In this document: in pieces, positions 1-64,000 of the stretch
How the letters are laid out: each line of letters starts with the position of its first letter
How positions within the stretch are numbered: position 1 is the first letter of the stretch
Position numbers and translations under genes: made by a program
IMG/VR virus record: IMGVR_UViG_3300030105_001626
Coordinates: 13,625-77,624 of that record
Direction: 5' to 3' (one strand)
Source: a virus
DNA: 64,000 bases
Notes under the pieces: model-generated
Database searches by the model: none
Told to the model about the DNA's origin: nothing
What the model saw: the letters and a program-made list of their open reading frames with translations, nothing else

Positions 1-379
1 GTTTTGGTCCACCATATTCATTTAGGCCTTTTTGAAATGTATGCCAACTTGACCTATCTTCAGTCATTTTATAAGCACCACCAAATTTATTTAATTTAAG
101 ACCATGTTTCTTTTCTAAATCTTTCATGGTTTTCGCATGAGTAGTTTGGTCTTTCATTGCTTCAGTATGATTTGGACTTGTAGAGTAAGATTTCATTGCT
201 TTCGTAAAAGCTTTATGATGCAACTTTCTTGCAGTGTTATGTTGTTCTACGCCATCTTCAGAGATATCTTGGCCAACTTGACCACCAGCAACATCGACTG
301 AATCATCTTTATATTTCTTAATCATGCCTTGCTGTTTTGTTTTAGAAGGCTCTACGTTTGTTTTATTTTTTGTTTCCAT
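1..379 (-). CDS. partial hypothetical charged protein (runs off window start)
   Basis: Manual translation from ATG at 379 (METKNKTNVEPSK...) stays open to position 1; start overlaps the stop of the upstream ORF. Confidence 0.7.
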   Translation of the reverse strand, partial: METKNKTNVEPSKTKQQGMIKKYKDDSVDVAGGQVGQDISEDGVEQHNTARKLHHKAFTKAMKSYSTSPNHTEAMKDQTTHAKTMKDLEKKHGLKLNKFGGAYKMTEDRSSWHTFQKGLNEYGGPK

Positions 380-771
380 CAAATTGTCTCTCTTAAAATA
401 ATTTCTACTCGTGAATCAATAGGTATATCGGCTGATATAAGGTCAACACCTTGAATACCTATTACCGTATTTGGCATTAGGTTAAGAAATGTTAAATAAG
501 TCTTAAGTGCTGAGTAATCTTCAGGTACCATTTTATAAAATAACAATCTAGTTGCTACTACTGGACCAAAAACATTACAAAGAACTATTAAATGATTTAT
601 TATTAATCGTTCTTTTATTTCACCAACTGACCTATATCGTTTAAATAGTCTCTTAAGATAATTGAATCTCTTCATATCATCTTTAAATTCACTCATGACA
701 CAATTAGGTCTATCATAAGCTTTTACTGCATACATCATTAAACTATCATGGTTTAAATTATCAAATATCAT
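379..771 (-). CDS. conserved T4-like phage hypothetical protein
   Basis: 130 aa ORF with SD GGAG; FxDDxKRFxYLKRL...ERLIINHLIVLxNVFG pattern recalled from marine T4-like phages. Confidence 0.75.
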   Translation of the reverse strand: MIFDNLNHDSLMMYAVKAYDRPNCVMSEFKDDMKRFNYLKRLFKRYRSVGEIKERLIINHLIVLCNVFGPVVATRLLFYKMVPEDYSALKTYLTFLNLMPNTVIGIQGVDLISADIPIDSRVEIILRETI

Positions 772-782
772 ATTACTCCAGA

Positions 783-1217
783 TTATTCTAGTTCTAGTTC
801 TTCCTCATCTTCTTCATCTGCTAGAATTTCATCCAAAGATTCATTATCAATTGCTTCAGCATAAAAATCATATGTGCCATCGTCTGCTAGATAATATAAA
901 ATATACATTGAATATTCTTCAACTGATAATTCATTACCAAATTGATTTAATTCAATTGTTAATTCGTCTTCTTGTGGATTAAGGTCATAAAGTGTAGGTA
1001 TATCTAAAGCGTGTCTACTTAATACTTTACGAACCGTCTGTATGCCCGAATATGGAGACTTAACTTCTACTAATTCTCTAGAGAGGCGGAGGTTTATGTC
1101 CGCTCTAACTCTAGGATTAGATATTGAAGTTGCACCAAGTCCATTTGGCGTGAGTGTTTTAATCGCTTGGCCAGAATCTGTAGCTACAGTCTGGCTCAAA
1201 TATTGTTTAAAGTTCAT
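783..1217 (-). CDS. hypothetical protein with acidic C-terminus
   Basis: 144 aa ORF tightly packed in the operon. Confidence 0.7.
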   Translation of the reverse strand: MNFKQYLSQTVATDSGQAIKTLTPNGLGATSISNPRVRADINLRLSRELVEVKSPYSGIQTVRKVLSRHALDIPTLYDLNPQEDELTIELNQFGNELSVEEYSMYILYYLADDGTYDFYAEAIDNESLDEILADEEDEEELELE

Positions 1218-1220
1218 TTG

Positions 1221-2795
1221 TTATAAAGGCGTTGCATCACCAGTAATACTACCCATAGCAACTAATGTTTCATAGTTGACACGACCAGCACGACCGCCTG
1301 TACCAATAGTTTCTCTAACCCAACCAGCGTGAGTGATTTGAGAACCGCCAGGACCTGAACCTCTGATTGCCTCTGCAGTTGCTTGAACTACTGTAGCAGT
1401 TAGTGGTATAACAAAGTGTTGAGCATTATTACCTGTGCCTGTAACTTTTGGAATGTCTTCTATTGCATAAGTTAATCCAGTCGGAGTACCAGCTGTTGTA
1501 ACTATTGCAGCATTATTATTAATTTCAGTTAAAGTGAAACCTGTTCTTGATGAAGCAGCGCCGCCTGTTACAGCAGAAACTCTATAAGATTTAGGTGAAC
1601 CAGCATATCCTGTGATACTACCACTTCCGCCGAGAGTACCTGATATTGTAATTACATCGTCAACTGCAAGTGCAGTTGCACCCATTGAGAATACACCAGC
1701 TGTATTAGTAATTGCGACAGTGCCTGCAGGATTTGTTATAGTATTTGTTTCTTTAACTTGGAAAGTTGATGCAGATAATCCTGTTCCTGTAGCAATAAAG
1801 TAAGTTGTACCAGAAGTTAAACCAGTTGCAGTTGTACCACCGCCATTATTATAAACTAAAGAAAAACCAGCTGTACTAGGTCTTGTGCCACCAAATGTAA
1901 ATACACTTGAGTTTACTGCCAAAGCAGATGTAGCAATTGTCATTCTAGGACTATCAATTGTAACTGCTGGAATAGTTGCGTAATTTGAACCTAAGTTTGT
2001 CATTACTGTACCACCTACTACCATACTTCCGCCTGAGAATTGTGCAACAGCCGTTGCAGTTATTCCTTTTAAAGATTGATTATTGTTACCTGTTCCTGTA
2101 AGAGCTACTTTAGTTCCAGCACCTGAATTAGCTAATGTTGAAGCTAATGCAACTGTTGTTGCTGTAAGTTTGATAATAAAATAAGTTGTACCATCAGCTA
2201 AACCACCTAATACTGTACCACTATTAGCTAAATATTTAACTGCGGTGCCAGTTGTTGGAACAGCTGCAGCTGCTAATGTAATTGTGTCAGTTGCAATTGT
2301 AACAGCTGTTGTAGCAAATACTGATTGTCCTGCTCCAGCTATTGTTACAGCCGGTACTTCAGCTGTAGGATATCCTAAACCTAAATTTATTTCAGATATA
2401 CCTACAATATTGTCTTCACTTCTTTCAGTTTCTTCTGTATCTATACCAAATACATCCTTTGGATTATTTTCATTATGAACAGATGAAGCTGATATTGAAC
2501 GAGGTTTCTCATTTAGTGTATATTGAGCACCAGTACTGACTGTTGTCATTGTAGAGCCAGGTATTCCTGCTTTTACTTTACAACTTGTATTTGATGCTAC
2601 TGATGTGATTAAATATGAATCAAGATATCCGGCGCCGCCAGTTGTTACGACTATGTAGCCAAATGTTCCTTTACCAACAGCGGGTTTTGCTTGTGTCAAA
2701 AATGCAGTGCCGCTCCCTGTTACAACACCAGTGCTACCATTAATTGCTATAGTACCTGATGATGGTTTGTCGTCTCTGTTTCCCCATAAAGCCAT
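1221..2795 (-). CDS. virion structural / fibre-like protein (Gly/Thr/Ala-rich, repeated beta modules)
   Basis: 524 aa, MALWG start, internal repeats (GLADGTTYFI / GLTSGTTYFI; TGTGNNNQ / TGTGNNAQ); SD AGGAG and late promoter upstream. Confidence 0.7.
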   Translation of the reverse strand: MALWGNRDDKPSSGTIAINGSTGVVTGSGTAFLTQAKPAVGKGTFGYIVVTTGGAGYLDSYLITSVASNTSCKVKAGIPGSTMTTVSTGAQYTLNEKPRSISASSVHNENNPKDVFGIDTEETERSEDNIVGISEINLGLGYPTAEVPAVTIAGAGQSVFATTAVTIATDTITLAAAAVPTTGTAVKYLANSGTVLGGLADGTTYFIIKLTATTVALASTLANSGAGTKVALTGTGNNNQSLKGITATAVAQFSGGSMVVGGTVMTNLGSNYATIPAVTIDSPRMTIATSALAVNSSVFTFGGTRPSTAGFSLVYNNGGGTTATGLTSGTTYFIATGTGLSASTFQVKETNTITNPAGTVAITNTAGVFSMGATALAVDDVITISGTLGGSGSITGYAGSPKSYRVSAVTGGAASSRTGFTLTEINNNAAIVTTAGTPTGLTYAIEDIPKVTGTGNNAQHFVIPLTATVVQATAEAIRGSGPGGSQITHAGWVRETIGTGGRAGRVNYETLVAMGSITGDATPL

Positions 2796-2850
2796 GTGTA
2801 TCTCCTTATTGTTTCTTTTTTTTGTTTAATTAATATTTTACTTTATAATC

Positions 2851-2858
2851 TATTTATA
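2851..2858 (-). promoter_or_regulatory. T4-type late promoter TATAAATA
   Basis: Exact gp55 consensus in the intergenic gap upstream of 2795. Confidence 0.75.
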
Positions 2859-2870
2859 CCATCAACGTGT

Positions 2871-4940
2871 CTAGTTACTGTCATTCTTACTGATGTTGTT
2901 ATTCAAAGTAGGCTCGTTCTGAAAGGTCTCAGGCTTTACTTTCTTATCTTTTTCTTTCTTAGCTGCTTCTTTTACCGTTTGTACCTTTTTACTTAAATCA
3001 TATGGTTTATTTCTAGGTCTTTGCGAATAATCAGGAATTTTAGATTTACCAGTCGCAAAACTCTTTTGTGTTTCCATATCATTTAATTTCTTAGCAACAC
3101 GGTCTGAAGCTGAAGATTCTTTTACCACCATACTCTTTAGTTTGTCTTTTCTTTTTGACATGTATCTTGAAGCTGGAGTACTATCTTTTGCAATTTTTGC
3201 TTTTGATTTTGCTATTTTCTTCGCATATCCAGGATTAGTCTTATCTATCATATTAGCAATATCATTATCTTCTTTTGCTAATTTTTGAGTTGCAGTATGA
3301 ATGCCTTTCGTTCTTACTTTCATTCGTTGGCTATACATATCTTTCATTTCATTATCTCTTGGTCGAGTTGCATAAGCTCTACCTTGAGCATTACGACTTA
3401 ATGAACCTGCAGCTTGTGGTATATAACTTTTTAATGTATTTTTAGATAACTCATCTAAAGACTCATTCTTTGGTTTAGTTAAAGCTTGTTCATTAGGACC
3501 ATAACCTTTTGGTGTTACATCTGTAGTTTTAAAACTATTTGCTGGCATATTTTTCTTAGCAACTCGTTTCATTAGTTGTTGAATATGTGGAGGTAATTCT
3601 TTCTTCTTAGCGGGTTTAGAATTAGCAAGTCTCGCATCTTCTTTTCTATTTGTATCTATATTTTTATAGTAACCTTCTTTGATATCTCTAACAGTAGGTC
3701 TTAAAAGTGCAGCTACTTCTTCATTCTTAAATGAACCAGGTGATGAGACTGAATCAGAACCCATTGTGTCTGCCCATTGACTTGTGTTTGGTTTTTTGTG
3801 TTTAGATGGTGCATTTTTTAAAGTACTTGCAAGTCTCTGATTATCTGTTTTGCCTTTAGGTTCACCTCCATATTCTCTTTGAGTCTTTTGTTGTGTTACA
3901 ATCTTATTAGCTCTTTGGCGATTAGATTCTTTTGTTCTAGCTAACTTCTCTGCAGGTGTCTCTTCAATCATTCTTTGTGGTTCTTTAGTGTGAAGATGAA
4001 CATCAATACCTTTAGTGTCTTTTGCACCAAATTGTTTTGCTGCATTTTTAGCTGCATCATATGATGATGTGCCTTTAACTTTTCTTGTACCATGTTTAAC
4101 ATGAACAGCTGTGTAATCTCTATTTTCTTTAGTTAATTTATCTGTAGCTCTATTAATACCTTTTCTTCGATTGAAAATTGTTCTTTGTCTAGCCATACGC
4201 TCTGCTCGAGTATCATCAAAAGAAGCTTCTGGTTCATTATCTCTCACATGGTCAGTAGCATCTTTATGTGCTTTCTTAATATAAGAACCCATTGTTTTTG
4301 GTGCTAACTCATTTAATTCTATCTGTTGTAAACGAAAGTCTGTAATTTCTGAATCTGTCATTTCTGATATAGCGATAATTAAGTCATTTCTATAGCTTTC
4401 TGTAGCTTCTATTCTACTGCCGCCTTTGTAATCACCACTTCTATCTACATTAGTTTCAGTAAAAGAATCTACATAAGATTTATTAGTGTTTCGTTTGCGG
4501 CCTCCAGCAGTACTTTCTCTTTCTTTTGTTTTTTTCATTGGACCAATATATGCTTTTTTGCTTGGGTCTTTTCTCATTCCTGCAGTTTTAACTTCTTTAG
4601 CACCTGCAAAAGGAAGTGAATCTTCTTTCACACAATTATTTACACGCTTGCCTGTGTTTTTGCCAGTTCCTGGTTTTGTGCCTTTTTTTCTATAGCCGTC
4701 CCAACACTTATCATATCCATCCACAGCATCCGCTTCTTTCATGATATTGTCATGATTAGCAATTGCATATTCATTAGCATCCTTTTCGTTATCAAATTCT
4801 TTAGCAATACTACCACTGTTGTTGTAGACACAATATGTTCCATCTTTATGTCTCGTAACGTGGTCTTTAGGGTCCATTTCTTCGTTTTGAGTAAAAGATT
4901 CAAGTGCCTTTCGTTTTTGTTCTTTCAGTGTTATTGCCAT
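2871..4940 (-). CDS. large charged protein, probable capsid-internal protein
   Basis: 689 aa Lys/Glu-rich; repeated module LNELAPKTMGSYIKKA / LDELSKNTLKSYIPQA; many xxE sites resembling gp21 cleavage sites. Confidence 0.6.
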   Translation of the reverse strand: MAITLKEQKRKALESFTQNEEMDPKDHVTRHKDGTYCVYNNSGSIAKEFDNEKDANEYAIANHDNIMKEADAVDGYDKCWDGYRKKGTKPGTGKNTGKRVNNCVKEDSLPFAGAKEVKTAGMRKDPSKKAYIGPMKKTKERESTAGGRKRNTNKSYVDSFTETNVDRSGDYKGGSRIEATESYRNDLIIAISEMTDSEITDFRLQQIELNELAPKTMGSYIKKAHKDATDHVRDNEPEASFDDTRAERMARQRTIFNRRKGINRATDKLTKENRDYTAVHVKHGTRKVKGTSSYDAAKNAAKQFGAKDTKGIDVHLHTKEPQRMIEETPAEKLARTKESNRQRANKIVTQQKTQREYGGEPKGKTDNQRLASTLKNAPSKHKKPNTSQWADTMGSDSVSSPGSFKNEEVAALLRPTVRDIKEGYYKNIDTNRKEDARLANSKPAKKKELPPHIQQLMKRVAKKNMPANSFKTTDVTPKGYGPNEQALTKPKNESLDELSKNTLKSYIPQAAGSLSRNAQGRAYATRPRDNEMKDMYSQRMKVRTKGIHTATQKLAKEDNDIANMIDKTNPGYAKKIAKSKAKIAKDSTPASRYMSKRKDKLKSMVVKESSASDRVAKKLNDMETQKSFATGKSKIPDYSQRPRNKPYDLSKKVQTVKEAAKKEKDKKVKPETFQNEPTLNNNISKNDSN

Positions 4941-4960
4941 TTTTACTTCCTTAATTTGAA

Positions 4961-6520
4961 TTATCGTTGGTTGTCACTCATGTATTGTGCTTTAGCTCTA
5001 GCTCTATTTGCATCTGATGATTTTTTCTGTGCTTTTGATAACTTCGGTTCTTTAGACTTGATTTTTTTAGAAGCATTCATCATTCCATAAGAAGCATTTA
5101 CTTTCCCATAAGACTCATTCTTCTGTCTTGCTAAATCTTTGTCTAATTCTTTCTTATCTTTATAATCATCTTTCTGAGCAAGTTTAGTAGCAGTAGCATA
5201 CATTACATTTTTTGCATCTTTACCATATGTGTCTTTAAATGATTTAAGATTCTTTTTCATGCCTTTAACGATATACTCTTTATGTTCGTCCTCATCATCG
5301 GTCATTTTCTTTTCGTCTAATACCACATTGTCAAAATAAGCATCTTTTTCGGTAACTGGTTCTAAACCACTCATGCCTTTTTTCTTCATTGCAACGGTGT
5401 CTTTCATTACATGATGTTTCATGTTTGCTTTGTAATCATCGTCAGCTGTTTTGTTATTATCATAACCTTGTTCTGCATTTTCTTTCTTCATGGCACGAAG
5501 TTTTTTAAAGTCTTTACCATCAATTTTATCATCATCATGAACATCAATTGATTGTTGTGCAGGAGTTAATTCTTTTGCTGATTTTAATACTCTAACGCCG
5601 CCATTGAAACTAGATGGATACATTTCATCAAGTTCTTGATGTATATCATCATTAGTAACAGTTGACATTGGTGCAGATTCGTTTCTAACTGTAACTCTAA
5701 TGTTTGAAGGTACTGTACCAGATGCTGCTTCTTCTTCAGAATCTTTTCTTTGTGACATGAATTTTTGATTCTTTTTCATCTCAGCTTCATATTGGTCTTG
5801 ATTCTTTTCAGTAGCACTTCTAGTGTTATCTGTTTGATGGTCTACACCTGATGTTTGCTTATCAGCATAGAAAGCTGGTTTAGCAGATTGACCAGGAGTT
5901 ACTGATAGATTATTATACATTGCTTGTAGAGCTGGTAGCCCATTTTGTGCATAATCTTCACGCATCTGGCTAAATGGTTTTTTAGAATCAACCATTACGC
6001 CTCTCATTTTGTTTATTTTTGCAACATTTGATTTTGGTTTTGTATCTAGTTTTTTGTTTCTATCTATTTTTGATAGGTCTTTACTAGAAGGTCCATCGAC
6101 CTCTGTTTCTTTTTCTTTAGTAGAAGCGCCATATGATTTACCTGTAACACGAGTAACACCGCCTGAACCGGGAGAATATTCATTTAGTTTTTCATCTTCA
6201 TACATCTTCTTAGCTACTTTAGAGCCTTTACCTTTAGGAGCAAGCATCATGTTTTCTTTTTGCATTGCTTTTTTCTTCCTATCAGCTTCAGCTTTCTTCA
6301 TGCCCATTTGAGCAAGAGACTTAGCTCTATCTATTCCGCCAGAAGGACCTGGATGATTTTTAGAATCAGCACCAGTATATGATACAGTAGTGACGCCGTT
6401 TTTAACTGTACGAGTTATTGCTTCGTCTAGTGTATCTTGAGTTTTGTCTTCAGATTTTTTTATAATCTCAAGAACGGTGTCAGAAACACCTTTTAACTTG
6501 TTTATTTCATTATTGAACAA
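4961..6520 (-). CDS. large charged protein, probable capsid-internal protein (TTG start)
   Basis: 519 aa; SD AGGAG before TTG; EF-hand-like DVHDDDKIDGKDF; xxE sites. Confidence 0.6.
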   Translation of the reverse strand: MFNNEINKLKGVSDTVLEIIKKSEDKTQDTLDEAITRTVKNGVTTVSYTGADSKNHPGPSGGIDRAKSLAQMGMKKAEADRKKKAMQKENMMLAPKGKGSKVAKKMYEDEKLNEYSPGSGGVTRVTGKSYGASTKEKETEVDGPSSKDLSKIDRNKKLDTKPKSNVAKINKMRGVMVDSKKPFSQMREDYAQNGLPALQAMYNNLSVTPGQSAKPAFYADKQTSGVDHQTDNTRSATEKNQDQYEAEMKKNQKFMSQRKDSEEEAASGTVPSNIRVTVRNESAPMSTVTNDDIHQELDEMYPSSFNGGVRVLKSAKELTPAQQSIDVHDDDKIDGKDFKKLRAMKKENAEQGYDNNKTADDDYKANMKHHVMKDTVAMKKKGMSGLEPVTEKDAYFDNVVLDEKKMTDDEDEHKEYIVKGMKKNLKSFKDTYGKDAKNVMYATATKLAQKDDYKDKKELDKDLARQKNESYGKVNASYGMMNASKKIKSKEPKLSKAQKKSSDANRARAKAQYMSDNQR

Positions 6521-6553
6521 TTTATTTCTCCTGTTTTAAATCTTTGTAAGTTA

Positions 6554-6844
6554 TTAACAATTCCATCTTCGTAATGCTTTATTAATTGGTGAGTCCGGAT
6601 TTCTAGCATTCTTTGGATTCGTCAATTTCTTTTTCATGCCCTTCATTCTTCTACAAAAAGATAATCGTCTTTTAGCACGTTTACCTCCTGCTTTAGGTTT
6701 CTTCTCTGTCACAGCTGTCTTTAACTTTGAACCTGGGTTCTCACTGCGATATGCTTTAACTGCAGCTCTACTTAGGCCATCTGTTTTATCAGCTTTATTT
6801 ATTTTCTGCCAATCTTCTTTAATGAATGTGGTTAGTGATTTCAA
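6554..6844 (-). CDS. small basic conserved phage protein with capsid-targeting-like N-terminus
   Basis: MKSLTTFIKE start; RRLSFCRRMKGM...INKALRRWNC motif. Confidence 0.7.
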   Translation of the reverse strand: MKSLTTFIKEDWQKINKADKTDGLSRAAVKAYRSENPGSKLKTAVTEKKPKAGGKRAKRRLSFCRRMKGMKKKLTNPKNARNPDSPINKALRRWNC

Positions 6845-8985
6845 CCTATTCCACCTCCACCCATACTTGTAATTCCTTTAAAGTTACCAAGTGCATTTCT
6901 TGCCTTCCATGTTGCTAATCTAATACCTTGATTATGTAATTTTTGGTTATTATTAGCAGATATTGATTCTATTCCATCTGCTGTACCTTCTTGAGATACT
7001 GGGTCAATCTTATTTCCATCTGCAGAAACTGTAAATGGTTTTTTTGGTTTTGCTATTTTAACATCACCTTGCATTCCTTGTTTATCTTTTGCAACATCAT
7101 CTGGAAATGCTTCATCTTTTGTCTTATTTATTTTACCTTGTGGTATTCTCTTTTTAGGTCCAAAGTTAGAATTAAAAGACATATTAGGGTCTTTACCCCA
7201 AGATTCAGGTGCGGCTGTATGACCTAATGACATACCAGCTTCTGGAAATCCAGGTGCAACAGATTCTTTTAATTCAACACAATAACCAGGTCCTTTATCA
7301 TTTAGATGAACCTTGCCTTGTATCTTATGAGCTTCTCGTGCAGCTGCAGCTCTAACTACAAACACCTTGCGTTTGCCGTTTTGCATAAGGTATTTAGTCA
7401 TTCTTTTACTCTCAACCTTTTCAGTAAACATATCTTCAAATGATGCATTTAACTCTTCTTGCACTGAAGGTTGTTTGTTATCTGTAGTAACAGGAACTAG
7501 TGTATCATGAACTACACGATGAGATACTTTATTGTCTGTACCATATCTACCAAAGCCATAATAGTCTAATCCTAATCTTCCAGCTTCTTCTTTTGCTTTT
7601 GAATTTGGATGAGGGTGTTTTCCAGAATCAGGCACTTTTGTTAGTGTATGTGATGTGTCTTTACCTTGTAATTCTCCAGCAATCCATGATTGTGCCACTT
7701 CATTTTCTGGTTTCTGTTCAATGAAATTACTAGCAAATTTAAATATCTCTTGCATTTCATCTTTCTTGCGTTTTACGTCATCAGGACTTGATTTTCTTAA
7801 GTCTAGTGAATTATCAAATTCAACATAATTTTGACCAAACATTTCAGCTAATTTAGGTCTAGACCTTTGAACATGTTCCCATTTTGCTTTTCTGACTTCT
7901 TCTGGCACTGTACGACCGCCACTTTGGCCTCTTTCAATATTTCTTTCTGCTGATATATTATCTTCAGTATTAACCATAACCATTGCAGAAGTATAACCTA
8001 ACTTTTCAAGAGCATCTTTAATGCGAGATATCTTCTCAACGTCTTCGCCTGTGCCATTAATAATAAGACCATTTCGTCCCATTAAAGCAAGTTTCTGTTT
8101 TAGTTCTGTAATTGATTTGGCTTTGCCTCTCACTGCATCTCTTTTACCTTTTTCAGATATCTTATCTGACATGATTTTAGACATGTTATTTTTATCTAAT
8201 AGATATTCAAATGCTTTATCTGAGTTTATTTCTGTTAATCCTAGTCCGTCTAATGTATTTGATAATACATAGTCTTTACCAGAACCAGGTCCACCTGCAA
8301 GAAACATTGCTTTGAATATTGCTTTATCATGTACACCTTCTATTAATATTTGTTCGAACTTGGTATCTATATCTTCTCTTACTCTCATACCACTCCTTAA
8401 ATCTTTGTATAGTTCTCTTGCATGTTGGTCTGTTACATGCTTAGGAACGCCTTGTCTAAATTTATTGTAGTTGCCTGCGGTTGCATGACCTCTAAGTTTA
8501 CTTGCAGACATTCCTGCAGTACCTTTTGCATCAGGGTCTCTAGCGCCAGCATTGTGTAATTTTATTTGTTTAAAATTAAACATAGCACCTTTGTGTGTGC
8601 CATTATATTTGTTTAATAATCTTTTGAATTCTGGTATTCTATCGCCACCTGCAATCATATGCAAATGTGTGTTACCAGCTTTGTGTAATTTTCTCGCTTG
8701 GTGCAAAAAAGTAGGATGTTCTCTTGATGATGTTGTTATATTTGTTCTAGGGAAGAATCTCTTAGCGTGTTTTACTTTTTGTGCAGCTGTCAGAGGATTT
8801 GATTTTGCATCATTAGTATGTGATAATACAACATGATGAGTTGCTTTGTATCTTGCGGCTACACTTTTAACTTTATCAACTAACTTGGCGTGACCTGTTG
8901 TAGGTGGTTGCAGACGACCAAATGCCATAGCGGCATGACGCTCTTGTGCTTCAACTATTACATCTATGAATTCTTTAAATTTCAT
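6841..8985 (-). CDS. cytidylyltransferase-like domain fused to a P-loop kinase (zeta-toxin/PNK-like)
   Basis: N-terminal FGRLQPPTTGH (HxGH-like) and MSASKLR; second domain LAGGPGSGKD Walker A. Confidence 0.75.
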   Translation of the reverse strand: MKFKEFIDVIVEAQERHAAMAFGRLQPPTTGHAKLVDKVKSVAARYKATHHVVLSHTNDAKSNPLTAAQKVKHAKRFFPRTNITTSSREHPTFLHQARKLHKAGNTHLHMIAGGDRIPEFKRLLNKYNGTHKGAMFNFKQIKLHNAGARDPDAKGTAGMSASKLRGHATAGNYNKFRQGVPKHVTDQHARELYKDLRSGMRVREDIDTKFEQILIEGVHDKAIFKAMFLAGGPGSGKDYVLSNTLDGLGLTEINSDKAFEYLLDKNNMSKIMSDKISEKGKRDAVRGKAKSITELKQKLALMGRNGLIINGTGEDVEKISRIKDALEKLGYTSAMVMVNTEDNISAERNIERGQSGGRTVPEEVRKAKWEHVQRSRPKLAEMFGQNYVEFDNSLDLRKSSPDDVKRKKDEMQEIFKFASNFIEQKPENEVAQSWIAGELQGKDTSHTLTKVPDSGKHPHPNSKAKEEAGRLGLDYYGFGRYGTDNKVSHRVVHDTLVPVTTDNKQPSVQEELNASFEDMFTEKVESKRMTKYLMQNGKRKVFVVRAAAAREAHKIQGKVHLNDKGPGYCVELKESVAPGFPEAGMSLGHTAAPESWGKDPNMSFNSNFGPKKRIPQGKINKTKDEAFPDDVAKDKQGMQGDVKIAKPKKPFTVSADGNKIDPVSQEGTADGIESISANNNQKLHNQGIRLATWKARNALGNFKGITSMGGGGIG

Positions 8986-9022
8986 TCCCGCCTCTGCAGC
9001 AGTTAGTTAATGTGGTATTTAG

Positions 9023-9030
9023 TATTTATA
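9023..9030 (-). promoter_or_regulatory. late promoter TATAAATA
   Basis: Exact consensus, intergenic, upstream of 8985. Confidence 0.7.
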
Positions 9031-9046
9031 CCTTTTTGGAGTGAAA

Positions 9047-9685
9047 TTATTCAGCTACAATAAAGGCATTACCAAATGGGTGTTCTCCTGTCCAATTTTC
9101 TTTTAGATGGCCATATTCATAATCAAAATACTTAATTTTAAACCCAGCTTCTACGATAGTGGTTAACCACCATTCTTCTGATTCTCTAGTAACATGTGTG
9201 ATATCCATTTCATACTCACGAATACGATATCTCTCGCCATCACCTAAAGGAACTGCAACAAATATAGATTTGCATCTAGCTCTTAATGATTTTAATACAG
9301 ATAGTATTTCATCTTTTGGTATATGTTCTAATACATCTTTAGCAATGATTAAGTCCCAACCACCTTTGATATCTTCTACTGCTTCAATTTTAGATACATA
9401 ATCTTTAACTTTTGGGTGGCACTTTTCAACTGCATATTCAGATACATCGACACCAAATGCTTCTTTACCTAATAATCTTAAGGCATGAACCATAAATCCT
9501 TTAGCACAACCAAAATCTAATACATTTTTAAATTCAATGTTGTTTATAATAGATGAGGCTTCACGAATACTTCTTTCTGGCATCCAACGATATTGTTCAT
9601 AAGCACTAACTCTCTTACGGACTCCATCTTCATAGTAATCTTCATTAAAAACTTCATATTTTTGTGTCTTATCAATATAACTCAT
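9047..9685 (-). CDS. class I SAM-dependent methyltransferase
   Basis: VLDFGCAKG motif I, GVDVS, DVLEHI. Confidence 0.85.
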   Translation of the reverse strand: MSYIDKTQKYEVFNEDYYEDGVRKRVSAYEQYRWMPERSIREASSIINNIEFKNVLDFGCAKGFMVHALRLLGKEAFGVDVSEYAVEKCHPKVKDYVSKIEAVEDIKGGWDLIIAKDVLEHIPKDEILSVLKSLRARCKSIFVAVPLGDGERYRIREYEMDITHVTRESEEWWLTTIVEAGFKIKYFDYEYGHLKENWTGEHPFGNAFIVAE

Positions 9686-9693
9686 AATATCCT

Positions 9694-10809
9694 TTAAGCA
9701 AATTCATTGTGTCGTGTTGGCATTAAAACATCATCTATTAATTCATTTTGCATTGCATACTTACAGTATGAACAATCGTGTTGTCTTGTAAAGTTATCTA
9801 CACCTTCTTGTGTGTTATAGAACTCTGTAATACCTTCAATATCACATAGTTTAAATTCATCATTCACACGATATAGATTTTCTGGTGCTAATTCTGCTGA
9901 TGGACAAACATAAACATTTCCATCAGTGAATACAAATGGTTTAACACCGTGCATATAACAATTACTATTTCTTCTCTCGCCTTTGAAGTTGAAATCCGAT
10001 AAGAAAGCGTATTGCAATTTACCAAATTCTTTTTCGTGGACTTTTATTAGACTTCTTATTTTTTCAATGTCTTGTTCTACAATCTTTGTTGCTTTGATAG
10101 CATTGAAAGCTATTCTAGTCGGTATTTTATTTTCTTCTACCCACATTAACATCTTTAAGAAGTTCTCTTCTTTATAATCATTTGATTTTAGTCTTCTTGC
10201 TTTATCATCGGACCATTCACCAGTTACATTTGGATTAGTTGATGTCTCCATTGCTCCGTCCCAAACATAGGCAGCTGAAATCTCGACATCATCAAGACCA
10301 TCAAAAACTTCAAGATTATATTCATAAGGTTTTTCTTCGTCCCATGCATACATGCCCAATCTTACCCATGAAAACATATGCCAAGTCTTTATCTTTTTAA
10401 GTAAAGAACCATTTGTGCATATACCAATCTTCATACCTTTGTTGTAAGCGTATTCCACTACTTCATCTAATTTTGGATGAAGAGTCGGTTCACCTCCGCC
10501 AGTAAATTCTAATCCCTCTGCACCAAGAGCGTGAAATTGGTCAATCGCAGACTTCATCTGGTCAACTGTAAGCATTTCTTTCATTGCTCTATTGGCAAAA
10601 CAACAGAATGAACATGTGAGATTACAAGGATTACATGGTGACATGTGAATCATTATTGGTTTAGGTTTCTTACCTTGTTGTAAGTCGACCAATCTATCCA
10701 TATGTTTTAGTAATTTGCTTGTATTACTAGAATAGCTTCGCCCTTTAATTTGAGCATCATTATCTGATTTTTTCTTTACAAATTTTATTGTTTGTGTCAA
10801 ATCAATCAA
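9694..10809 (-). CDS. radical SAM enzyme with C-terminal twitch/SPASM-like cysteines
   Basis: CNLTCSFC (CxxxCxxC), FTGGGEP, C-terminal C...DGNVYVC...CSYC. Confidence 0.9.
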   Translation of the reverse strand: MIDLTQTIKFVKKKSDNDAQIKGRSYSSNTSKLLKHMDRLVDLQQGKKPKPIMIHMSPCNPCNLTCSFCCFANRAMKEMLTVDQMKSAIDQFHALGAEGLEFTGGGEPTLHPKLDEVVEYAYNKGMKIGICTNGSLLKKIKTWHMFSWVRLGMYAWDEEKPYEYNLEVFDGLDDVEISAAYVWDGAMETSTNPNVTGEWSDDKARRLKSNDYKEENFLKMLMWVEENKIPTRIAFNAIKATKIVEQDIEKIRSLIKVHEKEFGKLQYAFLSDFNFKGERRNSNCYMHGVKPFVFTDGNVYVCPSAELAPENLYRVNDEFKLCDIEGITEFYNTQEGVDNFTRQHDCSYCKYAMQNELIDDVLMPTRHNEFA

Positions 10810-11602
10810 TCCTTAATTCATCAGATTCTCTAAGTGTAACTTCGTGTAATTTATATTCTGGTTCAAAACTCTTAATATCTTCATCATAAACTTCTTTCAT
10901 GAATTTAGGATAAACATCAGAGAATATATGTGCCATTTCTTTATTTGCATCTGTAACATCATAGGTTGTGTGTCTACCTGGATGATACATTGAAGCTGCA
11001 TGTATTACACCACATTTTTCTTTAGTGATTGAGGATAATATCCAATCAAATCCATATCCACTTTTTACGTCATGATATTCCATAAACTTTAATATTTTAG
11101 GTATCAGTGATGAATGAATAAACACTGCCATGCCTTCATTAAAATTAGTTAAACTATATTTCATTGAAGTATCTTGATGAAGTATATTGTGACTACACTC
11201 TGAACCATGCATTGTAGATAACTGAAATATTTTAATATTTTCTTCTTTAGCAATCTCTAAACCACGATTCACATTTTTAATGTCAGTAACTAAGTCATCG
11301 TCCCAAAAACCAATATATTCATAGTCACGATAATCATAAGTCTCAAGAAAATGTTTTACCATCTCCCACTTAAATCCTGTGTCTTTTTGGATTATATCAT
11401 AACTATCATCTTCAACCGGACAATCATTGTAACTATAAGCTACAACTGAATAGTCTCTTTCTTCTCCTTTTGTAGAACGCCAATGATTATCTTTATCATA
11501 ATTCTCATGATAGTTTAGTGGTATTCCTACTGGAACAACTATTACATTCTTAGAATTTATGAATGTTTCTGCACCTGGTTTAGGCTGTTTCATTTTGTTC
11601 AT
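10802..11602 (-). CDS. glycosyltransferase-like protein (DUF707-like)
   Basis: YEYIGFWDDDL DxD-type motif, SGYGFDW. Confidence 0.65.
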   Translation of the reverse strand: MNKMKQPKPGAETFINSKNVIVVPVGIPLNYHENYDKDNHWRSTKGEERDYSVVAYSYNDCPVEDDSYDIIQKDTGFKWEMVKHFLETYDYRDYEYIGFWDDDLVTDIKNVNRGLEIAKEENIKIFQLSTMHGSECSHNILHQDTSMKYSLTNFNEGMAVFIHSSLIPKILKFMEYHDVKSGYGFDWILSSITKEKCGVIHAASMYHPGRHTTYDVTDANKEMAHIFSDVYPKFMKEVYDEDIKSFEPEYKLHEVTLRESDELRID

Positions 11603-12264
11603 TTGTAGCTTCCACCTTTTGCAATAAATAAATTTGTATTAGTTTCAATAAGTTCATCTGTTATTGTGAATGGTGTCTTATAATCATTACTCTTGAAAAA
11701 TTCTTTTGCGGCCATGTCATGGTTAATAAAAAACATACTATTCTTAGCAACCAAGTCCGCATCACTAGTTTTAGATATTTCATCTGATATATCTTTTTTA
11801 TATTCTAGGCCATATTCATTAAATCTATCAATCCAATAATCTTTCGGTTTACAATTTACATGATGATGTCCTGGCTGACCAGGAACTGCAGCCGTACACC
11901 AGATATATTTTGCTTGCTTAAAGGTTGATATAAAGTTTTTGATGTATTTTTCTTCTACATGTTCTAAAAATTCAGTTGAATATGCCAAATCAAATGATTC
12001 AGTAGAGTTATATTCACCTAAAGTATAATCATGTATGTGTATATACTCTTTATTATTTTTGATTGTCTCATCACCATCAACACCAATAGAATATATTCCA
12101 ATATGGTTTGCGTACTCAACCATTCCGCCTGGTCCACATCCAATATCAATCATAGACTTTATATCATATTTTTGTTTAATTAAATCTAAGGTTGGTTTTA
12201 ACATCGAGGTGAAATCATAATGTCCACCTAAGTGTGGTGGTAAAATAAATTGTTTATTTGCCAT
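11599..12264 (-). CDS. class I SAM-dependent methyltransferase
   Basis: MIDIGCGPG, STEFLEH, PGQPGHHHVN; start placed at MANKQF after SD GAGAGG. Confidence 0.85.
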   Translation of the reverse strand: MANKQFILPPHLGGHYDFTSMLKPTLDLIKQKYDIKSMIDIGCGPGGMVEYANHIGIYSIGVDGDETIKNNKEYIHIHDYTLGEYNSTESFDLAYSTEFLEHVEEKYIKNFISTFKQAKYIWCTAAVPGQPGHHHVNCKPKDYWIDRFNEYGLEYKKDISDEISKTSDADLVAKNSMFFINHDMAAKEFFKSNDYKTPFTITDELIETNTNLFIAKGGSYK

Positions 12265-13120
12265 CTTTAAATTTCCTCTCAATAGATTCTTTCCATTCTG
12301 GTACTCTGTCATATTGATGTACTAATGCAAAAGGTTTTCCCTCTGAGGTACAAACCATTCCATCTTTCATAATAGGAGATTGTTCAAGAAGTTTATCGCC
12401 ATATTCTTTTGCTATTTGTGGTCCTGTTGTGCCTAATTGTGCAGCCCAACCATCCTCACTATTTGCAAAATTTGTAATATCTTGATATGTCTTCATTTGT
12501 AATAATACATTTAGTGCAGCTTGGTCTGGACCACCACCGCCTTCTATATTATGATTAGTACTATTTGATAACATGTATATATTCAAAAACAAATCAACCA
12601 TAGTATCGAATTTGCCAGAGATTGTACCTGCATTGTATATAGGATTATTAACACATTCTTCATGTACTAATGGACCAAAAGATTTCATTAGATTATTTGT
12701 TCCCCACTGCTCATCTTTATATGCAATAGATTCACAAGCAACATTGATTTCTTTATCACCAAGGTTCTCATCTAACCAAATTGATGGATTAGTTTGAAAG
12801 ATAACATCTTTAACATCAGTTGTGATGATTCGATTATATTGACCTTTCATTCGTTTGAGTAAATACCATAGATGCAAGAATCGTTCTACAACAATCTGAA
12901 ATTCTTCTTTAGGGTATTTGAATGTTTCTTTTTCTTCGTCTTTGCCAAATGCGAGAATTGAATAATCTCTTTTGACTAATTCATCAACTGTTTTATAATC
13001 TATGTTGTAGCAAATCATAGCTTTTGTTCCAGTAAAACCAGAACGGTCTAAAGAATTGACCCAAGGTTTGATTTTCTCAAAATTGTATCCTGTAATACAA
13101 CCAATCACCATGTCTTTCAT
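12254..13120 (-). CDS. putative GT-A glycosyltransferase
   Basis: TDVKDVIFQ, NAGTISG, DQAALN and VHQYDR motifs. Confidence 0.65.
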   Translation of the reverse strand: MKDMVIGCITGYNFEKIKPWVNSLDRSGFTGTKAMICYNIDYKTVDELVKRDYSILAFGKDEEKETFKYPKEEFQIVVERFLHLWYLLKRMKGQYNRIITTDVKDVIFQTNPSIWLDENLGDKEINVACESIAYKDEQWGTNNLMKSFGPLVHEECVNNPIYNAGTISGKFDTMVDLFLNIYMLSNSTNHNIEGGGGPDQAALNVLLQMKTYQDITNFANSEDGWAAQLGTTGPQIAKEYGDKLLEQSPIMKDGMVCTSEGKPFALVHQYDRVPEWKESIERKFKDGK

Positions 13121-13158
13121 ATAAATTTCCTTATATAATAAATATTAAAACTTCATTT

Positions 13159-13983
13159 TTACAGACTGCCAAACCCATTTGGATTATGACCTGAACCAGC
13201 ATCTTGAACTGTTCGTCCGTCTTTACCTCTGTTTACACCTTTTGCTATCTTCTTCCATGTTTTAAAACTTCCTTTAGAAGTAGAGTAAGGTGTATCTTTC
13301 TTGTATTTATTCACCAACTCCGTAGTACCTATTTCGCCAGCGCCATACTCTTCTTTAATTGTTTTTACTGTACCATCTTTATTAGCAAGCCAAGCTTCAA
13401 ACTTAATCTCTGGAAACATTCTTTGTAATTTTAAGAACTCACTTAGATTAGGTAAACTATCATCAAACAATCTTACACGACTGAACTGACCAGTCTTTAA
13501 ATAATTATATATGATAATTGCTTTTGCTCTTGTTGTTGCTACGCCTTTTAATTTGCCAGCTCTTTCAACACGAACTTTATCAATATTAAAACCATGTTTT
13601 CTAAAAGTATCTAAGAACACTTTTTTATTATTCATATCTTGTCTAGCAGTTACAATGATAACTTTACTCTTTGGTGTAGCTAAAGAATTCTTAAGAATAA
13701 TCTTGGCTTTTGCCATCATTCTTTTAATTGGTCTAGATTCTTTATTAAACTTCTCTGCATCTTTCATTTCAGAGAAATCAAATGACTCACCAGCTTTTAA
13801 TTTATATTTAGAATAGGTGCCAGTCTCTAATCTTTTTACTAATTTCTTACCTTTTCTGACTAAGACATTAGCTGTAGTTTCAAATAGAGTATCATCTATA
13901 TCAAATATAGTCAGTCCACCTAAAGCCTCAGTTTTCTCTGCAAGTAAGTTTTCTGTTAAGAAGGCGTCAAATTTTAGCAACAA
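13159..13983 (-). CDS. HAD-superfamily phosphatase-like protein
   Basis: IFDIDDTL motif I, VTAR motif II, LFDD motif IV. Confidence 0.75.
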   Translation of the reverse strand: MLLKFDAFLTENLLAEKTEALGGLTIFDIDDTLFETTANVLVRKGKKLVKRLETGTYSKYKLKAGESFDFSEMKDAEKFNKESRPIKRMMAKAKIILKNSLATPKSKVIIVTARQDMNNKKVFLDTFRKHGFNIDKVRVERAGKLKGVATTRAKAIIIYNYLKTGQFSRVRLFDDSLPNLSEFLKLQRMFPEIKFEAWLANKDGTVKTIKEEYGAGEIGTTELVNKYKKDTPYSTSKGSFKTWKKIAKGVNRGKDGRTVQDAGSGHNPNGFGSL

Positions 13984-13984
13984 A

Positions 13985-14293
13985 CTATCCTCGTGTCAAT
14001 GTAAGTATTTTTTGGATTTGTTGCTCAACTGATTCTTTACGTTTTGGCCAATATATGTATTCTTTATCGGCAGTTTTAAGTAGTTTGCTAAAGAATGGTA
14101 ATACTAGTTTCTCTAGGTCTGCTAACTTCTCTTCATATTCCTCGACTGTTGAATTCTTTTCTCTTTGTGATTGTGTAGCTACATCTTCAATTACTTTTTT
14201 GTAATCTTTTTCAGATACAGTATCAAACACTGAACTGAAGCCGAAATCATCGTCTCCATATTCTGCTATAATTGCATTAATATCATATGCCAT
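13985..14293 (-). CDS. hypothetical protein
   Basis: 102 aa; KEYIYWPKR motif; operonic. Confidence 0.7.
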   Translation of the reverse strand: MAYDINAIIAEYGDDDFGFSSVFDTVSEKDYKKVIEDVATQSQREKNSTVEEYEEKLADLEKLVLPFFSKLLKTADKEYIYWPKRKESVEQQIQKILTLTRG

Positions 14294-14295
14294 CT

Positions 14296-15546
14296 TTATT
14301 TACTCCAATTTTTGGCAGCATTAAAATTAGATTGACTAAACTCTAATCTATCTACTAATTTAACTGCATTACCTTTTAAGTGGTCAACTGCAACGAAACC
14401 TTCTGGTGCAGTTATTCTATAACCTGAATCTGTTTTAATAAATGTTCTCGCTACTTGGTCTACTGATTGTAGTTTATTAATTATCATCAGTTTAGCCTCA
14501 GTAACTCCATTTTGTATATCGAATATTCTTTTTAGTTCAACTGCATTATTACGGAAGAATCGCATCACTTCAGATTTCTTTAACTGGCGATTTCTTTTTG
14601 TTTCTGCTCGTTTAGCTTCTAATATCTCAGCATTCATTTGTTTTTCAACATCGAGAATGAGTTGTCTAGTATGTTGCATTGTATCTCGAATTGTTTGGCC
14701 TTCTCTAACTTTTTTATTATTGAATACTTTAATGTATTGTCTTATCACTGAATTGTCTTTAATTCTATTCATTACTGATGGACTTGCCTGTCTAAACAAT
14801 TGACCAACATCAGACAATATTCTAGTGATTGCTTTAGTTTCTTGTATTGTAAATGTAGCTGTACCAGATGTATCAGTAAAGTCTGCATCACGAAACCAAA
14901 CATCTTTAGTTGTACTTAAATTTTTAATATCTATATTGAAACTTGCTTTCATTTGTTCCATTGTTTGACCTGCATATGAGGTATGAAATACAATTCCTAC
15001 ATGAGCAGCTCTCATACTACTGGCTAATTTTGAATCAGCTGGTACTGCATATGTAATAGTATTTGGTGTAAATGTAATAAACTTTTCGCCTGAAATTGAT
15101 TCAGTTCTTATATCACCTTTAGTAAACATCATATCACCTTGTAAGATGCCTTTGATACCAAGTTTTGGTAAATATCTTAATGATGTTTTTAGTTTCTTAT
15201 TGAGACCTTCAGCAGGATGATTTTTATCTATATCTGCATTTGTATAATTTAGTTTAGCGTTCTTTGTAAAGACACTCTTTGTTCCAACAAAAAACTTTTT
15301 GTTCTCTGGATTAATACCAACAAATATTGCAGGAGCGCCGTCCCACTTTGTAGTGATATTAACTTTTGACGTAGAGTTTCCCGCCAACATATCTCTTAAT
15401 GATTGTAAGAAGTTTATAGCTTCACGAGTACCTGCTACACCATTATCTAACACGATGTCTTCAAGATGTTCAAGATGTAAATTCTTACCTGAACTAGCTT
15501 CAGTAAGAACTTCTATTTGTTTTATTTTATCATTAAATTTATACAT
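14296..15546 (-). CDS. conserved phage protein with ATP-dependent ligase-like nucleotidyltransferase motifs
   Basis: TKWDGAP (KxDG), PEGFV and VKLVDR resemble ligase motifs I, IV and V. Confidence 0.55.
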   Translation of the reverse strand: MYKFNDKIKQIEVLTEASSGKNLHLEHLEDIVLDNGVAGTREAINFLQSLRDMLAGNSTSKVNITTKWDGAPAIFVGINPENKKFFVGTKSVFTKNAKLNYTNADIDKNHPAEGLNKKLKTSLRYLPKLGIKGILQGDMMFTKGDIRTESISGEKFITFTPNTITYAVPADSKLASSMRAAHVGIVFHTSYAGQTMEQMKASFNIDIKNLSTTKDVWFRDADFTDTSGTATFTIQETKAITRILSDVGQLFRQASPSVMNRIKDNSVIRQYIKVFNNKKVREGQTIRDTMQHTRQLILDVEKQMNAEILEAKRAETKRNRQLKKSEVMRFFRNNAVELKRIFDIQNGVTEAKLMIINKLQSVDQVARTFIKTDSGYRITAPEGFVAVDHLKGNAVKLVDRLEFSQSNFNAAKNWSK

Positions 15547-15565
15547 TTGTTCTCTTTATGGGTCC

Positions 15566-15594
15566 ATTATAACACAATAAGCAAGAAAAGTCAA
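15566..15594 (-). promoter_or_regulatory. sigma70-type early promoter
   Basis: TTGACT-N17-TATAAT. Confidence 0.85.
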
Positions 15595-15620
15595 GCATTT
15601 GTTTGGTTCTATTTATCTCA

Positions 15621-17018
15621 TTAAAATAACTTACCAAAGGGGCCAAATCGAGCGCCTTTTTTCTCTGCAAGATATAACATATCAGTTAATAATTCATTTC
15701 TTTTAGAATTTGTTAAATTGATAATATAACACACAAAATCTAATTGTTGCAATTTAGATGTAGATACACCATTACTTTGGTCTGCTGAATTAAATGATTT
15801 AGTCATATTATCAATAAACTTATTGTTAGTAATACCTGTATCTATATTATCTTGAAACTTTTGTTTATTAACCATAATAAATTTATCTAAATATTTCTTT
15901 TCTACATTTTTAAACTCATCAGCTGTTTGTGGGTATAATCGCCAGTTATTTTTAAAATCTTTAATACCATATTCTGGCAATAATGCTGCTAACATATCTA
16001 ATGGTACTTTACCTAATCTGGCTGCGCCAGCACCTATCTTTGTTGGTTCAAACTTTAAATTATTAAAACCTTTAGAGTTTTGTCTTAACTGAAACTTGGC
16101 ACCTGCTGTGCCTGATTTAATTGTAATTACTGTATCTGTAGTGCTTAATGTACCATCTGGTTTAGAAGTCATTATCATTCTAATGCTATCTAATTCAAGT
16201 TTATCAGCTTTTGGTATATTAGAAACCATATTTACATCTTCCCACCTAGCAGTTTTACCTGTAACAGCTTTTAATGATACACCTACAAGTGTCTTGTTTT
16301 TATACATCAACCTCATAGTATCGTTCAATTTACTTATACTAGGATTACTACCTTCAACACTTTCTTCTATTTCATTTTTAATCATCCAAATATCAGCAGG
16401 ATTCCATGAATCTTTTTTAGAGATGCCAAATTTTTCTATGATTAGTTTCGTTATGAAGTCCATAAAACCACCATCTCTATTAATTTCTGTAAAACCAGAA
16501 CCTGCATATAAAGATTTTATCTTTAAACCTTGTGCATATAAACCTTGTAACCAATTATCATTGATTTGAGGATATACTTTTACCAATCTATTAAAGAATG
16601 GTTCATCTTTGGCTATTGCTTCAGGTGAGTTGTATGTTTTATTTTCTTGTAAAACTCTTTTCACCATCTCTAGTGAAGCTCGTTCTTGCATGGCAGTTGT
16701 AAATCCGTCTGAGGCATTAACTGAAATTTTACCTGTTTCTAAAAATCTTAATGTACCTACACCAAAGTCAACAACAGAAGACTTTTTACCACCACTAGTA
16801 ACGATTTTAGCTTTATCATCGTTTTTTAATAAAGTTCCAATAGCCAAAAAGTTTTTAGTAGATACTTTTACAATATGAATTTTTGAAGGTGAAAATTTAG
16901 TATCATCAGCAAAAAAAGCACCTTCTTGCATTTTGTCAAAATAAGGTTTACTGCTTTTGAATAAATCAGGGGTGAAGTGTTTTTTTATTCCAAGTTTTGT
17001 GGTTATATTGAAAGCCAT
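15621..17018 (-). CDS. hypothetical protein, possible PD-(D/E)xK nuclease fold
   Basis: WNPADIW...VGVSLK; start at MAFNIT after SD AGGAG. Confidence 0.55.
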   Translation of the reverse strand: MAFNITTKLGIKKHFTPDLFKSSKPYFDKMQEGAFFADDTKFSPSKIHIVKVSTKNFLAIGTLLKNDDKAKIVTSGGKKSSVVDFGVGTLRFLETGKISVNASDGFTTAMQERASLEMVKRVLQENKTYNSPEAIAKDEPFFNRLVKVYPQINDNWLQGLYAQGLKIKSLYAGSGFTEINRDGGFMDFITKLIIEKFGISKKDSWNPADIWMIKNEIEESVEGSNPSISKLNDTMRLMYKNKTLVGVSLKAVTGKTARWEDVNMVSNIPKADKLELDSIRMIMTSKPDGTLSTTDTVITIKSGTAGAKFQLRQNSKGFNNLKFEPTKIGAGAARLGKVPLDMLAALLPEYGIKDFKNNWRLYPQTADEFKNVEKKYLDKFIMVNKQKFQDNIDTGITNNKFIDNMTKSFNSADQSNGVSTSKLQQLDFVCYIINLTNSKRNELLTDMLYLAEKKGARFGPFGKLF

Positions 17019-17062
17019 ACTTCTCCTTTGTATTAGTCTATTTATGCTATAGCATAACACAC

Positions 17063-18181
17063 TTATCGGATGATGTCAATCTCTTTTTCGCCTGTCCACA
17101 CTTCTATATCATTTCTTAATCTATTATCTTTCTTTAGATTCTCATATCGATTACTAGCTTTCTTCTTCCACCATTCAATGATATTTTCTAGATTATGTTT
17201 TTCATAATTTTCTTTATCTTTGATTATCTTATCAGTTTTGCCTGTAACGATATCTATGAAGTTCTTGATACCATAATTTGAGACATAGTATCTTTTCTTT
17301 TCAGTTAGATTCAATGCGTTCTTAATAGTATTCTCGAAGCCTTCATATTCTGGTGTGCCTTTAAGTGCAACTTTCGTTAATGACATTATCTTATTTGATA
17401 TCTTCAATTTACGAGATGTAGCATCAGCTGGCACCAAAGGTTCGCCAATGGCAGCTTCAACATATTTCTTTAAATCTTCATATATTGGTCCATGCATCAT
17501 GGGAAGAAAAGCAGAATCAGTCAAACCTTTGAATCTTATTAATGGTTTCATACCATCATACTGTGAGGACGCCTTGGAACTGCCATACAAACTTGTTGTT
17601 TCAAACATACAGGTGTTCATTTTATATTTGGCGTTAAGCCTTTCACGAACCCAATGCGAACAACATATAGCGGCCAATAATTTGCCACCAAGATAATTAA
17701 AACCGAATGGTTGCGATGGCACAATCACAAAACCCATCATAGTGGTTTTATTAAATGCTGAAGCTCCTTCTGCAGTTTGCGAGAAGACCGACTCCAACAT
17801 CTGGTTTCTTGGTTTCATATTAATTACTGGAGAACCAAGGCGTATAAACCCGACCCATTTCTGAGTATTTTTTTCTAATACAGCCAACCTTAAACATCTA
17901 CCAGGAATACTGGTCATATTAGAGTGAGACGAAATCATATTGAGATAGATGTCCCATTTGTCTTGTGGTAATTCCACAATTTCTAAATCCATATCTCTTG
18001 GATGAATACTAAAATCTGTAAATAAATCTTCTTCTGGTCCCATGCCTGGTAAAACAAAAGGCCTATCAGCCAAAGAGTTTAGTTTCTGGTCACGAATGTA
18101 GTCATCAATTCTTTCAAATCGGTCAAAGTAATCTGAATAAACTTTTGCACAATGAACTGCCTGTTCTTTGGTTAATCTCAT
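17063..18181 (-). CDS. DUF4338 (DruA)-like protein, paralog 2
   Basis: PGRxLRL, PFGFNYLGGKLLA, ETTSLYG and SQYDG motifs shared with 36619..37899. Confidence 0.65.
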   Translation of the reverse strand: MRLTKEQAVHCAKVYSDYFDRFERIDDYIRDQKLNSLADRPFVLPGMGPEEDLFTDFSIHPRDMDLEIVELPQDKWDIYLNMISSHSNMTSIPGRCLRLAVLEKNTQKWVGFIRLGSPVINMKPRNQMLESVFSQTAEGASAFNKTTMMGFVIVPSQPFGFNYLGGKLLAAICCSHWVRERLNAKYKMNTCMFETTSLYGSSKASSQYDGMKPLIRFKGLTDSAFLPMMHGPIYEDLKKYVEAAIGEPLVPADATSRKLKISNKIMSLTKVALKGTPEYEGFENTIKNALNLTEKKRYYVSNYGIKNFIDIVTGKTDKIIKDKENYEKHNLENIIEWWKKKASNRYENLKKDNRLRNDIEVWTGEKEIDIIR

Positions 18182-19575
18182 ATTTTAAAATCACCATATC
18201 CATTTTTACTACTCTCACGACTGCCAAATGTATTTACTGGTTTATCTGCCTGTGTACCAGTATCTAATAGTTCAAGTTGTGCTGATGGTTCTGCATCATA
18301 CAATCTCATTTTAGCTCTATCAATACCTACAACGAATCTTTTATAATAAGAAGGGTCATTGTATCTATTCTTTAATTGTTTAACCATGATTTGACCAAGG
18401 CCTTCAAGTTCTTCATTATTAATTAAAGCAAACATAAAGTCAGCAGTTGCTGGCAAGCCAAATGATTCTGAAGTATCTTCTAGACCAGGGTCTGAACTAG
18501 TAAAGCCACCTCTTGTGGTTTGTGTAGCAGACATTATTGGAACATTTGCTTCTACAGCCAAACCTCTTAGTTCTTCTGCAATCGATTTAATATATGAATA
18601 ACTATTTACATTAGAACCTGGTCTTATACGAGCAGATGTACATATATTTAAATAATCAATAAAGATAATTTCTGGTTTGAAACTCTTCTTTAAAGCAAGT
18701 TCATTGATAAGAGCTCTGAAGTGTAATGCAGAAGCAGCCGCAGTAGGATATTCTTTGATGATTAATTTACCATGAGTTTTACTTTTTAAGTTCTCAAATT
18801 TAACATTAAAATCTTTCTTACTTAATGTATGTAAATCGGTCATTGTAACATCTAATAAGTTAGCATCAATTCTTTCTGCAATCTTTTCTTCTGACATTTC
18901 TAAAGTAATGTATAAAACATTTTGGCCTTGAGATAAACAATTTGCAGCCATGTGACACATGAATAATGATTTACCAACACCAGTACCAGCAAGAGCAATG
19001 TTTAGAGTCTTGACTGGAAGACCGCCTTTAGTAATCTTATTGAATAGGTCTAAATCAAACTTAACTTTGTTTTCTACTTTATGCATCATCTCAAATCTGG
19101 CATCTTGGTCTTCAGTGTAATCGTGACCAACATGGCTATCAAAAGATACACCAAGGGCATCTGATAGTAGTTTTGGTATTTCACCTTTTGGTTTTTTGTG
19201 TTCTTTGTCATCAAGTATTTGAACTGAATCCATAATAGCATTATAGATTGCTTTGTCTTGACAGAACTTTTCGGTCTCATTAATTAACCATGCTGTATCA
19301 GTTGGTTCATTCTTAGTGAGATGAATTTGTTTTAGAAGTTCAATAGATTCAGAAACTTGAGTTTCATTCAAGTCCTTCTTCTCTGTAAAATTAATTACAA
19401 GAGCTTCATGTGTTGGTGGGTTTTTGTACTGTTGAATAAAATCAAAGACTTCTTTGAAGACTATCTTTTCAGAATTGTCAGCAAAGTATTCAGGTCTTAT
19501 GAATGGTAAAACTTTTCTTGCATATTCATCATTGTATATTAGGTTCTTCAGTATTGTCGATTCTAGTCTGTTCAT
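18178..19575 (-). CDS. gp41: replicative DNA helicase
   Basis: AGTGVGKS Walker A, IIKEYPT, IFIDYLNI, SESFGLPATAD. Confidence 0.95.
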   Translation of the reverse strand: MNRLESTILKNLIYNDEYARKVLPFIRPEYFADNSEKIVFKEVFDFIQQYKNPPTHEALVINFTEKKDLNETQVSESIELLKQIHLTKNEPTDTAWLINETEKFCQDKAIYNAIMDSVQILDDKEHKKPKGEIPKLLSDALGVSFDSHVGHDYTEDQDARFEMMHKVENKVKFDLDLFNKITKGGLPVKTLNIALAGTGVGKSLFMCHMAANCLSQGQNVLYITLEMSEEKIAERIDANLLDVTMTDLHTLSKKDFNVKFENLKSKTHGKLIIKEYPTAAASALHFRALINELALKKSFKPEIIFIDYLNICTSARIRPGSNVNSYSYIKSIAEELRGLAVEANVPIMSATQTTRGGFTSSDPGLEDTSESFGLPATADFMFALINNEELEGLGQIMVKQLKNRYNDPSYYKRFVVGIDRAKMRLYDAEPSAQLELLDTGTQADKPVNTFGSRESSKNGYGDFKI

Positions 19576-19885
19576 GTTTTTGTTGTGCCATTATAATGTC
19601 GGATAGAATTTCACCCATAATTTCTTCAAATTCTCCGTCTTTCTGTAGTTCATCTATATCATGTGTGCCTGGGGATAATATAGTGAAACCAAATTGTAGT
19701 CGGGCGCCTTCGCCTTCTTCAACTACCCTCGCTTTATGATAATGATATAGAACACCTTCATATTCTGGTATCATTAAACCAATTGCTGTCACTGGTGCAT
19801 CTTCAAAAGTTGCACCATCTGGATTGACATATTGCCAATCCAAATCTTTTTTATACTTTGTCTGTTTCTGTTTTTTTGGATTCAT
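19529..19885 (-). CDS. hypothetical protein in the T4 gp40 syntenic position
   Basis: Lies between uvsX and gp41; start uncertain. Confidence 0.55.
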   Translation of the reverse strand: MNPKKQKQTKYKKDLDWQYVNPDGATFEDAPVTAIGLMIPEYEGVLYHYHKARVVEEGEGARLQFGFTILSPGTHDIDELQKDGEFEEIMGEILSDIIMAQQKHEQTRIDNTEEPNIQ

Positions 19886-20945
19886 TGTTGTCCAAAACAT
19901 CTGAAGATAATAAGCTACTCTCTCCCAAAATGTTAGAATAGGCAATTTCATATTTTTTACTCACATAATCAGTGAACTCTGGATTACTTAAAATAGATTT
20001 CATAAACTCTTCTGTTTGAGTGTCAGCTAATCTTACTTTATCTTCAATTTCACCAGTTGTTCGGTCAATTTTAGCATACCATCCTGGACTTGGTTTAGAA
20101 ACAAACCCACCTTCTATTGCTAGAGGAATTAAACCAGAATATTTCTGTATACCACCTTCCCATGATACTGTTATAGGAATCTTACTCTTCTCTTTTACAT
20201 ATCTAGATTTTTCTACATTAATAATAAAGTTATATCCTGTAACTTCTTTTCCCTCTTTTTCTTGTTGACGACCAACAATGTATATACTATCAGCTGAGTA
20301 ATAAGAACCTGTACCACCACCAACAATATCTTTAGGGAACATACCAATTTCTTTGTAAGTATGATTAACTACAACCATTGGAATATCTTTAAGATTCAAA
20401 TGCGGAGTAATCATTCTGAATAGAGACTTAACTTGTTTAGCACGAGACATATCTGCCACTGATTTGCCATCCATTGCATCATCAACTTCTTTCTTCGAAG
20501 CAAGATTACCAATAGAATCAATTAGAATAATAATTTTATCACCACGTTCAATAGACTCTAGTTGTTTCATAATATCAAACTTGAGTTCTTCAATGTTAGT
20601 TAGAGGAGTATGTAACACTCTTCCCATATCAATATTAAATGTCTCAAAGTATTTCTTTGGCGTACCAAACTCTGAATCATAAAATAATAACACTGCATCA
20701 GGATATTTGTCTAGATATGATTTTGCCATCAATAAACTAAATGCAGTTTTAAAATGTTTAGATGGACCGGCCCACATCGTAAGACCTGGTGTTAATCCGC
20801 CATCTATTCTTCCAGATAATGCCACATTAACCATTGGTATTTCAGTGGATATCATATCTTTTGCATTAAAGAATTTAGAACTAGAAAGAATTGAACTTTC
20901 TTTGATGGTTGAATTGCTTTTTATTCTATCAAGTATACTGCTCAT
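19851..20945 (-). CDS. uvsX: RecA-like recombinase
   Basis: AGPSKHFKT, FYDSEFG, DSIGNLAS. Confidence 0.95.
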   Translation of the reverse strand: MSSILDRIKSNSTIKESSILSSSKFFNAKDMISTEIPMVNVALSGRIDGGLTPGLTMWAGPSKHFKTAFSLLMAKSYLDKYPDAVLLFYDSEFGTPKKYFETFNIDMGRVLHTPLTNIEELKFDIMKQLESIERGDKIIILIDSIGNLASKKEVDDAMDGKSVADMSRAKQVKSLFRMITPHLNLKDIPMVVVNHTYKEIGMFPKDIVGGGTGSYYSADSIYIVGRQQEKEGKEVTGYNFIINVEKSRYVKEKSKIPITVSWEGGIQKYSGLIPLAIEGGFVSKPSPGWYAKIDRTTGEIEDKVRLADTQTEEFMKSILSNPEFTDYVSKKYEIAYSNILGESSLLSSDVLDNNESKKTETDKV

Positions 20946-20959
20946 AATTTGTGCCGTCC

Positions 20960-21895
20960 TTACATTTTCATAATTGATGATTTAGGAATAAGTTTATTGT
21001 TCTTATCAAGGGTGGATGGTACTACATTTTCATGGTCTTTGTCAAGGTTTAATCGGTTCTTTGCCTGTCTATATGACATGTTTGATGCTACCAATAATAA
21101 TACAGCCAAAGGGTCAAAAACAAAAATAATAATAAGTATAACAAGTCTTACCGCCTTATCGATGATGTCTTTATCGGAATATCCATAAACCAATTCTGCA
21201 ACATATTTAATAGGACCAATCTCAGCAGATAGTTTATTTTCTTCAGATAAAAGTGGAAGTCTTTCTGTAATTAGAACTTCTAGTTCTTTTTGTGTTGATA
21301 GTACAAGTGCATTAGTTTTTCTACTAATTTTCTCAGGGTCATCACCTGCTTTTTTAAGCAAGTATTGAAGTTTATTGTTTAACAGATATTCTCTCTGGTC
21401 AAGCATTTGTATTTTAACTTGATTAGAACCTATCATTATATTAGTATCAATGTGAGCCTTTGATAGAAAACCAAAAATGCCCATTGAAGTAATTAACATA
21501 AGCAATACAATAGCTAACAAGAAATATGTCTTCATGAGTAATGCAGTTTCTTTCCAGTTATTATATAACCAAGATGCAGTTACTAATTTAGCAACCTCTA
21601 ATGCACCACCCATAATAACAATTGGCCAAAAAGCACCAGGAAAGATTTGTGCTAAACCAATAATAGAATAATAAGCAGCTATCGATGATAGGCCTATTGC
21701 TGTAAAAAATGGTATTAAATAATTTGTTTTCATTGGCGATTTCTCTGGCAAGCTTTGAAATTCTTCTGGCACGATTGCGACCATATCTTTTGATACATCA
21801 GGTACTGTATTAATATTGCTTAACAGTTCTGGTTGTTTAGAATGAGGTTCTTGAACCTTATCTTTTTGTGGTAGTATGTTTTTAAATATGCCCAT
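20960..21895 (-). CDS. multi-pass membrane protein
   Basis: Several hydrophobic helices plus a coiled coil; late promoter TATAAATA at 21899-21906. Confidence 0.7.
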   Translation of the reverse strand: MGIFKNILPQKDKVQEPHSKQPELLSNINTVPDVSKDMVAIVPEEFQSLPEKSPMKTNYLIPFFTAIGLSSIAAYYSIIGLAQIFPGAFWPIVIMGGALEVAKLVTASWLYNNWKETALLMKTYFLLAIVLLMLITSMGIFGFLSKAHIDTNIMIGSNQVKIQMLDQREYLLNNKLQYLLKKAGDDPEKISRKTNALVLSTQKELEVLITERLPLLSEENKLSAEIGPIKYVAELVYGYSDKDIIDKAVRLVILIIIFVFDPLAVLLLVASNMSYRQAKNRLNLDKDHENVVPSTLDKNNKLIPKSSIMKM

Positions 21896-21909
21896 GATTA
21901 TTTATACAC

Positions 21910-24453
21910 TTAACCAAAGAATGATTCTAATGAGTTTGATTTCTCTACTTCCCAACCAATTGAATCTAGAATAATTCTGAGTGGGTCGACAAATGATTTC
22001 TGAAATTGTAATTCATAATCCACATAATCTTCGATATTAAATTCTTTTGGACAACTATTAGTGAATGATATAACATCAGTATGAAAGTTGTTTGGTTGTT
22101 TGAGATATATGAATTTAATCTTCTCGCCTTCTTGAATTCTTTGATGTCTTTTCTTGAGACCTAGTTTATCGAGTTGATGATTATATACTAATGCACCACG
22201 AACATGTATAGGTGTTCCTTTACCCCATATAGATTTATTACAACTATATTGTTTGAGACCATTCATTGACCTTGGAAATGCAATATCTTCTACTGGTAGT
22301 TTTTTGAATTCATCTTTGAACGCAGCTATATATTCTTGGACTTGTTCTTGTTCGCCAAGTACTAGAAGTTTTAATGCAGACTTAATCTTTTCACGACAAG
22401 CGCCAGGCGTAGATGATTTAATCGCCTCTAGACCTTGAATCTTCATTTGAGGTTCAGTGTATTGAACGCCTTCTGAATTATATACATTTAGAATATATCT
22501 TTTCTTTGCAGTCCATATTGCTTTGTCAGCCAAGACTTCTCTTTTCATTACCATCTTTTGTGAATATGAATTAAGATAAGTTGCGAGTTCAGTATAACTT
22601 TCATCAATAAAAGGTTGAAGCTTTTCTTCGCAGAATTTATCCATGACTTCTATTGCTTTTTGTTTACTATATTCTTTTTCGCCAAATACTTTATTGATAA
22701 GCAATTCAAGATTAAGATATACTGAATCTGTATCTGATGCTAGAACATAATCAAATGCATTTGTCTGTAATACTTTATTTAGATATTGATTTAGTTTCTT
22801 TTCAATCCATCGAATAGATAATTGACCTGCCATAGTAATGCCTTCTGCTTGTCTCACATCAAAGAATCTAAAGTATTGATTACCTAGAGCACCATAAGCT
22901 GAGTTCAGACATTCTTTCTTAGTTAGTTGCAAGTTTGCATATCGAGATACGAGAGCTGCATAATTACTTTTTTCTTCTGGCGTAGTTGCATCTTCAAACT
23001 TTTGTTGAGCAGCAAGCATTTTCTTTTTATATACAGTTCTGTCATTATACATCTTCTCAAGAATCTCTGGTAAGAAACCTTGTTTAGTTTTCTTGAAGAA
23101 TTGTCCGTTTGGAGTAAATGCTACATCTGTTACTTTAGTTAAGTCAACTTCTTTAGCAATTAACTTATCAATGTTTACACCATCATTAAGAACTTCTCGC
23201 ATATCTTTTGTATATTTGTCAGGTTCAACAATCGTGTCTGGTGATATATTATATTGCATCATCAAATGTGGATATAGTGAGTTTAAATCAAACGATGCTA
23301 CCCAATTGAACATTCCGATTTGAGGGCTTTTTACATAAGCACCTTCATAAGCTGCATTTTTACTTGAGAAACTTTTAGGCGGAATTGCAATCTTCTTTTG
23401 ATATAGATAATTATGTACAATTGTGTCCCACATACGAACTTGTGTAAATATCTCATCATAGTTTACTTTTGAATCATAAGCAATTGTAATTGCCATTTCT
23501 AACAATCGACCTTTCTCATTCAACTTTTCTACAAGTTCTACATCTCGAATATTATACTCAATGAATAGTTGATGATTCTTTTTATACAAATCAAACAGAC
23601 CATCATATTCAGAATAGGCTATCTTTTTACCAACGCCTTCTGATTGAGCAATTGTATCTAATCGATAATTATCTTGTGAACGACTTGTAGAGAATCTTCT
23701 GAACAATCTCATGTAATCTAAAGTTGCAACACCTGATATATTACCAATTTGTATTGCACGACCATAGAATGTTTCATCTCGAATTGAAACATATCCCCAA
23801 GGAGATAATTGTTTCATTGTGTCTTCGCCTGCTATTTTAGCAAATCTATTAATGATGTAAGGTATATCAAAACCATAAACATTCCAACCAGTGATTGCAT
23901 CAGGATAATTATTAGTCCAGACTTGCATGAACATTTTAATTAAATGATACTCATCTTCACATTGAAACCATTCAACATCTTCTCTATGCTTTTTGTAATC
24001 ACCGATACCAAACACATAATACTTATCTTTGTTTGAGAATTTTACAGTGATTGCAGTGATAGGTTCAGCTGCTGCTCTTGGTTCAGGAAATCCATTCTCA
24101 GAACCAACTTCGATATCAATATTAGCAATGCATAGGTCTTTATAGTCCCATGCAATTACTTCTTCTGGATTGTTTTCTGCGATAAATGGATATTCGAATC
24201 TATCATTACCATAGACTTTGAAGTTACTGACATCTTTATATTTCTTAAGAAAGTCTTTAGCTTCTCGAATTGAATTGAACTTCATAGGGTCGAGTGACTC
24301 ACCATGAAATGTTTTCCATTCAGTTTGTTTATTTGAAGGAACAAATAATGTTGGAGAGTATGTTATTTTTTCACGATGTCTTACACCGTTTTTAACACCT
24401 CGATAATATATATTGTTTCCTACGACTCTTACATCAGTATAATATTTTGACAT
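21910..24453 (-). CDS. gp43: family B DNA polymerase
   Basis: DIEV exonuclease motif, FDLNSLYP, KxxLNSAYG, SDTDS. Confidence 0.97.
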   Translation of the reverse strand: MSKYYTDVRVVGNNIYYRGVKNGVRHREKITYSPTLFVPSNKQTEWKTFHGESLDPMKFNSIREAKDFLKKYKDVSNFKVYGNDRFEYPFIAENNPEEVIAWDYKDLCIANIDIEVGSENGFPEPRAAAEPITAITVKFSNKDKYYVFGIGDYKKHREDVEWFQCEDEYHLIKMFMQVWTNNYPDAITGWNVYGFDIPYIINRFAKIAGEDTMKQLSPWGYVSIRDETFYGRAIQIGNISGVATLDYMRLFRRFSTSRSQDNYRLDTIAQSEGVGKKIAYSEYDGLFDLYKKNHQLFIEYNIRDVELVEKLNEKGRLLEMAITIAYDSKVNYDEIFTQVRMWDTIVHNYLYQKKIAIPPKSFSSKNAAYEGAYVKSPQIGMFNWVASFDLNSLYPHLMMQYNISPDTIVEPDKYTKDMREVLNDGVNIDKLIAKEVDLTKVTDVAFTPNGQFFKKTKQGFLPEILEKMYNDRTVYKKKMLAAQQKFEDATTPEEKSNYAALVSRYANLQLTKKECLNSAYGALGNQYFRFFDVRQAEGITMAGQLSIRWIEKKLNQYLNKVLQTNAFDYVLASDTDSVYLNLELLINKVFGEKEYSKQKAIEVMDKFCEEKLQPFIDESYTELATYLNSYSQKMVMKREVLADKAIWTAKKRYILNVYNSEGVQYTEPQMKIQGLEAIKSSTPGACREKIKSALKLLVLGEQEQVQEYIAAFKDEFKKLPVEDIAFPRSMNGLKQYSCNKSIWGKGTPIHVRGALVYNHQLDKLGLKKRHQRIQEGEKIKFIYLKQPNNFHTDVISFTNSCPKEFNIEDYVDYELQFQKSFVDPLRIILDSIGWEVEKSNSLESFFG

Positions 24454-24465
24454 GTACCTATTATA

Positions 24466-24786
24466 CTACTTTTTATCACGAATAGAGGCAAGGTCCGTAA
24501 CTGATGCTTGTTGTATGCCTGAACCAAATACAGTGTTGTATTGATTTAGAACTTCTTTAACAGGCGATGTTAAACATAGAACTGACTCTACAGGAATATC
24601 TATTCCGGTTGCAAATTCAGCTGAGAACTCCAAGAATGGAGCAAATCCCACACTAGAAGAACCGTCTTTTTGCATTTCTGAGTACAGTTGTACTGGTTTT
24701 TTGATTTGATATTTATCACCTTTCTCTTCAATCTGAGCTATGATTGTTTGATTCGTTTTAAATGTCAATATTTTTATATCTGCCAT
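24466..24786 (-). CDS. conserved T4-like hypothetical protein upstream of gp43
   Basis: 106 aa; QYNTVFGSGI C-terminal motif; SD GGAG. Confidence 0.7.
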   Translation of the reverse strand: MADIKILTFKTNQTIIAQIEEKGDKYQIKKPVQLYSEMQKDGSSSVGFAPFLEFSAEFATGIDIPVESVLCLTSPVKEVLNQYNTVFGSGIQQASVTDLASIRDKK

Positions 24787-24814
24787 GATGTATTTCTCCG
24801 CTAATTAAGTGTCT

Positions 24815-24847
24815 ATTATACTATAAATGATGTGTAAATTGAGGCAA
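24815..24847 (-). promoter_or_regulatory. putative middle-type promoter TTGCCTC-N20-TATAAT
   Basis: Same motif and spacing recur at 30331, 32495 and 41608. Confidence 0.6.
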
Positions 24848-24850
24848 TTA

Positions 24851-25381
24851 TTAAAAGTAATCGCCAATTCCACCACTTAAAGAACCAGTTTGAACTGGCT
24901 TTTCTGCAGGAGTTTCTACCGGTGCTTTTGGTCCACTTCCCATAGAATATCCACTTTCATCTTCTACTGGATATGATGATTGTTTTGTTTCAAATTCCCA
25001 ACCTTCTTTTACAAATTGTTGAAAGTTTGGTGGTGTCCATGTTGTAGGTTTTAGAATCTTACCATCTTCTCTCTTTGTTACCAATCCAGTTTCTTTATTA
25101 ATCTTAATTAAATTATTTGCAGCACCTTCTTTCCAGATACCATCAACATTTAATCCTAATGAATTCATGTAGCCAAGAATAACCCATATTGAATCAAAAC
25201 AAGCATCAATGATTTCTGGTTTATCGCCAATAGCCATGCTTGTGTGTAATTCTGCAATCTCTTCTTTTATAAGATTATAATATAGGTCAGATTGTGGTTG
25301 ATTAACCGTTGTTGTGGTTTGTCCTGCAGCTTTCATAAAGGTCTTTACATCTTTATTAAAATTTGTGATTGCTTTAGTCAT
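24851..25381 (-). CDS. MazG-like NTP pyrophosphohydrolase
   Basis: LIKEEIAE...EIIDACFD, KREDGKILKP. Confidence 0.75.
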   Translation of the reverse strand: MTKAITNFNKDVKTFMKAAGQTTTTVNQPQSDLYYNLIKEEIAELHTSMAIGDKPEIIDACFDSIWVILGYMNSLGLNVDGIWKEGAANNLIKINKETGLVTKREDGKILKPTTWTPPNFQQFVKEGWEFETKQSSYPVEDESGYSMGSGPKAPVETPAEKPVQTGSLSGGIGDYF

Positions 25382-25848
25382 AATATTTTCCTTGATTTAT
25401 AATATTTTTTCATTCCTTCTGATATCTTAGTCTTTGTTTCGTCACTATGCCATTCTAGTTCTTTTGCCTTTTGATTAGCAACACGAGAGGCACGATTGTT
25501 TCTAGCGTGTTCGGCAGTTCTTACTTTACCACTTGCAGACTTAGACATTTTTCTTTTGGTCTCTTCAGAATGTTTTTTGCCAATCTTACTTGCAATCATT
25601 CTAGCTTTGCCTTCTGGTGACATTCTATTTTTCATACTCCCACCAATTGAGCGTGCCATGAAAAGCGCCTCGTCCTTATTCATTTGACCTTTTAGCATAT
25701 GCCAGGCCATAAAATCTTCTTGTTTTCCATGTTGTTCGTATAATTTCTTATGAGCGAGACTATGGTCTTCAACTGAAAGTTCTATAAGATTGGATGGTTC
25801 GTCTGTTCCACCCATGTGCTTAGGTATTATGTGATGTTTATGTTTCAT
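25378..25848 (-). CDS. free-standing HNH homing endonuclease with NUMOD3-type DNA-binding motifs
   Basis: HHIIPKHMGG...NLIEL...H...H HNH core; GKKHSEETKRKMS and HSDETKTKISE repeats; CTAAATA late-like promoter at 25854-25860. Confidence 0.85.
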   Translation of the reverse strand: MKHKHHIIPKHMGGTDEPSNLIELSVEDHSLAHKKLYEQHGKQEDFMAWHMLKGQMNKDEALFMARSIGGSMKNRMSPEGKARMIASKIGKKHSEETKRKMSKSASGKVRTAEHARNNRASRVANQKAKELEWHSDETKTKISEGMKKYYKSRKIL

Positions 25849-25896
25849 ACATCTATTTAGTAGCATCGTGAGTTCAAACCTAACTCTTTGCCCAAC

Positions 25897-25919
25897 AAAA
25901 AACCCTCTTGCGAGGGTTT
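25897..25919 (-). terminator. Rho-independent terminator after pqqA
   Basis: AAACCCTC-GCAA-GAGGGTTT followed by TTT. Confidence 0.85.
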
Positions 25920-25981
25920 AATGATTTTACTATTCTGATAAAGCGTTTGTAATTTGTAACAACTTTATATATTGTGAATAA

Positions 25982-26331
25982 TTATCTATTCATAACATAC
26001 ATAGTCACTTCAACGTAGTGGTGGCAGGCGTTCCAGAGTATTCGTCTTTTTGCCTGTTGCCTTGTTATCGATGTGGCTCTTTATCCTCACCTTCAATATA
26101 TCACTATATTGTCCAGACTATATCATCAAGACTTGTTGTCTTGCCGGGCACTCGTGTCATCTTCATCACTGTTCTAGTGGTATGATGTTAGTCGTTGAAC
26201 CTTCTCATAATCCCTTATGAGCTTGGATGCTGATTGTCTCGAAAGATGTCCCAGCAGTTCACCCGGTTTTAATTGGGCCTAAATCAAATTAACCCAAAAC
26301 GCATTTCAGTTGCTGATGGAGTTGTCCACAT
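25982..26331 (-). CDS. pqqA: PQQ precursor peptide, spliced from exon 1 (26292-26331) and exon 2 (25982-26013)
   Basis: Joined exons encode MWTTPSATEMRFGFEVTMYVMNR* (23 aa) with the PqqA ExxxY core; SD AAGGA upstream. Confidence 0.92.
26014..26291 (-). mobile_element. ORF-less group I self-splicing intron (IA-like), 278 nt, in pqqA
   Basis: P1 UUGGGU/GCCCAA with U.G at the 5' splice site; P3 CCGGGUG/UGCCCGG; P4 UGCUGG/UCAGCA; P6a CUCAUAA/UUAUGAG; GUUCAACGACUA and GAUAUAGUC (P7); P8 CAAGAC/GUCUUG; P9 with GUGA loop; terminal G. Confidence 0.92.
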
Positions 26332-26438
26332 AGTATTGATTCCTTTTTAAAAAGTTATATTAAAGAACCAGGTCAACAGAGAGTATTTCTACAAAGTCTG
26401 CCTTGAGATTTAACAAACAATTTCTATTTGTTAAAGGT

Positions 26439-26467
26439 ATTTTATACTACTTGACAGCTAAAAGCAA
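26439..26467 (-). promoter_or_regulatory. putative sigma70 promoter for pqqA
   Basis: TTGCTT-N17-TAAAAT. Confidence 0.5.
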
Positions 26468-26494
26468 TAGAGAAAATCATTAAATTGTTCTAGA

Positions 26495-26959
26495 CTATTT
26501 TATTAGTCCTACCTTGTATACAGTTTTGCCATTTTCTTTCATAGCAGTTAAAGCTCTTTTACGGTTGCTACCATCTGTTTTGTGACTTACATGAACCCAA
26601 CCAGAGTCATCAATACCTGGAGTATAAAACTCCAATATTACTTGGTCGAAGTCGAGGTTGTCTACAATATACTGAGCCAGGTCTGCATTGGCGACACCAG
26701 GACACTCTATGTCGGCAGCTTCACCGTGACAGTGTTGTGATTTAGATGAACCGCCTACTGCTTTGTTAAGTTCTGGACCACGATATCCTGAATTGATTGT
26801 TGTTACGCCAAAATGGTCTCTGACCTTTTGCACAACATTATCGAATAAGGCTTTTGCATTTTCTAGATGACCATCATCTGGAGTATTATCAATGTCCATT
26901 CGAATTGCTGTTTGGCTTTTAGTAAATTCTTGTAGTGTAAAGTTTTCAGATAGTTTCAA
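26495..26959 (-). CDS. peptidase M15A family (possible endolysin)
   Basis: INSGYR, SQHCHGEAADI, WVHVS zinc motifs. Confidence 0.85.
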   Translation of the reverse strand: MKLSENFTLQEFTKSQTAIRMDIDNTPDDGHLENAKALFDNVVQKVRDHFGVTTINSGYRGPELNKAVGGSSKSQHCHGEAADIECPGVANADLAQYIVDNLDFDQVILEFYTPGIDDSGWVHVSHKTDGSNRKRALTAMKENGKTVYKVGLIK

Positions 26960-26961
26960 TT

Positions 26962-27156
26962 TTATTCTCCCATTGCTTTAACCTTGCGGTTGCTTGTTCG
27001 AACGCCAGTAGCAAGTGCATCAACGATTGCGTTTTTAAAGACGTAATCTTTTGTGCCAGTCATACCACTTGACATTGTTTTAAATTGTTTGTGTAACTTG
27101 AAACTTGGACCAGTTTTTTTATGAGCCTTTTTTCTATAATCTATATCTGCCATCAT
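26962..27156 (-). CDS. small basic hypothetical protein
   Basis: 64 aa; SD GGAG. Confidence 0.6.
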   Translation of the reverse strand: MMADIDYRKKAHKKTGPSFKLHKQFKTMSSGMTGTKDYVFKNAIVDALATGVRTSNRKVKAMGE

Positions 27157-27170
27157 ATATCTCCAATGTT

Positions 27171-27198
27171 AAAAAAGTGGGAGTTTAGGAACTCCCAC
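27171..27198 (-). terminator. terminator after Hsp20
   Basis: GTGGGAGT-loop-ACTCCCAC followed by T6. Confidence 0.85.
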
Positions 27199-27201
27199 CA
27201 T

Positions 27202-27717
27202 TCATTTACGTTTACCTGTTTTACTTTCATTTAATAGTTCTGGCTTAAATAAATTAAGCGATTCGTCACTAATTTCAATATTGCGAGGTTTCTTATGTTC
27301 AGGAATTACATTCTCTAAACCTATTCGTAAGATGCCATCTGTATATTCGGCACCACGAACTTCCACCGTATCAGCAATTTTGACTGTTTTGGTAAAAGAA
27401 CGAAGACCAATACCTCGATGTAAATATTCAATATCTGATAAATCTACATTTTTGGATTGTTCGTCTTTATTGCCCTTAATTATCAAATGGCCATCATCAA
27501 CCGTAATATCAATCTCAGACTTATTATATCCAGCCACAGCGAGTTCTACCACATAATGGTATTCATCGACTTTAACGATGTTGTGAGGTGGAAATGAGGT
27601 TTGAGTATTGTTGTTAGGTGTTGATGCTAGCATCTGTTCAACTTCACCGAATAGTTGTTCGAATCCAAGTGTAGAGTTATATAGAGGGCTAAATGAAAAG
27701 CGTTGACTTAATGTCAT
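27202..27717 (-). CDS. small heat shock protein Hsp20 (IbpA-like)
   Basis: FPPHNI, ELAVAG, YLHRGI, DGILRI. Confidence 0.93.
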   Translation of the reverse strand: MTLSQRFSFSPLYNSTLGFEQLFGEVEQMLASTPNNNTQTSFPPHNIVKVDEYHYVVELAVAGYNKSEIDITVDDGHLIIKGNKDEQSKNVDLSDIEYLHRGIGLRSFTKTVKIADTVEVRGAEYTDGILRIGLENVIPEHKKPRNIEISDESLNLFKPELLNESKTGKRK

Positions 27718-27724
27718 GTTGTTT

Positions 27725-27770
27725 CTCCTTGTTAAGCGAGTTTCAAAAAGATGACCCCGAAGGCATCATC
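27725..27770 (-). promoter_or_regulatory. ROSE-like RNA thermometer in the Hsp20 5' UTR
   Basis: CUCGCUU pairs with SD AAGGAG leaving a bulged G; upstream UUCG hairpin. Confidence 0.55.
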
Positions 27771-27830
27771 AAAGTGACAGTTTTAAACTGGTCTGCCAAC
27801 CAGATTCTTATTTATAACCTTTTGGTTATA

Positions 27831-28238
27831 TTATTCATGCTCCATAGGTTTTTTGCCTATATTATATTTTGCAATTAATTCCCAATCATCTTTTTCTTTA
27901 TATGAGATAATCTTTATTTGATGTAGAGGTGCCACATTATCTTCTAATGGTTTTGGATTTAGAATTTTAACTAAAGCCCATTCCTCTAATAATTTTGCTA
28001 TTGCATTTCTTCTTTGTATATCATTCTCAGATATATTGGATGGTTTTCCATCCAGTCCAAACAATTCCTTGAAATGTACAATATAATATCTACCTTGCTT
28101 GTGTAATATATGACAAGATTGATATAGAATCTTTTCTTTACGAGAAGATACACCTATTCGTGTGAGTGTCTCACGAACTTTTAAAAAGTCATCTTGATGA
28201 TTAAGAGTGACCTCAATGAAATCGTTTAAATCTACCAT
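27831..28238 (-). CDS. regA: translational repressor
   Basis: DFLKVRETLTRIG, LYQSCHILHKQGRYYIVHFKELF. Confidence 0.97.
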   Translation of the reverse strand: MVDLNDFIEVTLNHQDDFLKVRETLTRIGVSSRKEKILYQSCHILHKQGRYYIVHFKELFGLDGKPSNISENDIQRRNAIAKLLEEWALVKILNPKPLEDNVAPLHQIKIISYKEKDDWELIAKYNIGKKPMEHE

Positions 28239-28242
28239 ACAT

Positions 28243-28635
28243 TTATCCCTTCTTACCTAAACCGCCAGTGTTGGCTGAATTGGCTAATTCTTCTAGTTGC
28301 GTTTTCGTGAGGGTTGAGAGGACTTCTCTCGCTTTGGAATTTGAGATATTATAGACCTGTTTGATACATTCTATATTTGCAATCTTCTCAGTTTTCACCC
28401 ACTTAGCAAACGGCCTTTTGCTCTTTCTAACTATATTTAGTAAAAAGTCATTCTGCAACCTAGATTCTAGGTGATGATGTTGATTCATCTCGTTGGCATA
28501 AAATATACAGTCTTTATGGTAGGATAAAGTCCGATTAATTAAGAATGGTTTATAACCAAGTTCAGTTATATCATCAACAATTAATTGTTTGCCGCCGTAT
28601 AATATTTGGTTTGAGTAATCGAATGGGCTACTCAT
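28243..28635 (-). CDS. gp62: clamp loader small subunit
   Basis: YKPFLINRTLS, ANEMN; synteny 45-44-62-regA. Confidence 0.9.
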   Translation of the reverse strand: MSSPFDYSNQILYGGKQLIVDDITELGYKPFLINRTLSYHKDCIFYANEMNQHHHLESRLQNDFLLNIVRKSKRPFAKWVKTEKIANIECIKQVYNISNSKAREVLSTLTKTQLEELANSANTGGLGKKG

Positions 28636-29567
28636 TATTTAAATTCGCAGTTAGCCATCAATTCAGTTAAACATGCAACTAAATTAATTTCTGAATCAGC
28701 TACAAAAGCATTCTTGTATTGATAGTCTGCAATAATTAATACTGCTTGAGGTATCGATTCTTTCTTCATCATATCATAAAGAGCTTCATAAACTTGTCTG
28801 AACACCGTATTAGAATCTATGTCAGTAGTTGCAACCCATTTACGAATTGAATTAAAGTTCTTCTCTTTTAGATATTGTGTAATCTGGTCAATTTGAACAT
28901 TACCAATATGAGCCAAAATGCCAGTATCAATCTTACCAAATTGTGAGTATCTTTGTAACTCATTAATTACTCTTCTGAAATCAGGGAAATGTTTCTTAAT
29001 CAATTCAGCAATCACAGCTTTCTCAAATTCAACTTTTTCTGTTACCAGAACTGATTCGATTCTCTGCATAAACTGAGTTGCCATTTGAGACTTCTCATTT
29101 CCTTTAAGAGAGAATTCAACACCAGCACATCTAGAATGTAATGGTTCAATAATACGATTCTTATAATTACAAGTAAATATGAATGAACAGTTTCCTGCAA
29201 ATTCTTCTATTGCATTACGAAGAGCGGGTTGAGTTGAGTTTGGATTTAGATAGTCTGCTTCATCCATGATAATAACTTTTCTGCCACCAACAAGTGACAT
29301 CGAAGAAGCATAGTTCTTGATTTTAGTTCTGAATGTATCAATACCACTTTCATCAGAACCATTAATGACTAGATAGTCACAACCAATTTCTTCACACATA
29401 GCTTTTGCAACAGTTGTTTTACCAACACCTGCACCACCAGATAAAAGAAGATTGGGAATACTTTTCTGATTGACATACTCTTGAAAAGGTTTCTTTAACC
29501 TTTCAGGTAATATACAATCTGCAATTGTTACTGGCCTATACTTTTCCGTCCATAATAAATGTTCCAT
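28635..29567 (-). CDS. gp44: clamp loader ATPase
   Basis: WTEKYRP, GGAGVGKT, DEAD, SRC. Confidence 0.96.
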   Translation of the reverse strand: MEHLLWTEKYRPVTIADCILPERLKKPFQEYVNQKSIPNLLLSGGAGVGKTTVAKAMCEEIGCDYLVINGSDESGIDTFRTKIKNYASSMSLVGGRKVIIMDEADYLNPNSTQPALRNAIEEFAGNCSFIFTCNYKNRIIEPLHSRCAGVEFSLKGNEKSQMATQFMQRIESVLVTEKVEFEKAVIAELIKKHFPDFRRVINELQRYSQFGKIDTGILAHIGNVQIDQITQYLKEKNFNSIRKWVATTDIDSNTVFRQVYEALYDMMKKESIPQAVLIIADYQYKNAFVADSEINLVACLTELMANCEFK

Positions 29568-29599
29568 TTTTCACATACCTCATAATATAATATAATAAA

Positions 29600-30277
29600 T
29601 TAAGATTCAAACTTAGAACCTTGTTCAGTTGTCACCCAATATTGTAAATCAATATCTTTGTTTTTGAAATGCGAAATACCTTTTGATGAAATATTTACAT
29701 CATAGCTACCTGGTAATAGTTTAGATAAGTTTTCTGTTTTGAAAATCATTTTATAAACTTTAGTATCGCCGTCAGCAATTTCAAGAGTGTTTGTATGTGA
29801 AGAATCGTTAGAAGTATCTAGAGTAGCAAGACTAATTTTCGTGCCATTAGATTCAACTGCGATTTGTGGAGAAGATAGAACTGCAGCTGTTCTCATGATA
29901 TCACTAAAATCATCGGCTGATAAAGATATTGATATTTCTGGTTCAGGCATTACAAGTTCTTTTTCTGGAGGAGTAACAATCATTGTTGGTTCACAAAAAC
30001 GATATTTTGTTTTTGAACGACCTTTGTTACTAACAATAATTACATTTTTATCTTCAAATTCAAATGTCGGGTCAGTGCCTAACGAGATGACGGATAAAAA
30101 GTTGTTGAGGTCATAAACGCCAAATTCTGCAGGAACTTCTTCAGCAATATTCACTTGTGCTAGAATATTCTTATGAGAAGATACAGTCTTTAATGTCTTA
30201 CCTGCTTTAAATAAAATACCTTGGTTGATTGCACCAAAGTTTTTCAATATCGATAATGTTTCATTCGAAAGTTTCAT
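29600..30277 (-). CDS. gp45: sliding clamp
   Basis: MKLSNETLSILKNF, FGVYDLNNFL. Confidence 0.95.
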   Translation of the reverse strand: MKLSNETLSILKNFGAINQGILFKAGKTLKTVSSHKNILAQVNIAEEVPAEFGVYDLNNFLSVISLGTDPTFEFEDKNVIIVSNKGRSKTKYRFCEPTMIVTPPEKELVMPEPEISISLSADDFSDIMRTAAVLSSPQIAVESNGTKISLATLDTSNDSSHTNTLEIADGDTKVYKMIFKTENLSKLLPGSYDVNISSKGISHFKNKDIDLQYWVTTEQGSKFES

Positions 30278-30379
30278 AATATAGTTTCACCTTATAATAA
30301 TAAATTTTGTTTCTTTTCACTTACTTTAACATCCTACTACAAATATTCATAGAAAAGAGGTAAACTTTATTTGTTTTCC

Positions 30380-30604
30380 TCATTTTAATGAATTCATCTG
30401 TTCAATTCTTTCTAGTCTAATTTTCTCGAAGGCTATCTTTTTTTCTTCTGGAGTTAAGCTGTCATAGTCTACTTCTGTAGTATATTCAGATTTTGGTTTT
30501 TCACATAAGAAGTTACAACTTATCTTATATATTATTTGATACCATATTGTAAAAAAGAGTATGATACAGAACCAAAGTATTATCTTATTGAAATAATATC
30601 TCAC
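30380..30604 (-). CDS. small membrane protein
   Basis: N-terminal hydrophobic helix; operonic. Confidence 0.55.
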   Translation of the reverse strand: MRYYFNKIILWFCIILFFTIWYQIIYKISCNFLCEKPKSEYTTEVDYDSLTPEEKKIAFEKIRLERIEQMNSLK

Positions 30605-31245
30605 TATCTTGCCATGAAAATATCATTATCCAACATTCTAAGAACTTCAGTTTCTAGTTCAGCAATAGTGCCATTGTTTTCAATTGTATAATCAATATGA
30701 CATCCAACCCAATCAAATTCAGAGGAATGAATTTTAAGTTCTTGCATCCTCATGCAGGCCATTGACCAACGATAGTTTTTCTTAGGACCTTTATTCACAT
30801 TTACAGCATCTTCAAACCATTTTACTTCAGGTCCTCTGATTATTCTTACAATTTTACCACCTTGTTTATGAATCATTTCAATTTCATTGCGAAATCTTAC
30901 ATCAGTAACAACAGTGTTGGTATCTTGAGCTCTTTTCATAAGAGAATGAACCCATATATCTTTGTGAAAGACATTGCGACCACCTTCTGTACCTAATAAT
31001 TGTAAGGCTTCTCTTGGTGTAAATTGGCGACCAAAGGCTTTTGACCAATACTCATCGGGAAGTTCTCGCCAGTTTCTGGACTCTTCTGAATCCCCCTCAA
31101 GTAATCTTCTATCCCATGCAAATATTTCAGCACAAGCATCTTTTAATGGCTTAGCAAAACTGTCTTTGTTATATCCTTGTTTTTGGATAATATCACCAAC
31201 TGTTCCTTTGCCAGACCCCATGAATCCGACAACGCCAATTAACAT
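30604..31245 (-). CDS. gp1: deoxynucleoside monophosphate kinase
   Basis: GFMGSGKGT, FAKPLKD, TPREALQLLGTE, TDVRF. Confidence 0.9.
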   Translation of the reverse strand: MLIGVVGFMGSGKGTVGDIIQKQGYNKDSFAKPLKDACAEIFAWDRRLLEGDSEESRNWRELPDEYWSKAFGRQFTPREALQLLGTEGGRNVFHKDIWVHSLMKRAQDTNTVVTDVRFRNEIEMIHKQGGKIVRIIRGPEVKWFEDAVNVNKGPKKNYRWSMACMRMQELKIHSSEFDWVGCHIDYTIENNGTIAELETEVLRMLDNDIFMAR

Positions 31246-32060
31246 TATAATTTACCTGTGTATTTTGCGACTGCACCCATATCGCCGGTAAAGGCATAAG
31301 TTCCAATATGGTGAGTTTTCATCCAAGGACATAACCAAATTTTACCACCAGTCTTTCGCCACATTTGGCAGAACATATAATCTTCTGATAGATATCGGTC
31401 AGTACCACCGCCAGTATAACTATCTTTTGTATCAATGATTGTATCAAAGAAAGCATGAATATAATTCTTTCCATCAAAATGTTTTTGACCAACATGGTCT
31501 GGTTTATATCTAATTAAAGGAAATTCTTCTTGCATCTTCTCGAACACTCGGCGTTTAATCATCATGTGTCCTGTGCCAATTTCCATTACTTCAATCGGGT
31601 CTGTTACTGTAAATTGTTTTGTGCCTTTAACGACATTAAATACATATTCGCCAACCACTTTATTCAATTCATTAACATCCATATCAGGATGTTTTCTTGC
31701 TGTTTCAGCAATATTTTTCCAATTCATTGACTTTTTAGGATAAGGTCCGCCAACAATATCTTTATCTAGTGCCAATAAAGCAACGATATCTTGTGGGTTG
31801 AATTGAACATCTGCATCAATAAACATCAAGTGAGTATATCCTGACCTTAAGAATTCATCTGCAAGGTAGTTTCTAGCACGAGTGATTAAAGATTCGTTGA
31901 ATAGAAAAGAAAACTTAGTTTCGATTCCGTATTTCATCATTTGGGTTTGTAGGTCTAATGCGGCTTTGGCATAAAGACCAAAACATTGACCACCATACAT
32001 TGGTGTTGCTATAAAAAGTTTACACTTTTTCAGTTCATCTACATTAATTTTGAGTTCCAT
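31245..32060 (-). CDS. glycosyltransferase-like protein
   Basis: NESLITRARN, LMFIDAD, GTGHMMI, LSEDYMFC. Confidence 0.7.
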   Translation of the reverse strand: MELKINVDELKKCKLFIATPMYGGQCFGLYAKAALDLQTQMMKYGIETKFSFLFNESLITRARNYLADEFLRSGYTHLMFIDADVQFNPQDIVALLALDKDIVGGPYPKKSMNWKNIAETARKHPDMDVNELNKVVGEYVFNVVKGTKQFTVTDPIEVMEIGTGHMMIKRRVFEKMQEEFPLIRYKPDHVGQKHFDGKNYIHAFFDTIIDTKDSYTGGGTDRYLSEDYMFCQMWRKTGGKIWLCPWMKTHHIGTYAFTGDMGAVAKYTGKL

Positions 32061-32082
32061 AATATATCCATTAGAGTTAAAT

Positions 32083-32115
32083 AAAAAAAAGGAGCAATAT
32101 TATTTATATCGCTCC
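32083..32115 (-). terminator. terminator with a late promoter TATAAATA embedded in its hairpin
   Basis: GGAGCGATAT-AAATA-ATATTGCTCC followed by T8. Confidence 0.75.
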
Positions 32116-32137
32116 AATTTTAAGTCAAAGCTATACT

Positions 32138-32422
32138 CTAAGCAAAAGCTTTTTCGCCACGAAGGCGTAAATACTCAACACCGGCAGCAACAACTTTTCT
32201 AGTTGGTGTACCCATGCGATAGAATGTAACTTTCTTTCCATTTACCGTTTTGGCATTCGTGTAAATTGCATGACCTTCTTTGCGAAGTTCATCTACTCTG
32301 GCAGCAACATTTTTAATACCAAATGTTGATTGAGCCTTAGCTACGGTTAACGTATTGTAACCTGTTGGTTTTGAAAGGTAACCTAAGATTTTAGCTTTAC
32401 CTGATTTTGATACTCTAGTCAT
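32138..32422 (-). CDS. small winged-HTH-like DNA-binding protein
   Basis: FGIKNVAARVDELRKEGHAI; start at MTRVSK after SD GGAG. Confidence 0.65.
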   Translation of the reverse strand: MTRVSKSGKAKILGYLSKPTGYNTLTVAKAQSTFGIKNVAARVDELRKEGHAIYTNAKTVNGKKVTFYRMGTPTRKVVAAGVEYLRLRGEKAFA

Positions 32423-32554
32423 AAAAAACTCCATGATGTATTTGATTGCATTACAAAAAACAATCAAGCGTGCAATCTTTCACTTGATTGTATAATTATA
32501 TCAGAAAACTAGACTGAATGAGGCAAACTTAACCTCTATTGCCTAGTATTCTAT

Positions 32555-33796
32555 TTAAGTAAGTTGTGATGGATGTAATTCATTATCACTTTTAAGCTCT
32601 TCTAATATCTCTTCATCTGTTTTTTCTTCTTCTGTATTTTCAACAGTGAAAGCATCATCGCCAGCATCGACCTTTGTGTAAAGGTCAAGGAACGAAATCT
32701 TGGTTTCATCATCGAATCTATTTAAACATAGTTCTAATGATTTGGTTTTATCACCAAAGATACTTAAAGTCTCAACGACTTGAACCAATCTTCTAGTTGA
32801 AACAACTTCGTCACAACCACCCTCAGCGAAAGTTTTTCTAATCGCATCAGCCCATGTAACAAGTTTAGTGGCAAAATCATCATCTTTTAAACCGCTCTTA
32901 GCAAGTTCTCCGATAATAATTTTTTTCTCAACAGAAGCAGGTGGCCATTCTTGTTCGTAAGTATTTCTAAATCTTTCTAAGAACGCTTCGTTAAGAATGT
33001 TTGTAAACATATAACGGCCGTCATCAGAACCTTTACCTTTTGTATTCGCAGTGGCGAAGACCGTGAACCCAGGAGAGGGAGCAACCAATTCGCCTTTTTT
33101 CTTAAGCAAAAATGGTTTACCTTCTAGCACACGTTGAAGACATGAAAGATTCTGAGCGCCGTAATCAATTTCATCAATACATAATACTGCACCTTGTCTA
33201 GCAGCAGTAGTAACAGGACCATCTCTCCATTCCATCTGACCATTGATTAACACATAGTTACCAAGTAAGTCTGATTCATCAGTTTCAGGTGTCATTGAAA
33301 CAATTACACACTTACGCTTTAGTTTAGCACAAGCTTGCTCAATAGACATTGTTTTACCATTACCAGAATGGCCTGAAACGAACACAGGAAAGAATTTGCC
33401 TGATTTAACAATTGAAAGAATATCTGCAAAGTTGCCGAAAGGCACATAGTTGTCATAGACATCTGGAACTAAATTTGTAATAGCAAGTTCAGTCGTAACA
33501 TTTGCAATACGACTTCCTGAATCTTCTATCTCAATTTTAGTAGGCACAAAAGGAATAACTTTTGCAGAGGAAACTTTTAATCTAGCTCCGCCTGGTTGTA
33601 ATGCAATTGAAATATCTTCTGGCACTTTATACTGGCCTCTAGATAATTTATTTACATCTTTTTTTGTAAACCAACCGAAACTTTTTAGACCAACTTCTTG
33701 GCCTAGTTTGTTTAGTTCTGTTCTTGACACCGAATCTTTCCCGGTATCTTTGAGCTTCTGAAGAAACTCTTTTCGTATCACATTTAAATCACTCAT
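32555..33796 (-). CDS. cobS: CobS/MoxR-like AAA+ ATPase
   Basis: GHSGNGKT, LCIDEID, ATANTKG, EAFLERF. Confidence 0.85.
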   Translation of the reverse strand: MSDLNVIRKEFLQKLKDTGKDSVSRTELNKLGQEVGLKSFGWFTKKDVNKLSRGQYKVPEDISIALQPGGARLKVSSAKVIPFVPTKIEIEDSGSRIANVTTELAITNLVPDVYDNYVPFGNFADILSIVKSGKFFPVFVSGHSGNGKTMSIEQACAKLKRKCVIVSMTPETDESDLLGNYVLINGQMEWRDGPVTTAARQGAVLCIDEIDYGAQNLSCLQRVLEGKPFLLKKKGELVAPSPGFTVFATANTKGKGSDDGRYMFTNILNEAFLERFRNTYEQEWPPASVEKKIIIGELAKSGLKDDDFATKLVTWADAIRKTFAEGGCDEVVSTRRLVQVVETLSIFGDKTKSLELCLNRFDDETKISFLDLYTKVDAGDDAFTVENTEEEKTDEEILEELKSDNELHPSQLT

Positions 33797-33858
33797 AATA
33801 TACTTTCTCCTAATTTCACTCAGTGGTTTTTCACTGTTATTACTTAATTTCTACAACC

Positions 33859-33886
33859 ATTATAACACAACCGGACCAAAAGTCAA
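33859..33886 (-). promoter_or_regulatory. sigma70-type early promoter
   Basis: CTCGAAAGTGC-TTGACT-N16-TATAAT. Confidence 0.85.
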
Positions 33887-33900
33887 GCACTTTCGAGCAT

Positions 33901-36320
33901 TTAAGCAGCAATTTTATCAATAAATTTACTCACCAGAACTCTGTTAATAACCTTTGATTTATTCACTTTCATAAATGCATTTTTTAATTTGTTAGCAGTT
34001 ACTTTTCCTGATACTTCAACTTCTTTGTCAGCAGCATTTAAGTCTTTGCCTCCAAGAATCATGTAGAAATCATCATAGTTTGGTTTTTGAGAAACCAATA
34101 ATTTTTCTTTTCTAAATATTTTAACAATATTCTTTTGATATTCCCACTTCTCGTATCCTTTATCACTAACAGTTTGACCATCTTCATTTACATATTGTCT
34201 GTAAATAGCATCTTTAACTTCTCTTGAATTTGGAGCAACAATATAGAAACCAATAATTTTAGAACCGGTTAACTTTTTAAACCAATCCATAGTATTAAGA
34301 AATACTTGATTTGTATTATAATGTCCTTGTTTAATTCTAGATGTAAATCTTATTGAATCATCTTTAATCACTATGTTAGTTTCTTGAGTGTCCATTCTTT
34401 TAGTATGTTCATGTGGAAAATGTTCTTCTTTAGGCATATATTTATTTTTTAAGTTATGGTCATTTGGATATTTTTGATATTCATTCAGTCCAAAAGCAGT
34501 GTAGTCATGACAATAGTCAGCATCGCCATCATGTATAATAATTAAATTAACAATGTCAAGACCTCTAGAAGCTTTGAACTCGTTAGTATATTTACCAAGA
34601 GCAACTAATGCTTGAAGCAGTGGAGTATTTGTTAATCTTTCACTCTTTGGAGTATAAGGTCTATTCACTGAATCATATCTAAGATTGTGGTCATATGATT
34701 TTGCTAACAGTAACATGTTTTGAACTGCTTTAGTATACTCAGCTTTATTCATATTTGAATTAAGATATTCTCTTAAGACAACATTTTCTAATTTTAATGT
34801 ACCAACTTTAGTTTCAAAAGATGAAACATCTTCAAGTCCATCTTTATAAGTTTTACTGTCAAATTCTATATCTCTATCCATATACCAAGTTGTACTTGTA
34901 TCTGAAAATGTTTGAACTGTAAATGGAATATTTACTTTTCTACAAAAACTAGAAAGTATTAATACTTGCTCAATAGCACCTTGAATATTATCCCACATTG
35001 AACCAGAATAATCTAATAACAGAATCAGTCCGTGAGATTTACCTTTAGGTATAATCATCATCTTTTTGAAAATGTCATCATTGAATTTATAAGAAGCAAG
35101 TTTGTTAATATCTAAATCACCAGTACTTGCAGTTCTTCTCTTGCCATAAACTTTGGCAGCTTTTTTCATTTCGAATTCTTTAGCAAGTAAAGCTACAAAC
35201 TTATCATTTTTCTTTTTAAAGTCATTATAGATTTCATCTTTGTAACCTTTCTTAAAATATCCTGCAACTTCTTGGTTTTGAAAATCGTTAGATAATAATT
35301 CTTGAACTTTTTTAGCAGGAGTGATAATATTTTTCATGATAGGTTTAGGAAAGTCAAGGTAAATAAACTCTTTACTTTCTTCGTCAACTAATGAGTTCTC
35401 ATTATTTCTATAATTTTCATCAGTTTCACATCTTGGTCCATCATCAACTTCTGATTCTTCGTAACCTGAATCTTTAAATCTATTTAATCCTGTAATTTCG
35501 CCATTTTCATCTGATTCTTCTGAATCATCATCATCATCGCAATTTGTTTTATTTTCATTTTCGTCTTCACCTTCTTCTGAATCATCATCTGAATTATTTT
35601 CAGAATTATTGCCGTCTTTACCGTCATCATCTTGAGAATCATCATTTTCATATTCATCATAACCTGAATCTTCATCATCAGGGTCTTCAGAAAAGTATTG
35701 CTCTTCTTGTGACATCATCTCGTCCTGATAATCTAATTGCTCTTCAGTTGAATATGCATATATATCATTCGTAACATTAACAACATCTGACCATGATTCT
35801 GTAGTCTTAACTCTTTCTAATAATTTAGTTTCTTCTTCATTAAAATCAAGAGCCATAGTATATTGTGATTTAGTATAAAGATTTAGTCTATCGATAAAAG
35901 CTAATTTGTTAGCGTCTCTACCTTGAAGACCAAAGAAATCTTTTTCTCTTAAATCAGCATATGCTGTTTTGAATGATTTTTTTAGACCTGGATATTTTCT
36001 TTGTACACGCTTCTCGATTCTAGCATCTTCAATTACATTTAAAAAGTTTTTATAATTCTTACCTTTATTATTAATTGTAACTGCATCATGCCATCCTTCA
36101 GCAGGTGTATACAGAGCATGGCCAACTTCATGTCCACAAAGTAAATCATAAGTTGTACCTATCATATCAGTCCAGATTGGAAGATATAATATTCTGTTTT
36201 TAGGGTCGAACTTTGCAGTAGAAATCTTCTGATGTTCGATTGTTAGATTTTCATTAGCCATCAGTTTTGCTAACTGAGACTTCTGTTCTTGTAATAAATT
36301 GTCTTCTTTTTTCACTATCA
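33901..36320 (-). CDS. CobT-like metallopeptidase-vWA protein (partner of CobS)
   Basis: HEVGH zinc motif, NVIEDARIE, acidic linker, DYSGSM MIDAS; start uncertain because the ORF-track start overlaps a promoter. Confidence 0.8.
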
Positions 36321-36328
36321 TGTAATCC

Positions 36329-36356
36329 ATTATACAGATTTCCATGCAAAAGTCAA
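36329..36356 (-). promoter_or_regulatory. sigma70-type early promoter
   Basis: CTCGAAAGTGC-TTGACT-N16-TATAAT. Confidence 0.85.
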
Positions 36357-36419
36357 GCACTTTCGAGCTTTATTTTAGCAATTTAATGATAAGTTTTACT
36401 TATTAAAGAACTCAATAAG

Positions 36420-36488
36420 TGGAGCGGAGATTAGGATTCGCACCTAAAGAATTGACTGGAAGCCATTTCTGTTCTACTACTTCTCCGC
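36420..36488 (-). tRNA. atypical D-armless tRNA-Gly(UCC)-like RNA, copy B
   Basis: Acceptor GCGGAGA/TCTCCGC followed by T-CCA; T arm TTAGG-TGCGAAT-CCTAA; loop CTTCCAG; no D stem. Confidence 0.75.
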
Positions 36489-36494
36489 AAAAAG

Positions 36495-36563
36495 TGGAGC
36501 GGTGTGTCAGATTCGCACTGACTGATTAAACGGGAAGAATAATCTGTTCTACTAACCCACCGC
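36495..36563 (-). tRNA. atypical D-armless tRNA-Gly-like RNA, copy A
   Basis: Acceptor GCGGTG/CACCGC followed by T-CCA; T arm GTCAG-TGCGAAT-CTGAC; loop CTTCCCG; no D stem. Confidence 0.75.
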
Positions 36564-36575
36564 AATTAAGTAACC

Positions 36576-36603
36576 ATTATACATGATTGACATCACAAGT
36601 CAA
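36576..36603 (-). promoter_or_regulatory. sigma70 promoter driving the tRNA-like pair
   Basis: TTGACT-N16-TATAAT, ending 12 nt before copy A. Confidence 0.85.
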
Positions 36604-36618
36604 GCATTATATCCATTA

Positions 36619-37899
36619 TTACCGACCAACTTGGTCTAGATAATAATCTTTAGTTTCTTCCCACGATAACACCGTTAAGTTATCATAGAATAATGTTTCT
36701 GTAGAAACTCGGTCTGATTCTTTTAAATTTCTAATTCTCTTTGTTGCATATCTTTCTTTCCATAAAGTTACCAGAGCTTCAGTCGAAGTATCAAATGATT
36801 TTACTAATTTGTCTTCAGTAATATCACCTCTTAAGAACTCGGCTGAATTATTGTATAAAGGAGAAAAGTATATACCTCTGGCATGAGCTGATTGTGTTAA
36901 TGCTTTATCCATTTTCATTTGTGAATATGCAAATGATAGTGACCTATTCTTATGGTCTCTTTTGTGTGGTTGCCCACTTGGTTTCTTTGCAACATACCAT
37001 TCAAAGTATTTTCTGGTATGATTTTTCTTTATCCAATCATTAATTTTATTTCTAGTCACTCTTCTTGGTTCAAACTTAACTGAACCTGCAGTGAATCCCA
37101 TTTTCTTCCAGTGTTTAAGTCTATCGTATTGTGATAGTCCATGAAGTTTCGCTTTACCATATAAGGATGTAGTTGTAACGCCTATTAGCGTGTCACCATA
37201 CAATTCTTTCCATAGTTTCTGTATCTTATCATCTAAACATAATAATGCTAATAACTTACCACCTGTGTAGTTGTAACCTAAAGGTTGTAAAGGAACAATC
37301 GTAGAACCAATCGCTGTATGATTAATCATTGAACCTTGTGTTTTAAGTTCTCTACTCCATCCAATAAAATTATCTCTAGGCGTTAAGTCTAGAAAGTCTG
37401 AAGAAATACAAATAACACCAAGATATTTTTTAGTTGGTTTATCTCTGACAATGAAGTTAAGATTACGACCAATATTAGAATTGTTTTTCATTGTAGATGA
37501 GAATGTTCTAATTACATTCCATAGTTCTGGCAAGTCTTCTTGTTTGTTTGCATATATGAGTTCAGGTTCTATATTCATAAACTCATCTAAGTCTTGTGGA
37601 TTCCAAACATTATTTTTAACTTCTTCAATAGCTATTCTTTGTTTATCGTTGGCTAGAACTTTCTTCTCGCCTTCCCATAAATCATTAACCATAGTGAATG
37701 GATATTTTTCTTGTACTTCACACCACTTTTGATACAATGTATATTCTTTTACGTCCATCTTTGAAACAAATTCAAGGTCTGTAATCGTCTCTTGTTTAAT
37801 TTGTTCAAAGTCAGGGTCATCCATATCTTCTACAGGATTAGCCTCTGACCATTTTTCCCACTGAACTTCTACATCATCTTTTGTATAATCAATTGCCAT
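36619..37899 (-). CDS. DUF4338 (DruA)-like protein, paralog 1
   Basis: GRNLNFIV, RDNFIGW, PLGYNYTGGKLLA, TTTSLYG, SQYDRL. Confidence 0.7.
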   Translation of the reverse strand: MAIDYTKDDVEVQWEKWSEANPVEDMDDPDFEQIKQETITDLEFVSKMDVKEYTLYQKWCEVQEKYPFTMVNDLWEGEKKVLANDKQRIAIEEVKNNVWNPQDLDEFMNIEPELIYANKQEDLPELWNVIRTFSSTMKNNSNIGRNLNFIVRDKPTKKYLGVICISSDFLDLTPRDNFIGWSRELKTQGSMINHTAIGSTIVPLQPLGYNYTGGKLLALLCLDDKIQKLWKELYGDTLIGVTTTSLYGKAKLHGLSQYDRLKHWKKMGFTAGSVKFEPRRVTRNKINDWIKKNHTRKYFEWYVAKKPSGQPHKRDHKNRSLSFAYSQMKMDKALTQSAHARGIYFSPLYNNSAEFLRGDITEDKLVKSFDTSTEALVTLWKERYATKRIRNLKESDRVSTETLFYDNLTVLSWEETKDYYLDQVGR

Positions 37900-38571
37900 T
37901 TACATTTCGTTCCATTTAAATTTGTTTTTCTGTTTTCTTGTTTCAGTCTTCATTAGTTTATTCTGCTTCTTCTTTGCTAAGGATAACACAAGATTGGACA
38001 CCTGTGAGGTAAACTTTATTCCGTTCATATGGTCTAATTCGTGTTGAAAACATCGTGCTAACATTCCATCTAAATGTTTATTTACAGTCTCGCCATTTTC
38101 ATCTTGATATTCAACGTCAATCTCTTCGTATCTCTTTATAGAAAGAATTAAACCAGGATAAGATAAACAACCTTCATCTAGCTTAATATCATTTTGGCCA
38201 AATGCAATCAATTTAGGATTAACACAAACCATCTCTTCACCTAGATGTGTCATTATAAACATTCTTGTTGACACATTACATTGATTAGCTGATAATCCAA
38301 TACCACCAAACTTTCTCATGGTCATTTTCATTCTCGCTATGAGTGTTCTCATGTTAGCATTAGGTAAAGCTTCATCATAAACAGGCATTGTTTCACTTAA
38401 CAATGGAAGTTGGTCGTCATATAAATCTAATGGTTCTTCTCTGAGTTTTTTTATCTCTTCAGTTGGGTTTTCTTTTGTTTCTGGTCCAAGGCCTTCTGCT
38501 GTGCTATAGTTAAATGTCATGCCTGGTTCAGTAACTACTGTTGTATCATCAAATTGTTTAATATCACTCAT
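37900..38571 (-). CDS. def: peptide deformylase
   Basis: GIGLSANQ, EGCLS, QHELDH. Confidence 0.95.
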   Translation of the reverse strand: MSDIKQFDDTTVVTEPGMTFNYSTAEGLGPETKENPTEEIKKLREEPLDLYDDQLPLLSETMPVYDEALPNANMRTLIARMKMTMRKFGGIGLSANQCNVSTRMFIMTHLGEEMVCVNPKLIAFGQNDIKLDEGCLSYPGLILSIKRYEEIDVEYQDENGETVNKHLDGMLARCFQHELDHMNGIKFTSQVSNLVLSLAKKKQNKLMKTETRKQKNKFKWNEM

Positions 38572-40282
38572 GTTTTTCTATCCTTGAAAAGTTCTTAACT
38601 TTACTAAATTTAATTATATTTTGAAATTTATCTTGTAGTATATCGCCTTTATGTGATATCACAAAAATATTCACATCATCTAGTTCATGTAGAATCTTAA
38701 GTAACTCATCAACGCCTGTAGCGTCTAGTGATGAATCGAATGTTTCATCTAGTATGAGTAGATTGGTGTTAGTAGAATTCTTTAGTCTAGCAACGGCACG
38801 CCAAGTTAGCATAAGTGCCATGTCAATTCTTTGTTTTTCGCCTTGTGAGAAGTTATTATATGTAAAGTCATCTCTGAATCTAGATTTAATTGATTCTTTA
38901 AATGATTCGTCAAGGGTAAAGTTTACAAAGAAATCTAATTTAGCCAAATAACTATTTACTAATTTGTTTATTACAGGTAAGTATTGTTTTATAATCTTTG
39001 TTTTAATACCAGTGTCTTTAAGTAAAGCACTAGCTACTTCAAAGTATTCTTTATCATCAAGTAATTTTTTAAACTCAGTTTCTTTGTCTTCAATCTCTTT
39101 TTTGAGTTCACTTAACTTCAACTCTTCTATGTCTGAAACTGTTTTTGTGTTTTGTAATTCTTCAATACTTGTTTTGATTCGAGTGATGTATCTATTAATT
39201 TCAGTTATTGATGTTGTATTTGTTGCCGTCTTAATCTGTAATGCTTGTATCTCTAATTGTTTTACTGAGATAGTATTAAGCTTAGTCTGTTCTTCGGTTA
39301 CTTTAGTATCAAGTTCAACTAGACCTGTGTCACAACCAGTAATCTTATCGGTAAGTGTTACAATTTGTTCTGACTTAAAATCAGATTCAATTCCTTGCCT
39401 ACATGTTGGACAGTCATCATTGTGTTCAAAGAAATTAACATCTTTTTTATATTTCGATAGATTAGTTTCTATTTGAGATTCTAGATGATGGTACTGTTTT
39501 ACTCGTTGTTCGATTTCGAGTTTGTTTGTAACAACCTTTTGAATTTCAGCGACTTGTAATCCAATGCTCTCAATTTCTTCAGTGAGATTGTTAATATTAG
39601 TTTCGTTGGTAGAAATATCTGTTTCGTATTCATCTATTTTGTCTTCATTGTTTTGTTTTAAATCGCCTATTCGTTTTTCTTCAAATTCATATTTCTGTTG
39701 TGTCAATTGAATCGTGTGTCTTTTGTCGTTGAGTAAATCTTTGTTATTACCCAATCGTTCTCTTGTAAGTTTATTCATTACCGAGAATATTTGTATATCT
39801 AATAAGTCTTCAATTATAGCACGTCTATCATTATTTGATAGTTGCATAAACGGAGTAAATGCGGCTGAACCTAGTACCACTATTTGTGTGAAAGATTTAT
39901 AGTTCATTTTTAATATGAACTTCTCAAGTTGTTCTTGATAATCTCTTATAGCTGCATCTTGGTTTAATAACTCACCATCGATATATATTTCAAATTTATT
40001 AGGTTTGATAGTACGAACAACTCTATATGATTTATTGTTTGTATCAAACTCTACTTCTACTTCACAGTTTTTACCATTAATCGAGTTAGTTAGATTGCCT
40101 TTTGGAATACTACGAAATGGTTTACCAAATAATCCAAAACACAAAGCATCAAGCAACGTAGACTTGCCTGAACCATTGACACCAACAATTAATGTATTGA
40201 TGTTCTTATCTAAATTAATTTCTGAAAAATGATTACCTGTACTTAATAGGTTTTTCCATTTTACTTTTCTAAATATAATCAA
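38564..40282 (-). CDS. gp46: recombination endonuclease ATPase subunit (Rad50/SbcC-like)
   Basis: GVNGSGKS, CPTC zinc hook, FSQGE, LDE. Confidence 0.95.
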   Translation of the reverse strand: MIIFRKVKWKNLLSTGNHFSEINLDKNINTLIVGVNGSGKSTLLDALCFGLFGKPFRSIPKGNLTNSINGKNCEVEVEFDTNNKSYRVVRTIKPNKFEIYIDGELLNQDAAIRDYQEQLEKFILKMNYKSFTQIVVLGSAAFTPFMQLSNNDRRAIIEDLLDIQIFSVMNKLTRERLGNNKDLLNDKRHTIQLTQQKYEFEEKRIGDLKQNNEDKIDEYETDISTNETNINNLTEEIESIGLQVAEIQKVVTNKLEIEQRVKQYHHLESQIETNLSKYKKDVNFFEHNDDCPTCRQGIESDFKSEQIVTLTDKITGCDTGLVELDTKVTEEQTKLNTISVKQLEIQALQIKTATNTTSITEINRYITRIKTSIEELQNTKTVSDIEELKLSELKKEIEDKETEFKKLLDDKEYFEVASALLKDTGIKTKIIKQYLPVINKLVNSYLAKLDFFVNFTLDESFKESIKSRFRDDFTYNNFSQGEKQRIDMALMLTWRAVARLKNSTNTNLLILDETFDSSLDATGVDELLKILHELDDVNIFVISHKGDILQDKFQNIIKFSKVKNFSRIEKHE

Positions 40283-41349
40283 TCAGTTTCTTCCGTATGT
40301 AATGCTTCAACATATAATTCTCTCATTAGTGTTTTGAGTTTTTCATTCTCAACATTGAGAGATAGTCCATCAATATACTTGGACAATATGGTCATTGTAT
40401 CTTCAGCTTGATTAATTATATCATCGTCATTTAATATAAGGTCATCATTGAAGTCCTCAACAATTGCTATGTCAGCTGCACCAGCTTTATATAAGTTATC
40501 GGTTAAATAATCAAACAAAAATGGATTCTGTTTGTGTAGTACAACTACTTTTACATAACTATCTTGGTATTGTTTAAAATCAAAACTTTTAAAGTCTTCA
40601 ATACTTTTGTCTCTATCATCATAACTTATCTTATGAAATATTTCAAATGGGTTCTGTATGAACTCTAATTCTCTTGTGTTCGTATCAAAGATATGAAAAC
40701 CTCTTGGGTCTTTATAATCTGCCCATGTCATTTGACCTGGAGTTCCAACGTAAAATATTTGGCCATCATCTGACTTGTGATGGAAGTGTCCAGATAAAAC
40801 CATATCATACTTGGATAAAAGTGATTTATCAATACCTGTTTGTGAAACTGTGCCTTTGTCCATCTCAAACCCTCGTATCTCAAAATGTCCAATACAAAGT
40901 TGTGACCGACTATTCTTTATTGATTCTTTTATACCTTCTTCGTTGTCATCACATAACCAAGGAACAATGTCTATTGGAATGCCATCAAATTCTTTTGTGA
41001 CAAACTCATCAAAGATTGTAATGTTGTCATATTCGTTTAGTAGTAATTGTGATGAATTAATTTCTAATGTATTACGATAGGTAATGTCATGATTACCTAG
41101 AATAGAATAGAACGTAATGTTATTTTCTTTTAGTTTATTAAAGAAGTATCTACGACATAGATACAGGGAGTTGTAATTGATAAACTTGCGGCGGTCAAAT
41201 AAGTCGCCCATTTGGAATACCGTATCGATGTTATTTTCTTTCAGATACGGAAAGAATACTGTTTCATAAAACTTCTCATAGTGTTTATGGAAGATAACAG
41301 AATCGCCACGCATACCGAAGTGGGTATCGCCTAATATACACATTCTCAT
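40279..41349 (-). CDS. gp47: recombination endonuclease nuclease subunit (Mre11/SbcD-like)
   Basis: GDTHFG, GDLFD, GNHD, SGHFH. Confidence 0.95.
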   Translation of the reverse strand: MRMCILGDTHFGMRGDSVIFHKHYEKFYETVFFPYLKENNIDTVFQMGDLFDRRKFINYNSLYLCRRYFFNKLKENNITFYSILGNHDITYRNTLEINSSQLLLNEYDNITIFDEFVTKEFDGIPIDIVPWLCDDNEEGIKESIKNSRSQLCIGHFEIRGFEMDKGTVSQTGIDKSLLSKYDMVLSGHFHHKSDDGQIFYVGTPGQMTWADYKDPRGFHIFDTNTRELEFIQNPFEIFHKISYDDRDKSIEDFKSFDFKQYQDSYVKVVVLHKQNPFLFDYLTDNLYKAGAADIAIVEDFNDDLILNDDDIINQAEDTMTILSKYIDGLSLNVENEKLKTLMRELYVEALHTEETD

Positions 41350-41352
41350 AAT

Positions 41353-41520
41353 CTAGTCTTCTTTTAGTTTTACTATTTCATCTTTCATTTGTAATTTTTC
41401 TTGTTTCATTTTTACCATAAGTTCATCAGAAAGATATCTTGAATGTGCTTCTTTTATTTTAGAATCAAGGTCTCTATGTTTGGCTTCGAGATGTTTAATT
41501 TTATCTTCTATCAATTCCAT
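41353..41520 (-). CDS. small coiled-coil protein, DUF465/YdcH-like (not in ORF track)
   Basis: MELIEDKIKHLEAKHRDLDSKI...MKQEKLQMKDEI (55 aa). Confidence 0.7.
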   Translation of the reverse strand: MELIEDKIKHLEAKHRDLDSKIKEAHSRYLSDELMVKMKQEKLQMKDEIVKLKED

Positions 41521-41643
41521 TCTCCATAAACAAGTTTAATACTGTCACAATTTTCTTTCATGTCATAGTTGCACTCTTTCAAGAAACCTCCATAACCACA
41601 TGATGATATTATACAAGAAACTAGTATCAATAGAGGCAATTGT

Positions 41644-42261
41644 TTAAGCATCTTTTGTGGCTGCGGCATCTGGTTCAACAAACTTTTCTAAGCCTTTTAT
41701 CTTCTCCTCTTTCTTCTTTCTTTTTGCTTCTTCGAAGTTAAATATAAACTCAGATATGTTTTCATAAAGTTCAAATTGTCTTGTATTCCCTTCGCTGTCT
41801 TCTAACATCTCAAACTCATCTAAAATACCTATTTGCTCAGTAGCTTTATATTTTACATATAGTTGTTTTTTCTCTCTAGTAATTCTTCTGAGAAAAGCAT
41901 AATAGATAATTTGGGTAAAGTAAGCGAATGGATTCTTTGACTTTTCGGGGTTAAAGTTTCTAAAATACATCATACAATTCTCAATTCCATCGGCAATCAT
42001 CTCATCTCTAAATGAGTACGATGCGAAGTTAGGTTTGTGTGATAAATGTTCTGCAATCTTAAGAAAACATTCACCAATATAATTAGGAACTTGTGGTTGA
42101 ATCTCTTTAGCTTTATCTGCAACGTCACATAACCGTTTGTATTCAACAAGTCCTGCTAAAAAGTCAGCATTGTTTACATAGTGTTTTTGACGTTTCTTTG
42201 CTGGCGCTTTAGCAACAACTTTCTTTTCTTTTGGGACTTTTGCTTCTGTTTTTTTAGTCAT
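41644..42261 (-). CDS. gp55: late-transcription sigma factor
   Basis: HYVNN, YIGECFLKIA, NPFAYFTQIIYYAFLRRI. Confidence 0.95.
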   Translation of the reverse strand: MTKKTEAKVPKEKKVVAKAPAKKRQKHYVNNADFLAGLVEYKRLCDVADKAKEIQPQVPNYIGECFLKIAEHLSHKPNFASYSFRDEMIADGIENCMMYFRNFNPEKSKNPFAYFTQIIYYAFLRRITREKKQLYVKYKATEQIGILDEFEMLEDSEGNTRQFELYENISEFIFNFEEAKRKKKEEKIKGLEKFVEPDAAATKDA

Positions 42262-42365
42262 AATATACCTTTCGTTCCAAGTTTGCCTTCATTTCGCTTG
42301 ACAAAGTGCTTGACAAGAGTTATGGTAGCGGTGTTCCGTTTGATTAATGAATGAATAGCTACTCC

Positions 42366-42767
42366 TTACCATCCTTTCTGAAACCCTAAATCGTATGTTA
42401 CTTTATCTAAAAGTGATAACACTCTTTTTCGATAATCAAATCCTAACATACCCGATTTTGTTCCGTTTTCATAAGGAGGAGTTCTATTGAATTTCGTATA
42501 TTGTTGTGAAGTTAAATCAATTATCTTTCCATCAGTGTCGACACACCACCAATGATAGATGTTTTCATCATCTAAAGCTCGATTCAATTTTAATGTTTTT
42601 GTTCCAAATATTTTCTGTAAACAACCAGAGGCTGTGTGACAATGCCCAAACATTGGATTAGATTTATTTCTTTCGACCCACTTCTTAGGTAACATGTCTT
42701 CCGATAAATTATTATATATCGCTTTAGATACCATCTTCAAATTCTTTTCATTATATTCTATTGTCAT
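42366..42767 (-). CDS. hypothetical protein
   Basis: GHC...HWW...IDLTSQQ, possible Cys-His-Asp (transglutaminase-like/YunG-like) set. Confidence 0.6.
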   Translation of the reverse strand: MTIEYNEKNLKMVSKAIYNNLSEDMLPKKWVERNKSNPMFGHCHTASGCLQKIFGTKTLKLNRALDDENIYHWWCVDTDGKIIDLTSQQYTKFNRTPPYENGTKSGMLGFDYRKRVLSLLDKVTYDLGFQKGW

Positions 42768-42768
42768 A

Positions 42769-43200
42769 TTAATGTAGTTTACTTTTATCCGGTTTATTTA
42801 CAGTATTTAAATAATCATCCATCACTGATGCATCATCATCATAGTATTCTTCAATCTCAGATTCTGTTTGTGTTCTCAAATTAAAGTCTTCGAGAACTCC
42901 GTTTGAGTTATTAGCTTCACGAGTTACAGTTTCAATTGCATTTAAATAATACTCGACTAGACTATTTTTAGGATTAGTAAAGGTAACAATCTCCCTGTTA
43001 TTTAATGTGGCCATATTATCAGATATTATCTCAATTGGCAACCATGGGACCATCATCATTACCGAGCCTTTAGCTGAGCGTCTCACCATAAGGACCATAG
43101 GTCTGTTTAGTATTGTTGATTCAGAATCAGAAGTGATATCGGCGATAACATCTTCGCCAGATTGAAGTCTCACTAATTTAATGTTTAATTGATTATCCAT
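42769..43200 (-). CDS. conserved T4-like hypothetical protein downstream of uvsW
   Basis: IKLVRLQSGEDVIA N-terminus. Confidence 0.7.
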   Translation of the reverse strand: MDNQLNIKLVRLQSGEDVIADITSDSESTILNRPMVLMVRRSAKGSVMMMVPWLPIEIISDNMATLNNREIVTFTNPKNSLVEYYLNAIETVTREANNSNGVLEDFNLRTQTESEIEEYYDDDASVMDDYLNTVNKPDKSKLH

Positions 43201-44662
43201 TTTTTAGCTCGATGTTGTAAAATTTATATTTGAACTTCTCGTCATCATATATTTTCATTCTTTCAATAAAATGTTTTAATGTATAATTGGTAAATTTACC
43301 AACTCTAAAATCATCCGCAATATCAAATAATGTTGCTGCTCTTTTGTCATCACCTACTCTAAGGCCTCGACCAATTGATTGTAAATTACGAATACGAGAT
43401 TTACTTGGTGATGCAAAGATAATGTTGTGTAAGTTCCTTATATTTATGCCTGTCGAAAAAGTACCATATGATGCAACAATAATAGCATCCTTTTCTTTCT
43501 CTGTAATTCCTCGAATAGCTTCTCTTGTTTCCGTATCAGTTCCTCCAAATACAAAAAAAACCTTTCTTTTTTTCGCATGGTCTTTTATGTTAGCATATAA
43601 AGCTTTACCATGTTTCTCAACAAATTGGAATAGTATAAGTGAATTGCCGTTAAGTGATAACGCTAAGTTTCGTATAAAATCATTTCGGGCATTGTTCTTA
43701 ACAATAAAATCAATTTCTTGTTGATAGTCCCACGTTTTGCATTGTTTACAAAGTGGCTCAGGATACTTTAACACTAAACACTTTATATTAAAATCAGATA
43801 AATGTTTCTTTGCAATTAAATCTGCAGTTGTTGTTGCACGATAAACAGGACCAAAAAGTCCTTCTAACACCAAACGATGTGTTTGTGTGCCGTCTAATGT
43901 GCCTGTTGTTCCTATTCTATATCTAGCATTTGTACAAGCAGACATAATTGTTGCCAGTGACTTGGCTTTAAATTGATGTGCTTCATCGCCGAGTACAAAA
44001 TCAAATTGTTCAAAGTAATCGGGTGGGTTTTTATAAACAGATTGCCATGTGGTAATCGTTAAGAAATTATTTGTATGTTTGTCTTTACCAGAGTATTGTC
44101 TATGGCAATATTTTTCAGAATCAAATCCATAAGACTTAAAATCTGTATACATTTGTTCAACAAGAGATGTTGTTGGAACGATTAGAAGACCTTTCTGCAG
44201 CTCATTTGTTAAGAGATGTCTGACTATCAAGTATAATATCAAAGACTTACCAGACGCTGTTGGAGACAACAGGAGAAGCCTTTTATTGCGTATAGCAGTG
44301 ATGAATGATTTTAGTTGGTAGTCTCTAACTACATGAGGGAGATTCAATGTATCTACGAAAGCTTTAGCCTCGACCACTGAAAATACATCAGTTGAATTGA
44401 CATCATCATCTATCAAACATTCATAGTTACGTTCAACACAAAACTCTTTAATGTATGGAGTAAGACCGTGATAAATTTGAAAGTTTCTTAAGTCGAGCAA
44501 CCTTATTTTTCCATCCCAAATTCTTGACTTATATGCAGGAGTATATTGATAACCTGGAACATGAAAGGTAAAATGGTCAGATAGCTCTTGAGCAAGGCCT
44601 CTTTCACATTCAACTTTAATGAACGACTCGTTTAATTTATGAAGTTGTATTGTATCAGTCAT
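43193..44662 (-). CDS. uvsW: DNA helicase
   Basis: SPTASGKS, DEAH, QSIGRGLR. Confidence 0.95.
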   Translation of the reverse strand: MTDTIQLHKLNESFIKVECERGLAQELSDHFTFHVPGYQYTPAYKSRIWDGKIRLLDLRNFQIYHGLTPYIKEFCVERNYECLIDDDVNSTDVFSVVEAKAFVDTLNLPHVVRDYQLKSFITAIRNKRLLLLSPTASGKSLILYLIVRHLLTNELQKGLLIVPTTSLVEQMYTDFKSYGFDSEKYCHRQYSGKDKHTNNFLTITTWQSVYKNPPDYFEQFDFVLGDEAHQFKAKSLATIMSACTNARYRIGTTGTLDGTQTHRLVLEGLFGPVYRATTTADLIAKKHLSDFNIKCLVLKYPEPLCKQCKTWDYQQEIDFIVKNNARNDFIRNLALSLNGNSLILFQFVEKHGKALYANIKDHAKKRKVFFVFGGTDTETREAIRGITEKEKDAIIVASYGTFSTGINIRNLHNIIFASPSKSRIRNLQSIGRGLRVGDDKRAATLFDIADDFRVGKFTNYTLKHFIERMKIYDDEKFKYKFYNIELKNG

Positions 44663-45112
44663 TTATACGCCTTGAATGAATTTTTCCCAATCAATAAACG
44701 ATTTCAACTGAAACGTTCTACTATGAAGTTCTTTCATAATAGTTTCACATACAGTGACTATCTCTTCGTGAAGAGCTTTAGATGCTTTATACTTGTTGAT
44801 GTCTTCATCACTATCAAGATATGTAGTTATCTCAGATTTAAGAACATATGGAAATGGTTCCCATCCATGCTTACTTAAATCTTCATCATCTAATTTACCT
44901 GTATAATATTCCCACTTCAATCGTTTCATGCGATTTAATTTAAAATCAACATCTTTAACGAGCAATCTATGGTGAGAAAGTATGTTTAAATATTTACTAT
45001 GATGTAGTGGAATCTTTGTGAGTTCTTTACCTGGCTCTGTTCGGTCAAGGTCAGAATCTTTTCTCCACATCTCAAGTAACTCTTCTAGTTGTTTCATAAT
45101 ATAATTCTCCAA
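44663..45112 (-). CDS. uvsY: recombination mediator
   Basis: IPLHHSKYL, KWEYYTGK; synteny with uvsW; true start may be the ATG at about 45097. Confidence 0.88.
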   Translation of the reverse strand: MENYIMKQLEELLEMWRKDSDLDRTEPGKELTKIPLHHSKYLNILSHHRLLVKDVDFKLNRMKRLKWEYYTGKLDDEDLSKHGWEPFPYVLKSEITTYLDSDEDINKYKASKALHEEIVTVCETIMKELHSRTFQLKSFIDWEKFIQGV

Positions 45113-45121
45113 TTAATTTGG

Positions 45122-45150
45122 ATTATAACAGGTTGGCATTCTGTTGTCAA
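45122..45150 (-). promoter_or_regulatory. consensus sigma70 promoter upstream of uvsY
   Basis: TTGACA-N17-TATAAT. Confidence 0.9.
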
Positions 45151-45155
45151 GCGTT

Positions 45156-45695
45156 TTAGTAAAGTTTTTCTATATCGAAGTATGTGTACCGAAAAGTAGC
45201 ATCTGCAGTCAACAGTTCATCTGGACCAGAAGACGATGACATAATAAATGTGGAAAGAGTGGTTGGGAAAGCATCTTTAAAATGAATTTTAACATAAGGA
45301 ATATTAGACGATGATAAAAGAGTTAGTGTTGCATCAGAATATTGAGGAGTTTTAGTCTGAGTTAATGTAGCGGCTTTGTTAAGTCTACTGAGACCTTTAT
45401 AATCTTCAAAATCTTCTGGAAATGTCATAGCACGAATCCAATCATGAACTTCAATCCATGAACCCATTCTCTCATCAATCAAAAATGTTACATTGAATAT
45501 ATCGTAAATTGCTTTATCACCAGGTGCAAAGATGTCTACGAAGGGAGTAGATTGAGGAGTTTCAGACATTGAGATGCCTGGAACTGAAACAGATTGACAG
45601 AAATATGACATATTTGGTAGTCTATCAAAATTCAAAACATACTTGTTTGGTTGAAGAAAATTAGGATTAACTGGATTTCTATCTGTAGCTGCCAT
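45156..45695 (-). CDS. gp3: tail tube terminator / sheath stabiliser
   Basis: NFLQP, YFCQSVSVPG, YSDATL, DAFPT. Confidence 0.88.
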   Translation of the reverse strand: MAATDRNPVNPNFLQPNKYVLNFDRLPNMSYFCQSVSVPGISMSETPQSTPFVDIFAPGDKAIYDIFNVTFLIDERMGSWIEVHDWIRAMTFPEDFEDYKGLSRLNKAATLTQTKTPQYSDATLTLLSSSNIPYVKIHFKDAFPTTLSTFIMSSSSGPDELLTADATFRYTYFDIEKLY

Positions 45696-45745
45696 TTAAT
45701 TTGTCCATACTATTATTATTATATTATCTATTTATGCTAGTTATT

Positions 45746-45820
45746 TTGTTGTTATTTTTGCAGTCATTATTAACAACAAACTGAATTGTTGTTATTTTAG
45801 CAGTCATTATTAACAACAAA
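45746..45820. repeat. two 35-bp direct repeats (period 40, one mismatch), each with 9-bp inverted ends
   Basis: TTGTTGTTATTTTWGCAGTCATTATTAACAACAAA at 45746 and 45786. Confidence 0.9.
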
Positions 45821-45828
45821 TAGCAGAC

Positions 45829-45857
45829 AAAAAAATACCCACTATTTCTAGTGGGTA
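45829..45857 (-). terminator. terminator after major capsid gene
   Basis: TACCCACTA-GAAA-TAGTGGGTA followed by T7. Confidence 0.9.
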
Positions 45858-45908
45858 CCTTTTCGTGAATCTTCATTACTACTCACAAATAAATGTGAGT
45901 CAAAGTGA

Positions 45909-47249
45909 CTACATTAAGTTAGAAACTTTGAATGAACGGTAATAAACATTTGCTACAGCAGCTCCGACACCAGAACCAGCAGCAGCAGTGCCAGCTGAGA
46001 ATGGATTTCTTTGCATACCATATCGTGTTTTGAAACCGATTTTAGGTTGGAATGTACCAGTATCAACTGCACGAACCATTTGTAATGGAACATACGGACA
46101 ATAGAACAGACCAGCATCATAAGCGTTTGAGCCTTTATAACCAACAACTGCAAACTCTTTAGATGTAGTACTTGTGATAGCATATGGGTCTATATAGACT
46201 TTAATTCTACCGAATAACATGCCTGCATATGTATTACCTGAATCATCTACAGTTAAGTTAGTTTGTGCTTGTAAAGCAGGATTGTAGTCTAAAAGACCAG
46301 ACATTGCAAGAGCAGAAGCTACGTCAGAAGTAACAAGGATGAAATTACCTTTTCCTCTACGAGTTTCTTTAGCAATCTGATTAGCTTCTCTTTCTAATTG
46401 AAAAGCAAGTCCTTTAATTTTCTCTACCATCCAACGACCGTTTGAATCAGTATCTAAATCAAAATTACCAGCAGATGTTGTTCCTACTTGACAACCAATT
46501 TTAGCAGTCTTGTAGATAGTTCTAACAACTTCTCTGTTAATTTCTGCAAGAATTTCAGCAGAAAGGATATTAGCTAATTCTGTTTCAGCGTCAAGACCGT
46601 GAACTGCTTTTAAGTCTTGTGCTAATTCGATAGAGTATTCTGCTTTAAGTGCTCTTGATACAGCAGTAACAGTTACTTTTTCGATTTTAAATGCCATTTC
46701 AGCAAATGTGTTTGCAGCGATACCAGCTTCTGCCTGAGCAGTAGTCATACCAGTTGGTGCCATACCTGCAGCAGCATTATTTGTGAATGTTCTAGCATCG
46801 TTACCACCAGCAGCTGCAGTAGCATCTACTTGTAGAGGAGAATTAACAACAGCATTACCAGAGAAACCAGATTGAACTTCGTTGTAGAAGTTTTCATTGC
46901 CGCCTTGTGTAGTATATGTAGAACGCATTGCAAAGATAAGACCAGTAGGTCCTGTCATTGGCTGAACGCCACATATATCATATGCGATTAAGTTAGGTAA
47001 AGAACGTCTAACTAGTGAGATTAAGATTGGGTCAAAGTTACCGATGTTAGCGCCGGTTGAATTAGCTGGTGCAACTTCGTCAAGTTGTTGCATGCTAGTA
47101 GAACCAGTTTGGTCTTTTGACATTTCGTTATACTGATTTTCAAGAATAACAGCAGTAACTGCTTTCTTGTATGGGTCAGCAATAGGTGCTAAATCTGGAT
47201 GATTTAGTACGCCTTCCCATTTTGTTTGTAGTGATTCGGACAAATACAT
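45909..47249 (-). CDS. gp23: major capsid protein
   Basis: CGVQPMTGPTGLIFAMR, ELAQDLKAVHGLDAE, FQPKIGFKTRYG. Confidence 0.98.
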   Translation of the reverse strand: MYLSESLQTKWEGVLNHPDLAPIADPYKKAVTAVILENQYNEMSKDQTGSTSMQQLDEVAPANSTGANIGNFDPILISLVRRSLPNLIAYDICGVQPMTGPTGLIFAMRSTYTTQGGNENFYNEVQSGFSGNAVVNSPLQVDATAAAGGNDARTFTNNAAAGMAPTGMTTAQAEAGIAANTFAEMAFKIEKVTVTAVSRALKAEYSIELAQDLKAVHGLDAETELANILSAEILAEINREVVRTIYKTAKIGCQVGTTSAGNFDLDTDSNGRWMVEKIKGLAFQLEREANQIAKETRRGKGNFILVTSDVASALAMSGLLDYNPALQAQTNLTVDDSGNTYAGMLFGRIKVYIDPYAITSTTSKEFAVVGYKGSNAYDAGLFYCPYVPLQMVRAVDTGTFQPKIGFKTRYGMQRNPFSAGTAAAGSGVGAAVANVYYRSFKVSNLM

Positions 47250-47274
47250 TGTGTACTCCTAATTGTTTATATTA

Positions 47275-48444
47275 TTATTTCTTTGTATTACTAATTGCAG
47301 AAGTTACAGCATTAACAAATGGGTCAAATGACTTTTGTTTTGCTGTTGAAGCCGCAGCTTCTTCCGCAGATTCTATTTCTTCATGTAACATTTCTTCACC
47401 TGGTTTCTTAATTCCTGTAGGGAAGTAGTTCTCACGGATTGATTCAAGTTTATCTTTGTATTCATCCTCTGTGGAGAATTCAACGCTCTCTGCGAGTGTT
47501 TTAATTTTTGCAACTTGAGTATCAATAAGACCTTCTGTCACTTGATGAGCAATTTCGTTTTTACGAGATTCAGTTAGTTCTTTTTTATATTCAATACCTC
47601 TTTCGATTTCTTCGTCAAGTTTGCTTTCAAGTTCTTCAACTTTAGTAGCTAACTCGTCAACTAAATCAACTTTTTCTGCAGGAACATCAATATAATGTTC
47701 AGCAAATAAATTTCTCATTCCTGAGATAAATTCTTCAGTTAGTTCTGAGCGTAAACCAGATTCAATAGCAATTTCGTTATCGCCCATCCACTGTTCTACA
47801 ACATACGAAAGATAGCCGTCAACTTTTTCTGTTAAGTCTACTTTAATAGCATCAACAGTTTCTTCTAATTGACCAGCATACTTAGCTTCAATTTCTTCTT
47901 CAATCTGAACAACACGGTCAAGAACACGAGCTTCAAAGATTGTAGATGCCTTAGCACGGAAATCTTCTGAAATTGTCTTATCATCAGCAAATAGTGCATC
48001 GATATCTTCTTTCATTTTTTCTTTCCTTTTTTCATCTTCCTCTTCGTCATCATCATCGTCATCGTCATCATCGTCTGAATCATCTTTAGAGTGTTTTTTA
48101 TCTTTTTTATCTTCGTCATCATGCTCTTCAGCTTCAATAACTACTGTTTCATCTTCAACAGGTTCTAAAACCTCTTCGTCTTCTACAGTATCTTCATTTT
48201 TCTGACTAGCAGATGCAGCTGATGGATGCATTTTGTAGTCTGCAACATTTTTGGCGTGATTGCCCTTTTCGTCTGTAGCTTTAACTTTGATAGAATCTCC
48301 AGGATTAGTGGCTGTTTTATTATCCATTCCTCCTAAATCTTCGACCTCTGAGCCAGCCATTTTTTGCATTGGCATAGAGCCTGCGTTACGCTTGCTTTGA
48401 GCAAGAATATCTGCAGCCGCTTCCATTAATTTGTTTATTGCCAT
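47275..48444 (-). CDS. gp22: prohead core scaffold protein
   Basis: KASTIFEA, YLSYVVEQW; position between gp21 and gp23. Confidence 0.92.
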   Translation of the reverse strand: MAINKLMEAAADILAQSKRNAGSMPMQKMAGSEVEDLGGMDNKTATNPGDSIKVKATDEKGNHAKNVADYKMHPSAASASQKNEDTVEDEEVLEPVEDETVVIEAEEHDDEDKKDKKHSKDDSDDDDDDDDDDEEEDEKRKEKMKEDIDALFADDKTISEDFRAKASTIFEARVLDRVVQIEEEIEAKYAGQLEETVDAIKVDLTEKVDGYLSYVVEQWMGDNEIAIESGLRSELTEEFISGMRNLFAEHYIDVPAEKVDLVDELATKVEELESKLDEEIERGIEYKKELTESRKNEIAHQVTEGLIDTQVAKIKTLAESVEFSTEDEYKDKLESIRENYFPTGIKKPGEEMLHEEIESAEEAAASTAKQKSFDPFVNAVTSAISNTKK

Positions 48445-48469
48445 TAGAATTTCTCCTTGTGTATTTTTC

Positions 48470-48477
48470 TATTTATA
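48470..48477 (-). promoter_or_regulatory. late promoter TATAAATA for gp22/gp23
   Basis: Exact consensus, intergenic. Confidence 0.85.
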
Positions 48478-48480
48478 ATT

Positions 48481-49131
48481 TTAAAGTTTTCGTAAATATG
48501 ATTCGAATAAATTTAAAGCAACCGCTTCGATTTCTCTAGCAGAAGCTCTCTTTATTGTTCGTTTAGCATGGTCAAAATCTGATTCAACAAATCGTCCTTC
48601 AACAAACATCCATTCTTTATTTTCCATTATGCCATTAACAAAAGCACCTGGAGCTGAGGGGTCAGCAACAATATCAGCTGCGGTTGCAAGTTTTAAATCA
48701 TCTTGCACTAAATTATATCCTTCTTTAGATTGTACCACAGAGCCTAAAGCTCTCGATGATACTCCGACACTAACGTCATTATCTATAAAGTTTTTAACAA
48801 TCTCTCCATAGGGTGTTTCTAAAATTTGTGCTTTGCCGTAGAATGTATTACCATCTTCTTCTAATTTTACAATTTTATGTGATACTCTTTCAAGATTAAT
48901 TGTTGGTGTGTCAGGATGTCCTAGTTCACCTAATGCACGATTAGTTTTAATGTAATCTTCATTATAACGTTTAACTTCGTTTCGAAGTGTGTCCATTTTA
49001 TACATTCGATTATTACGATTTACTGTGTCGCCAACCAAAAAGGTGCCTTCAATAAATAACTGTTTTTTGCCTTCTTTTGTTTCTTCAGTTAGATATTTAA
49101 CATCCTCTACGGTTTCTCTTATTAGTTTCAT
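48481..49131 (-). CDS. gp21: prohead protease
   Basis: ALGELGHP, GVSSRALGS, DIVADPSAP. Confidence 0.96.
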   Translation of the reverse strand: MKLIRETVEDVKYLTEETKEGKKQLFIEGTFLVGDTVNRNNRMYKMDTLRNEVKRYNEDYIKTNRALGELGHPDTPTINLERVSHKIVKLEEDGNTFYGKAQILETPYGEIVKNFIDNDVSVGVSSRALGSVVQSKEGYNLVQDDLKLATAADIVADPSAPGAFVNGIMENKEWMFVEGRFVESDFDHAKRTIKRASAREIEAVALNLFESYLRKL

Positions 49132-49135
49132 TCTA

Positions 49136-49729
49136 TTATTCTCCGAGAGCTATTTTTGTACCAAGACAAGGACTGGCCGCATAAATTTTATCATCATATT
49201 CTTTAACTACATACATTATCGGTTCAGCAAAATTATTGGGATTCATTGTAAACGAACCTTTAATAGCACCAGTAGCTGTCGTTACTGTAATTTTATTTGT
49301 CGCATCATGAGTATTAATAAGTCTTACTCGTCTCGCATAATTAATATTTTGAGGACTACCATTAACTTTAAATGTTAAACCTGTTGTAGTACCAGCAACT
49401 GTAACAACTGGTGTGCCATCTGTATTTTCAAGTTGAGCTGTTAATGAAAGTGGCCATGCCTGTACATCTGTCTCATTTCCACTAACGAGTTGACCAGTAA
49501 CCTGTTTAACTCTATAGAAATTATTTGCACCATTATTATATCCTACGATACGACCAGCTGGTTGTGTACCAGTTACTACTATTGTATCGCCAACATTAAC
49601 TGGAGCACCAGTTGATATTGTTATCTCAAAAGCTGTATCTGCTACAGCAACTGTACCGATTGTTGGACTGGCTGCACCAAGAACTGTTAAAGTCACTTCG
49701 GCCGATTGTACTTGTATATTCTGTGTCAT
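49136..49729 (-). CDS. hypothetical beta-rich structural protein
   Basis: Thr/Val/Gly-rich protein in the head operon. Confidence 0.6.
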   Translation of the reverse strand: MTQNIQVQSAEVTLTVLGAASPTIGTVAVADTAFEITISTGAPVNVGDTIVVTGTQPAGRIVGYNNGANNFYRVKQVTGQLVSGNETDVQAWPLSLTAQLENTDGTPVVTVAGTTTGLTFKVNGSPQNINYARRVRLINTHDATNKITVTTATGAIKGSFTMNPNNFAEPIMYVVKEYDDKIYAASPCLGTKIALGE

Positions 49730-49730
49730 T

Positions 49731-50192
49731 TTATTTTAATCCCATTGCACTTCTTCTACGCAAAGACATCCTTCTTTTAATGAGAGAGCGGCGCAGTTTC
49801 GCTCTTCTTGTCGTTTTCCATGCTCTTCTTAATAGTCTAGCTTTCTTCAATCTTGTTGTGGCAGGTATTCTTCTTACCGTATTTCCAGAAATCTTATAGC
49901 CTTTAAGTCTAGACCGCCTTCTATTCTTCTGAACTGTAATTCTACCTTTTTTATTACGTCTTATTCTTTTACGAATTCTTCTGACACGACCCATATTAAT
50001 TATGTTTGGGTTTCTTTTAGCAACTTCATCTAACTCTTCAATTGAAGGTTCTTCAATAAGGTCAAATCTATCAGCTGCAGCATACTTTTTTGCTTCTTCT
50101 AGATACTTAGATGATATCTCATTCAGTCTAGCAACAATTAAATCTTTTGCTTCGTCTAATTTATTAGATATAAGTAAGTCTAAAAAACTCAT
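49731..50192 (-). CDS. prohead core protein (gp68-like, Arg-rich)
   Basis: KRRMSLRRR C-terminus; synteny before gp21. Confidence 0.7.
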   Translation of the reverse strand: MSFLDLLISNKLDEAKDLIVARLNEISSKYLEEAKKYAAADRFDLIEEPSIEELDEVAKRNPNIINMGRVRRIRKRIRRNKKGRITVQKNRRRSRLKGYKISGNTVRRIPATTRLKKARLLRRAWKTTRRAKLRRSLIKRRMSLRRRSAMGLK

Positions 50193-50977
50193 TTTGCATC
50201 TTTAGCTTTATTACCACCAGCAGAGCTGTGGGCTTTAAATGCGAAGTCAGAACCTTTTCTAAAGTGTTCAGGACTTTTATGTACCATGTCTGCATATTTC
50301 TTTTTATTAACATCATTTAAAGACTTATGTACATTTGTCATAGCACTTGCTGTATAGTGGTCAACCTTTTGTGATTTTCCATTTGCAAACTTAACAGTCT
50401 TGTGTTGTTTGTTCGCAACAATGTTATGTAAATGGTCCATTGTACTTTCTTCAAATGTTCCATTATTTAGTCGGTTTACCTCTTCGGATTGTAAAGGAGT
50501 TTGAATGCCTTTAGGACCATAAGGAACTGTAAAGTATTTGTTTAACTTAGCATTATAATACAACGCAACTTTCATGCCATTAGGATATGGTCTGAAAGAT
50601 TTTCTCTTAAGAAGTAAAACAAAAGGTGGGTCTTTAGGATTATCACCTTTCTTTTCTACTACTTGCTCTAGTTCAATAGGATGTTCCACCTCTTCACGAA
50701 CAGCTCTTCTTGTTCTTTGAAAAATCTGTGGGTTATCTGTTAGAAGTCCAACCATTTTGCCAAATAAGTCTTGTAGTAACCTTCTCTCATGAGGAGGAAA
50801 TACAGGTCGCTCAGTCTCCATTTTATCTAAGATACGATGAAGCTTTGCTAATTTAGTTTTATCGGCTAATCCAGCACGAACAAGAACATCAAACTTCTTA
50901 TAGTTCTTTTTCTCTACTTTCTTTCGATTAGCTTCAAGCAGAGTATCTGTGCCTTTAAAATCTAATAAACTTTTCAT
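50189..50977 (-). CDS. hypothetical, probable capsid-internal protein
   Basis: MKSLLDF...LLE N-terminus; head operon. Confidence 0.55.
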   Translation of the reverse strand: MKSLLDFKGTDTLLEANRKKVEKKNYKKFDVLVRAGLADKTKLAKLHRILDKMETERPVFPPHERRLLQDLFGKMVGLLTDNPQIFQRTRRAVREEVEHPIELEQVVEKKGDNPKDPPFVLLLKRKSFRPYPNGMKVALYYNAKLNKYFTVPYGPKGIQTPLQSEEVNRLNNGTFEESTMDHLHNIVANKQHKTVKFANGKSQKVDHYTASAMTNVHKSLNDVNKKKYADMVHKSPEHFRKGSDFAFKAHSSAGGNKAKDAK

Positions 50978-50989
50978 TGAATCTTTACC

Positions 50990-51310
50990 TTAAAAGTGTT
51001 GAGTATTATCTAAACGCTGAATATGAGAGCCTTCTTCTTCAAACTCTGGTTCTGCATCAGCTGTGTCTTGTACTTCAACTTCTGGTGTTTCATAATCTTG
51101 ATAACCTGTGGTCTGATTAATCTCATCAGGATTATTAATTTCATCCTGTGTCATTGGATTAACATCAGCAAACATATCTTTTGCAATATCATTTTTCTTG
51201 TCATCTAGACTTTGAAACGCTCTTTGTGATATAAGATTGTCTAGGCTTTCTGAAGCATCTTTAGCCTGAGCTGCAGCTACTTGGTTTATAAAATCAACTA
51301 TTTCTGTCAT
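50990..51310 (-). CDS. acidic prohead core protein (gp67-like)
   Basis: Directly after portal; acidic. Confidence 0.6.
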   Translation of the reverse strand: MTEIVDFINQVAAAQAKDASESLDNLISQRAFQSLDDKKNDIAKDMFADVNPMTQDEINNPDEINQTTGYQDYETPEVEVQDTADAEPEFEEEGSHIQRLDNTQHF

Positions 51311-51322
51311 AATTTTTCTCCG

Positions 51323-52957
51323 TTATTCTTTATTTATGCCACCAAACTTAGCTACGTCATCATCAAGTTCTGGTGTTTCTGATTCCGTATCGTCAGCGTC
51401 TTTTGTATTGTCTTCTGGTGGAAATTGACTAGCATCTACTTCGCTTTGGCCAAATGTAACTCCACTTTCCTGTTCTTCTGCAATCTCTGTTTCCATTGTT
51501 TCAATTTCTTCGCCAGACATATGCAGAACATTTTTCTTGACCCAATCTGTTGAATAATAACGACCAATATATGGGTCTACAACACTAAGAAGATTTACTC
51601 TTTCACGAAGCAATTCAGCTTCTCTTAGTTCTGTAAAGTTATTATCTTTAAGATAGTCATAATAAATATGTTCTTTCATGTGATGCCAGTCTTCTACAGA
51701 GCAAATACCCTTAAGCACACATTGAGTTTTTAAAGCATGGTCGAATACTTGTGAAAATTTATTTCTTAATCGAGTTATAAATTTACCAAACTTAACTTCA
51801 TCTCTTGTTACTTCAGTTGACCGACCGAGACCAATCATACCTCCGCTTGTTGGTTCCATTCTTGAGATTGGAACATTCAAAGATTGCATAAGTTTATTCT
51901 TAAAGTATTTTACGTCTTCTAATTCGCCAAGATTTTGACCAGCAGGCAATGTAGTAATTTCTGTTCCTTTGCCACCTTCTCTACGAGGTAACCAGAAATC
52001 TTCTAGCATTGACATATGTTTTCTGTCGTCTCTTAACTCACCAGTTGAAGCATCATAAACCATTTTGTTTCTATACTTAACCATTACATCTTTTAGATAT
52101 TGTTCAGCCTTACCTTTTGGTAAGTTACCCACATCGATGTAAAATATTCTTCTTTCAGGTGCCCTTGATAATCTATAAATCACAATTGCATCTTCAACCA
52201 TTCTTAATTGATTAAGTGGTTTAATTGCCTTGTGTAAGTATGAAATTACAAAAGTGTTCTTTGCATCCATAAGTCCAGAATTAACATTAATAATGGATTC
52301 AGGAGATATCTTTAGACCAGAATTTACATTTTGTCCAAAAGATTGTGTTGATTGACCTTTATCATTATAAACATAATACTCGGCCATTGATTCTATAATC
52401 ATTGCACCGGTTTTAGGGTCTTTAATTTTCTTAACTTCACGCACTTTACGAATCTTGCGTGGGTCAATATATCTTAATTCTTTAATACCTTCTTTAGGTT
52501 TCTTTTCATCAACCACTATATGATAGTAAATTCTACCATCAATATACCATCTCTTAAATAAATCATCAGCATAATTATTAAAATTTAACATAGATAATAC
52601 ATTGTTAAACTCGTCTCTGATTTTTTTCTTTATTGAGTCTGGTTGTCTAAGGTTGTCTAGACGAATATCGACAGATTTGCCGGATTCATCATGTGTAATT
52701 GCTTCGTTGACAATATCGTCAATGGCCATTTCCATTTCTGCATGGTTTGCCATCTCCCGATATCTAGTAATAAGTTCTATCTCGTTACGAACCGAACCTT
52801 CTAAATCAAGATATGTACCATAATGAGCATTACCGCTAACGGTAACAGCACCATCGTCCATAGTTGTACTTGGTAAAGTAAAGGAAGGCGTAGAGGACGC
52901 TGATTCTTTCTCAATGTCCTTTTTGCCGAGCGTAAATCCGAAAAGTTTAATCGCCAT
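51323..52957 (-). CDS. gp20: portal protein
   Basis: RAPERRIFYIDVGNLPK, EDFWLPRREGGKGTEI. Confidence 0.98.
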   Translation of the reverse strand: MAIKLFGFTLGKKDIEKESASSTPSFTLPSTTMDDGAVTVSGNAHYGTYLDLEGSVRNEIELITRYREMANHAEMEMAIDDIVNEAITHDESGKSVDIRLDNLRQPDSIKKKIRDEFNNVLSMLNFNNYADDLFKRWYIDGRIYYHIVVDEKKPKEGIKELRYIDPRKIRKVREVKKIKDPKTGAMIIESMAEYYVYNDKGQSTQSFGQNVNSGLKISPESIINVNSGLMDAKNTFVISYLHKAIKPLNQLRMVEDAIVIYRLSRAPERRIFYIDVGNLPKGKAEQYLKDVMVKYRNKMVYDASTGELRDDRKHMSMLEDFWLPRREGGKGTEITTLPAGQNLGELEDVKYFKNKLMQSLNVPISRMEPTSGGMIGLGRSTEVTRDEVKFGKFITRLRNKFSQVFDHALKTQCVLKGICSVEDWHHMKEHIYYDYLKDNNFTELREAELLRERVNLLSVVDPYIGRYYSTDWVKKNVLHMSGEEIETMETEIAEEQESGVTFGQSEVDASQFPPEDNTKDADDTESETPELDDDVAKFGGINKE

Positions 52958-52972
52958 AATTTATCATCCTAT

Positions 52973-53003
52973 AAAAAAAATAGAGATGGCCAGAAAGGCC
53001 ATC
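52973..53003 (-). terminator. terminator after tail tube gene
   Basis: GATGGCC-TTTCT-GGCCATC followed by a T run. Confidence 0.75.
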
Positions 53004-53006
53004 CTA

Positions 53007-53552
53007 TTACACAACACCGTCTTCGACTGACTCCCACCATTGGTATGATAGAGTAACCGAGAATTCTTCCATTGTATCATTTGCACCCCAATCAACATCG
53101 ATTGGTGTTAAGTCGGTTGGAAATAATCCGACAAAATTATATTTCTTAAGTGCGTCACCAGCTTTTCCAAATTGCGTTACCTGACCATCAACGGAATATC
53201 CGCCAGGTGAGGTTGCAAGTGGATTTCTCACATTAAGTGCATGACTATTGATACCGTTCATCCATCTTTCGAAGGCGTTACGGACACTAAAGTCTTCATC
53301 ATTAATGACTGAGATTGTCCAGTCCATGAAGGTTCTATTACCTACAAATTTAAGTTCACGACCAAAGTATTGAACTGGAACAACACCAAGCGTAGCGCCC
53401 GGTAGTTGTGCAGTTTTACACATGAAGGTCATTTTTTGTTGTGCGTTTCCAGCATTAGAAAATGCAGGAAAAGGCATAGAGACTTCAAACAGATTGGGAC
53501 GAGCACCGTCACCAATCATTTGACTTCTAAATTCGTTTACATTAAATGCCAT
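53007..53552 (-). CDS. gp19: tail tube protein
   Basis: GARPNLF, GNRTF, RNAFERW, EEFSVT. Confidence 0.96.
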   Translation of the reverse strand: MAFNVNEFRSQMIGDGARPNLFEVSMPFPAFSNAGNAQQKMTFMCKTAQLPGATLGVVPVQYFGRELKFVGNRTFMDWTISVINDEDFSVRNAFERWMNGINSHALNVRNPLATSPGGYSVDGQVTQFGKAGDALKKYNFVGLFPTDLTPIDVDWGANDTMEEFSVTLSYQWWESVEDGVV

Positions 53553-53578
53553 TTAATTTCTCCTGTTTTATCTATTTA

Positions 53579-55279
53579 TTAGAATTGTCCAACGACTTCA
53601 TCGAATGAAACGCCGGTTCTAACTGCAACAAAGTTTAATTGAATAAAGTTAATTGACCTTGCTGGTTTGATGTAAATATCACCAACAAATCTGTTACTAT
53701 CAATTACTTCGCCTGTATTATTTGACTCATCACAAACTACTCTAAAGTCTGTAATACCTCTACGACCTTGAATATCTCTTAGATATGGTTCAACAAGATT
53801 TACAAATGAAGCTCTTGTGAACTGGTCATTGAATTCAAACATTGAGAATCTAGCTGAGCGAGCAATTGCTTTCTCAATTATAATAAACAATCTTCGAACA
53901 TTAATTCTATCAAAGGCAGATGGTTTTGATAACAATGTTTTGTCACCAAATAATTGTGTGCCTTCGCCTGGGAATGTCATGACTGGATTAATACCCTTTG
54001 TATAAAGAGTATCTCTTTCTGCTTTTGTAGGATTCCATGCAAGTTTCAATACATTTCGCATGATGCCTCTGTTAGGACCAGCAGGTGAGAACCAAGGGTC
54101 TCTTTCGAGGTCACTTCTCGCTGTTAGACCAGCAGTATCGCCATTTAAAGGTACCCAACGATATACATCATTGTACTTGTCATATTGATATTTCCATCCA
54201 GAATCCATAACTGCGTATGAAGATGATGTTAATCCATTTCTATAAGCAACTGTTGTTGTCGCAGGAGCTACAGCATTTACTACATCTGCTTTCTGTGGTG
54301 AAACATATGCCATGACATCTTTTCTTGTTCCAGCCAAAGTAATTACTTTCTGAGCTACTGTTGCACCTGTAGTTGGTCCTGCCATTAGTAAATTAACATC
54401 AACAGTATCTGCATTACCAAATTCATCATAAGCAATTATTGTGTTAGCAGCAGAAACTCCTGTGCCAGCACCATTTGTTAATGTGAATGTAGTTTGAGTT
54501 GATAAGTTTTTAAATACTTTAGCTGGTGTAACTGAAGTTCCCCAATTACCCGAAGTTAAGTTCGGTGCAACTGGATGTGCCATGTATCTAATATATCGTG
54601 ATTGTTGAGTAATAACATCTTTATAGAAGTTTGCATTACCTGAATCATCTTTACCATCACCAGCTTTAGACATGAATGGAAATACTTCTAAAATAGTGTT
54701 AGCAACTCCATCTGAGAATTCGCCAAGTCTATCAATAACGATAGCATGAATCTCATCGAAAGTTGACCCGGCAGCCTTTGCTTTAGCAGAAGTTGTAGGT
54801 TGGTCACTAAAGTTTGCTTTATAAGCCCAAGCTGCCCATGTTGATGCATCAGCAATTGAAACTTGTAATGAATTACCCTTAGTGCCAGGATATTTTGCAG
54901 CGTAAGCGCCGTGAGTTACAGCACCTACTGAATAATTTGCGTCCCAAGCTGCATCATTTGGTATGTAAATGCCCGGAGCAGCTTGAGCTGAAGTCGTAAC
55001 TGTTGAGTTAAGATGTCCGCCTTCTCTGATTCGAACTGTTTTTAAATTACTTGAATATGCTAGAAAATTTGCCGCTGTGAACCAGAATTCATAATTAGTT
55101 GAACCAGGTTTGCCGAAAATACGGACAAGTTGCTGTTCATCTGATATAGTTGTTATCTCATTGACTGGACCCCAATCGGCTTTTATAGCAATACCACCAA
55201 TACTAGTGGCGACTGAAGGGACAATTGTAGTCAGGTCTACTTCTGATACATTTACCCCCGGTGAGAGCTGAAATGCCAT
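53579..55279 (-). CDS. gp18: tail sheath protein
   Basis: SPGVNVSEVD, PWFSPAG, FDRINVRRLF. Confidence 0.97.
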   Translation of the reverse strand: MAFQLSPGVNVSEVDLTTIVPSVATSIGGIAIKADWGPVNEITTISDEQQLVRIFGKPGSTNYEFWFTAANFLAYSSNLKTVRIREGGHLNSTVTTSAQAAPGIYIPNDAAWDANYSVGAVTHGAYAAKYPGTKGNSLQVSIADASTWAAWAYKANFSDQPTTSAKAKAAGSTFDEIHAIVIDRLGEFSDGVANTILEVFPFMSKAGDGKDDSGNANFYKDVITQQSRYIRYMAHPVAPNLTSGNWGTSVTPAKVFKNLSTQTTFTLTNGAGTGVSAANTIIAYDEFGNADTVDVNLLMAGPTTGATVAQKVITLAGTRKDVMAYVSPQKADVVNAVAPATTTVAYRNGLTSSSYAVMDSGWKYQYDKYNDVYRWVPLNGDTAGLTARSDLERDPWFSPAGPNRGIMRNVLKLAWNPTKAERDTLYTKGINPVMTFPGEGTQLFGDKTLLSKPSAFDRINVRRLFIIIEKAIARSARFSMFEFNDQFTRASFVNLVEPYLRDIQGRRGITDFRVVCDESNNTGEVIDSNRFVGDIYIKPARSINFIQLNFVAVRTGVSFDEVVGQF

Positions 55280-55350
55280 TTGATTACTCCTCTTATAAAT
55301 GGGTCAATAATTGTTTGAATATATTTTTAATTTATACTCTATTTAGTGTT

Positions 55351-57006
55351 TTAGAAAGTTGAGGTTGGATAGTTCTTTATTGCATCAGTATTCATCCATC
55401 GTTCTCCGTCTGAATCAATCTCACTTTCTGGTTCTCGTCCGTCATCAAATACTCCAACTGGAGTTAATTCTTCATTTATTAACATATTTGCTTCTGCCAA
55501 CATTTGTTTTCTTACATCCACATCTGTTTCGTCTCTAAACAATGATTGTGCAGTCAACCAACCAAATAAAACTAAACCCATAACTAGGTCATCGTTATTG
55601 CCTTCTTCAGCACCGTAAGAATCTCTCTGTCGGGCAAAAGTATTTAATTCGGCAATAGTGTCAAAATCATTTAATATAAGTTTGTCGTTTTCAATTAATG
55701 TCTTTAAATTAGCACACCCAATTTTCTTAACAGTTTTTGTAGTTCTAACGCCAAACGAAGTTGACCTTTTAAAACCACTAGATATAGCCTGTCCTTTTAT
55801 GTGATGATGTTCTAACTTGTAAATATTTTCGTATTCAAGGTCATAGTGTAGAATGTCTACAACTTGTTGACCTATATTATTAGTTTCAATTAACGCAAAA
55901 GCGTCATTATACATTGTACCTACTTTGTAAATTACTGTTGGATAAAACAACAATGGTAATTTATTATTTCGATACTTAGCAACTTGTCTATATGGAGTTT
56001 CTGTTACATCTATTACCATGATGGCTGAGTAATCTAAATTAACTCCTTCAGCACAATCAACTGCCGCAATATACAAGTGTCCTTTAATAGGTTCCTCATA
56101 TATATCTAAACCGTCATCTGAACGGATTGGATTATGAAATGCAAGGCTTCTCAGTTTAGTACCTGAAATTAGAGTTGCACTTGAACCAACAAATTCAGTT
56201 TCAAACTCAACACGGAATTGTTCTTCACTCGTGTTTCGTATTGTCTCATCTTTCCATTCTGCATCTCTACCTGGTACCATTGACCAGTGGACTTCGAGTG
56301 GTTTATATGTTGAGCGTTTTTCTTGTGCATCAACCCACATCTTATAGAATAGATTCAGCCCATTTGGCGTTGAGACTATAATTACTTTTGTAGTTGTTCC
56401 AGATGATATCACAGGATAAGTTGACTGAAAAAACTCTAGGGCCATATTATGAGGCACAAAAGCAAACTCATCTAAAAACACCATGTTGTAAGTACCTCCA
56501 CGAACACCAGAAGCTGATGTTGCGTAGGCAAATATCTTAGACCCATTTTCTAATTCTAAATTACCTTTATTCCAAACTACAATGCCTTGTTGTAACCATA
56601 GAGGTAAATATTCGTAAGCCTTTTGTAATCTTCCTAAAATTTCCCTTGCAAGAGAACCTTTGTTAGCAAGAATACCTACTGTATATTCTTCTTGAAATAA
56701 AACACACCATAACATATATCCAACAGATGTCGTTGTTTTACCACACTGACGTGGCATCTTTGCAATATTAAATCTATTTGCATGAAACGACCTGACCATA
56801 TCTTCTTGAAAAGGCCACATATCAAACGGCACTAAACCTTTATCTACATTAACTATTTGAACATAAGTTTTAATGAAATATACAGGGTCTTTGGAACACT
56901 TGACCAATTCAGCCACTTGTTCTTCAGTATAATTTAATTCGACACCTACACGTTTTAATCTAATATTACCCATGTAGCCATCAGCAATTGTTCTTACTTC
57001 AGCCAT
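55351..57006 (-). CDS. gp17: terminase large subunit
   Basis: RQCGKTT, LDEFAF, STPNG, DDLVM. Confidence 0.97.
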   Translation of the reverse strand: MAEVRTIADGYMGNIRLKRVGVELNYTEEQVAELVKCSKDPVYFIKTYVQIVNVDKGLVPFDMWPFQEDMVRSFHANRFNIAKMPRQCGKTTTSVGYMLWCVLFQEEYTVGILANKGSLAREILGRLQKAYEYLPLWLQQGIVVWNKGNLELENGSKIFAYATSASGVRGGTYNMVFLDEFAFVPHNMALEFFQSTYPVISSGTTTKVIIVSTPNGLNLFYKMWVDAQEKRSTYKPLEVHWSMVPGRDAEWKDETIRNTSEEQFRVEFETEFVGSSATLISGTKLRSLAFHNPIRSDDGLDIYEEPIKGHLYIAAVDCAEGVNLDYSAIMVIDVTETPYRQVAKYRNNKLPLLFYPTVIYKVGTMYNDAFALIETNNIGQQVVDILHYDLEYENIYKLEHHHIKGQAISSGFKRSTSFGVRTTKTVKKIGCANLKTLIENDKLILNDFDTIAELNTFARQRDSYGAEEGNNDDLVMGLVLFGWLTAQSLFRDETDVDVRKQMLAEANMLINEELTPVGVFDDGREPESEIDSDGERWMNTDAIKNYPTSTF

Positions 57007-57035
57007 AATATAATATATCCTTTTACTATCTTATG

Positions 57036-57509
57036 TTATTTATCTTTCTTAGGAGTGACGTCCTTAGTAACATCTTTTTCATTGTTATTTAAAAACTTAA
57101 CTAACTCCGTTGTAGAACCAACAAAAACAGCCTTATCTATATTCATATTTTTTGTATTTCCTGCAAATCCATGGTCATCTTTTGTTAAATCTCTACGAGT
57201 TTTTTGTATATTTAACAAATCTTTATTGGAATCAGATAGATTTTTAATCATAGCTGCAGCTACTTCATATGCTCTAGGGTGTTCAGACTCTCTAGCAACA
57301 GCTAAAAGATTATCTAAAGCATTACTGCCTTTATTAATTAAATCTTTAATATTATCTCGAGCAAATTCGGTGTCTTGTTCTGCTACTACTTCAATAGGAA
57401 CAATTTCATGTTTTTTTTCTTGGACTGGTAGAATCTCCATTGTAGGAACAAAGTCTTTCTCATTATCTACATTGAAAAGTTCTGATAACTTATCGTTAGT
57501 TTTACTCAT
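57036..57509 (-). CDS. gp16: terminase small subunit
   Basis: SEHPRAYEV, FVGSTTEL. Confidence 0.93.
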   Translation of the reverse strand: MSKTNDKLSELFNVDNEKDFVPTMEILPVQEKKHEIVPIEVVAEQDTEFARDNIKDLINKGSNALDNLLAVARESEHPRAYEVAAAMIKNLSDSNKDLLNIQKTRRDLTKDDHGFAGNTKNMNIDKAVFVGSTTELVKFLNNNEKDVTKDVTPKKDK

Positions 57510-58567
57510 TATGTGAATGGGAACTCAGTAATTGTTTCAGAAAATCCATACTCATCTTCAGCATTAGCTGTAGCTGGGTCTGGCTGTGTTATAATAATAA
57601 CTGTCTTAAGAGGTTCATTTTCAACCTTTGTTACAGTATAAGATGCATGTGATGTAACGCCTTCAATTATATCGTTTGCTTTCAATAAAGTATTTATGTT
57701 ACTTACAACTACGATTCCATTATTAGAATTACTGAAGAAAGCCAAATCACCTTTAACATCTATATTTTTACCATCTGTGGTTTTAGTTGCAAAGATAGTT
57801 TCTTCATCAAGAAAATAGTTACTTTTTCCACTAGCTACATTAAAACTATTATTAGCATAATCAACAAAAACTTTTTGAGCAGATTTTGAAGCTGTTTCTA
57901 TGTATAGGTTTGTCTCTGCTTGGCGAATTATTTTACCTTCTTTAACTGGAGGCCATATATAACCCTTTGCAGTAAATGTTAAATCCCAAATAATCAATCG
58001 AGTAGTTGTCATATCACCTTCATACTCTATACTTGGTGTAACTGAAGTTAAAACTACAGGCATATCATATTTTTGGTCCATGTCAGAAATAAAATCTACA
58101 GTAACGGTAAAATCTGGTGTAAAAAATGGTAATATCTGTTCTAGAATTTGTGTGCCGTCTTCAGTATTTCTTACATAAAGAGACATGTTAAACTGAAAGT
58201 TATAAGGAACAGGAACATATTGCGTTTTAAGATTCCTAGTGCCTGATGTTGCAGTAGGATTTGATGTATTAGCTGCAAAGTTCATTACACTAGATATTTG
58301 TTTTCTAGTTGTATCATAATCTAATCCTGATAACTCAAATGAAATACGAGGTACAACAGACTGAACAGCTTTTGTTAGATTAGGGTCAGATGTAATTCTT
58401 GTTATATATTTTTCTTTGGCACCATAAGACAAAGGAACTTTAAAATGTGTTTTAGCAGTTTCACCGTTAGCTGTATATCTTTGTAACACGATATCATTAA
58501 ACATTGAGCCAAAAGCTACAATGACTTTTCTCATAGTACGATTATAAAAGTGTTTGTTACCTAGCAT
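57509..58567 (-). CDS. gp15: tail sheath stabiliser / completion protein
   Basis: FGSMFNDI, VPLSYG, QILEQILPFFTP. Confidence 0.93.
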   Translation of the reverse strand: MLGNKHFYNRTMRKVIVAFGSMFNDIVLQRYTANGETAKTHFKVPLSYGAKEKYITRITSDPNLTKAVQSVVPRISFELSGLDYDTTRKQISSVMNFAANTSNPTATSGTRNLKTQYVPVPYNFQFNMSLYVRNTEDGTQILEQILPFFTPDFTVTVDFISDMDQKYDMPVVLTSVTPSIEYEGDMTTTRLIIWDLTFTAKGYIWPPVKEGKIIRQAETNLYIETASKSAQKVFVDYANNSFNVASGKSNYFLDEETIFATKTTDGKNIDVKGDLAFFSNSNNGIVVVSNINTLLKANDIIEGVTSHASYTVTKVENEPLKTVIIITQPDPATANAEDEYGFSETITEFPFT

Positions 58568-59470
58568 TTATACTTCTCCAAAAGGATTTGTTTCTGTGAA
58601 GTCAATTATAGAATCGGCTTCAGCTTCAAATCTCATATTATCGTCTATAGATTCAAATGCATTATTAGCATTAAAGTTCTCATCGACAATATTAATTTTT
58701 GCGACTGAACTTGATGTATTACCAATCAGGTTGGCATTATTTGCAAATGTTCCTTGAACTCTGATAATATCAATTGATGTGTTTGGATTAAAATCAAATA
58801 CAATTGCACGAGCAGTTGAATTAGCTAAAGCTGGGCGTGATTCAACCAATGGTTGATATACAATCTCATCATTAACAAACTTGCCATTATACATAGTTTG
58901 AATAGTTTGTCTTGTTCTTGGATAGAACTTTCTTATTACTGTATCAATTTCTTCGACACCTGTACTAACAAGTTCATTAGAGAATACAAACTGTTTAAGT
59001 TTTAAAGCATAAACATAAACATTGCCACCACGGCCACGACCTAATGTGTGATACATTGCTTGGTCATTTTCGTGTTCAACAAATGTAATTTCAAAAAAGG
59101 CATCTACCACAGGAACATAAATTAAATCGCCTTCAAGAGGCCTTGTTTGGTCAGCTATCATACCAAATCTTCTACGAGACATAAGAAGAGTTATCTCATC
59201 TCGTATTTCTAAACCAAATTTAGATATGAAATCGCCTTCGCCATCCATACCAGTAATGTTCTCTAGGTACATCTCAAGAGAAAATGCAGACATATATTGT
59301 TTTAATGGGTCTTCGCCATATATGAAGTCCACAACATCACCAGACGTGCGTGGCATGTACCAAACATCCATACCATACATCTTCATCGCTTCAATCACAA
59401 GGTCTTCAACAGTCAGTTGTTCTTGTGTTATGCCCTTAGGAAAATTATTAAAATATAGATTAGTTCCCAT
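58568..59470 (-). CDS. gp14: neck protein
   Basis: SKFGLEIRDE, RPLEGDLIY, FEITFVEHE. Confidence 0.93.
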   Translation of the reverse strand: MGTNLYFNNFPKGITQEQLTVEDLVIEAMKMYGMDVWYMPRTSGDVVDFIYGEDPLKQYMSAFSLEMYLENITGMDGEGDFISKFGLEIRDEITLLMSRRRFGMIADQTRPLEGDLIYVPVVDAFFEITFVEHENDQAMYHTLGRGRGGNVYVYALKLKQFVFSNELVSTGVEEIDTVIRKFYPRTRQTIQTMYNGKFVNDEIVYQPLVESRPALANSTARAIVFDFNPNTSIDIIRVQGTFANNANLIGNTSSSVAKINIVDENFNANNAFESIDDNMRFEAEADSIIDFTETNPFGEV

Positions 59471-59476
59471 AGTTAA

Positions 59477-60430
59477 TTATCCATAAAATATTTCAGATGG
59501 AAGAACATTCATTACCTGCATTTCTTCTTCTATCTTTTCGATTTCGACTCGAGCTTCTTCCATAATTCTAGGACCATCTAAAGTTACTCCGCCGGGCATT
59601 TGTATGCCAGCAAATTTACTTAAGTTGCTACCCCATTGATATTTAATCTTAGCAGTGCTATATTGTTTTAAGAATCTATCATTCCAAACATCTGATACTC
59701 CTTCTATAGTAGCAGTTCCGTTAGTTATAGCAGCTACTGGATTTGCTTTTAAATGTATGATTGTTGGAGATAATATTTTATTAACTTGTACTTGTTTTCC
59801 ATCACTTAATGTTATAAAGTCATTTTCAAGAAGTTGTTGGTCAAAATCTGTATCAGTTCCTGTAAGTGTATTGGCTGTAGTTGCAGCAGTTAATGTGCCT
59901 GTTATATTAATTACATCTGGTTGTAATGCTCTATAACATTCAATAACAACATAAGAACCTGGTGTAACATCTTGGGTCCAGTCAATATCTAACATAATTC
60001 TATTTCTATGTCGATTAAATCTAAATTGAGGAGTACCAACCATTAACAACTCTAGAGTTCTAAGATGTTGCATTGTAATTTCATAAGAGACATATGATAC
60101 AGAAGTAAAATCAAATAAATCATTTAATCTTAATTGATATCTAATATCAAACATTCCCATTCCAGATGTGTCTGTAAATGGCATAATACCAGTTACAAAT
60201 ATAACACTGTCAGGAGCATATATCCATCTTCTTTGAATATCTGCAGCAGTAATTTGATGTTTTAAATACATCTTTTCTACGCCATCAAAATGATAGTCTT
60301 GAAAGAATTGTATTGAATCATCAATACGGTCTTCTACTTGGTCATCATCTACATTAATTTCAATGACAGGATGTCCGAGTCTGCGTAAGCAGTAATCTTT
60401 GTGTTGATTTCTTGTTGCTGGTTTTGACAT
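59477..60430 (-). CDS. gp13: neck protein
   Basis: YCLRRLGHPVIEINV, QWGSNLSKF, PGGVTLDG. Confidence 0.95.
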   Translation of the reverse strand: MSKPATRNQHKDYCLRRLGHPVIEINVDDDQVEDRIDDSIQFFQDYHFDGVEKMYLKHQITAADIQRRWIYAPDSVIFVTGIMPFTDTSGMGMFDIRYQLRLNDLFDFTSVSYVSYEITMQHLRTLELLMVGTPQFRFNRHRNRIMLDIDWTQDVTPGSYVVIECYRALQPDVINITGTLTAATTANTLTGTDTDFDQQLLENDFITLSDGKQVQVNKILSPTIIHLKANPVAAITNGTATIEGVSDVWNDRFLKQYSTAKIKYQWGSNLSKFAGIQMPGGVTLDGPRIMEEARVEIEKIEEEMQVMNVLPSEIFYG

Positions 60431-60440
60431 AATCTACCTT

Positions 60441-60857
60441 TTATCCTAATGCAATTGAGAGAGCGAGTACATCACCAATTGTAGCGCCTGAAGCAGCTGC
60501 AAAAGTAACAGCACCGGAGCCATTTGTTGTTAATACCGTACCTGCGGAACCATCAGCTATCGGTAAACTATATGCTCCACGAACACTTAATCCTGGCACC
60601 GTAACTTTACTTTGAGAAGCAGAAAATGTTACTGCTGAATTACCTGCAAATGAACCGGAGTTGTTGAATTGAAGTTCTGTATTTAGACCTGCTACTTGCG
60701 TGGTTTTTATTTGACCAAGAGTATTTGCTGCAGTTTTGAAATAGATAATACCATCAGAATAGTTTAAAGCTAATTCACCAATAGCTATAACACCAAGAGA
60801 TGGCACCGCACTTGCGGTGCTTGAATTGAATAATTGTATTTTTGTTTTCTGTGCCAT
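60441..60857 (-). CDS. short fibre/decoration-like protein
   Basis: GELALNYSDG N-domain, LQFNNSGSFAG, LPIADGSAGTVLTTNGSG. Confidence 0.65.
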   Translation of the reverse strand: MAQKTKIQLFNSSTASAVPSLGVIAIGELALNYSDGIIYFKTAANTLGQIKTTQVAGLNTELQFNNSGSFAGNSAVTFSASQSKVTVPGLSVRGAYSLPIADGSAGTVLTTNGSGAVTFAAASGATIGDVLALSIALG

Positions 60858-60871
60858 TTAATTCAGTATGC

Positions 60872-61441
60872 CTAAAAAGTTCCACCAGAAGAAACATCTT
60901 CATCTGATTTCATTATTAAATCTAATTTATCTTCTTTTACTTTGTTTTTCTTAACTGCATTTTTTACTACTTTTTTAGCAACTACTTTTGGCTCAGTTTT
61001 TGGAAGTACTCTAATTTTCTTTTCTTTTGGCAACATCTTTTCTAATTTCTGAATGTATTTTCTTTGCTCAGAAATAGTTCTCTTATCAACTATTTTTTCA
61101 GACTCTAAATTTGCTATTTGCCTTTTTCTAATTGTTGCATCTTTCATTTGAGTATTCAATGCATTTTGTAATCTATGAGCATCAGGACTTCCATCTCCTG
61201 ATATAGCTAAAATTTCTTCTTTATCTTTTAACTCACTTTTTAAATGAGCAAGTTCACTTGTTAAATCAATCTCTGTTTCTTTAGCATATAGATTTTTCTC
61301 TAACTGTTCTTTATCTTTAACTGCTTCTTCTAGAAATGATATTTGTGTTTGAAACATCATATTCTGTCTTAATATTGCATCTAAATTCTCAAAAATTATT
61401 TCATTATACTTACTTAAAAACTTGTCGTTGTTGTCTGCCAT
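60872..61441 (-). CDS. coiled-coil protein ending in GGTF
   Basis: Heptad-rich, 189 aa. Confidence 0.65.
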   Translation of the reverse strand: MADNNDKFLSKYNEIIFENLDAILRQNMMFQTQISFLEEAVKDKEQLEKNLYAKETEIDLTSELAHLKSELKDKEEILAISGDGSPDAHRLQNALNTQMKDATIRKRQIANLESEKIVDKRTISEQRKYIQKLEKMLPKEKKIRVLPKTEPKVVAKKVVKNAVKKNKVKEDKLDLIMKSDEDVSSGGTF

Positions 61442-61468
61442 GATATAGACCTCTCATAATATGTTTAA

Positions 61469-62992
61469 TTAAAATGTGCCACCTTGTAAGTGGGCAAATA
61501 CTGGAACACCTGAACCACCTATTTGTAATAGATGGCCTTCTGTAGATGAATTTAATGATGTCACTGCACTTGTTCCTGCTCCTACTAATACTCCATTTGT
61601 TGCTAGAGTTGTTCTTCCTGTACCACCAGTACCCACTGCAACTGCACCCGATGTAATTTGTGTAGCTGCGATTGCAATATCAGCTCCAGTAGCAGCCGTT
61701 GTTCTTCCGTAAGCATCAACTGTCAATGAAGTTATGGTTTTAGCTGCACTCAAACTTCCTGTTAGTGAATAAGATGGACTAGCTAATGATGCTAGTCTTG
61801 TTCCATCAAATTGAACTATTTGATTATTTGTAAATGATGTTGCGTTGGTACCACCACGAGTAACTGCTAATGTACCTGTAGTAACTTGTGAAGCTGCAAT
61901 TGCAATATCTGTGTCTGATGAACCTGTAAGTTGTCCTTGAGCATTAACAGTTATAACTGGTACTGCAGATGCACTACCTTTATTACCAGCAGTAATGCCT
62001 GTGTTAGTAATACTGAAAGCATTACCTGATAATGATAGACCAGTACCAGCAGTATTTGTACCTGCTCCACTGAATTGAACAAATGTAATGGCGGTTGAAC
62101 CTAATGAACCTCCAGTATCAACAGTACATGTAAATGAAGTATCTGCTTGAGTTGAACCTTGTTCAACAAATAAGTATGCACTAACTAATTTAGCAAATGT
62201 ATCAGCATCAGTACTTCTTGCCCATGCACCAGCAGCTACTACATATATTCCGTTTTGTGATGCAGTTGTTTGATTCTTAACTAAAACTCTGGCGCCAGCT
62301 GATAAAGCAATACCATCAATCGTCTGTGTACCAGATAATGTAACGCTAGCTGTTGTTGCAGCTACAGTTGAAGCTTTAGGGTCTAGACCTTGAACTATAG
62401 AATCAACATATGCTTTATTTGCAGCATCAGTGCCGGCAGCTGGAGTAGCAAGTGCTGTTATTCTTTGACTACCAAAAGCGACTGCACTTGTTGGTGCTGA
62501 TAATTCGTCTATTCTTGCCGTAGCACCACCAGTTGCTCTACCTTTAGAATCAACTGTAATCTTTGTATATGTACCTGCAGATACACCAGAGGCTGCTAAA
62601 GTTGCCGCTCCAGTAACATTACCAGCACCATTTAATGCAGCTGATGTATATGTTACATCGCCTGTAAGAGAAATTGTTCTGCCTGTTGCCCAAGCAGCTG
62701 CTGTTGTGGCTGTACTTGCATTACCAACTAAAGCACCAGTAAATGTAGTAGCTGCAACTTGATTAGAAGAATCTCTTTTCATCAATGTGCTAGCAGTTGC
62801 AACTGCTGTAGCCGCATCCATTGTTTCAGTGTAGAATTGACCACCAATATTAATGGCGGCGCCACCACCAGTTACACCAATAAATAGTACCTTTGATGTT
62901 TGTGAGTAAGCTGCTTCTCCTACTGCTAATGAGCCAGAGGCTGGAGTTCTACTAGTGACAGCATATTTTAATTTAATTACTGTATTTGACAT
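61469..62992 (-). CDS. fibre protein
   Basis: YTKITVDSKGR-type repeats, DAANKAYVD, RVLVKNQTTASQNGIY; ends GGTF. Confidence 0.8.
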   Translation of the reverse strand: MSNTVIKLKYAVTSRTPASGSLAVGEAAYSQTSKVLFIGVTGGGAAINIGGQFYTETMDAATAVATASTLMKRDSSNQVAATTFTGALVGNASTATTAAAWATGRTISLTGDVTYTSAALNGAGNVTGAATLAASGVSAGTYTKITVDSKGRATGGATARIDELSAPTSAVAFGSQRITALATPAAGTDAANKAYVDSIVQGLDPKASTVAATTASVTLSGTQTIDGIALSAGARVLVKNQTTASQNGIYVVAAGAWARSTDADTFAKLVSAYLFVEQGSTQADTSFTCTVDTGGSLGSTAITFVQFSGAGTNTAGTGLSLSGNAFSITNTGITAGNKGSASAVPVITVNAQGQLTGSSDTDIAIAASQVTTGTLAVTRGGTNATSFTNNQIVQFDGTRLASLASPSYSLTGSLSAAKTITSLTVDAYGRTTAATGADIAIAATQITSGAVAVGTGGTGRTTLATNGVLVGAGTSAVTSLNSSTEGHLLQIGGSGVPVFAHLQGGTF

Positions 62993-63073
62993 TTTCTTTT
63001 ATCCTAAAATAATTTGGTTATCTATCTGTTTGGTAATTCATTAAAATATTATTACTCAAGTATTTGTTTATTC

Positions 63074-63304
63074 TTAAAATGTTCCGCCTGTAATTACTGC
63101 AATTTCTGTTTCTGTTGCAATAACAGGTCCTGCTGCCCATGTATTAGATGCTGACTTATAAAATATACCATATGAATTTTCAAGACCTACTACTGTGACA
63201 TCAGTCAGTTCAGGTACAGTTAGTGCTGGTGTTGTTTTAAAATCTGGTGCTGAAATAGTAGAGCGGCCAGATGTTTTTATGGTAACTTTTCCTATGTCTG
63301 CCAT
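63074..63304 (-). CDS. small structural protein ending in GGTF
   Basis: 76 aa; SD AGGA. Confidence 0.65.
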   Translation of the reverse strand: MADIGKVTIKTSGRSTISAPDFKTTPALTVPELTDVTVVGLENSYGIFYKSASNTWAAGPVIATETEIAVITGGTF

Positions 63305-63333
63305 TTCTCTTCCTTTTTATTTAACATGCTTAT

Positions 63334-63699
63334 TTATCCTGCTCCAGTTGATGTACTGACAGCCGGAGTAACAGTTACGATACCCTCTATAACCCTAGTT
63401 TTTATATAAGAACCATCTGATTCAGCAGAATTCTTTGAAATGACTAAATCATAACAATAACGTCCTGGCTTTAGAGCAGCTGTATTAGCTGAAGGCATTT
63501 TCATATTAATTTCACCAAGTGAGGCTGATGTTACAGTTACGGTAAAATTATTAGATGTTGTTGAATCATAAGTCTTTCTTAATACAGCATAACCAGTGTG
63601 ACCAGCAAGATTAACTGGGTCTCCCTGAGCATCATCTACAGTTAAGTTACTAGTGAAGGTTGCACCCTGCTCTATTGTTAGTTCTTGATAAGCGGCGAT
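63334..63699 (-). CDS. virion structural protein with apparent ATC start (not in ORF track)
   Basis: 121-codon frame (M)AAYQELTIEQGATF...GRYCYDL...RVIEGIVTVTP after SD GAGGAG; no in-frame ATG/GTG/TTG upstream before a stop. Confidence 0.75.
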   Translation of the reverse strand: MAAYQELTIEQGATFTSNLTVDDAQGDPVNLAGHTGYAVLRKTYDSTTSNNFTVTVTSASLGEINMKMPSANTAALKPGRYCYDLVISKNSAESDGSYIKTRVIEGIVTVTPAVSTSTGAG

Positions 63700-63818
63700 T
63701 TTATTTCTCCTCGACTTTTTTAATTTATGCTCTATTTAGTCAATTAAAAGACTGACAGGATAAAAAAAACCCACCAAAAGGTGGATATTTTTTATTGAAG
63801 ATATGTGTTAATTATTTC

Positions 63819-64000
63819 TTATTTAAGTCCGTATACATTTACTGAACCGTTGTCAAATGTAGCTCCACTCATGCCAACTTTTACAGTTGTGTTTGATGAA
63901 GCTCTTAAGTTATTACCTAAACTATATATTATATGACCTACATAACTAGAAGCCCATTGATTACCACTTGTAATTGGAGTTTGCTGTGACATTTCCCATG
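63819..64000 (-). CDS. C-terminal fragment of an upstream gene (fibre-like)
   Basis: Frame ending ...ATFDNGSVNVYGLK*, followed by a hairpin with a T run. Confidence 0.55.
   Translation of the reverse strand, partial: WEMSQQTPITSGNQWASSYVGHIIYSLGNNLRASSNTTVKVGMSGATFDNGSVNVYGLK

Follow-up and report, generated by a model that had tools for sequence, protein, structure and literature searches.

Collaborative homing has been described, in passages of two papers (PMC3984707; PMC6083498), for the cyanophage gene psbA with the endonuclease F-CphI and for a T7-like DNA polymerase gene. The psbA system of cyanophage S-PM2 (Zeng, Bonocora and Shub 2009, as related in passages of the same two papers) resembles the locus reported here in several respects: S-PM2 is also a T4-like marine phage, the free-standing endonuclease gene lies directly downstream of the interrupted gene, intron-less alleles are common in relatives, and collaborative homing was proposed. 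In phage T4, the nrdB intron and the free-standing HNH nuclease gene mobE provide a case of homing in trans, in which the nuclease mobilises an intron that does not move by itself and flanking markers are co-converted (PMC2790892). Viral PqqA, in turn, has been reported as an auxiliary metabolic gene of Methylophilaceae viruses in Lake Baikal (Coutinho et al. 2020, PMC7678222), and the peptide family, the inferred host family and the proposed role, i.e., supply of the precursor for PQQ-dependent methanol oxidation, are the same as those considered here. The present analysis concerns a phage pqqA gene that is split by an insert and followed by an HNH nuclease gene. PqqA is a 23-residue peptide that is consumed stoichiometrically by PqqB-E to make PQQ, the cofactor of methanol dehydrogenase, and its residues Glu15 and Tyr19 are the ones that are cross-linked to form PQQ. 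We consider it likely, and with good confidence, that the insert is a splicing group I intron and one half of a two-part selfish element, the HNH nuclease being the other half.

The window, i.e., the whole stretch of 64,000 nt that was analysed, comes from an IMG/VR record of 77.6 kb with a completeness of about 44%. The record carries T4-type replication genes, among them one for a DNA polymerase 49% identical to those of cyanomyoviruses, and the phage is a T4-like marine myovirus with a PqqA matching those of Methylophilaceae (methylotrophs of the OM43/LD28 type). Since 14 DNA runs from nine studies each hold at least 94% of its sampled words, the locus is not an assembly artefact; the runs holding it are seawater, marine and sponge metagenomes. 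A marine OM43-type methylotroph is the likely host. Methanol dehydrogenase, PqqC and PqqE were sought in the 77.6-kb record, and none of the three was found. Given the lack of PqqC and PqqE in this roughly 44%-complete record, the processing enzymes PqqB-E would come from the host, and the benefit of PqqA to the phage would presumably be a metabolic one that rests on the host. A 372-aa frame in the window (10387-10659, minus strand; G000:C1:24011-24283) reached 27 bits with the PqqE model against a cut-off of 381, and its product is best regarded as a generic radical-SAM protein and not as PqqE.

On the minus strand, pqqA, an auxiliary gene that stands alone in this phage, consists of exon 1, an intron and exon 2 with 23 sense codons (Table 1). 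The frame that opens with the ATG at 26331 runs through 13 PqqA-like codons and two more codons and then meets a TGA. When the intron (26291-26014) is taken out, GGGT joins TTGAAG and an open reading frame of 23 codons ending at 25982 results, exactly as the original prediction had it; the stop two codons into the intron of the unspliced frame had also been foreseen correctly. The host gene, too, had been named correctly: the spliced peptide differs from MWTTPAATEMRFGFEVTMYVMNK, the intron-less PqqA of Methylophilaceae phage P19250A, in A6S and K23R only, i.e., in two of 23 residues. The P19250A peptide scores 40.3 bits with PF08042 and 38.8 bits with the equivalog model TIGR02107, while exon 1 alone (26331-26293) covers positions 1-13 of the 19 positions of PF08042 with 19.4 bits (cut-off 21.1). 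The Glu-X-X-X-Tyr pair formed by Glu15 and Tyr19 is present once the intron has been removed. At 3.9 times the length of the 72-nt open reading frame, the intron agrees with the earlier estimate of about four. In P19250A, a cultured LD28 phage (KX815270.1), the intact 23-aa PqqA is encoded at 1515-1586 and is absent from the GenBank annotation. A PqqA-like variant ending in GLDLTMYVNE, in which Asp replaces the conserved Glu15, occurs in a metagenome contig (L128) and in a Methylophilaceae genome (L243); this may be a paralogue that has diverged or else a copy that has lost its function.

Table 1 Coordinates of the features of the split pqqA locus, in window numbering and listed in the direction of transcription of pqqA
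Feature	Position	Strand	Remarks
pqqA exon 1	26292..26331	minus	40 nt, ATG to GGGT; last T is base 1 of the Phe14 codon
Group I intron	26014..26291	minus	278 nt, ORF-less, IA-like; P7.1/P7.2 hairpin, no P2, omega-G at 26014
P1	26273..26297	minus	exon strand 26297-26292, guide 26278-26273; loop has the TGA stop and the P10 strand
P10	26283-26279 with 26013-26009	minus	5 bp; 90% of cells paired, one compensatory pair
Catalytic core	26116..26266	minus	Rfam alignment and pair counts per helix
P3	26266-26260 with 26150-26144	minus	core helix
P4-P6a	26256-26200	minus	core
P7	26193-26189 with 26120-26116	minus	pseudoknot
P7.1/7.2	26187-26158	minus	hairpin
P8	26142-26128	minus	core
P9 and P9.1	26070..26111	minus	P9 26111-26094, GUGA loop; P9.1 26091-26070
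Extra 3' hairpin, P9.2-like	26023..26061	minus	39 nt; stem in MFE fold
pqqA exon 2	25982..26013	minus	starts TTGAAG, ends TAA; rest of Phe14, Glu15-Tyr19 core, stop
Intrinsic terminator after pqqA	25900..25919	minus	8-bp G+C stem, then T run
Degenerate intron-less pqqA junction copy	25864..25883	minus	local alignment to the locus's own spliced pqqA
Free-standing HNH-NUMOD3 homing endonuclease gene	25378..25866 (longest ORF)	minus	PF01844 and PF07460

Several lines of evidence identify the insert as a group I intron. In a scan of 701 nt, it matched the Rfam model Intron_gpI (RF00028) with 65.3 bits (gathering score 50, E = 2.8e-16), and its core shares about 80% identity with introns of Bacillus phages that interrupt DNA polymerase genes beside I-BasI. 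When the whole 64-kb window was compared with Rfam, the intron was returned neither in gathering mode nor in E-value mode, a result that reflects filter loss, as the 701-nt scan gives 65 bits. The expectation that ORF callers would overlook the intron thus extended from the ORF listing to two whole-window Rfam scans, and annotation by routine methods would not pick it up. The longest sense-strand ORF within the intron has at most 28 aa. A search of the window for paralogous introns, carried out by nhmmer with the intron profile, finds this copy only. The P7.1/7.2 hairpin is typical of subgroup IA. P1, placed by hand, comprises 6 bp between the exon sequence UUGGGU and the guide GCCCAA. In line with what had been predicted from group I splicing rules, the intron has a U.G pair at its 5' splice site, ends in G and forms a P10 of 5 bp, and the group I assignment, for which a covariance-model search had been suggested, is upheld by the RF00028 score and by covariation in six alleles.

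A homologous intron occupies the same pqqA site in seven further distinct alleles of viral or metagenomic origin. These were obtained by scanning viral contigs with an exon-1 pattern and with an intron-core pattern, and metagenome contigs with the former, and together with the window they make up a set of eight (window, L124, L125, L130, L131, L132, L265 and L303), to which a truncated copy (L126) adds nothing. A pattern for introns with a first base other than T after GGNT gave no matches. All eight introns follow base 1 of the Phe14 codon, and their removal restores a 23-aa PqqA in each case. Across the set, substitutions occur in 17 of the 23 sense codons and are overwhelmingly synonymous. 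Glu15 and Tyr19 are the same in every allele, and the amino-acid changes in the exon-2 core (V/I, M/L, M/C, K/R) are found in intron-less PqqAs too. This pattern of variation indicates that the spliced reading frame is under selection. In all eight alleles, the P1 loop contains an in-frame stop, which is reached two or three codons after the start of the intron. Five alleles besides that of the window were scanned against RF00028 and scored 65-90 bits.

The structure itself has been kept by compensatory change. In the alignment of six alleles (window, L124, L125, L130, L131 and L132), 98% of the structure cells hold standard pairs and 23 of the 68 pairs have changed on both sides. When one strand was slid by 1-3 columns as a control, only one to four such pairs remained, and none of 500 shuffles reached the observed values. 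RNAalifold, run without a supplied structure, arrived at the same helices with 22 of 65 pairs compensatory. Compensatory changes affect six of seven pairs in P9 and three of seven in P9.1. The U.G pair at the 5' splice site is found in all six aligned alleles, L265 and L303 show the same pairing in their sequences, and the terminal base of the intron is G in eight of eight. Most tellingly, the P1 guide has changed in concert with synonymous positions of exon 1: where the exon has GGU for GGG, the guide has A for C, and where it has UUC for UUU, the guide has G for A. We take these observations to mean that the intron structure is under selection. Together with the insertion site shared by seven further alleles, the strong covariation puts the feature well outside what chance would produce. 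Note that the P9.2-like hairpin belongs to the window allele only: it corresponds to an insertion of about 45 nt relative to the other five aligned sequences, and none of the seven other complete alleles has it, the truncated copy not being assessable in this respect.

On L130, a freshwater metagenome contig (1-705 minus, 1851-2166), the intron-bearing pqqA and a convergent HNH gene have as neighbours a thioredoxin and the N-terminal portion of a PQQ-dependent alcohol/methanol dehydrogenase; the opposite flank holds a glycosyltransferase and a metallophosphoesterase. None of the flanking genes is matched in 120 Methylophilaceae pqqA loci, and matches to viral contigs were obtained for the thioredoxin alone. 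L130 is probably viral rather than bacterial; if it were bacterial, the intron would have reached a host genome.

Uninterrupted pqqA genes are far from rare. At least 120 viral contigs and 123 copies in bacterial genomes match the exon-1 pattern; the gene is uninterrupted in every one of them, and exon 1 of the window aligns collinearly with these intron-less genes. Nearly all of the bacterial copies are from Methylophilaceae (Methylotenera, Methylophilus, Methylopumilus and the OM43 clade) or from unclassified MAGs. In total, more than 230 intron-less genes run straight through the insertion site and define the junction exactly.

Past the terminator, 115 nt downstream of pqqA, lies the HNH-NUMOD3 gene. 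Its homologues suggest that the real start is the ATG at 25848, and the protein shares about 39% identity with homing endonucleases that T4-like cyanophages encode as free-standing genes. It is directly followed by a gene (24851-25381, minus strand) for a MazG/PRA-PH-like pyrophosphohydrolase (PF01503); for the latter, the close relatives L124 and L129 show 84-95% identity, with the HNH protein in between at only 57-70%. An HNH homologue is located within 1.5 kb of pqqA in eight of eight intron-bearing alleles, in one of 111 intron-less viral copies with enough flanking sequence and in none of 104 bacterial copies. In L130 and L131, the gene is convergent with pqqA; in the remaining six intron-bearing alleles, the two genes are co-directional. 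Comparison of the window with L124 and L125 reveals neighbouring proteins that are mostly 84-99% identical (76% for the DUF6561 protein of L124) against the 57-70% of the HNH protein, and hence an HNH block that has been exchanged independently of its flanks.

A natural comparison is offered by two contigs, L015 and L265, which represent the same phage around the pqqA locus, the former with an empty and the latter with a filled site. Upstream, they are 98.8% identical over 643 nt, and six of the eight mismatches are clustered in the final 33 nt of exon 1. The homology ends exactly after nucleotide 40 of pqqA, where L265 has an intron of 240 nt, and resumes with three mismatches in the 37 nt that make up exon 2 and a few bases beyond. 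A block of 598 nt in L265, containing the terminator, a junction-like site (see below) and the HNH gene, then stands for 56 nt of L015, after which the two agree without a mismatch over 1737 nt. Intron-less alleles in related phages had been proposed as a check in the original prediction, and this near-isogenic phage with an empty site yields exactly the junction that had been predicted. We read the arrangement as a homing footprint, be it by gain or by loss, with the pattern expected of double-strand-break repair with co-conversion. As far as a natural comparison can stand in for a cross, it shows that intron and nuclease gene move as one unit.

Could the intron be real and splicing and the HNH gene nevertheless be independent of it, with another target or as a marker of a recombination hotspot, i.e., a mere hitch-hiking neighbour? 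The variable orientation of the gene would fit such a situation, and free-standing nuclease genes are common at phage exchange boundaries according to passages of PMC10448857. In addition, the single HNH-bearing case among the 111 intron-less viral copies, the T4-like contig L028 (1560-2190), has an HNH homologue directly after an intron-less pqqA with Leu in place of Met18. It follows from L028 that the nuclease can exist without the intron; the contig may represent a stage before arrival of the intron or after its precise loss, with a target-site variant that confers self-immunity. Against independence stand the strict linkage among intron-bearing alleles, as opposed to its near-absence elsewhere, and the L015/L265 pair, in which intron, converted exon tract and HNH block come together between otherwise identical flanks. 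A third argument is provided by the junction-like site conserved upstream of the HNH gene. We therefore regard an unconnected nuclease as improbable.

This junction-like site is a degenerate copy of intron-less pqqA that spans both sides of the insertion site, a sequence that is contiguous only in intron-less DNA. It is situated at -40 to -18 relative to the conserved MKH start ATG in six of seven HNH-bearing loci (window, L124, L132, L265, L303 and L028), and each of the matches was reached by at most 26 of 2000 shuffles. The copy is followed by a TATAAATA-like box, and no Shine-Dalgarno sequence is visible. The site may be a relic of the 3' half of a pqqA beside which the nuclease gene first inserted, or it may serve as an operator bound by the nuclease.

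RNA data were available as Logan contigs of four metatranscriptomes. The pqqA locus is present in these RNA libraries, with carry-over of DNA being possible. One contig of 191 nt, 100% identical to 26093-26283, contains intron only, and another of 190 nt, 100% identical to 26186-26375, is unspliced across the 5' splice site. A third contig of 246 nt is identical to 26291-26512 (222 nt) and then continues with an exon-2-like sequence at exactly the predicted junction. Its exon 2 differs from that of the window at three positions, and a search with a 24-mer from it found this sequence only in an unrelated intron-less pqqA contig (L253). The joined contig, which may stem from an intron-less sibling phage, was set aside as a candidate for spliced RNA on account of its differing exon 2. 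Three other RNA contigs were rejected as transcripts of the locus, as they match over 41 nt only and represent foreign pqqA transcripts. The RNA contigs of the four metatranscriptomes contain no joint with the window's own exon 2, and exon 2 and the 3' untranslated region are uncovered.

These data bear on the notion that the insertion is decayed and dead for splicing and that pqqA of the window phage is a pseudogene. A spliced product was not directly observed among the RNA contigs, and the minimum free energy fold of the single sequence, while containing the right helices, is no more stable than that of shuffled sequences (z = -0.82). A dead element would, however, hardly retain all core helices through compensatory changes in six aligned alleles from several lineages, nor the invariant U.G pair and omega-G, nor exons whose variation is mostly synonymous and which keep the frame, Glu15 and Tyr19. 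The co-variation of the guide with synonymous exon changes is left unexplained by decay altogether. We consider this reading very improbable.

For the preferred reading, a splicing group I intron paired with its nuclease, the following course of events is envisaged. In the pre-mRNA, the exon sequence UUGGGU would pair with the intron guide GCCCAA as P1, the U.G pair marking the position of cleavage. The 5' splice site would then be attacked by an external guanosine that is bound in P7; P10 would align exon 2, and the freed exon 1 would attack after the terminal G, such that the exons are joined and the Phe14 codon is restored. Ribosomes on unspliced RNA would halt at the stop in the P1 loop before reaching Glu15 and Tyr19, and for this reason the PqqA precursor would be made only after splicing. 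A stop of this kind within an intron has been tied to intron folding, in that ribosomes are kept off the folding ribozyme (passages of the review PMC3984707). The most likely target of the HNH-NUMOD3 endonuclease is intron-less pqqA, which it would cut at the insertion site or close to it. Repair from an intron-bearing genome would then copy intron, exon 2 and nuclease gene together, which amounts to collaborative homing, and the intron would protect its carrier by disrupting the nuclease target. That splicing is instead a regulatory gate on PqqA, responsive to translation rate or GTP level and kept for its benefit and not as a parasite, is scarcely credible: a ribosome running through the 40-nt exon 1 to the P1-loop stop would indeed sit on P1, the stop is conserved in eight of eight alleles and splicing of T4 introns depends on translation and growth state (references cited in passages of PMC3984707), but the more than 230 intron-less pqqA copies function without the intron, its distribution tracks the nuclease gene and not phage phylogeny, as predicted for a selfish element, and it contains no sensor domain.

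A broader proposal, which we put forward tentatively and ourselves rather doubt, is that pqqA is a homing target common to the whole methylotroph-phage community and that the HNH nuclease cuts pqqA of the host as well as that of unrelated co-infecting phages and spreads the cassette between viral families. The junction of about 30 bp is shared by several T4-like lineages, by siphoviruses, among them P19250A, and by the chromosomes of hosts, which often have it more than once. If the proposal were true, cutting pqqA of co-infecting phages would be a form of interference competition, and the phage copy protected by its intron would be the sole remaining source of the precursor. The site before the HNH gene that resembles the junction would then be an autorepression operator, as in the case of T4 I-TevI.

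Both the mechanism, that of an ordinary group I intron, and the life style, that of an ordinary collaborative-homing unit, are familiar; what is new is the unusually small host gene. The literature was searched for pqqA or PQQ in combination with introns, and no report was found. As far as this literature goes, the intron is the first reported in pqqA or in any RiPP precursor gene, and pqqA is the second auxiliary metabolic gene after psbA with a group I intron and a partner nuclease. With 72 nt, the host ORF is probably the shortest protein-coding gene known to carry a group I intron. The case also exposes a blind spot in annotation, as ORF callers see only a 15-codon stub. Such a stub, the Rfam scans that missed the intron and the unannotated copy in P19250A imply that surveys of auxiliary genes undercount pqqA. 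Hundreds of empty sites and a near-isogenic pair of filled and empty loci constitute a clean natural system for collaborative homing, and the same system is suited for asking whether selfish nucleases shape the competition among methylotroph phages.

The intron is also linked to a second setting. The pqqA-intron profile matches 8-13 tandem related group I introns of about 230 nt in genes of uncultured phages (L282, 497-3788, minus strand; L258, 703-5350, minus strand; also L259, L263, L280 and L281). Micro-exons of roughly 30-120 nt separate these introns, and HNH-like ORFs are interspersed. The array-bearing gene encodes the major capsid protein, the C-terminal piece of which matches PF03864 (Phage_cap_E); tRNA genes, considered as an alternative identity of the arrays, were discarded as ARAGORN finds no tRNA. 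By sequence similarity, the pqqA intron belongs to the same ribozyme family. The original prediction had placed phage group I introns typically in DNA-metabolism genes or psbA, a restriction that does not hold, given the abundance of this family in capsid genes. Twort orf142 with its three introns is the classical multi-intron case. While the capsid-gene introns form arrays in a structural gene, the pqqA intron is a single copy in a gene for a metabolic peptide and has a nuclease partner.

Set against the systems named at the outset, the locus differs in each case in a distinct way. The uninterrupted pqqA of the Lake Baikal viruses is from freshwater and the gene studied here is marine; neither an intron nor a nuclease is described there (Coutinho et al. 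2020, PMC7678222). The T4 nrdB intron keeps a defunct internal endonuclease ORF (I-TevIII), whereas the pqqA intron has none, and its host gene serves nucleotide metabolism, unlike pqqA. In S-PM2, the host gene is psbA as compared with a 72-nt peptide gene here. F-CphI has an Endo VII-type motif, as stated in a passage of PMC6083498, in contrast to the HNH-NUMOD3 architecture of the enzyme encoded next to pqqA, and cleavage has been shown for F-CphI, while the pqqA-associated nuclease is known from its sequence.

What the first reader, a model, noticed from the sequence alone, without database searches (positions are those of the whole stretch)
36420..36563. Tandem 69-nt D-armless tRNA-Gly-like RNAs with covarying stems
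Both copies have identical length and architecture: G1-C72, C2-G71, G3-C70, U73 and an encoded CCA (bacterial GlyRS identity). A 12-nt unpaired segment (shared TAGTAGAACA) replaces the D arm, an extended anticodon arm surrounds CTTCC(A/C)G, there is almost no variable loop, and the T loop is TGCGAAT instead of TTCGAAT. Stem sequences differ between copies but pairing is preserved (T stem GTCAG/CTGAC vs TTAGG/CCTAA), which argues for selection on structure rather than decay. They have their own consensus promoter. D-armless tRNAs are best known from mitochondria. Alternative roles are decoys for anticodon nucleases or tRNA-sensing defences.
Basis: partly seen in the sequence, partly recalled or inferred. 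Interest (0 to 1): 0.85.

Follow-up and report, generated by a model that had tools for sequence, protein, structure and literature searches.

The report
Tandem mini glycine tRNAs in phage
A marine T4-like phage carries two shrunken glycine-tRNA look-alikes directly behind an acyltransferase-fold (DruA/GNAT) gene; they keep every mark needed for loading with glycine but have lost much of what ribosomal decoding needs, so they are probably private glycine carriers for a reaction outside protein synthesis, a role that is untested.

Summary
Two 69-nt RNAs lie on the minus strand at 36495-36563 and 36420-36488. Each has GCGG.../...CCGC, U73 and an encoded CCA, an NCC loop, a TGCGAAT T loop and a shared sigma70-like promoter. 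Standard ARAGORN and Rfam miss them.

They belong to a conserved family of 63-69 nt with 41 distinct versions. In every locus checked, the reduced forms lie 20-80 nt (a few about 550-770 nt) downstream of a DruA/DUF4338 gene. Acceptor and T stems covary strongly. The D arm is reduced, not absent: a 3-bp mini stem covaries (GTT/AAC, GTC/GAC, GTA/TAC), although copy 2 here has lost it.

The glycyl-tRNA synthetase identity set is invariant. Decoding features are not: loops of 4-7 nt, G33 in close relatives, and C37.

The neighbouring protein folds confidently as a GNAT. Its top solved match is phage Mu Mom (Z 11.0, tied with ordinary GNATs), which moves glycine from Gly-tRNAGly onto DNA adenine. 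Staphylococcal non-proteogenic tRNAGly share the TGC T-loop triplet.

Best reading (about 0.5): private, non-ribosomal glycine donors for the DruA-type enzyme. The acceptor is unknown. Rivals are a reduced decoding tRNA and a decoy.

This scan has already reported the same system in at least 29 other genomes. I found no paper describing it.

The parts
36495..36563 (-). Mini tRNA-Gly copy 1 (69 nt). Acceptor GCGGTG/CACCGC plus a G7.A66 mismatch. Mini D stem GTT/AAC with loop AGTAG. Anticodon-like arm GATTA(TT)/(TT)TAATC with loop CUUCCCG (UCC, C37). T arm GTCAG-TGCGAAT-CTGAC. U73 and encoded CCA.
   Evidence: covariance-model score 73.9 bits, E 2e-15
36420..36488 (-). Mini tRNA-Gly copy 2 (69 nt). 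Acceptor of 7 bp, GCGGAGA/TCTCCGC. A 12-nt linker AGTAGTAGAACA with no mini D pairing. A 7-position anticodon-like stem with one A.A mismatch and loop CUUCCAG (C32, U33, UCC, A37). T arm TTAGG-TGCGAAT-CCTAA. U73 and encoded CCA.
   Evidence: 73.6 bits; ARAGORN -mt calls it Gly(tcc)
36489..36494 (-). 6-nt spacer (CTTTTT) between the two copies.
36576..36603 (-). Sigma70-like promoter TTGACT-16-TATAAT. Its -10 box ends 12 nt before G1 of copy 1. A promoter in the same position occurs in front of the RNA in all family classes.
36619..37899 (-). Gene for a 426-aa DruA/DUF4338-family protein with a GNAT-fold core (residues about 107-370). It is the proposed user of the RNAs.
   Evidence: Pfam PF14236, 80.3 bits against a cutoff of 27. 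PADLOC DruA, E 2e-17. AF2 model pLDDT 94.8. Top structural match Mu Mom 8bv8, Z 10.4-11.0.
37900..38571 (-). Peptide deformylase gene. Its end abuts the DruA-like start codon (context; same operon).
36329..36356 (-). Second TTGACT-16-TATAAT promoter, in front of the downstream 819-aa 'peptidase' gene. It marks the 3' boundary of the RNA unit.

Best explanation
The two RNAs are phage-encoded, non-proteogenic derivatives of tRNA-Gly.

Proposed pathway:
1. They are transcribed from their own early-type promoter and trimmed to the encoded CCA end (inferred).
2. The host glycyl-tRNA synthetase charges them, because they keep its full identity set (inferred from sequence).
3. They then serve as private carriers of activated glycine for a tRNA-dependent transferase. 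The most likely user is the GNAT-fold DruA-type enzyme encoded immediately upstream (inferred from linkage and fold).

The shrunken D arm, the T loop without TTC and the irregular anticodon loop would keep them away from EF-Tu and the ribosome. The enzyme's supply of glycine would then not compete with translation, as in staphylococci.

The acceptor of the glycine is unknown. DNA (a Mom-like base modification) is the leading guess. A protein N-terminus is an alternative, given the co-transcribed peptide deformylase.
For: 1. The RNA family is real and structured. There are 41 distinct sequences. T-stem and acceptor pairs 5-68 and 6-67 covary, and the mini D stem has three Watson-Crick variants.

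2. What is invariant matches what GlyRS reads: G1-C72, C2-G71, G3-C70 (and G4-C69), U73, CCA, and a CC in the loop (triplets UCC, CCC or ACC). The identity set itself is established knowledge from E. coli tRNAGly.

3. What varies is what decoding needs. Loops range from 4 to 7 nt (CCCC or CCCA tetraloops in the 63-nt class). The copy-2 orthologue has G33 in phages whose DruA protein is 98% identical to this one. Position 37 is C. There is no G18G19. No member has TTC in the T loop.

4. Staphylococcal non-proteogenic tRNAGly, which feed Fem transferases and bind EF-Tu poorly, carry TGC or TGT instead of TTC in the T loop (PMC7826273). Both window copies have TGC.

5. Linkage is consistent. Every locus that carries a reduced RNA (63-69 nt) has the DruA-like gene directly upstream. 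This includes the loci found by a DNA pattern scan that did not use the protein.

6. The DruA-like protein has a confident GNAT model. Mu Mom is its top solved match in two listings (Z 10.4 with 170 aligned residues; Z 11.0 with 185 aligned residues). Mom transfers glycine from Gly-tRNAGly to N6 of adenine in dsDNA (PMC13219725). DUF4338 has been called a GNAT domain independently (PMC10853773).

7. GGG makes up 1.9% of Gly codons in this phage, so a translational need for the family's commonest triplet (CCC) is weak.
Against: - No chemistry has been shown: no charging, no transfer, no acceptor.
- Linkage comes from one phage clade with conserved gene order, so it amounts to roughly one evolutionary observation.
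- Relatives carry the DruA-like gene without the RNA at this site. These include Mosig, HTVC008M, L112-L122, and L123-L130, where the gene sits among replication genes.
- Related odd tRNA-Gly genes sit elsewhere in other phages: beside S21 in HTVC008M and in a tRNA cluster in L139.
- Mom's lead over ordinary acetyl-CoA GNATs is under 1 Z unit, which counts as a tie. Sequence profiles do not link DruA to Mom. The protein keeps a partial Q-x-x-G motif, so an acyl-CoA donor is not excluded.
- The window's own copy 2 has a regular 7-nt loop with C32-U33-UCC-A37 and could still decode.
Confidence: 0.5

Rival explanations
1. They are working translational tRNAs. On this view they are structurally reduced phage tRNA-Gly (UCC) that supplement the host pool for GGA/GGN codons, as metazoan mitochondrial tRNAs with reduced D arms do.
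For: - T4-like relatives carry ordinary tRNA sets that include tRNA-Gly(UCC).
- Graded intermediates exist: 74-76-nt forms with 7-nt loops in HTVC008M, L141 and L027.
- The triplet is always NCC.
- Copy 2 has C32-U33-UCC-A37. C32 with an unmodified UCC is linked to reading all four Gly codons (PMC7826273).
- GGA makes up 23% of Gly codons.
Against: - Most of the family has loops of 4-6 nt.
- G33 replaces U33 in copy-2 orthologues of near-identical phages.
- Copy 1 and the main family have C37.
- There is no G18G19-T-loop elbow, and the TGC T loop is the mark of staphylococcal tRNAs that do not bind ribosomes or EF-Tu.
- Mitochondrial truncated tRNAs need co-evolved factors (established knowledge), and no such factor is seen here.
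- A CCC reader would serve only 1.9% of Gly codons.
Confidence: 0.2
2. They are decoys or sponges. On this view the chargeable tRNA-Gly mimics soak up a host factor that acts on the acceptor end or on Gly-tRNAGly. Candidates are a GNAT toxin of the TacT type, a nucleotidyltransferase toxin or a deacylase. Alternatively they titrate GlyRS or uncharged-tRNA sensing.
For: - The acceptor end is invariant while the body is free to vary.
- Two copies under an early-type promoter suggest high dosage.
- TacT is a GNAT that targets Gly-tRNAGly (PMC13219725).
Against: - No such host system is identified for the likely hosts.
- This does not explain the fixed position behind the DruA-like gene.
Confidence: 0.12
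3. The RNA is the target or regulator of the neighbouring GNAT rather than its donor. For example, the enzyme might acetylate the glycyl moiety or a cytidine of the C-rich loop (as TmcA does on C34). Alternatively the RNA might guide or scaffold the enzyme.
For: - GNATs that modify tRNA exist: TacT, AtaT and TmcA (PMC13219725).
- The loop has an invariant C-rich core.
- Gene and RNA are tightly linked.
Against: - This does not explain why the complete GlyRS identity set and CCA end are kept.
- No helicase or anticodon-binding module of the TmcA type is seen in the model.
Confidence: 0.08

Closest known systems
Non-proteogenic tRNAGly (NP1-NP3) of Staphylococcus aureus and S. epidermidis, donors for FmhB/FemA/FemB
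   Same: Both are dedicated glycine tRNAs that keep GlyRS charging but diverge in the D and T regions. Both have TGC or TGT in place of TTC in the T loop. In staphylococci the purpose is to separate a non-ribosomal glycine supply from translation (PMC7826273).
   Different: - The staphylococcal tRNAs are full-size cloverleaves encoded by the cell. They belong to a lineage reported only in staphylococci, and their use by Fem enzymes is shown.
- Here the RNAs are phage-encoded and 63-69 nt long, with a 3-bp or absent D stem and irregular anticodon loops. Their use is inferred.
- The resemblance is convergent, not common descent.
Bacteriophage Mu Mom (Pfam PF25680, PDB 8bv8)
   Same: Both are phage GNAT-fold enzymes. 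Mom is the top solved structural match of the neighbouring protein (Z 10.4-11.0, 170-185 residues aligned). Mom uses Gly-tRNAGly as acyl donor, and all E. coli isoacceptors work, which suggests it recognises the acceptor end (PMC13219725).
   Different: - Mom takes the host's tRNAGly and has no private RNA.
- The window protein is 426 aa with extra N- and C-terminal parts and belongs to Pfam DruA, not Mom.
- Profile comparison with Mom is not significant.
- The structural lead over ordinary GNATs is under 1 Z unit.
DruA (DUF4338) of type I Druantia anti-phage systems
   Same: The neighbouring protein is a sequence member of this family (Pfam 80 bits; PADLOC E 2e-17).
   Different: Here the gene is in a phage, with no DruB-E partners nearby. 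Its neighbours are peptide deformylase, SbcCD and a peptidase/CobS pair. DruA's biochemistry is not described in the papers I read.
Metazoan mitochondrial tRNAs with reduced or missing D arms (e.g. tRNA-Ser(AGY))
   Same: Both are short, with a lost D-loop/T-loop elbow and an extended anticodon stem. ARAGORN's mitochondrial mode recognises copy 2.
   Different: The mitochondrial tRNAs decode on specialised ribosomes with adapted factors. These RNAs are in a bacteriophage, mostly lack a 7-nt anticodon loop, and keep a bacterial-type acceptor end with an encoded CCA.
Ordinary phage tRNA-Gly(UCC) of T4-like phages
   Same: Probable ancestor. It has the same GCGG.../...CCGCUCCA acceptor end, and intermediates of 71-76 nt exist in relatives.
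   Different: The canonical forms have a full D arm, a TTC T loop and a 7-nt loop, and standard tools find them.

Membership tests
Canonical bacterial/phage tRNA (Rfam RF00005; ARAGORN standard) | Cloverleaf with a 3-4-bp D stem and a D loop carrying G18G19 | tested here: not met
   Copy 1 has a 3-bp stem GTT/AAC with a 5-nt loop AGTAG and no GG. Copy 2 has no D pairing. ARAGORN finds 0 genes and Rfam gives no hit at E<=10.
Canonical bacterial/phage tRNA (Rfam RF00005; ARAGORN standard) | T loop T54-Psi55-C56 (TTC in DNA) with a G53-C61 closing pair | tested here: not met
   The T loop is TGCGAAT in both copies. The family shows TGC, TGT, TTT, TTA or AGC and never TTC. G53-C61 is invariant.
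Canonical bacterial/phage tRNA (Rfam RF00005; ARAGORN standard) | 7-nt anticodon loop with U33 and a purine at position 37 | tested here: inconclusive
   Copy 2 (CUUCCAG) meets it. Copy 1 (CUUCCCG) has C37. Orthologues have G33 or loops of 4-6 nt.
Canonical bacterial/phage tRNA (Rfam RF00005; ARAGORN standard) | 7-bp acceptor stem, discriminator base and 3' CCA | tested here: met
   Copy 2 has 7 bp. Copy 1 has 6 bp plus a G.A mismatch. Both have U73 and an encoded CCA.
Substrate of bacterial (alpha2beta2-type) glycyl-tRNA synthetase | Identity set G1-C72, C2-G71, G3-C70, U73, C35, C36 (established knowledge from E. coli tRNAGly) | tested here: met
   All are present in both copies. They are invariant in the 40 distinct family sequences counted (the partial L006 row has a gap there), and the loop CC is present in every sequence parsed. 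Actual aminoacylation cannot be tested with these tools.
Non-proteogenic tRNAGly (staphylococcal type) | TGC or TGT instead of TTC in the T loop | tested here: met
   Both copies have TGCGAAT. The rule comes from PMC7826273.
Non-proteogenic tRNAGly (staphylococcal type) | Poor binding to EF-Tu-GTP and ribosomes; preferential use by a tRNA-dependent transferase | not testable with these tools
   Needs biochemistry.
Non-proteogenic tRNAGly (staphylococcal type) | Membership of the staphylococcal paralogue lineage | tested here: not met
   These RNAs are phage-encoded in a T4-like marine phage. The paper reports the lineage only in staphylococci. The likeness is functional or convergent.
DruA / DUF4338 (Pfam PF14236), for the neighbouring protein | Profile match above the curated cutoff | tested here: met
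   80.3 bits against a cutoff of 27, residues 108-358. PADLOC DruA, E 2.4e-17.
Type I Druantia system | druA followed by druB-E, including the DruE helicase | tested here: not met
   The flanking genes are peptide deformylase, SbcC/SbcD-like, peptidase and a CobS-like AAA protein. No helicase partner is adjacent.
Mom family (Pfam PF25680), for the neighbouring protein | Sequence-profile membership | tested here: not met
   There is no PF25680 hit even at E<=10, while Mu Mom itself scores 253 bits. hhalign of the 61-sequence profile against Mom gives probability 1%.
Mom family (Pfam PF25680), for the neighbouring protein | Mom-like GNAT structure with an extra insertion | tested here: inconclusive
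   8bv8 ranks first (Z 10.4 and 11.0) and has the longest aligned stretch (170 and 185 residues). It is within 1 Z unit of ordinary GNATs. I could not inspect residue-level equivalence of R111, S124 and R151.
Mom family (Pfam PF25680), for the neighbouring protein | Use of Gly-tRNAGly as donor and dsDNA adenine as acceptor | not testable with these tools
   Needs enzymology and nucleoside mass spectrometry.

The most novel reading that the evidence does not exclude
Phage and cell DruA-type GNATs are aminoacyl-tRNA-dependent transferases. This phage clade has evolved a self-contained two-part system: a minimal, ribosome-invisible tRNAGly (down to 63 nt) charged by the host GlyRS, and an enzyme that moves that glycine onto phage DNA (a Mom-like hypermodification) or another macromolecule. 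This would be the first private aminoacyl carrier RNA known in a virus and would give Druantia DruA a biochemical function.
Probability: 0.3. Interest if true: 0.9.

Novelty: new variant of a known kind. Interest (0 to 1): 0.8.

Why it matters
- Strongly reduced tRNAs are a textbook peculiarity of animal mitochondria. A conserved, covarying family of 63-69-nt tRNA-Gly derivatives in abundant marine and freshwater T4-like phages would be new for bacteria and their viruses.
- If they are glycine donors for the adjacent DruA-type GNAT, they show a virus solving the supply problem as staphylococci do, with a dedicated non-proteogenic tRNA.
- That would extend tRNA-dependent chemistry of the Mom type, which was established only in 2026.
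- It would also give a testable hypothesis for DruA, a component of the Druantia defence system with no known function.
- These RNAs define how little of a tRNA GlyRS, RNase P and the 3'-end processing enzymes need.
- Standard tRNA finders miss them, so they are unannotated in phage genomes.

Tried and rejected
- Rfam at gathering score on the whole window, and at E<=10 on 36300-36700, gave only chance-level hits.
- ARAGORN in standard mode found nothing.
- Searching IMG/VR with a distant DruA homologue (P0018) found no loci.
- Loci from P0057 (L123-L130) and the RNA-less loci gave no covariance-model hit. Whole-contig searches of G001-G003 also found none, but those contigs are 29-55% complete.
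I could therefore not inspect the contexts of the more distant protein homologues.
- PDB sequence searches with the protein and with its profile found nothing.
- Foldseek against PDB gave only weak GNAT hits (best E 6e-3).
- hhalign of the DruA-like profile against Mu Mom was not significant. A short RGVYF/RGVYL match is noted but unproven.
- The ESM Atlas gave only a sub-threshold 'phage GNAT-like' lead (0.83).
- I aligned the Mosig, HTVC008M and L112 intergenic hairpins with the two copies to test whether they are relics. The result was inconclusive.
- Four metatranscriptome runs were laid on 35900-37400. One RNA-library contig (X15, record 2) covers 36303-36557, that is both copies (all but the first 6 nt of copy 1) plus the start of the next gene, and runs into adapter at 36557. 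These are contigs and DNA carry-over is possible, so this is no proof of expression. None of the four runs covers 36563-36613, but this is not evidence.
I stopped that step.
- Rejected: two-piece tmRNA acceptor domain, because there is no G3.U70.
- Rejected: hammerhead or other small ribozymes, because no core motifs are present.
- Rejected: pseudogene decay, because of covariation, the conserved promoter and the invariant identity set.

Full report
**What is there.** The window is a fragment of an uncultured T4-like phage. It is an IMG/VR record of 77.6 kb, estimated 44% complete. Its nearest isolates are Pelagibacter phages Mosig and HTVC008M of the Kyanoviridae. All genes in the window run on the minus strand.

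The gap between a 426-aa gene (36619-37899) and an 819-aa 'peptidase' gene (33901-36360) reads as follows on the minus strand:
- a promoter TTGACT-16-TATAAT at 36603-36576, matching 11 of 12 consensus positions;
- a 12-nt leader;
- RNA copy 1 at 36563-36495;
- a 6-nt spacer;
- RNA copy 2 at 36488-36420;
- a second promoter for the peptidase gene.

Both copies are 69 nt. Each starts with GCGG and ends with CCGC-U-CCA, has a T arm with loop TGCGAAT, and has an NCC-containing loop (CUUCCCG in copy 1, CUUCCAG in copy 2).

Standard ARAGORN finds no tRNA in the window. Rfam finds nothing, even at E<=10. ARAGORN's mitochondrial mode calls copy 2 as Gly(tcc).

**It is a family, and the structure is selected.** I collected relatives in two independent ways. 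A DNA pattern scan of IMG/VR found the pair and variants of it. A protein-based scan with the upstream gene fetched 80 loci.

Regular-expression extraction gave 35 distinct GCGG...CCGCUCCA elements of 63-76 nt. A covariance model built on them found 99 matches, of which 41 are distinct.

On that alignment:
- 85.8% of cells form pairs, against 66.5% in shuffles.
- The covariation score is 0.418 against 0.110 (0 of 500 shuffles reach it). Controls with the partner slid by 1-3 columns give 0.05-0.12.
- Four of five T-stem pairs and acceptor pairs 5-68 and 6-67 change on both sides.
- RNAalifold recovers the acceptor and T stems on its own.

**Architecture.** My own parse gives the following layout:
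- acceptor stem of 6-7 bp;
- one linker nucleotide;
- a mini D stem of 3 bp with a loop of 3-5 nt;
- N26;
- an anticodon-like arm;
- a variable region of 1-3 nt;
- a T arm of 5 bp plus a 7-nt loop;
- U73 and CCA.

The mini D stem occurs as GTT/AAC, GTC/GAC and GTA/TAC, so its third pair is kept through changes on both sides. 'D-armless' is therefore too strong: the arm is reduced to a stub without G18G19. Copy 2 of this window (AGT...AAC) has lost even that.

**What is conserved and what is not.**

Invariant across the family:
- G1-C72, C2-G71, G3-C70 and G4-C69;
- U73 and CCA;
- G53-C61;
- a CC in the loop, so the triplet is always UCC, CCC or ACC.

This is the identity set of bacterial glycyl-tRNA synthetase (established knowledge from E. 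coli tRNAGly).

Not conserved are the features that decoding needs:
- The 63-64-nt class has CCCC or CCCA tetraloops on a 5-6-bp stem.
- The 68-69-nt class has stems of 7-8 bp with loops of 5-7 nt.
- Position 37 is C in the main lineage.
- The orthologue of copy 2 carries G33 (CGUCCAG) in phages whose neighbouring protein is 98% identical to this one.
- No member has TTC in the T loop. The variants are TGC, TGT, TTT, TTA and AGC.

GGG, the codon a CCC anticodon would read, makes up 1.9% of Gly codons in the window's genes. GGA makes up 23%.

**Two lineages.** Copy 1 belongs to the main lineage, which is present at nearly all loci (loop C/U-CCC, G7.A66 mismatch). Copy 2 belongs to a second lineage seen only in tandem loci. 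It has a UCC-A37 loop and a 7-bp acceptor stem.

**Linkage.** In every locus that carries a reduced RNA, it lies downstream of the homologue of the 426-aa gene. The gap is usually 20-80 nt and in a few loci about 550-770 nt. It always has its own sigma70-like promoter. The loci found by the DNA pattern alone also have that gene directly upstream.

The linkage is not universal in the wider group:
- Loci whose protein is 63-66% identical carry a different hairpin at this position.
- L077/L078 and L083/L084 (67-69% identical) carry a small ORF there instead.
- Mosig and HTVC008M also carry the hairpin.
- More distant T4-like phages have the gene among replication genes, with no RNA nearby.

HTVC008M carries an unannotated 74-nt tRNA-Gly(ACC) with an AGCGTTA T loop, 4 kb downstream beside the S21 gene. 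Another contig has 71-nt and 76-nt odd tRNA-Gly genes that ARAGORN misses. There is thus a graded series from near-normal phage tRNA-Gly to the 63-nt form.

**The neighbouring protein.**
- It is a sequence member of Pfam DruA/DUF4338 (80 bits against a cutoff of 27) and of PADLOC's DruA. There are no Druantia partner genes around it.
- It abuts a peptide deformylase gene.
- It has 944 homologues in the 1.8-billion-protein library.
- An AlphaFold2 model built on 61 sequences is confident, with pLDDT 94.8.
- Residues about 107-370 form a GNAT fold. This agrees with a published statement that DUF4338 is a GNAT domain (PMC10853773).

In an exhaustive structural search, the first hit is phage Mu Mom (8bv8_B, Z 10.4, rmsd 3.9, 170 residues aligned). 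FemA is also listed at Z 9.1. In a second look at Foldseek's candidates, Mom chain A is again first (Z 11.0, rmsd 4.2, 185 aligned). The next hit scores 10.2 with 148 aligned.

By sequence the protein is not a Mom-family member.

Mom was shown in 2026 to transfer glycine from Gly-tRNAGly to N6 of adenine in dsDNA. It probably recognises mainly the acceptor end (PMC13219725).

**Comparison with known systems.** The closest functional analogue of the RNA is the non-proteogenic tRNAGly of staphylococci. These are charged by GlyRS, bind EF-Tu and ribosomes poorly, feed Fem transferases, and have TGC or TGT instead of TTC in the T loop (PMC7826273). Both window copies carry that same triplet. The staphylococcal tRNAs are full-size and belong to a lineage of their own, so the likeness is convergent.

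Reduced D arms are otherwise known from metazoan mitochondria (one search lists only such papers). I found no paper describing a phage-encoded reduced tRNA or this gene-RNA pair.

**Reading.** The best-supported explanation (about 0.5) is that the two RNAs are private, non-ribosomal glycine carriers. On this view they are charged by the host GlyRS and used by the DruA-type GNAT.
- Shown here: the RNA structure and its conservation, the identity set, the erosion of decoding features, the linkage, and the GNAT fold.
- Inferred: charging, avoidance of EF-Tu, use by this enzyme, and the acceptor.

Rival readings:
- A reduced but working tRNA-Gly (0.2). This is most plausible for copy 2, whose loop is regular.
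- A decoy for factors that act on the acceptor end (0.12).
- The RNA as target or regulator of the GNAT (0.08).

**Expression.** One metatranscriptome contig covers both copies (all but the first 6 nt of copy 1) and the start of the next gene (36303-36557) and runs into adapter at 36557. Contigs cannot prove transcription, so I give this little weight.

**Standing.** Earlier notes of this scan describe the same gene-RNA pair in at least 29 other genomes and read it the same way. I reached that reading from my own tests. Those notes also gave me the Pfam accession of Mom, which I checked. What is particular to this window is the tandem pair, which combines the two RNA lineages.

Noticed in passing
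L135:341-414 (KC465899.1 91140-91213, + strand): Pelagibacter phage HTVC008M has a 74-nt tRNA-Gly(ACC) that is not annotated in the GenBank record. It lies between the CobS-like gene and the S21 gene. Its T loop is non-canonical (AGCGTTA) and A34 is unusual. It looks like a fuller-size relative of the L085/L096 mini RNAs.
   Followed up: partly
L001:4440-4500 (Mosig) and L002:3760-3812 (HTVC008M), minus strand: At the syntenic spot after the DruA-like (or MazG) gene, these isolates carry TAGTAGAACA or GTAGAACA followed by a hairpin GCTGTGCGA...TGACGCA. This echoes the D and T regions of the mini tRNA. It may be a relic reused as a terminator. L112-L120 have a similar GCTATGCG-loop-CGCA hairpin.
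   Followed up: partly
L139:1501-1571 (-) and L141:1501-1576 (-): One phage contig (the one holding L114) carries two odd tRNA-Gly genes that ARAGORN misses. One is 71 nt with a 6-nt loop UUCCCA and a TTTAATT T loop, inside a normal tRNA cluster. The other is 76 nt with loop CUUCCAA and an AGCGTTA T loop. Its DruA-like gene lies far away on the same contig.
   Followed up: partly
window 37899-37900: The peptide deformylase ORF ends at the base next to the DruA-like start codon, so the two are probably translated from one mRNA. Mosig has the same gene pair. This keeps a protein N-terminus in play as the glycine acceptor.
   Followed up: no
L077:4260-4520 and L083:2503-2760: In four loci with 67-69% identical DruA-like genes, the RNA slot is taken by a promoter plus a small ORF (it begins MSKLQDFLDDE... 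in L077). No mini tRNA was found in the sequence held downstream (about 0.6-3 kb).
   Followed up: no
L123-L128, around 3810-3830: In more distant T4-like phages, the DruA-like gene overlaps the start of the next gene. That gene's translation looks like an AAA+ clamp loader (read by eye, not checked). The enzyme sits in the replication module there, which favours a DNA-related role.
   Followed up: no
window 36303-36557: A metatranscriptome contig (run X15) spans both RNA copies and the 5' end of the peptidase gene. It carries the four substitutions typical of the L018/L045 strain variant and runs into Illumina adapter at 36557, 6 nt inside copy 1.
   Followed up: partly
L006:1143-1215 (-): An unrelated 91-kb phage contig has a regular tRNA cluster whose tRNA-Gln(ttg) shares the AGTAGTAGAACA D-region string and the TGCGAAT T loop with the window's RNAs. 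It is recognised by ARAGORN.
   Followed up: no
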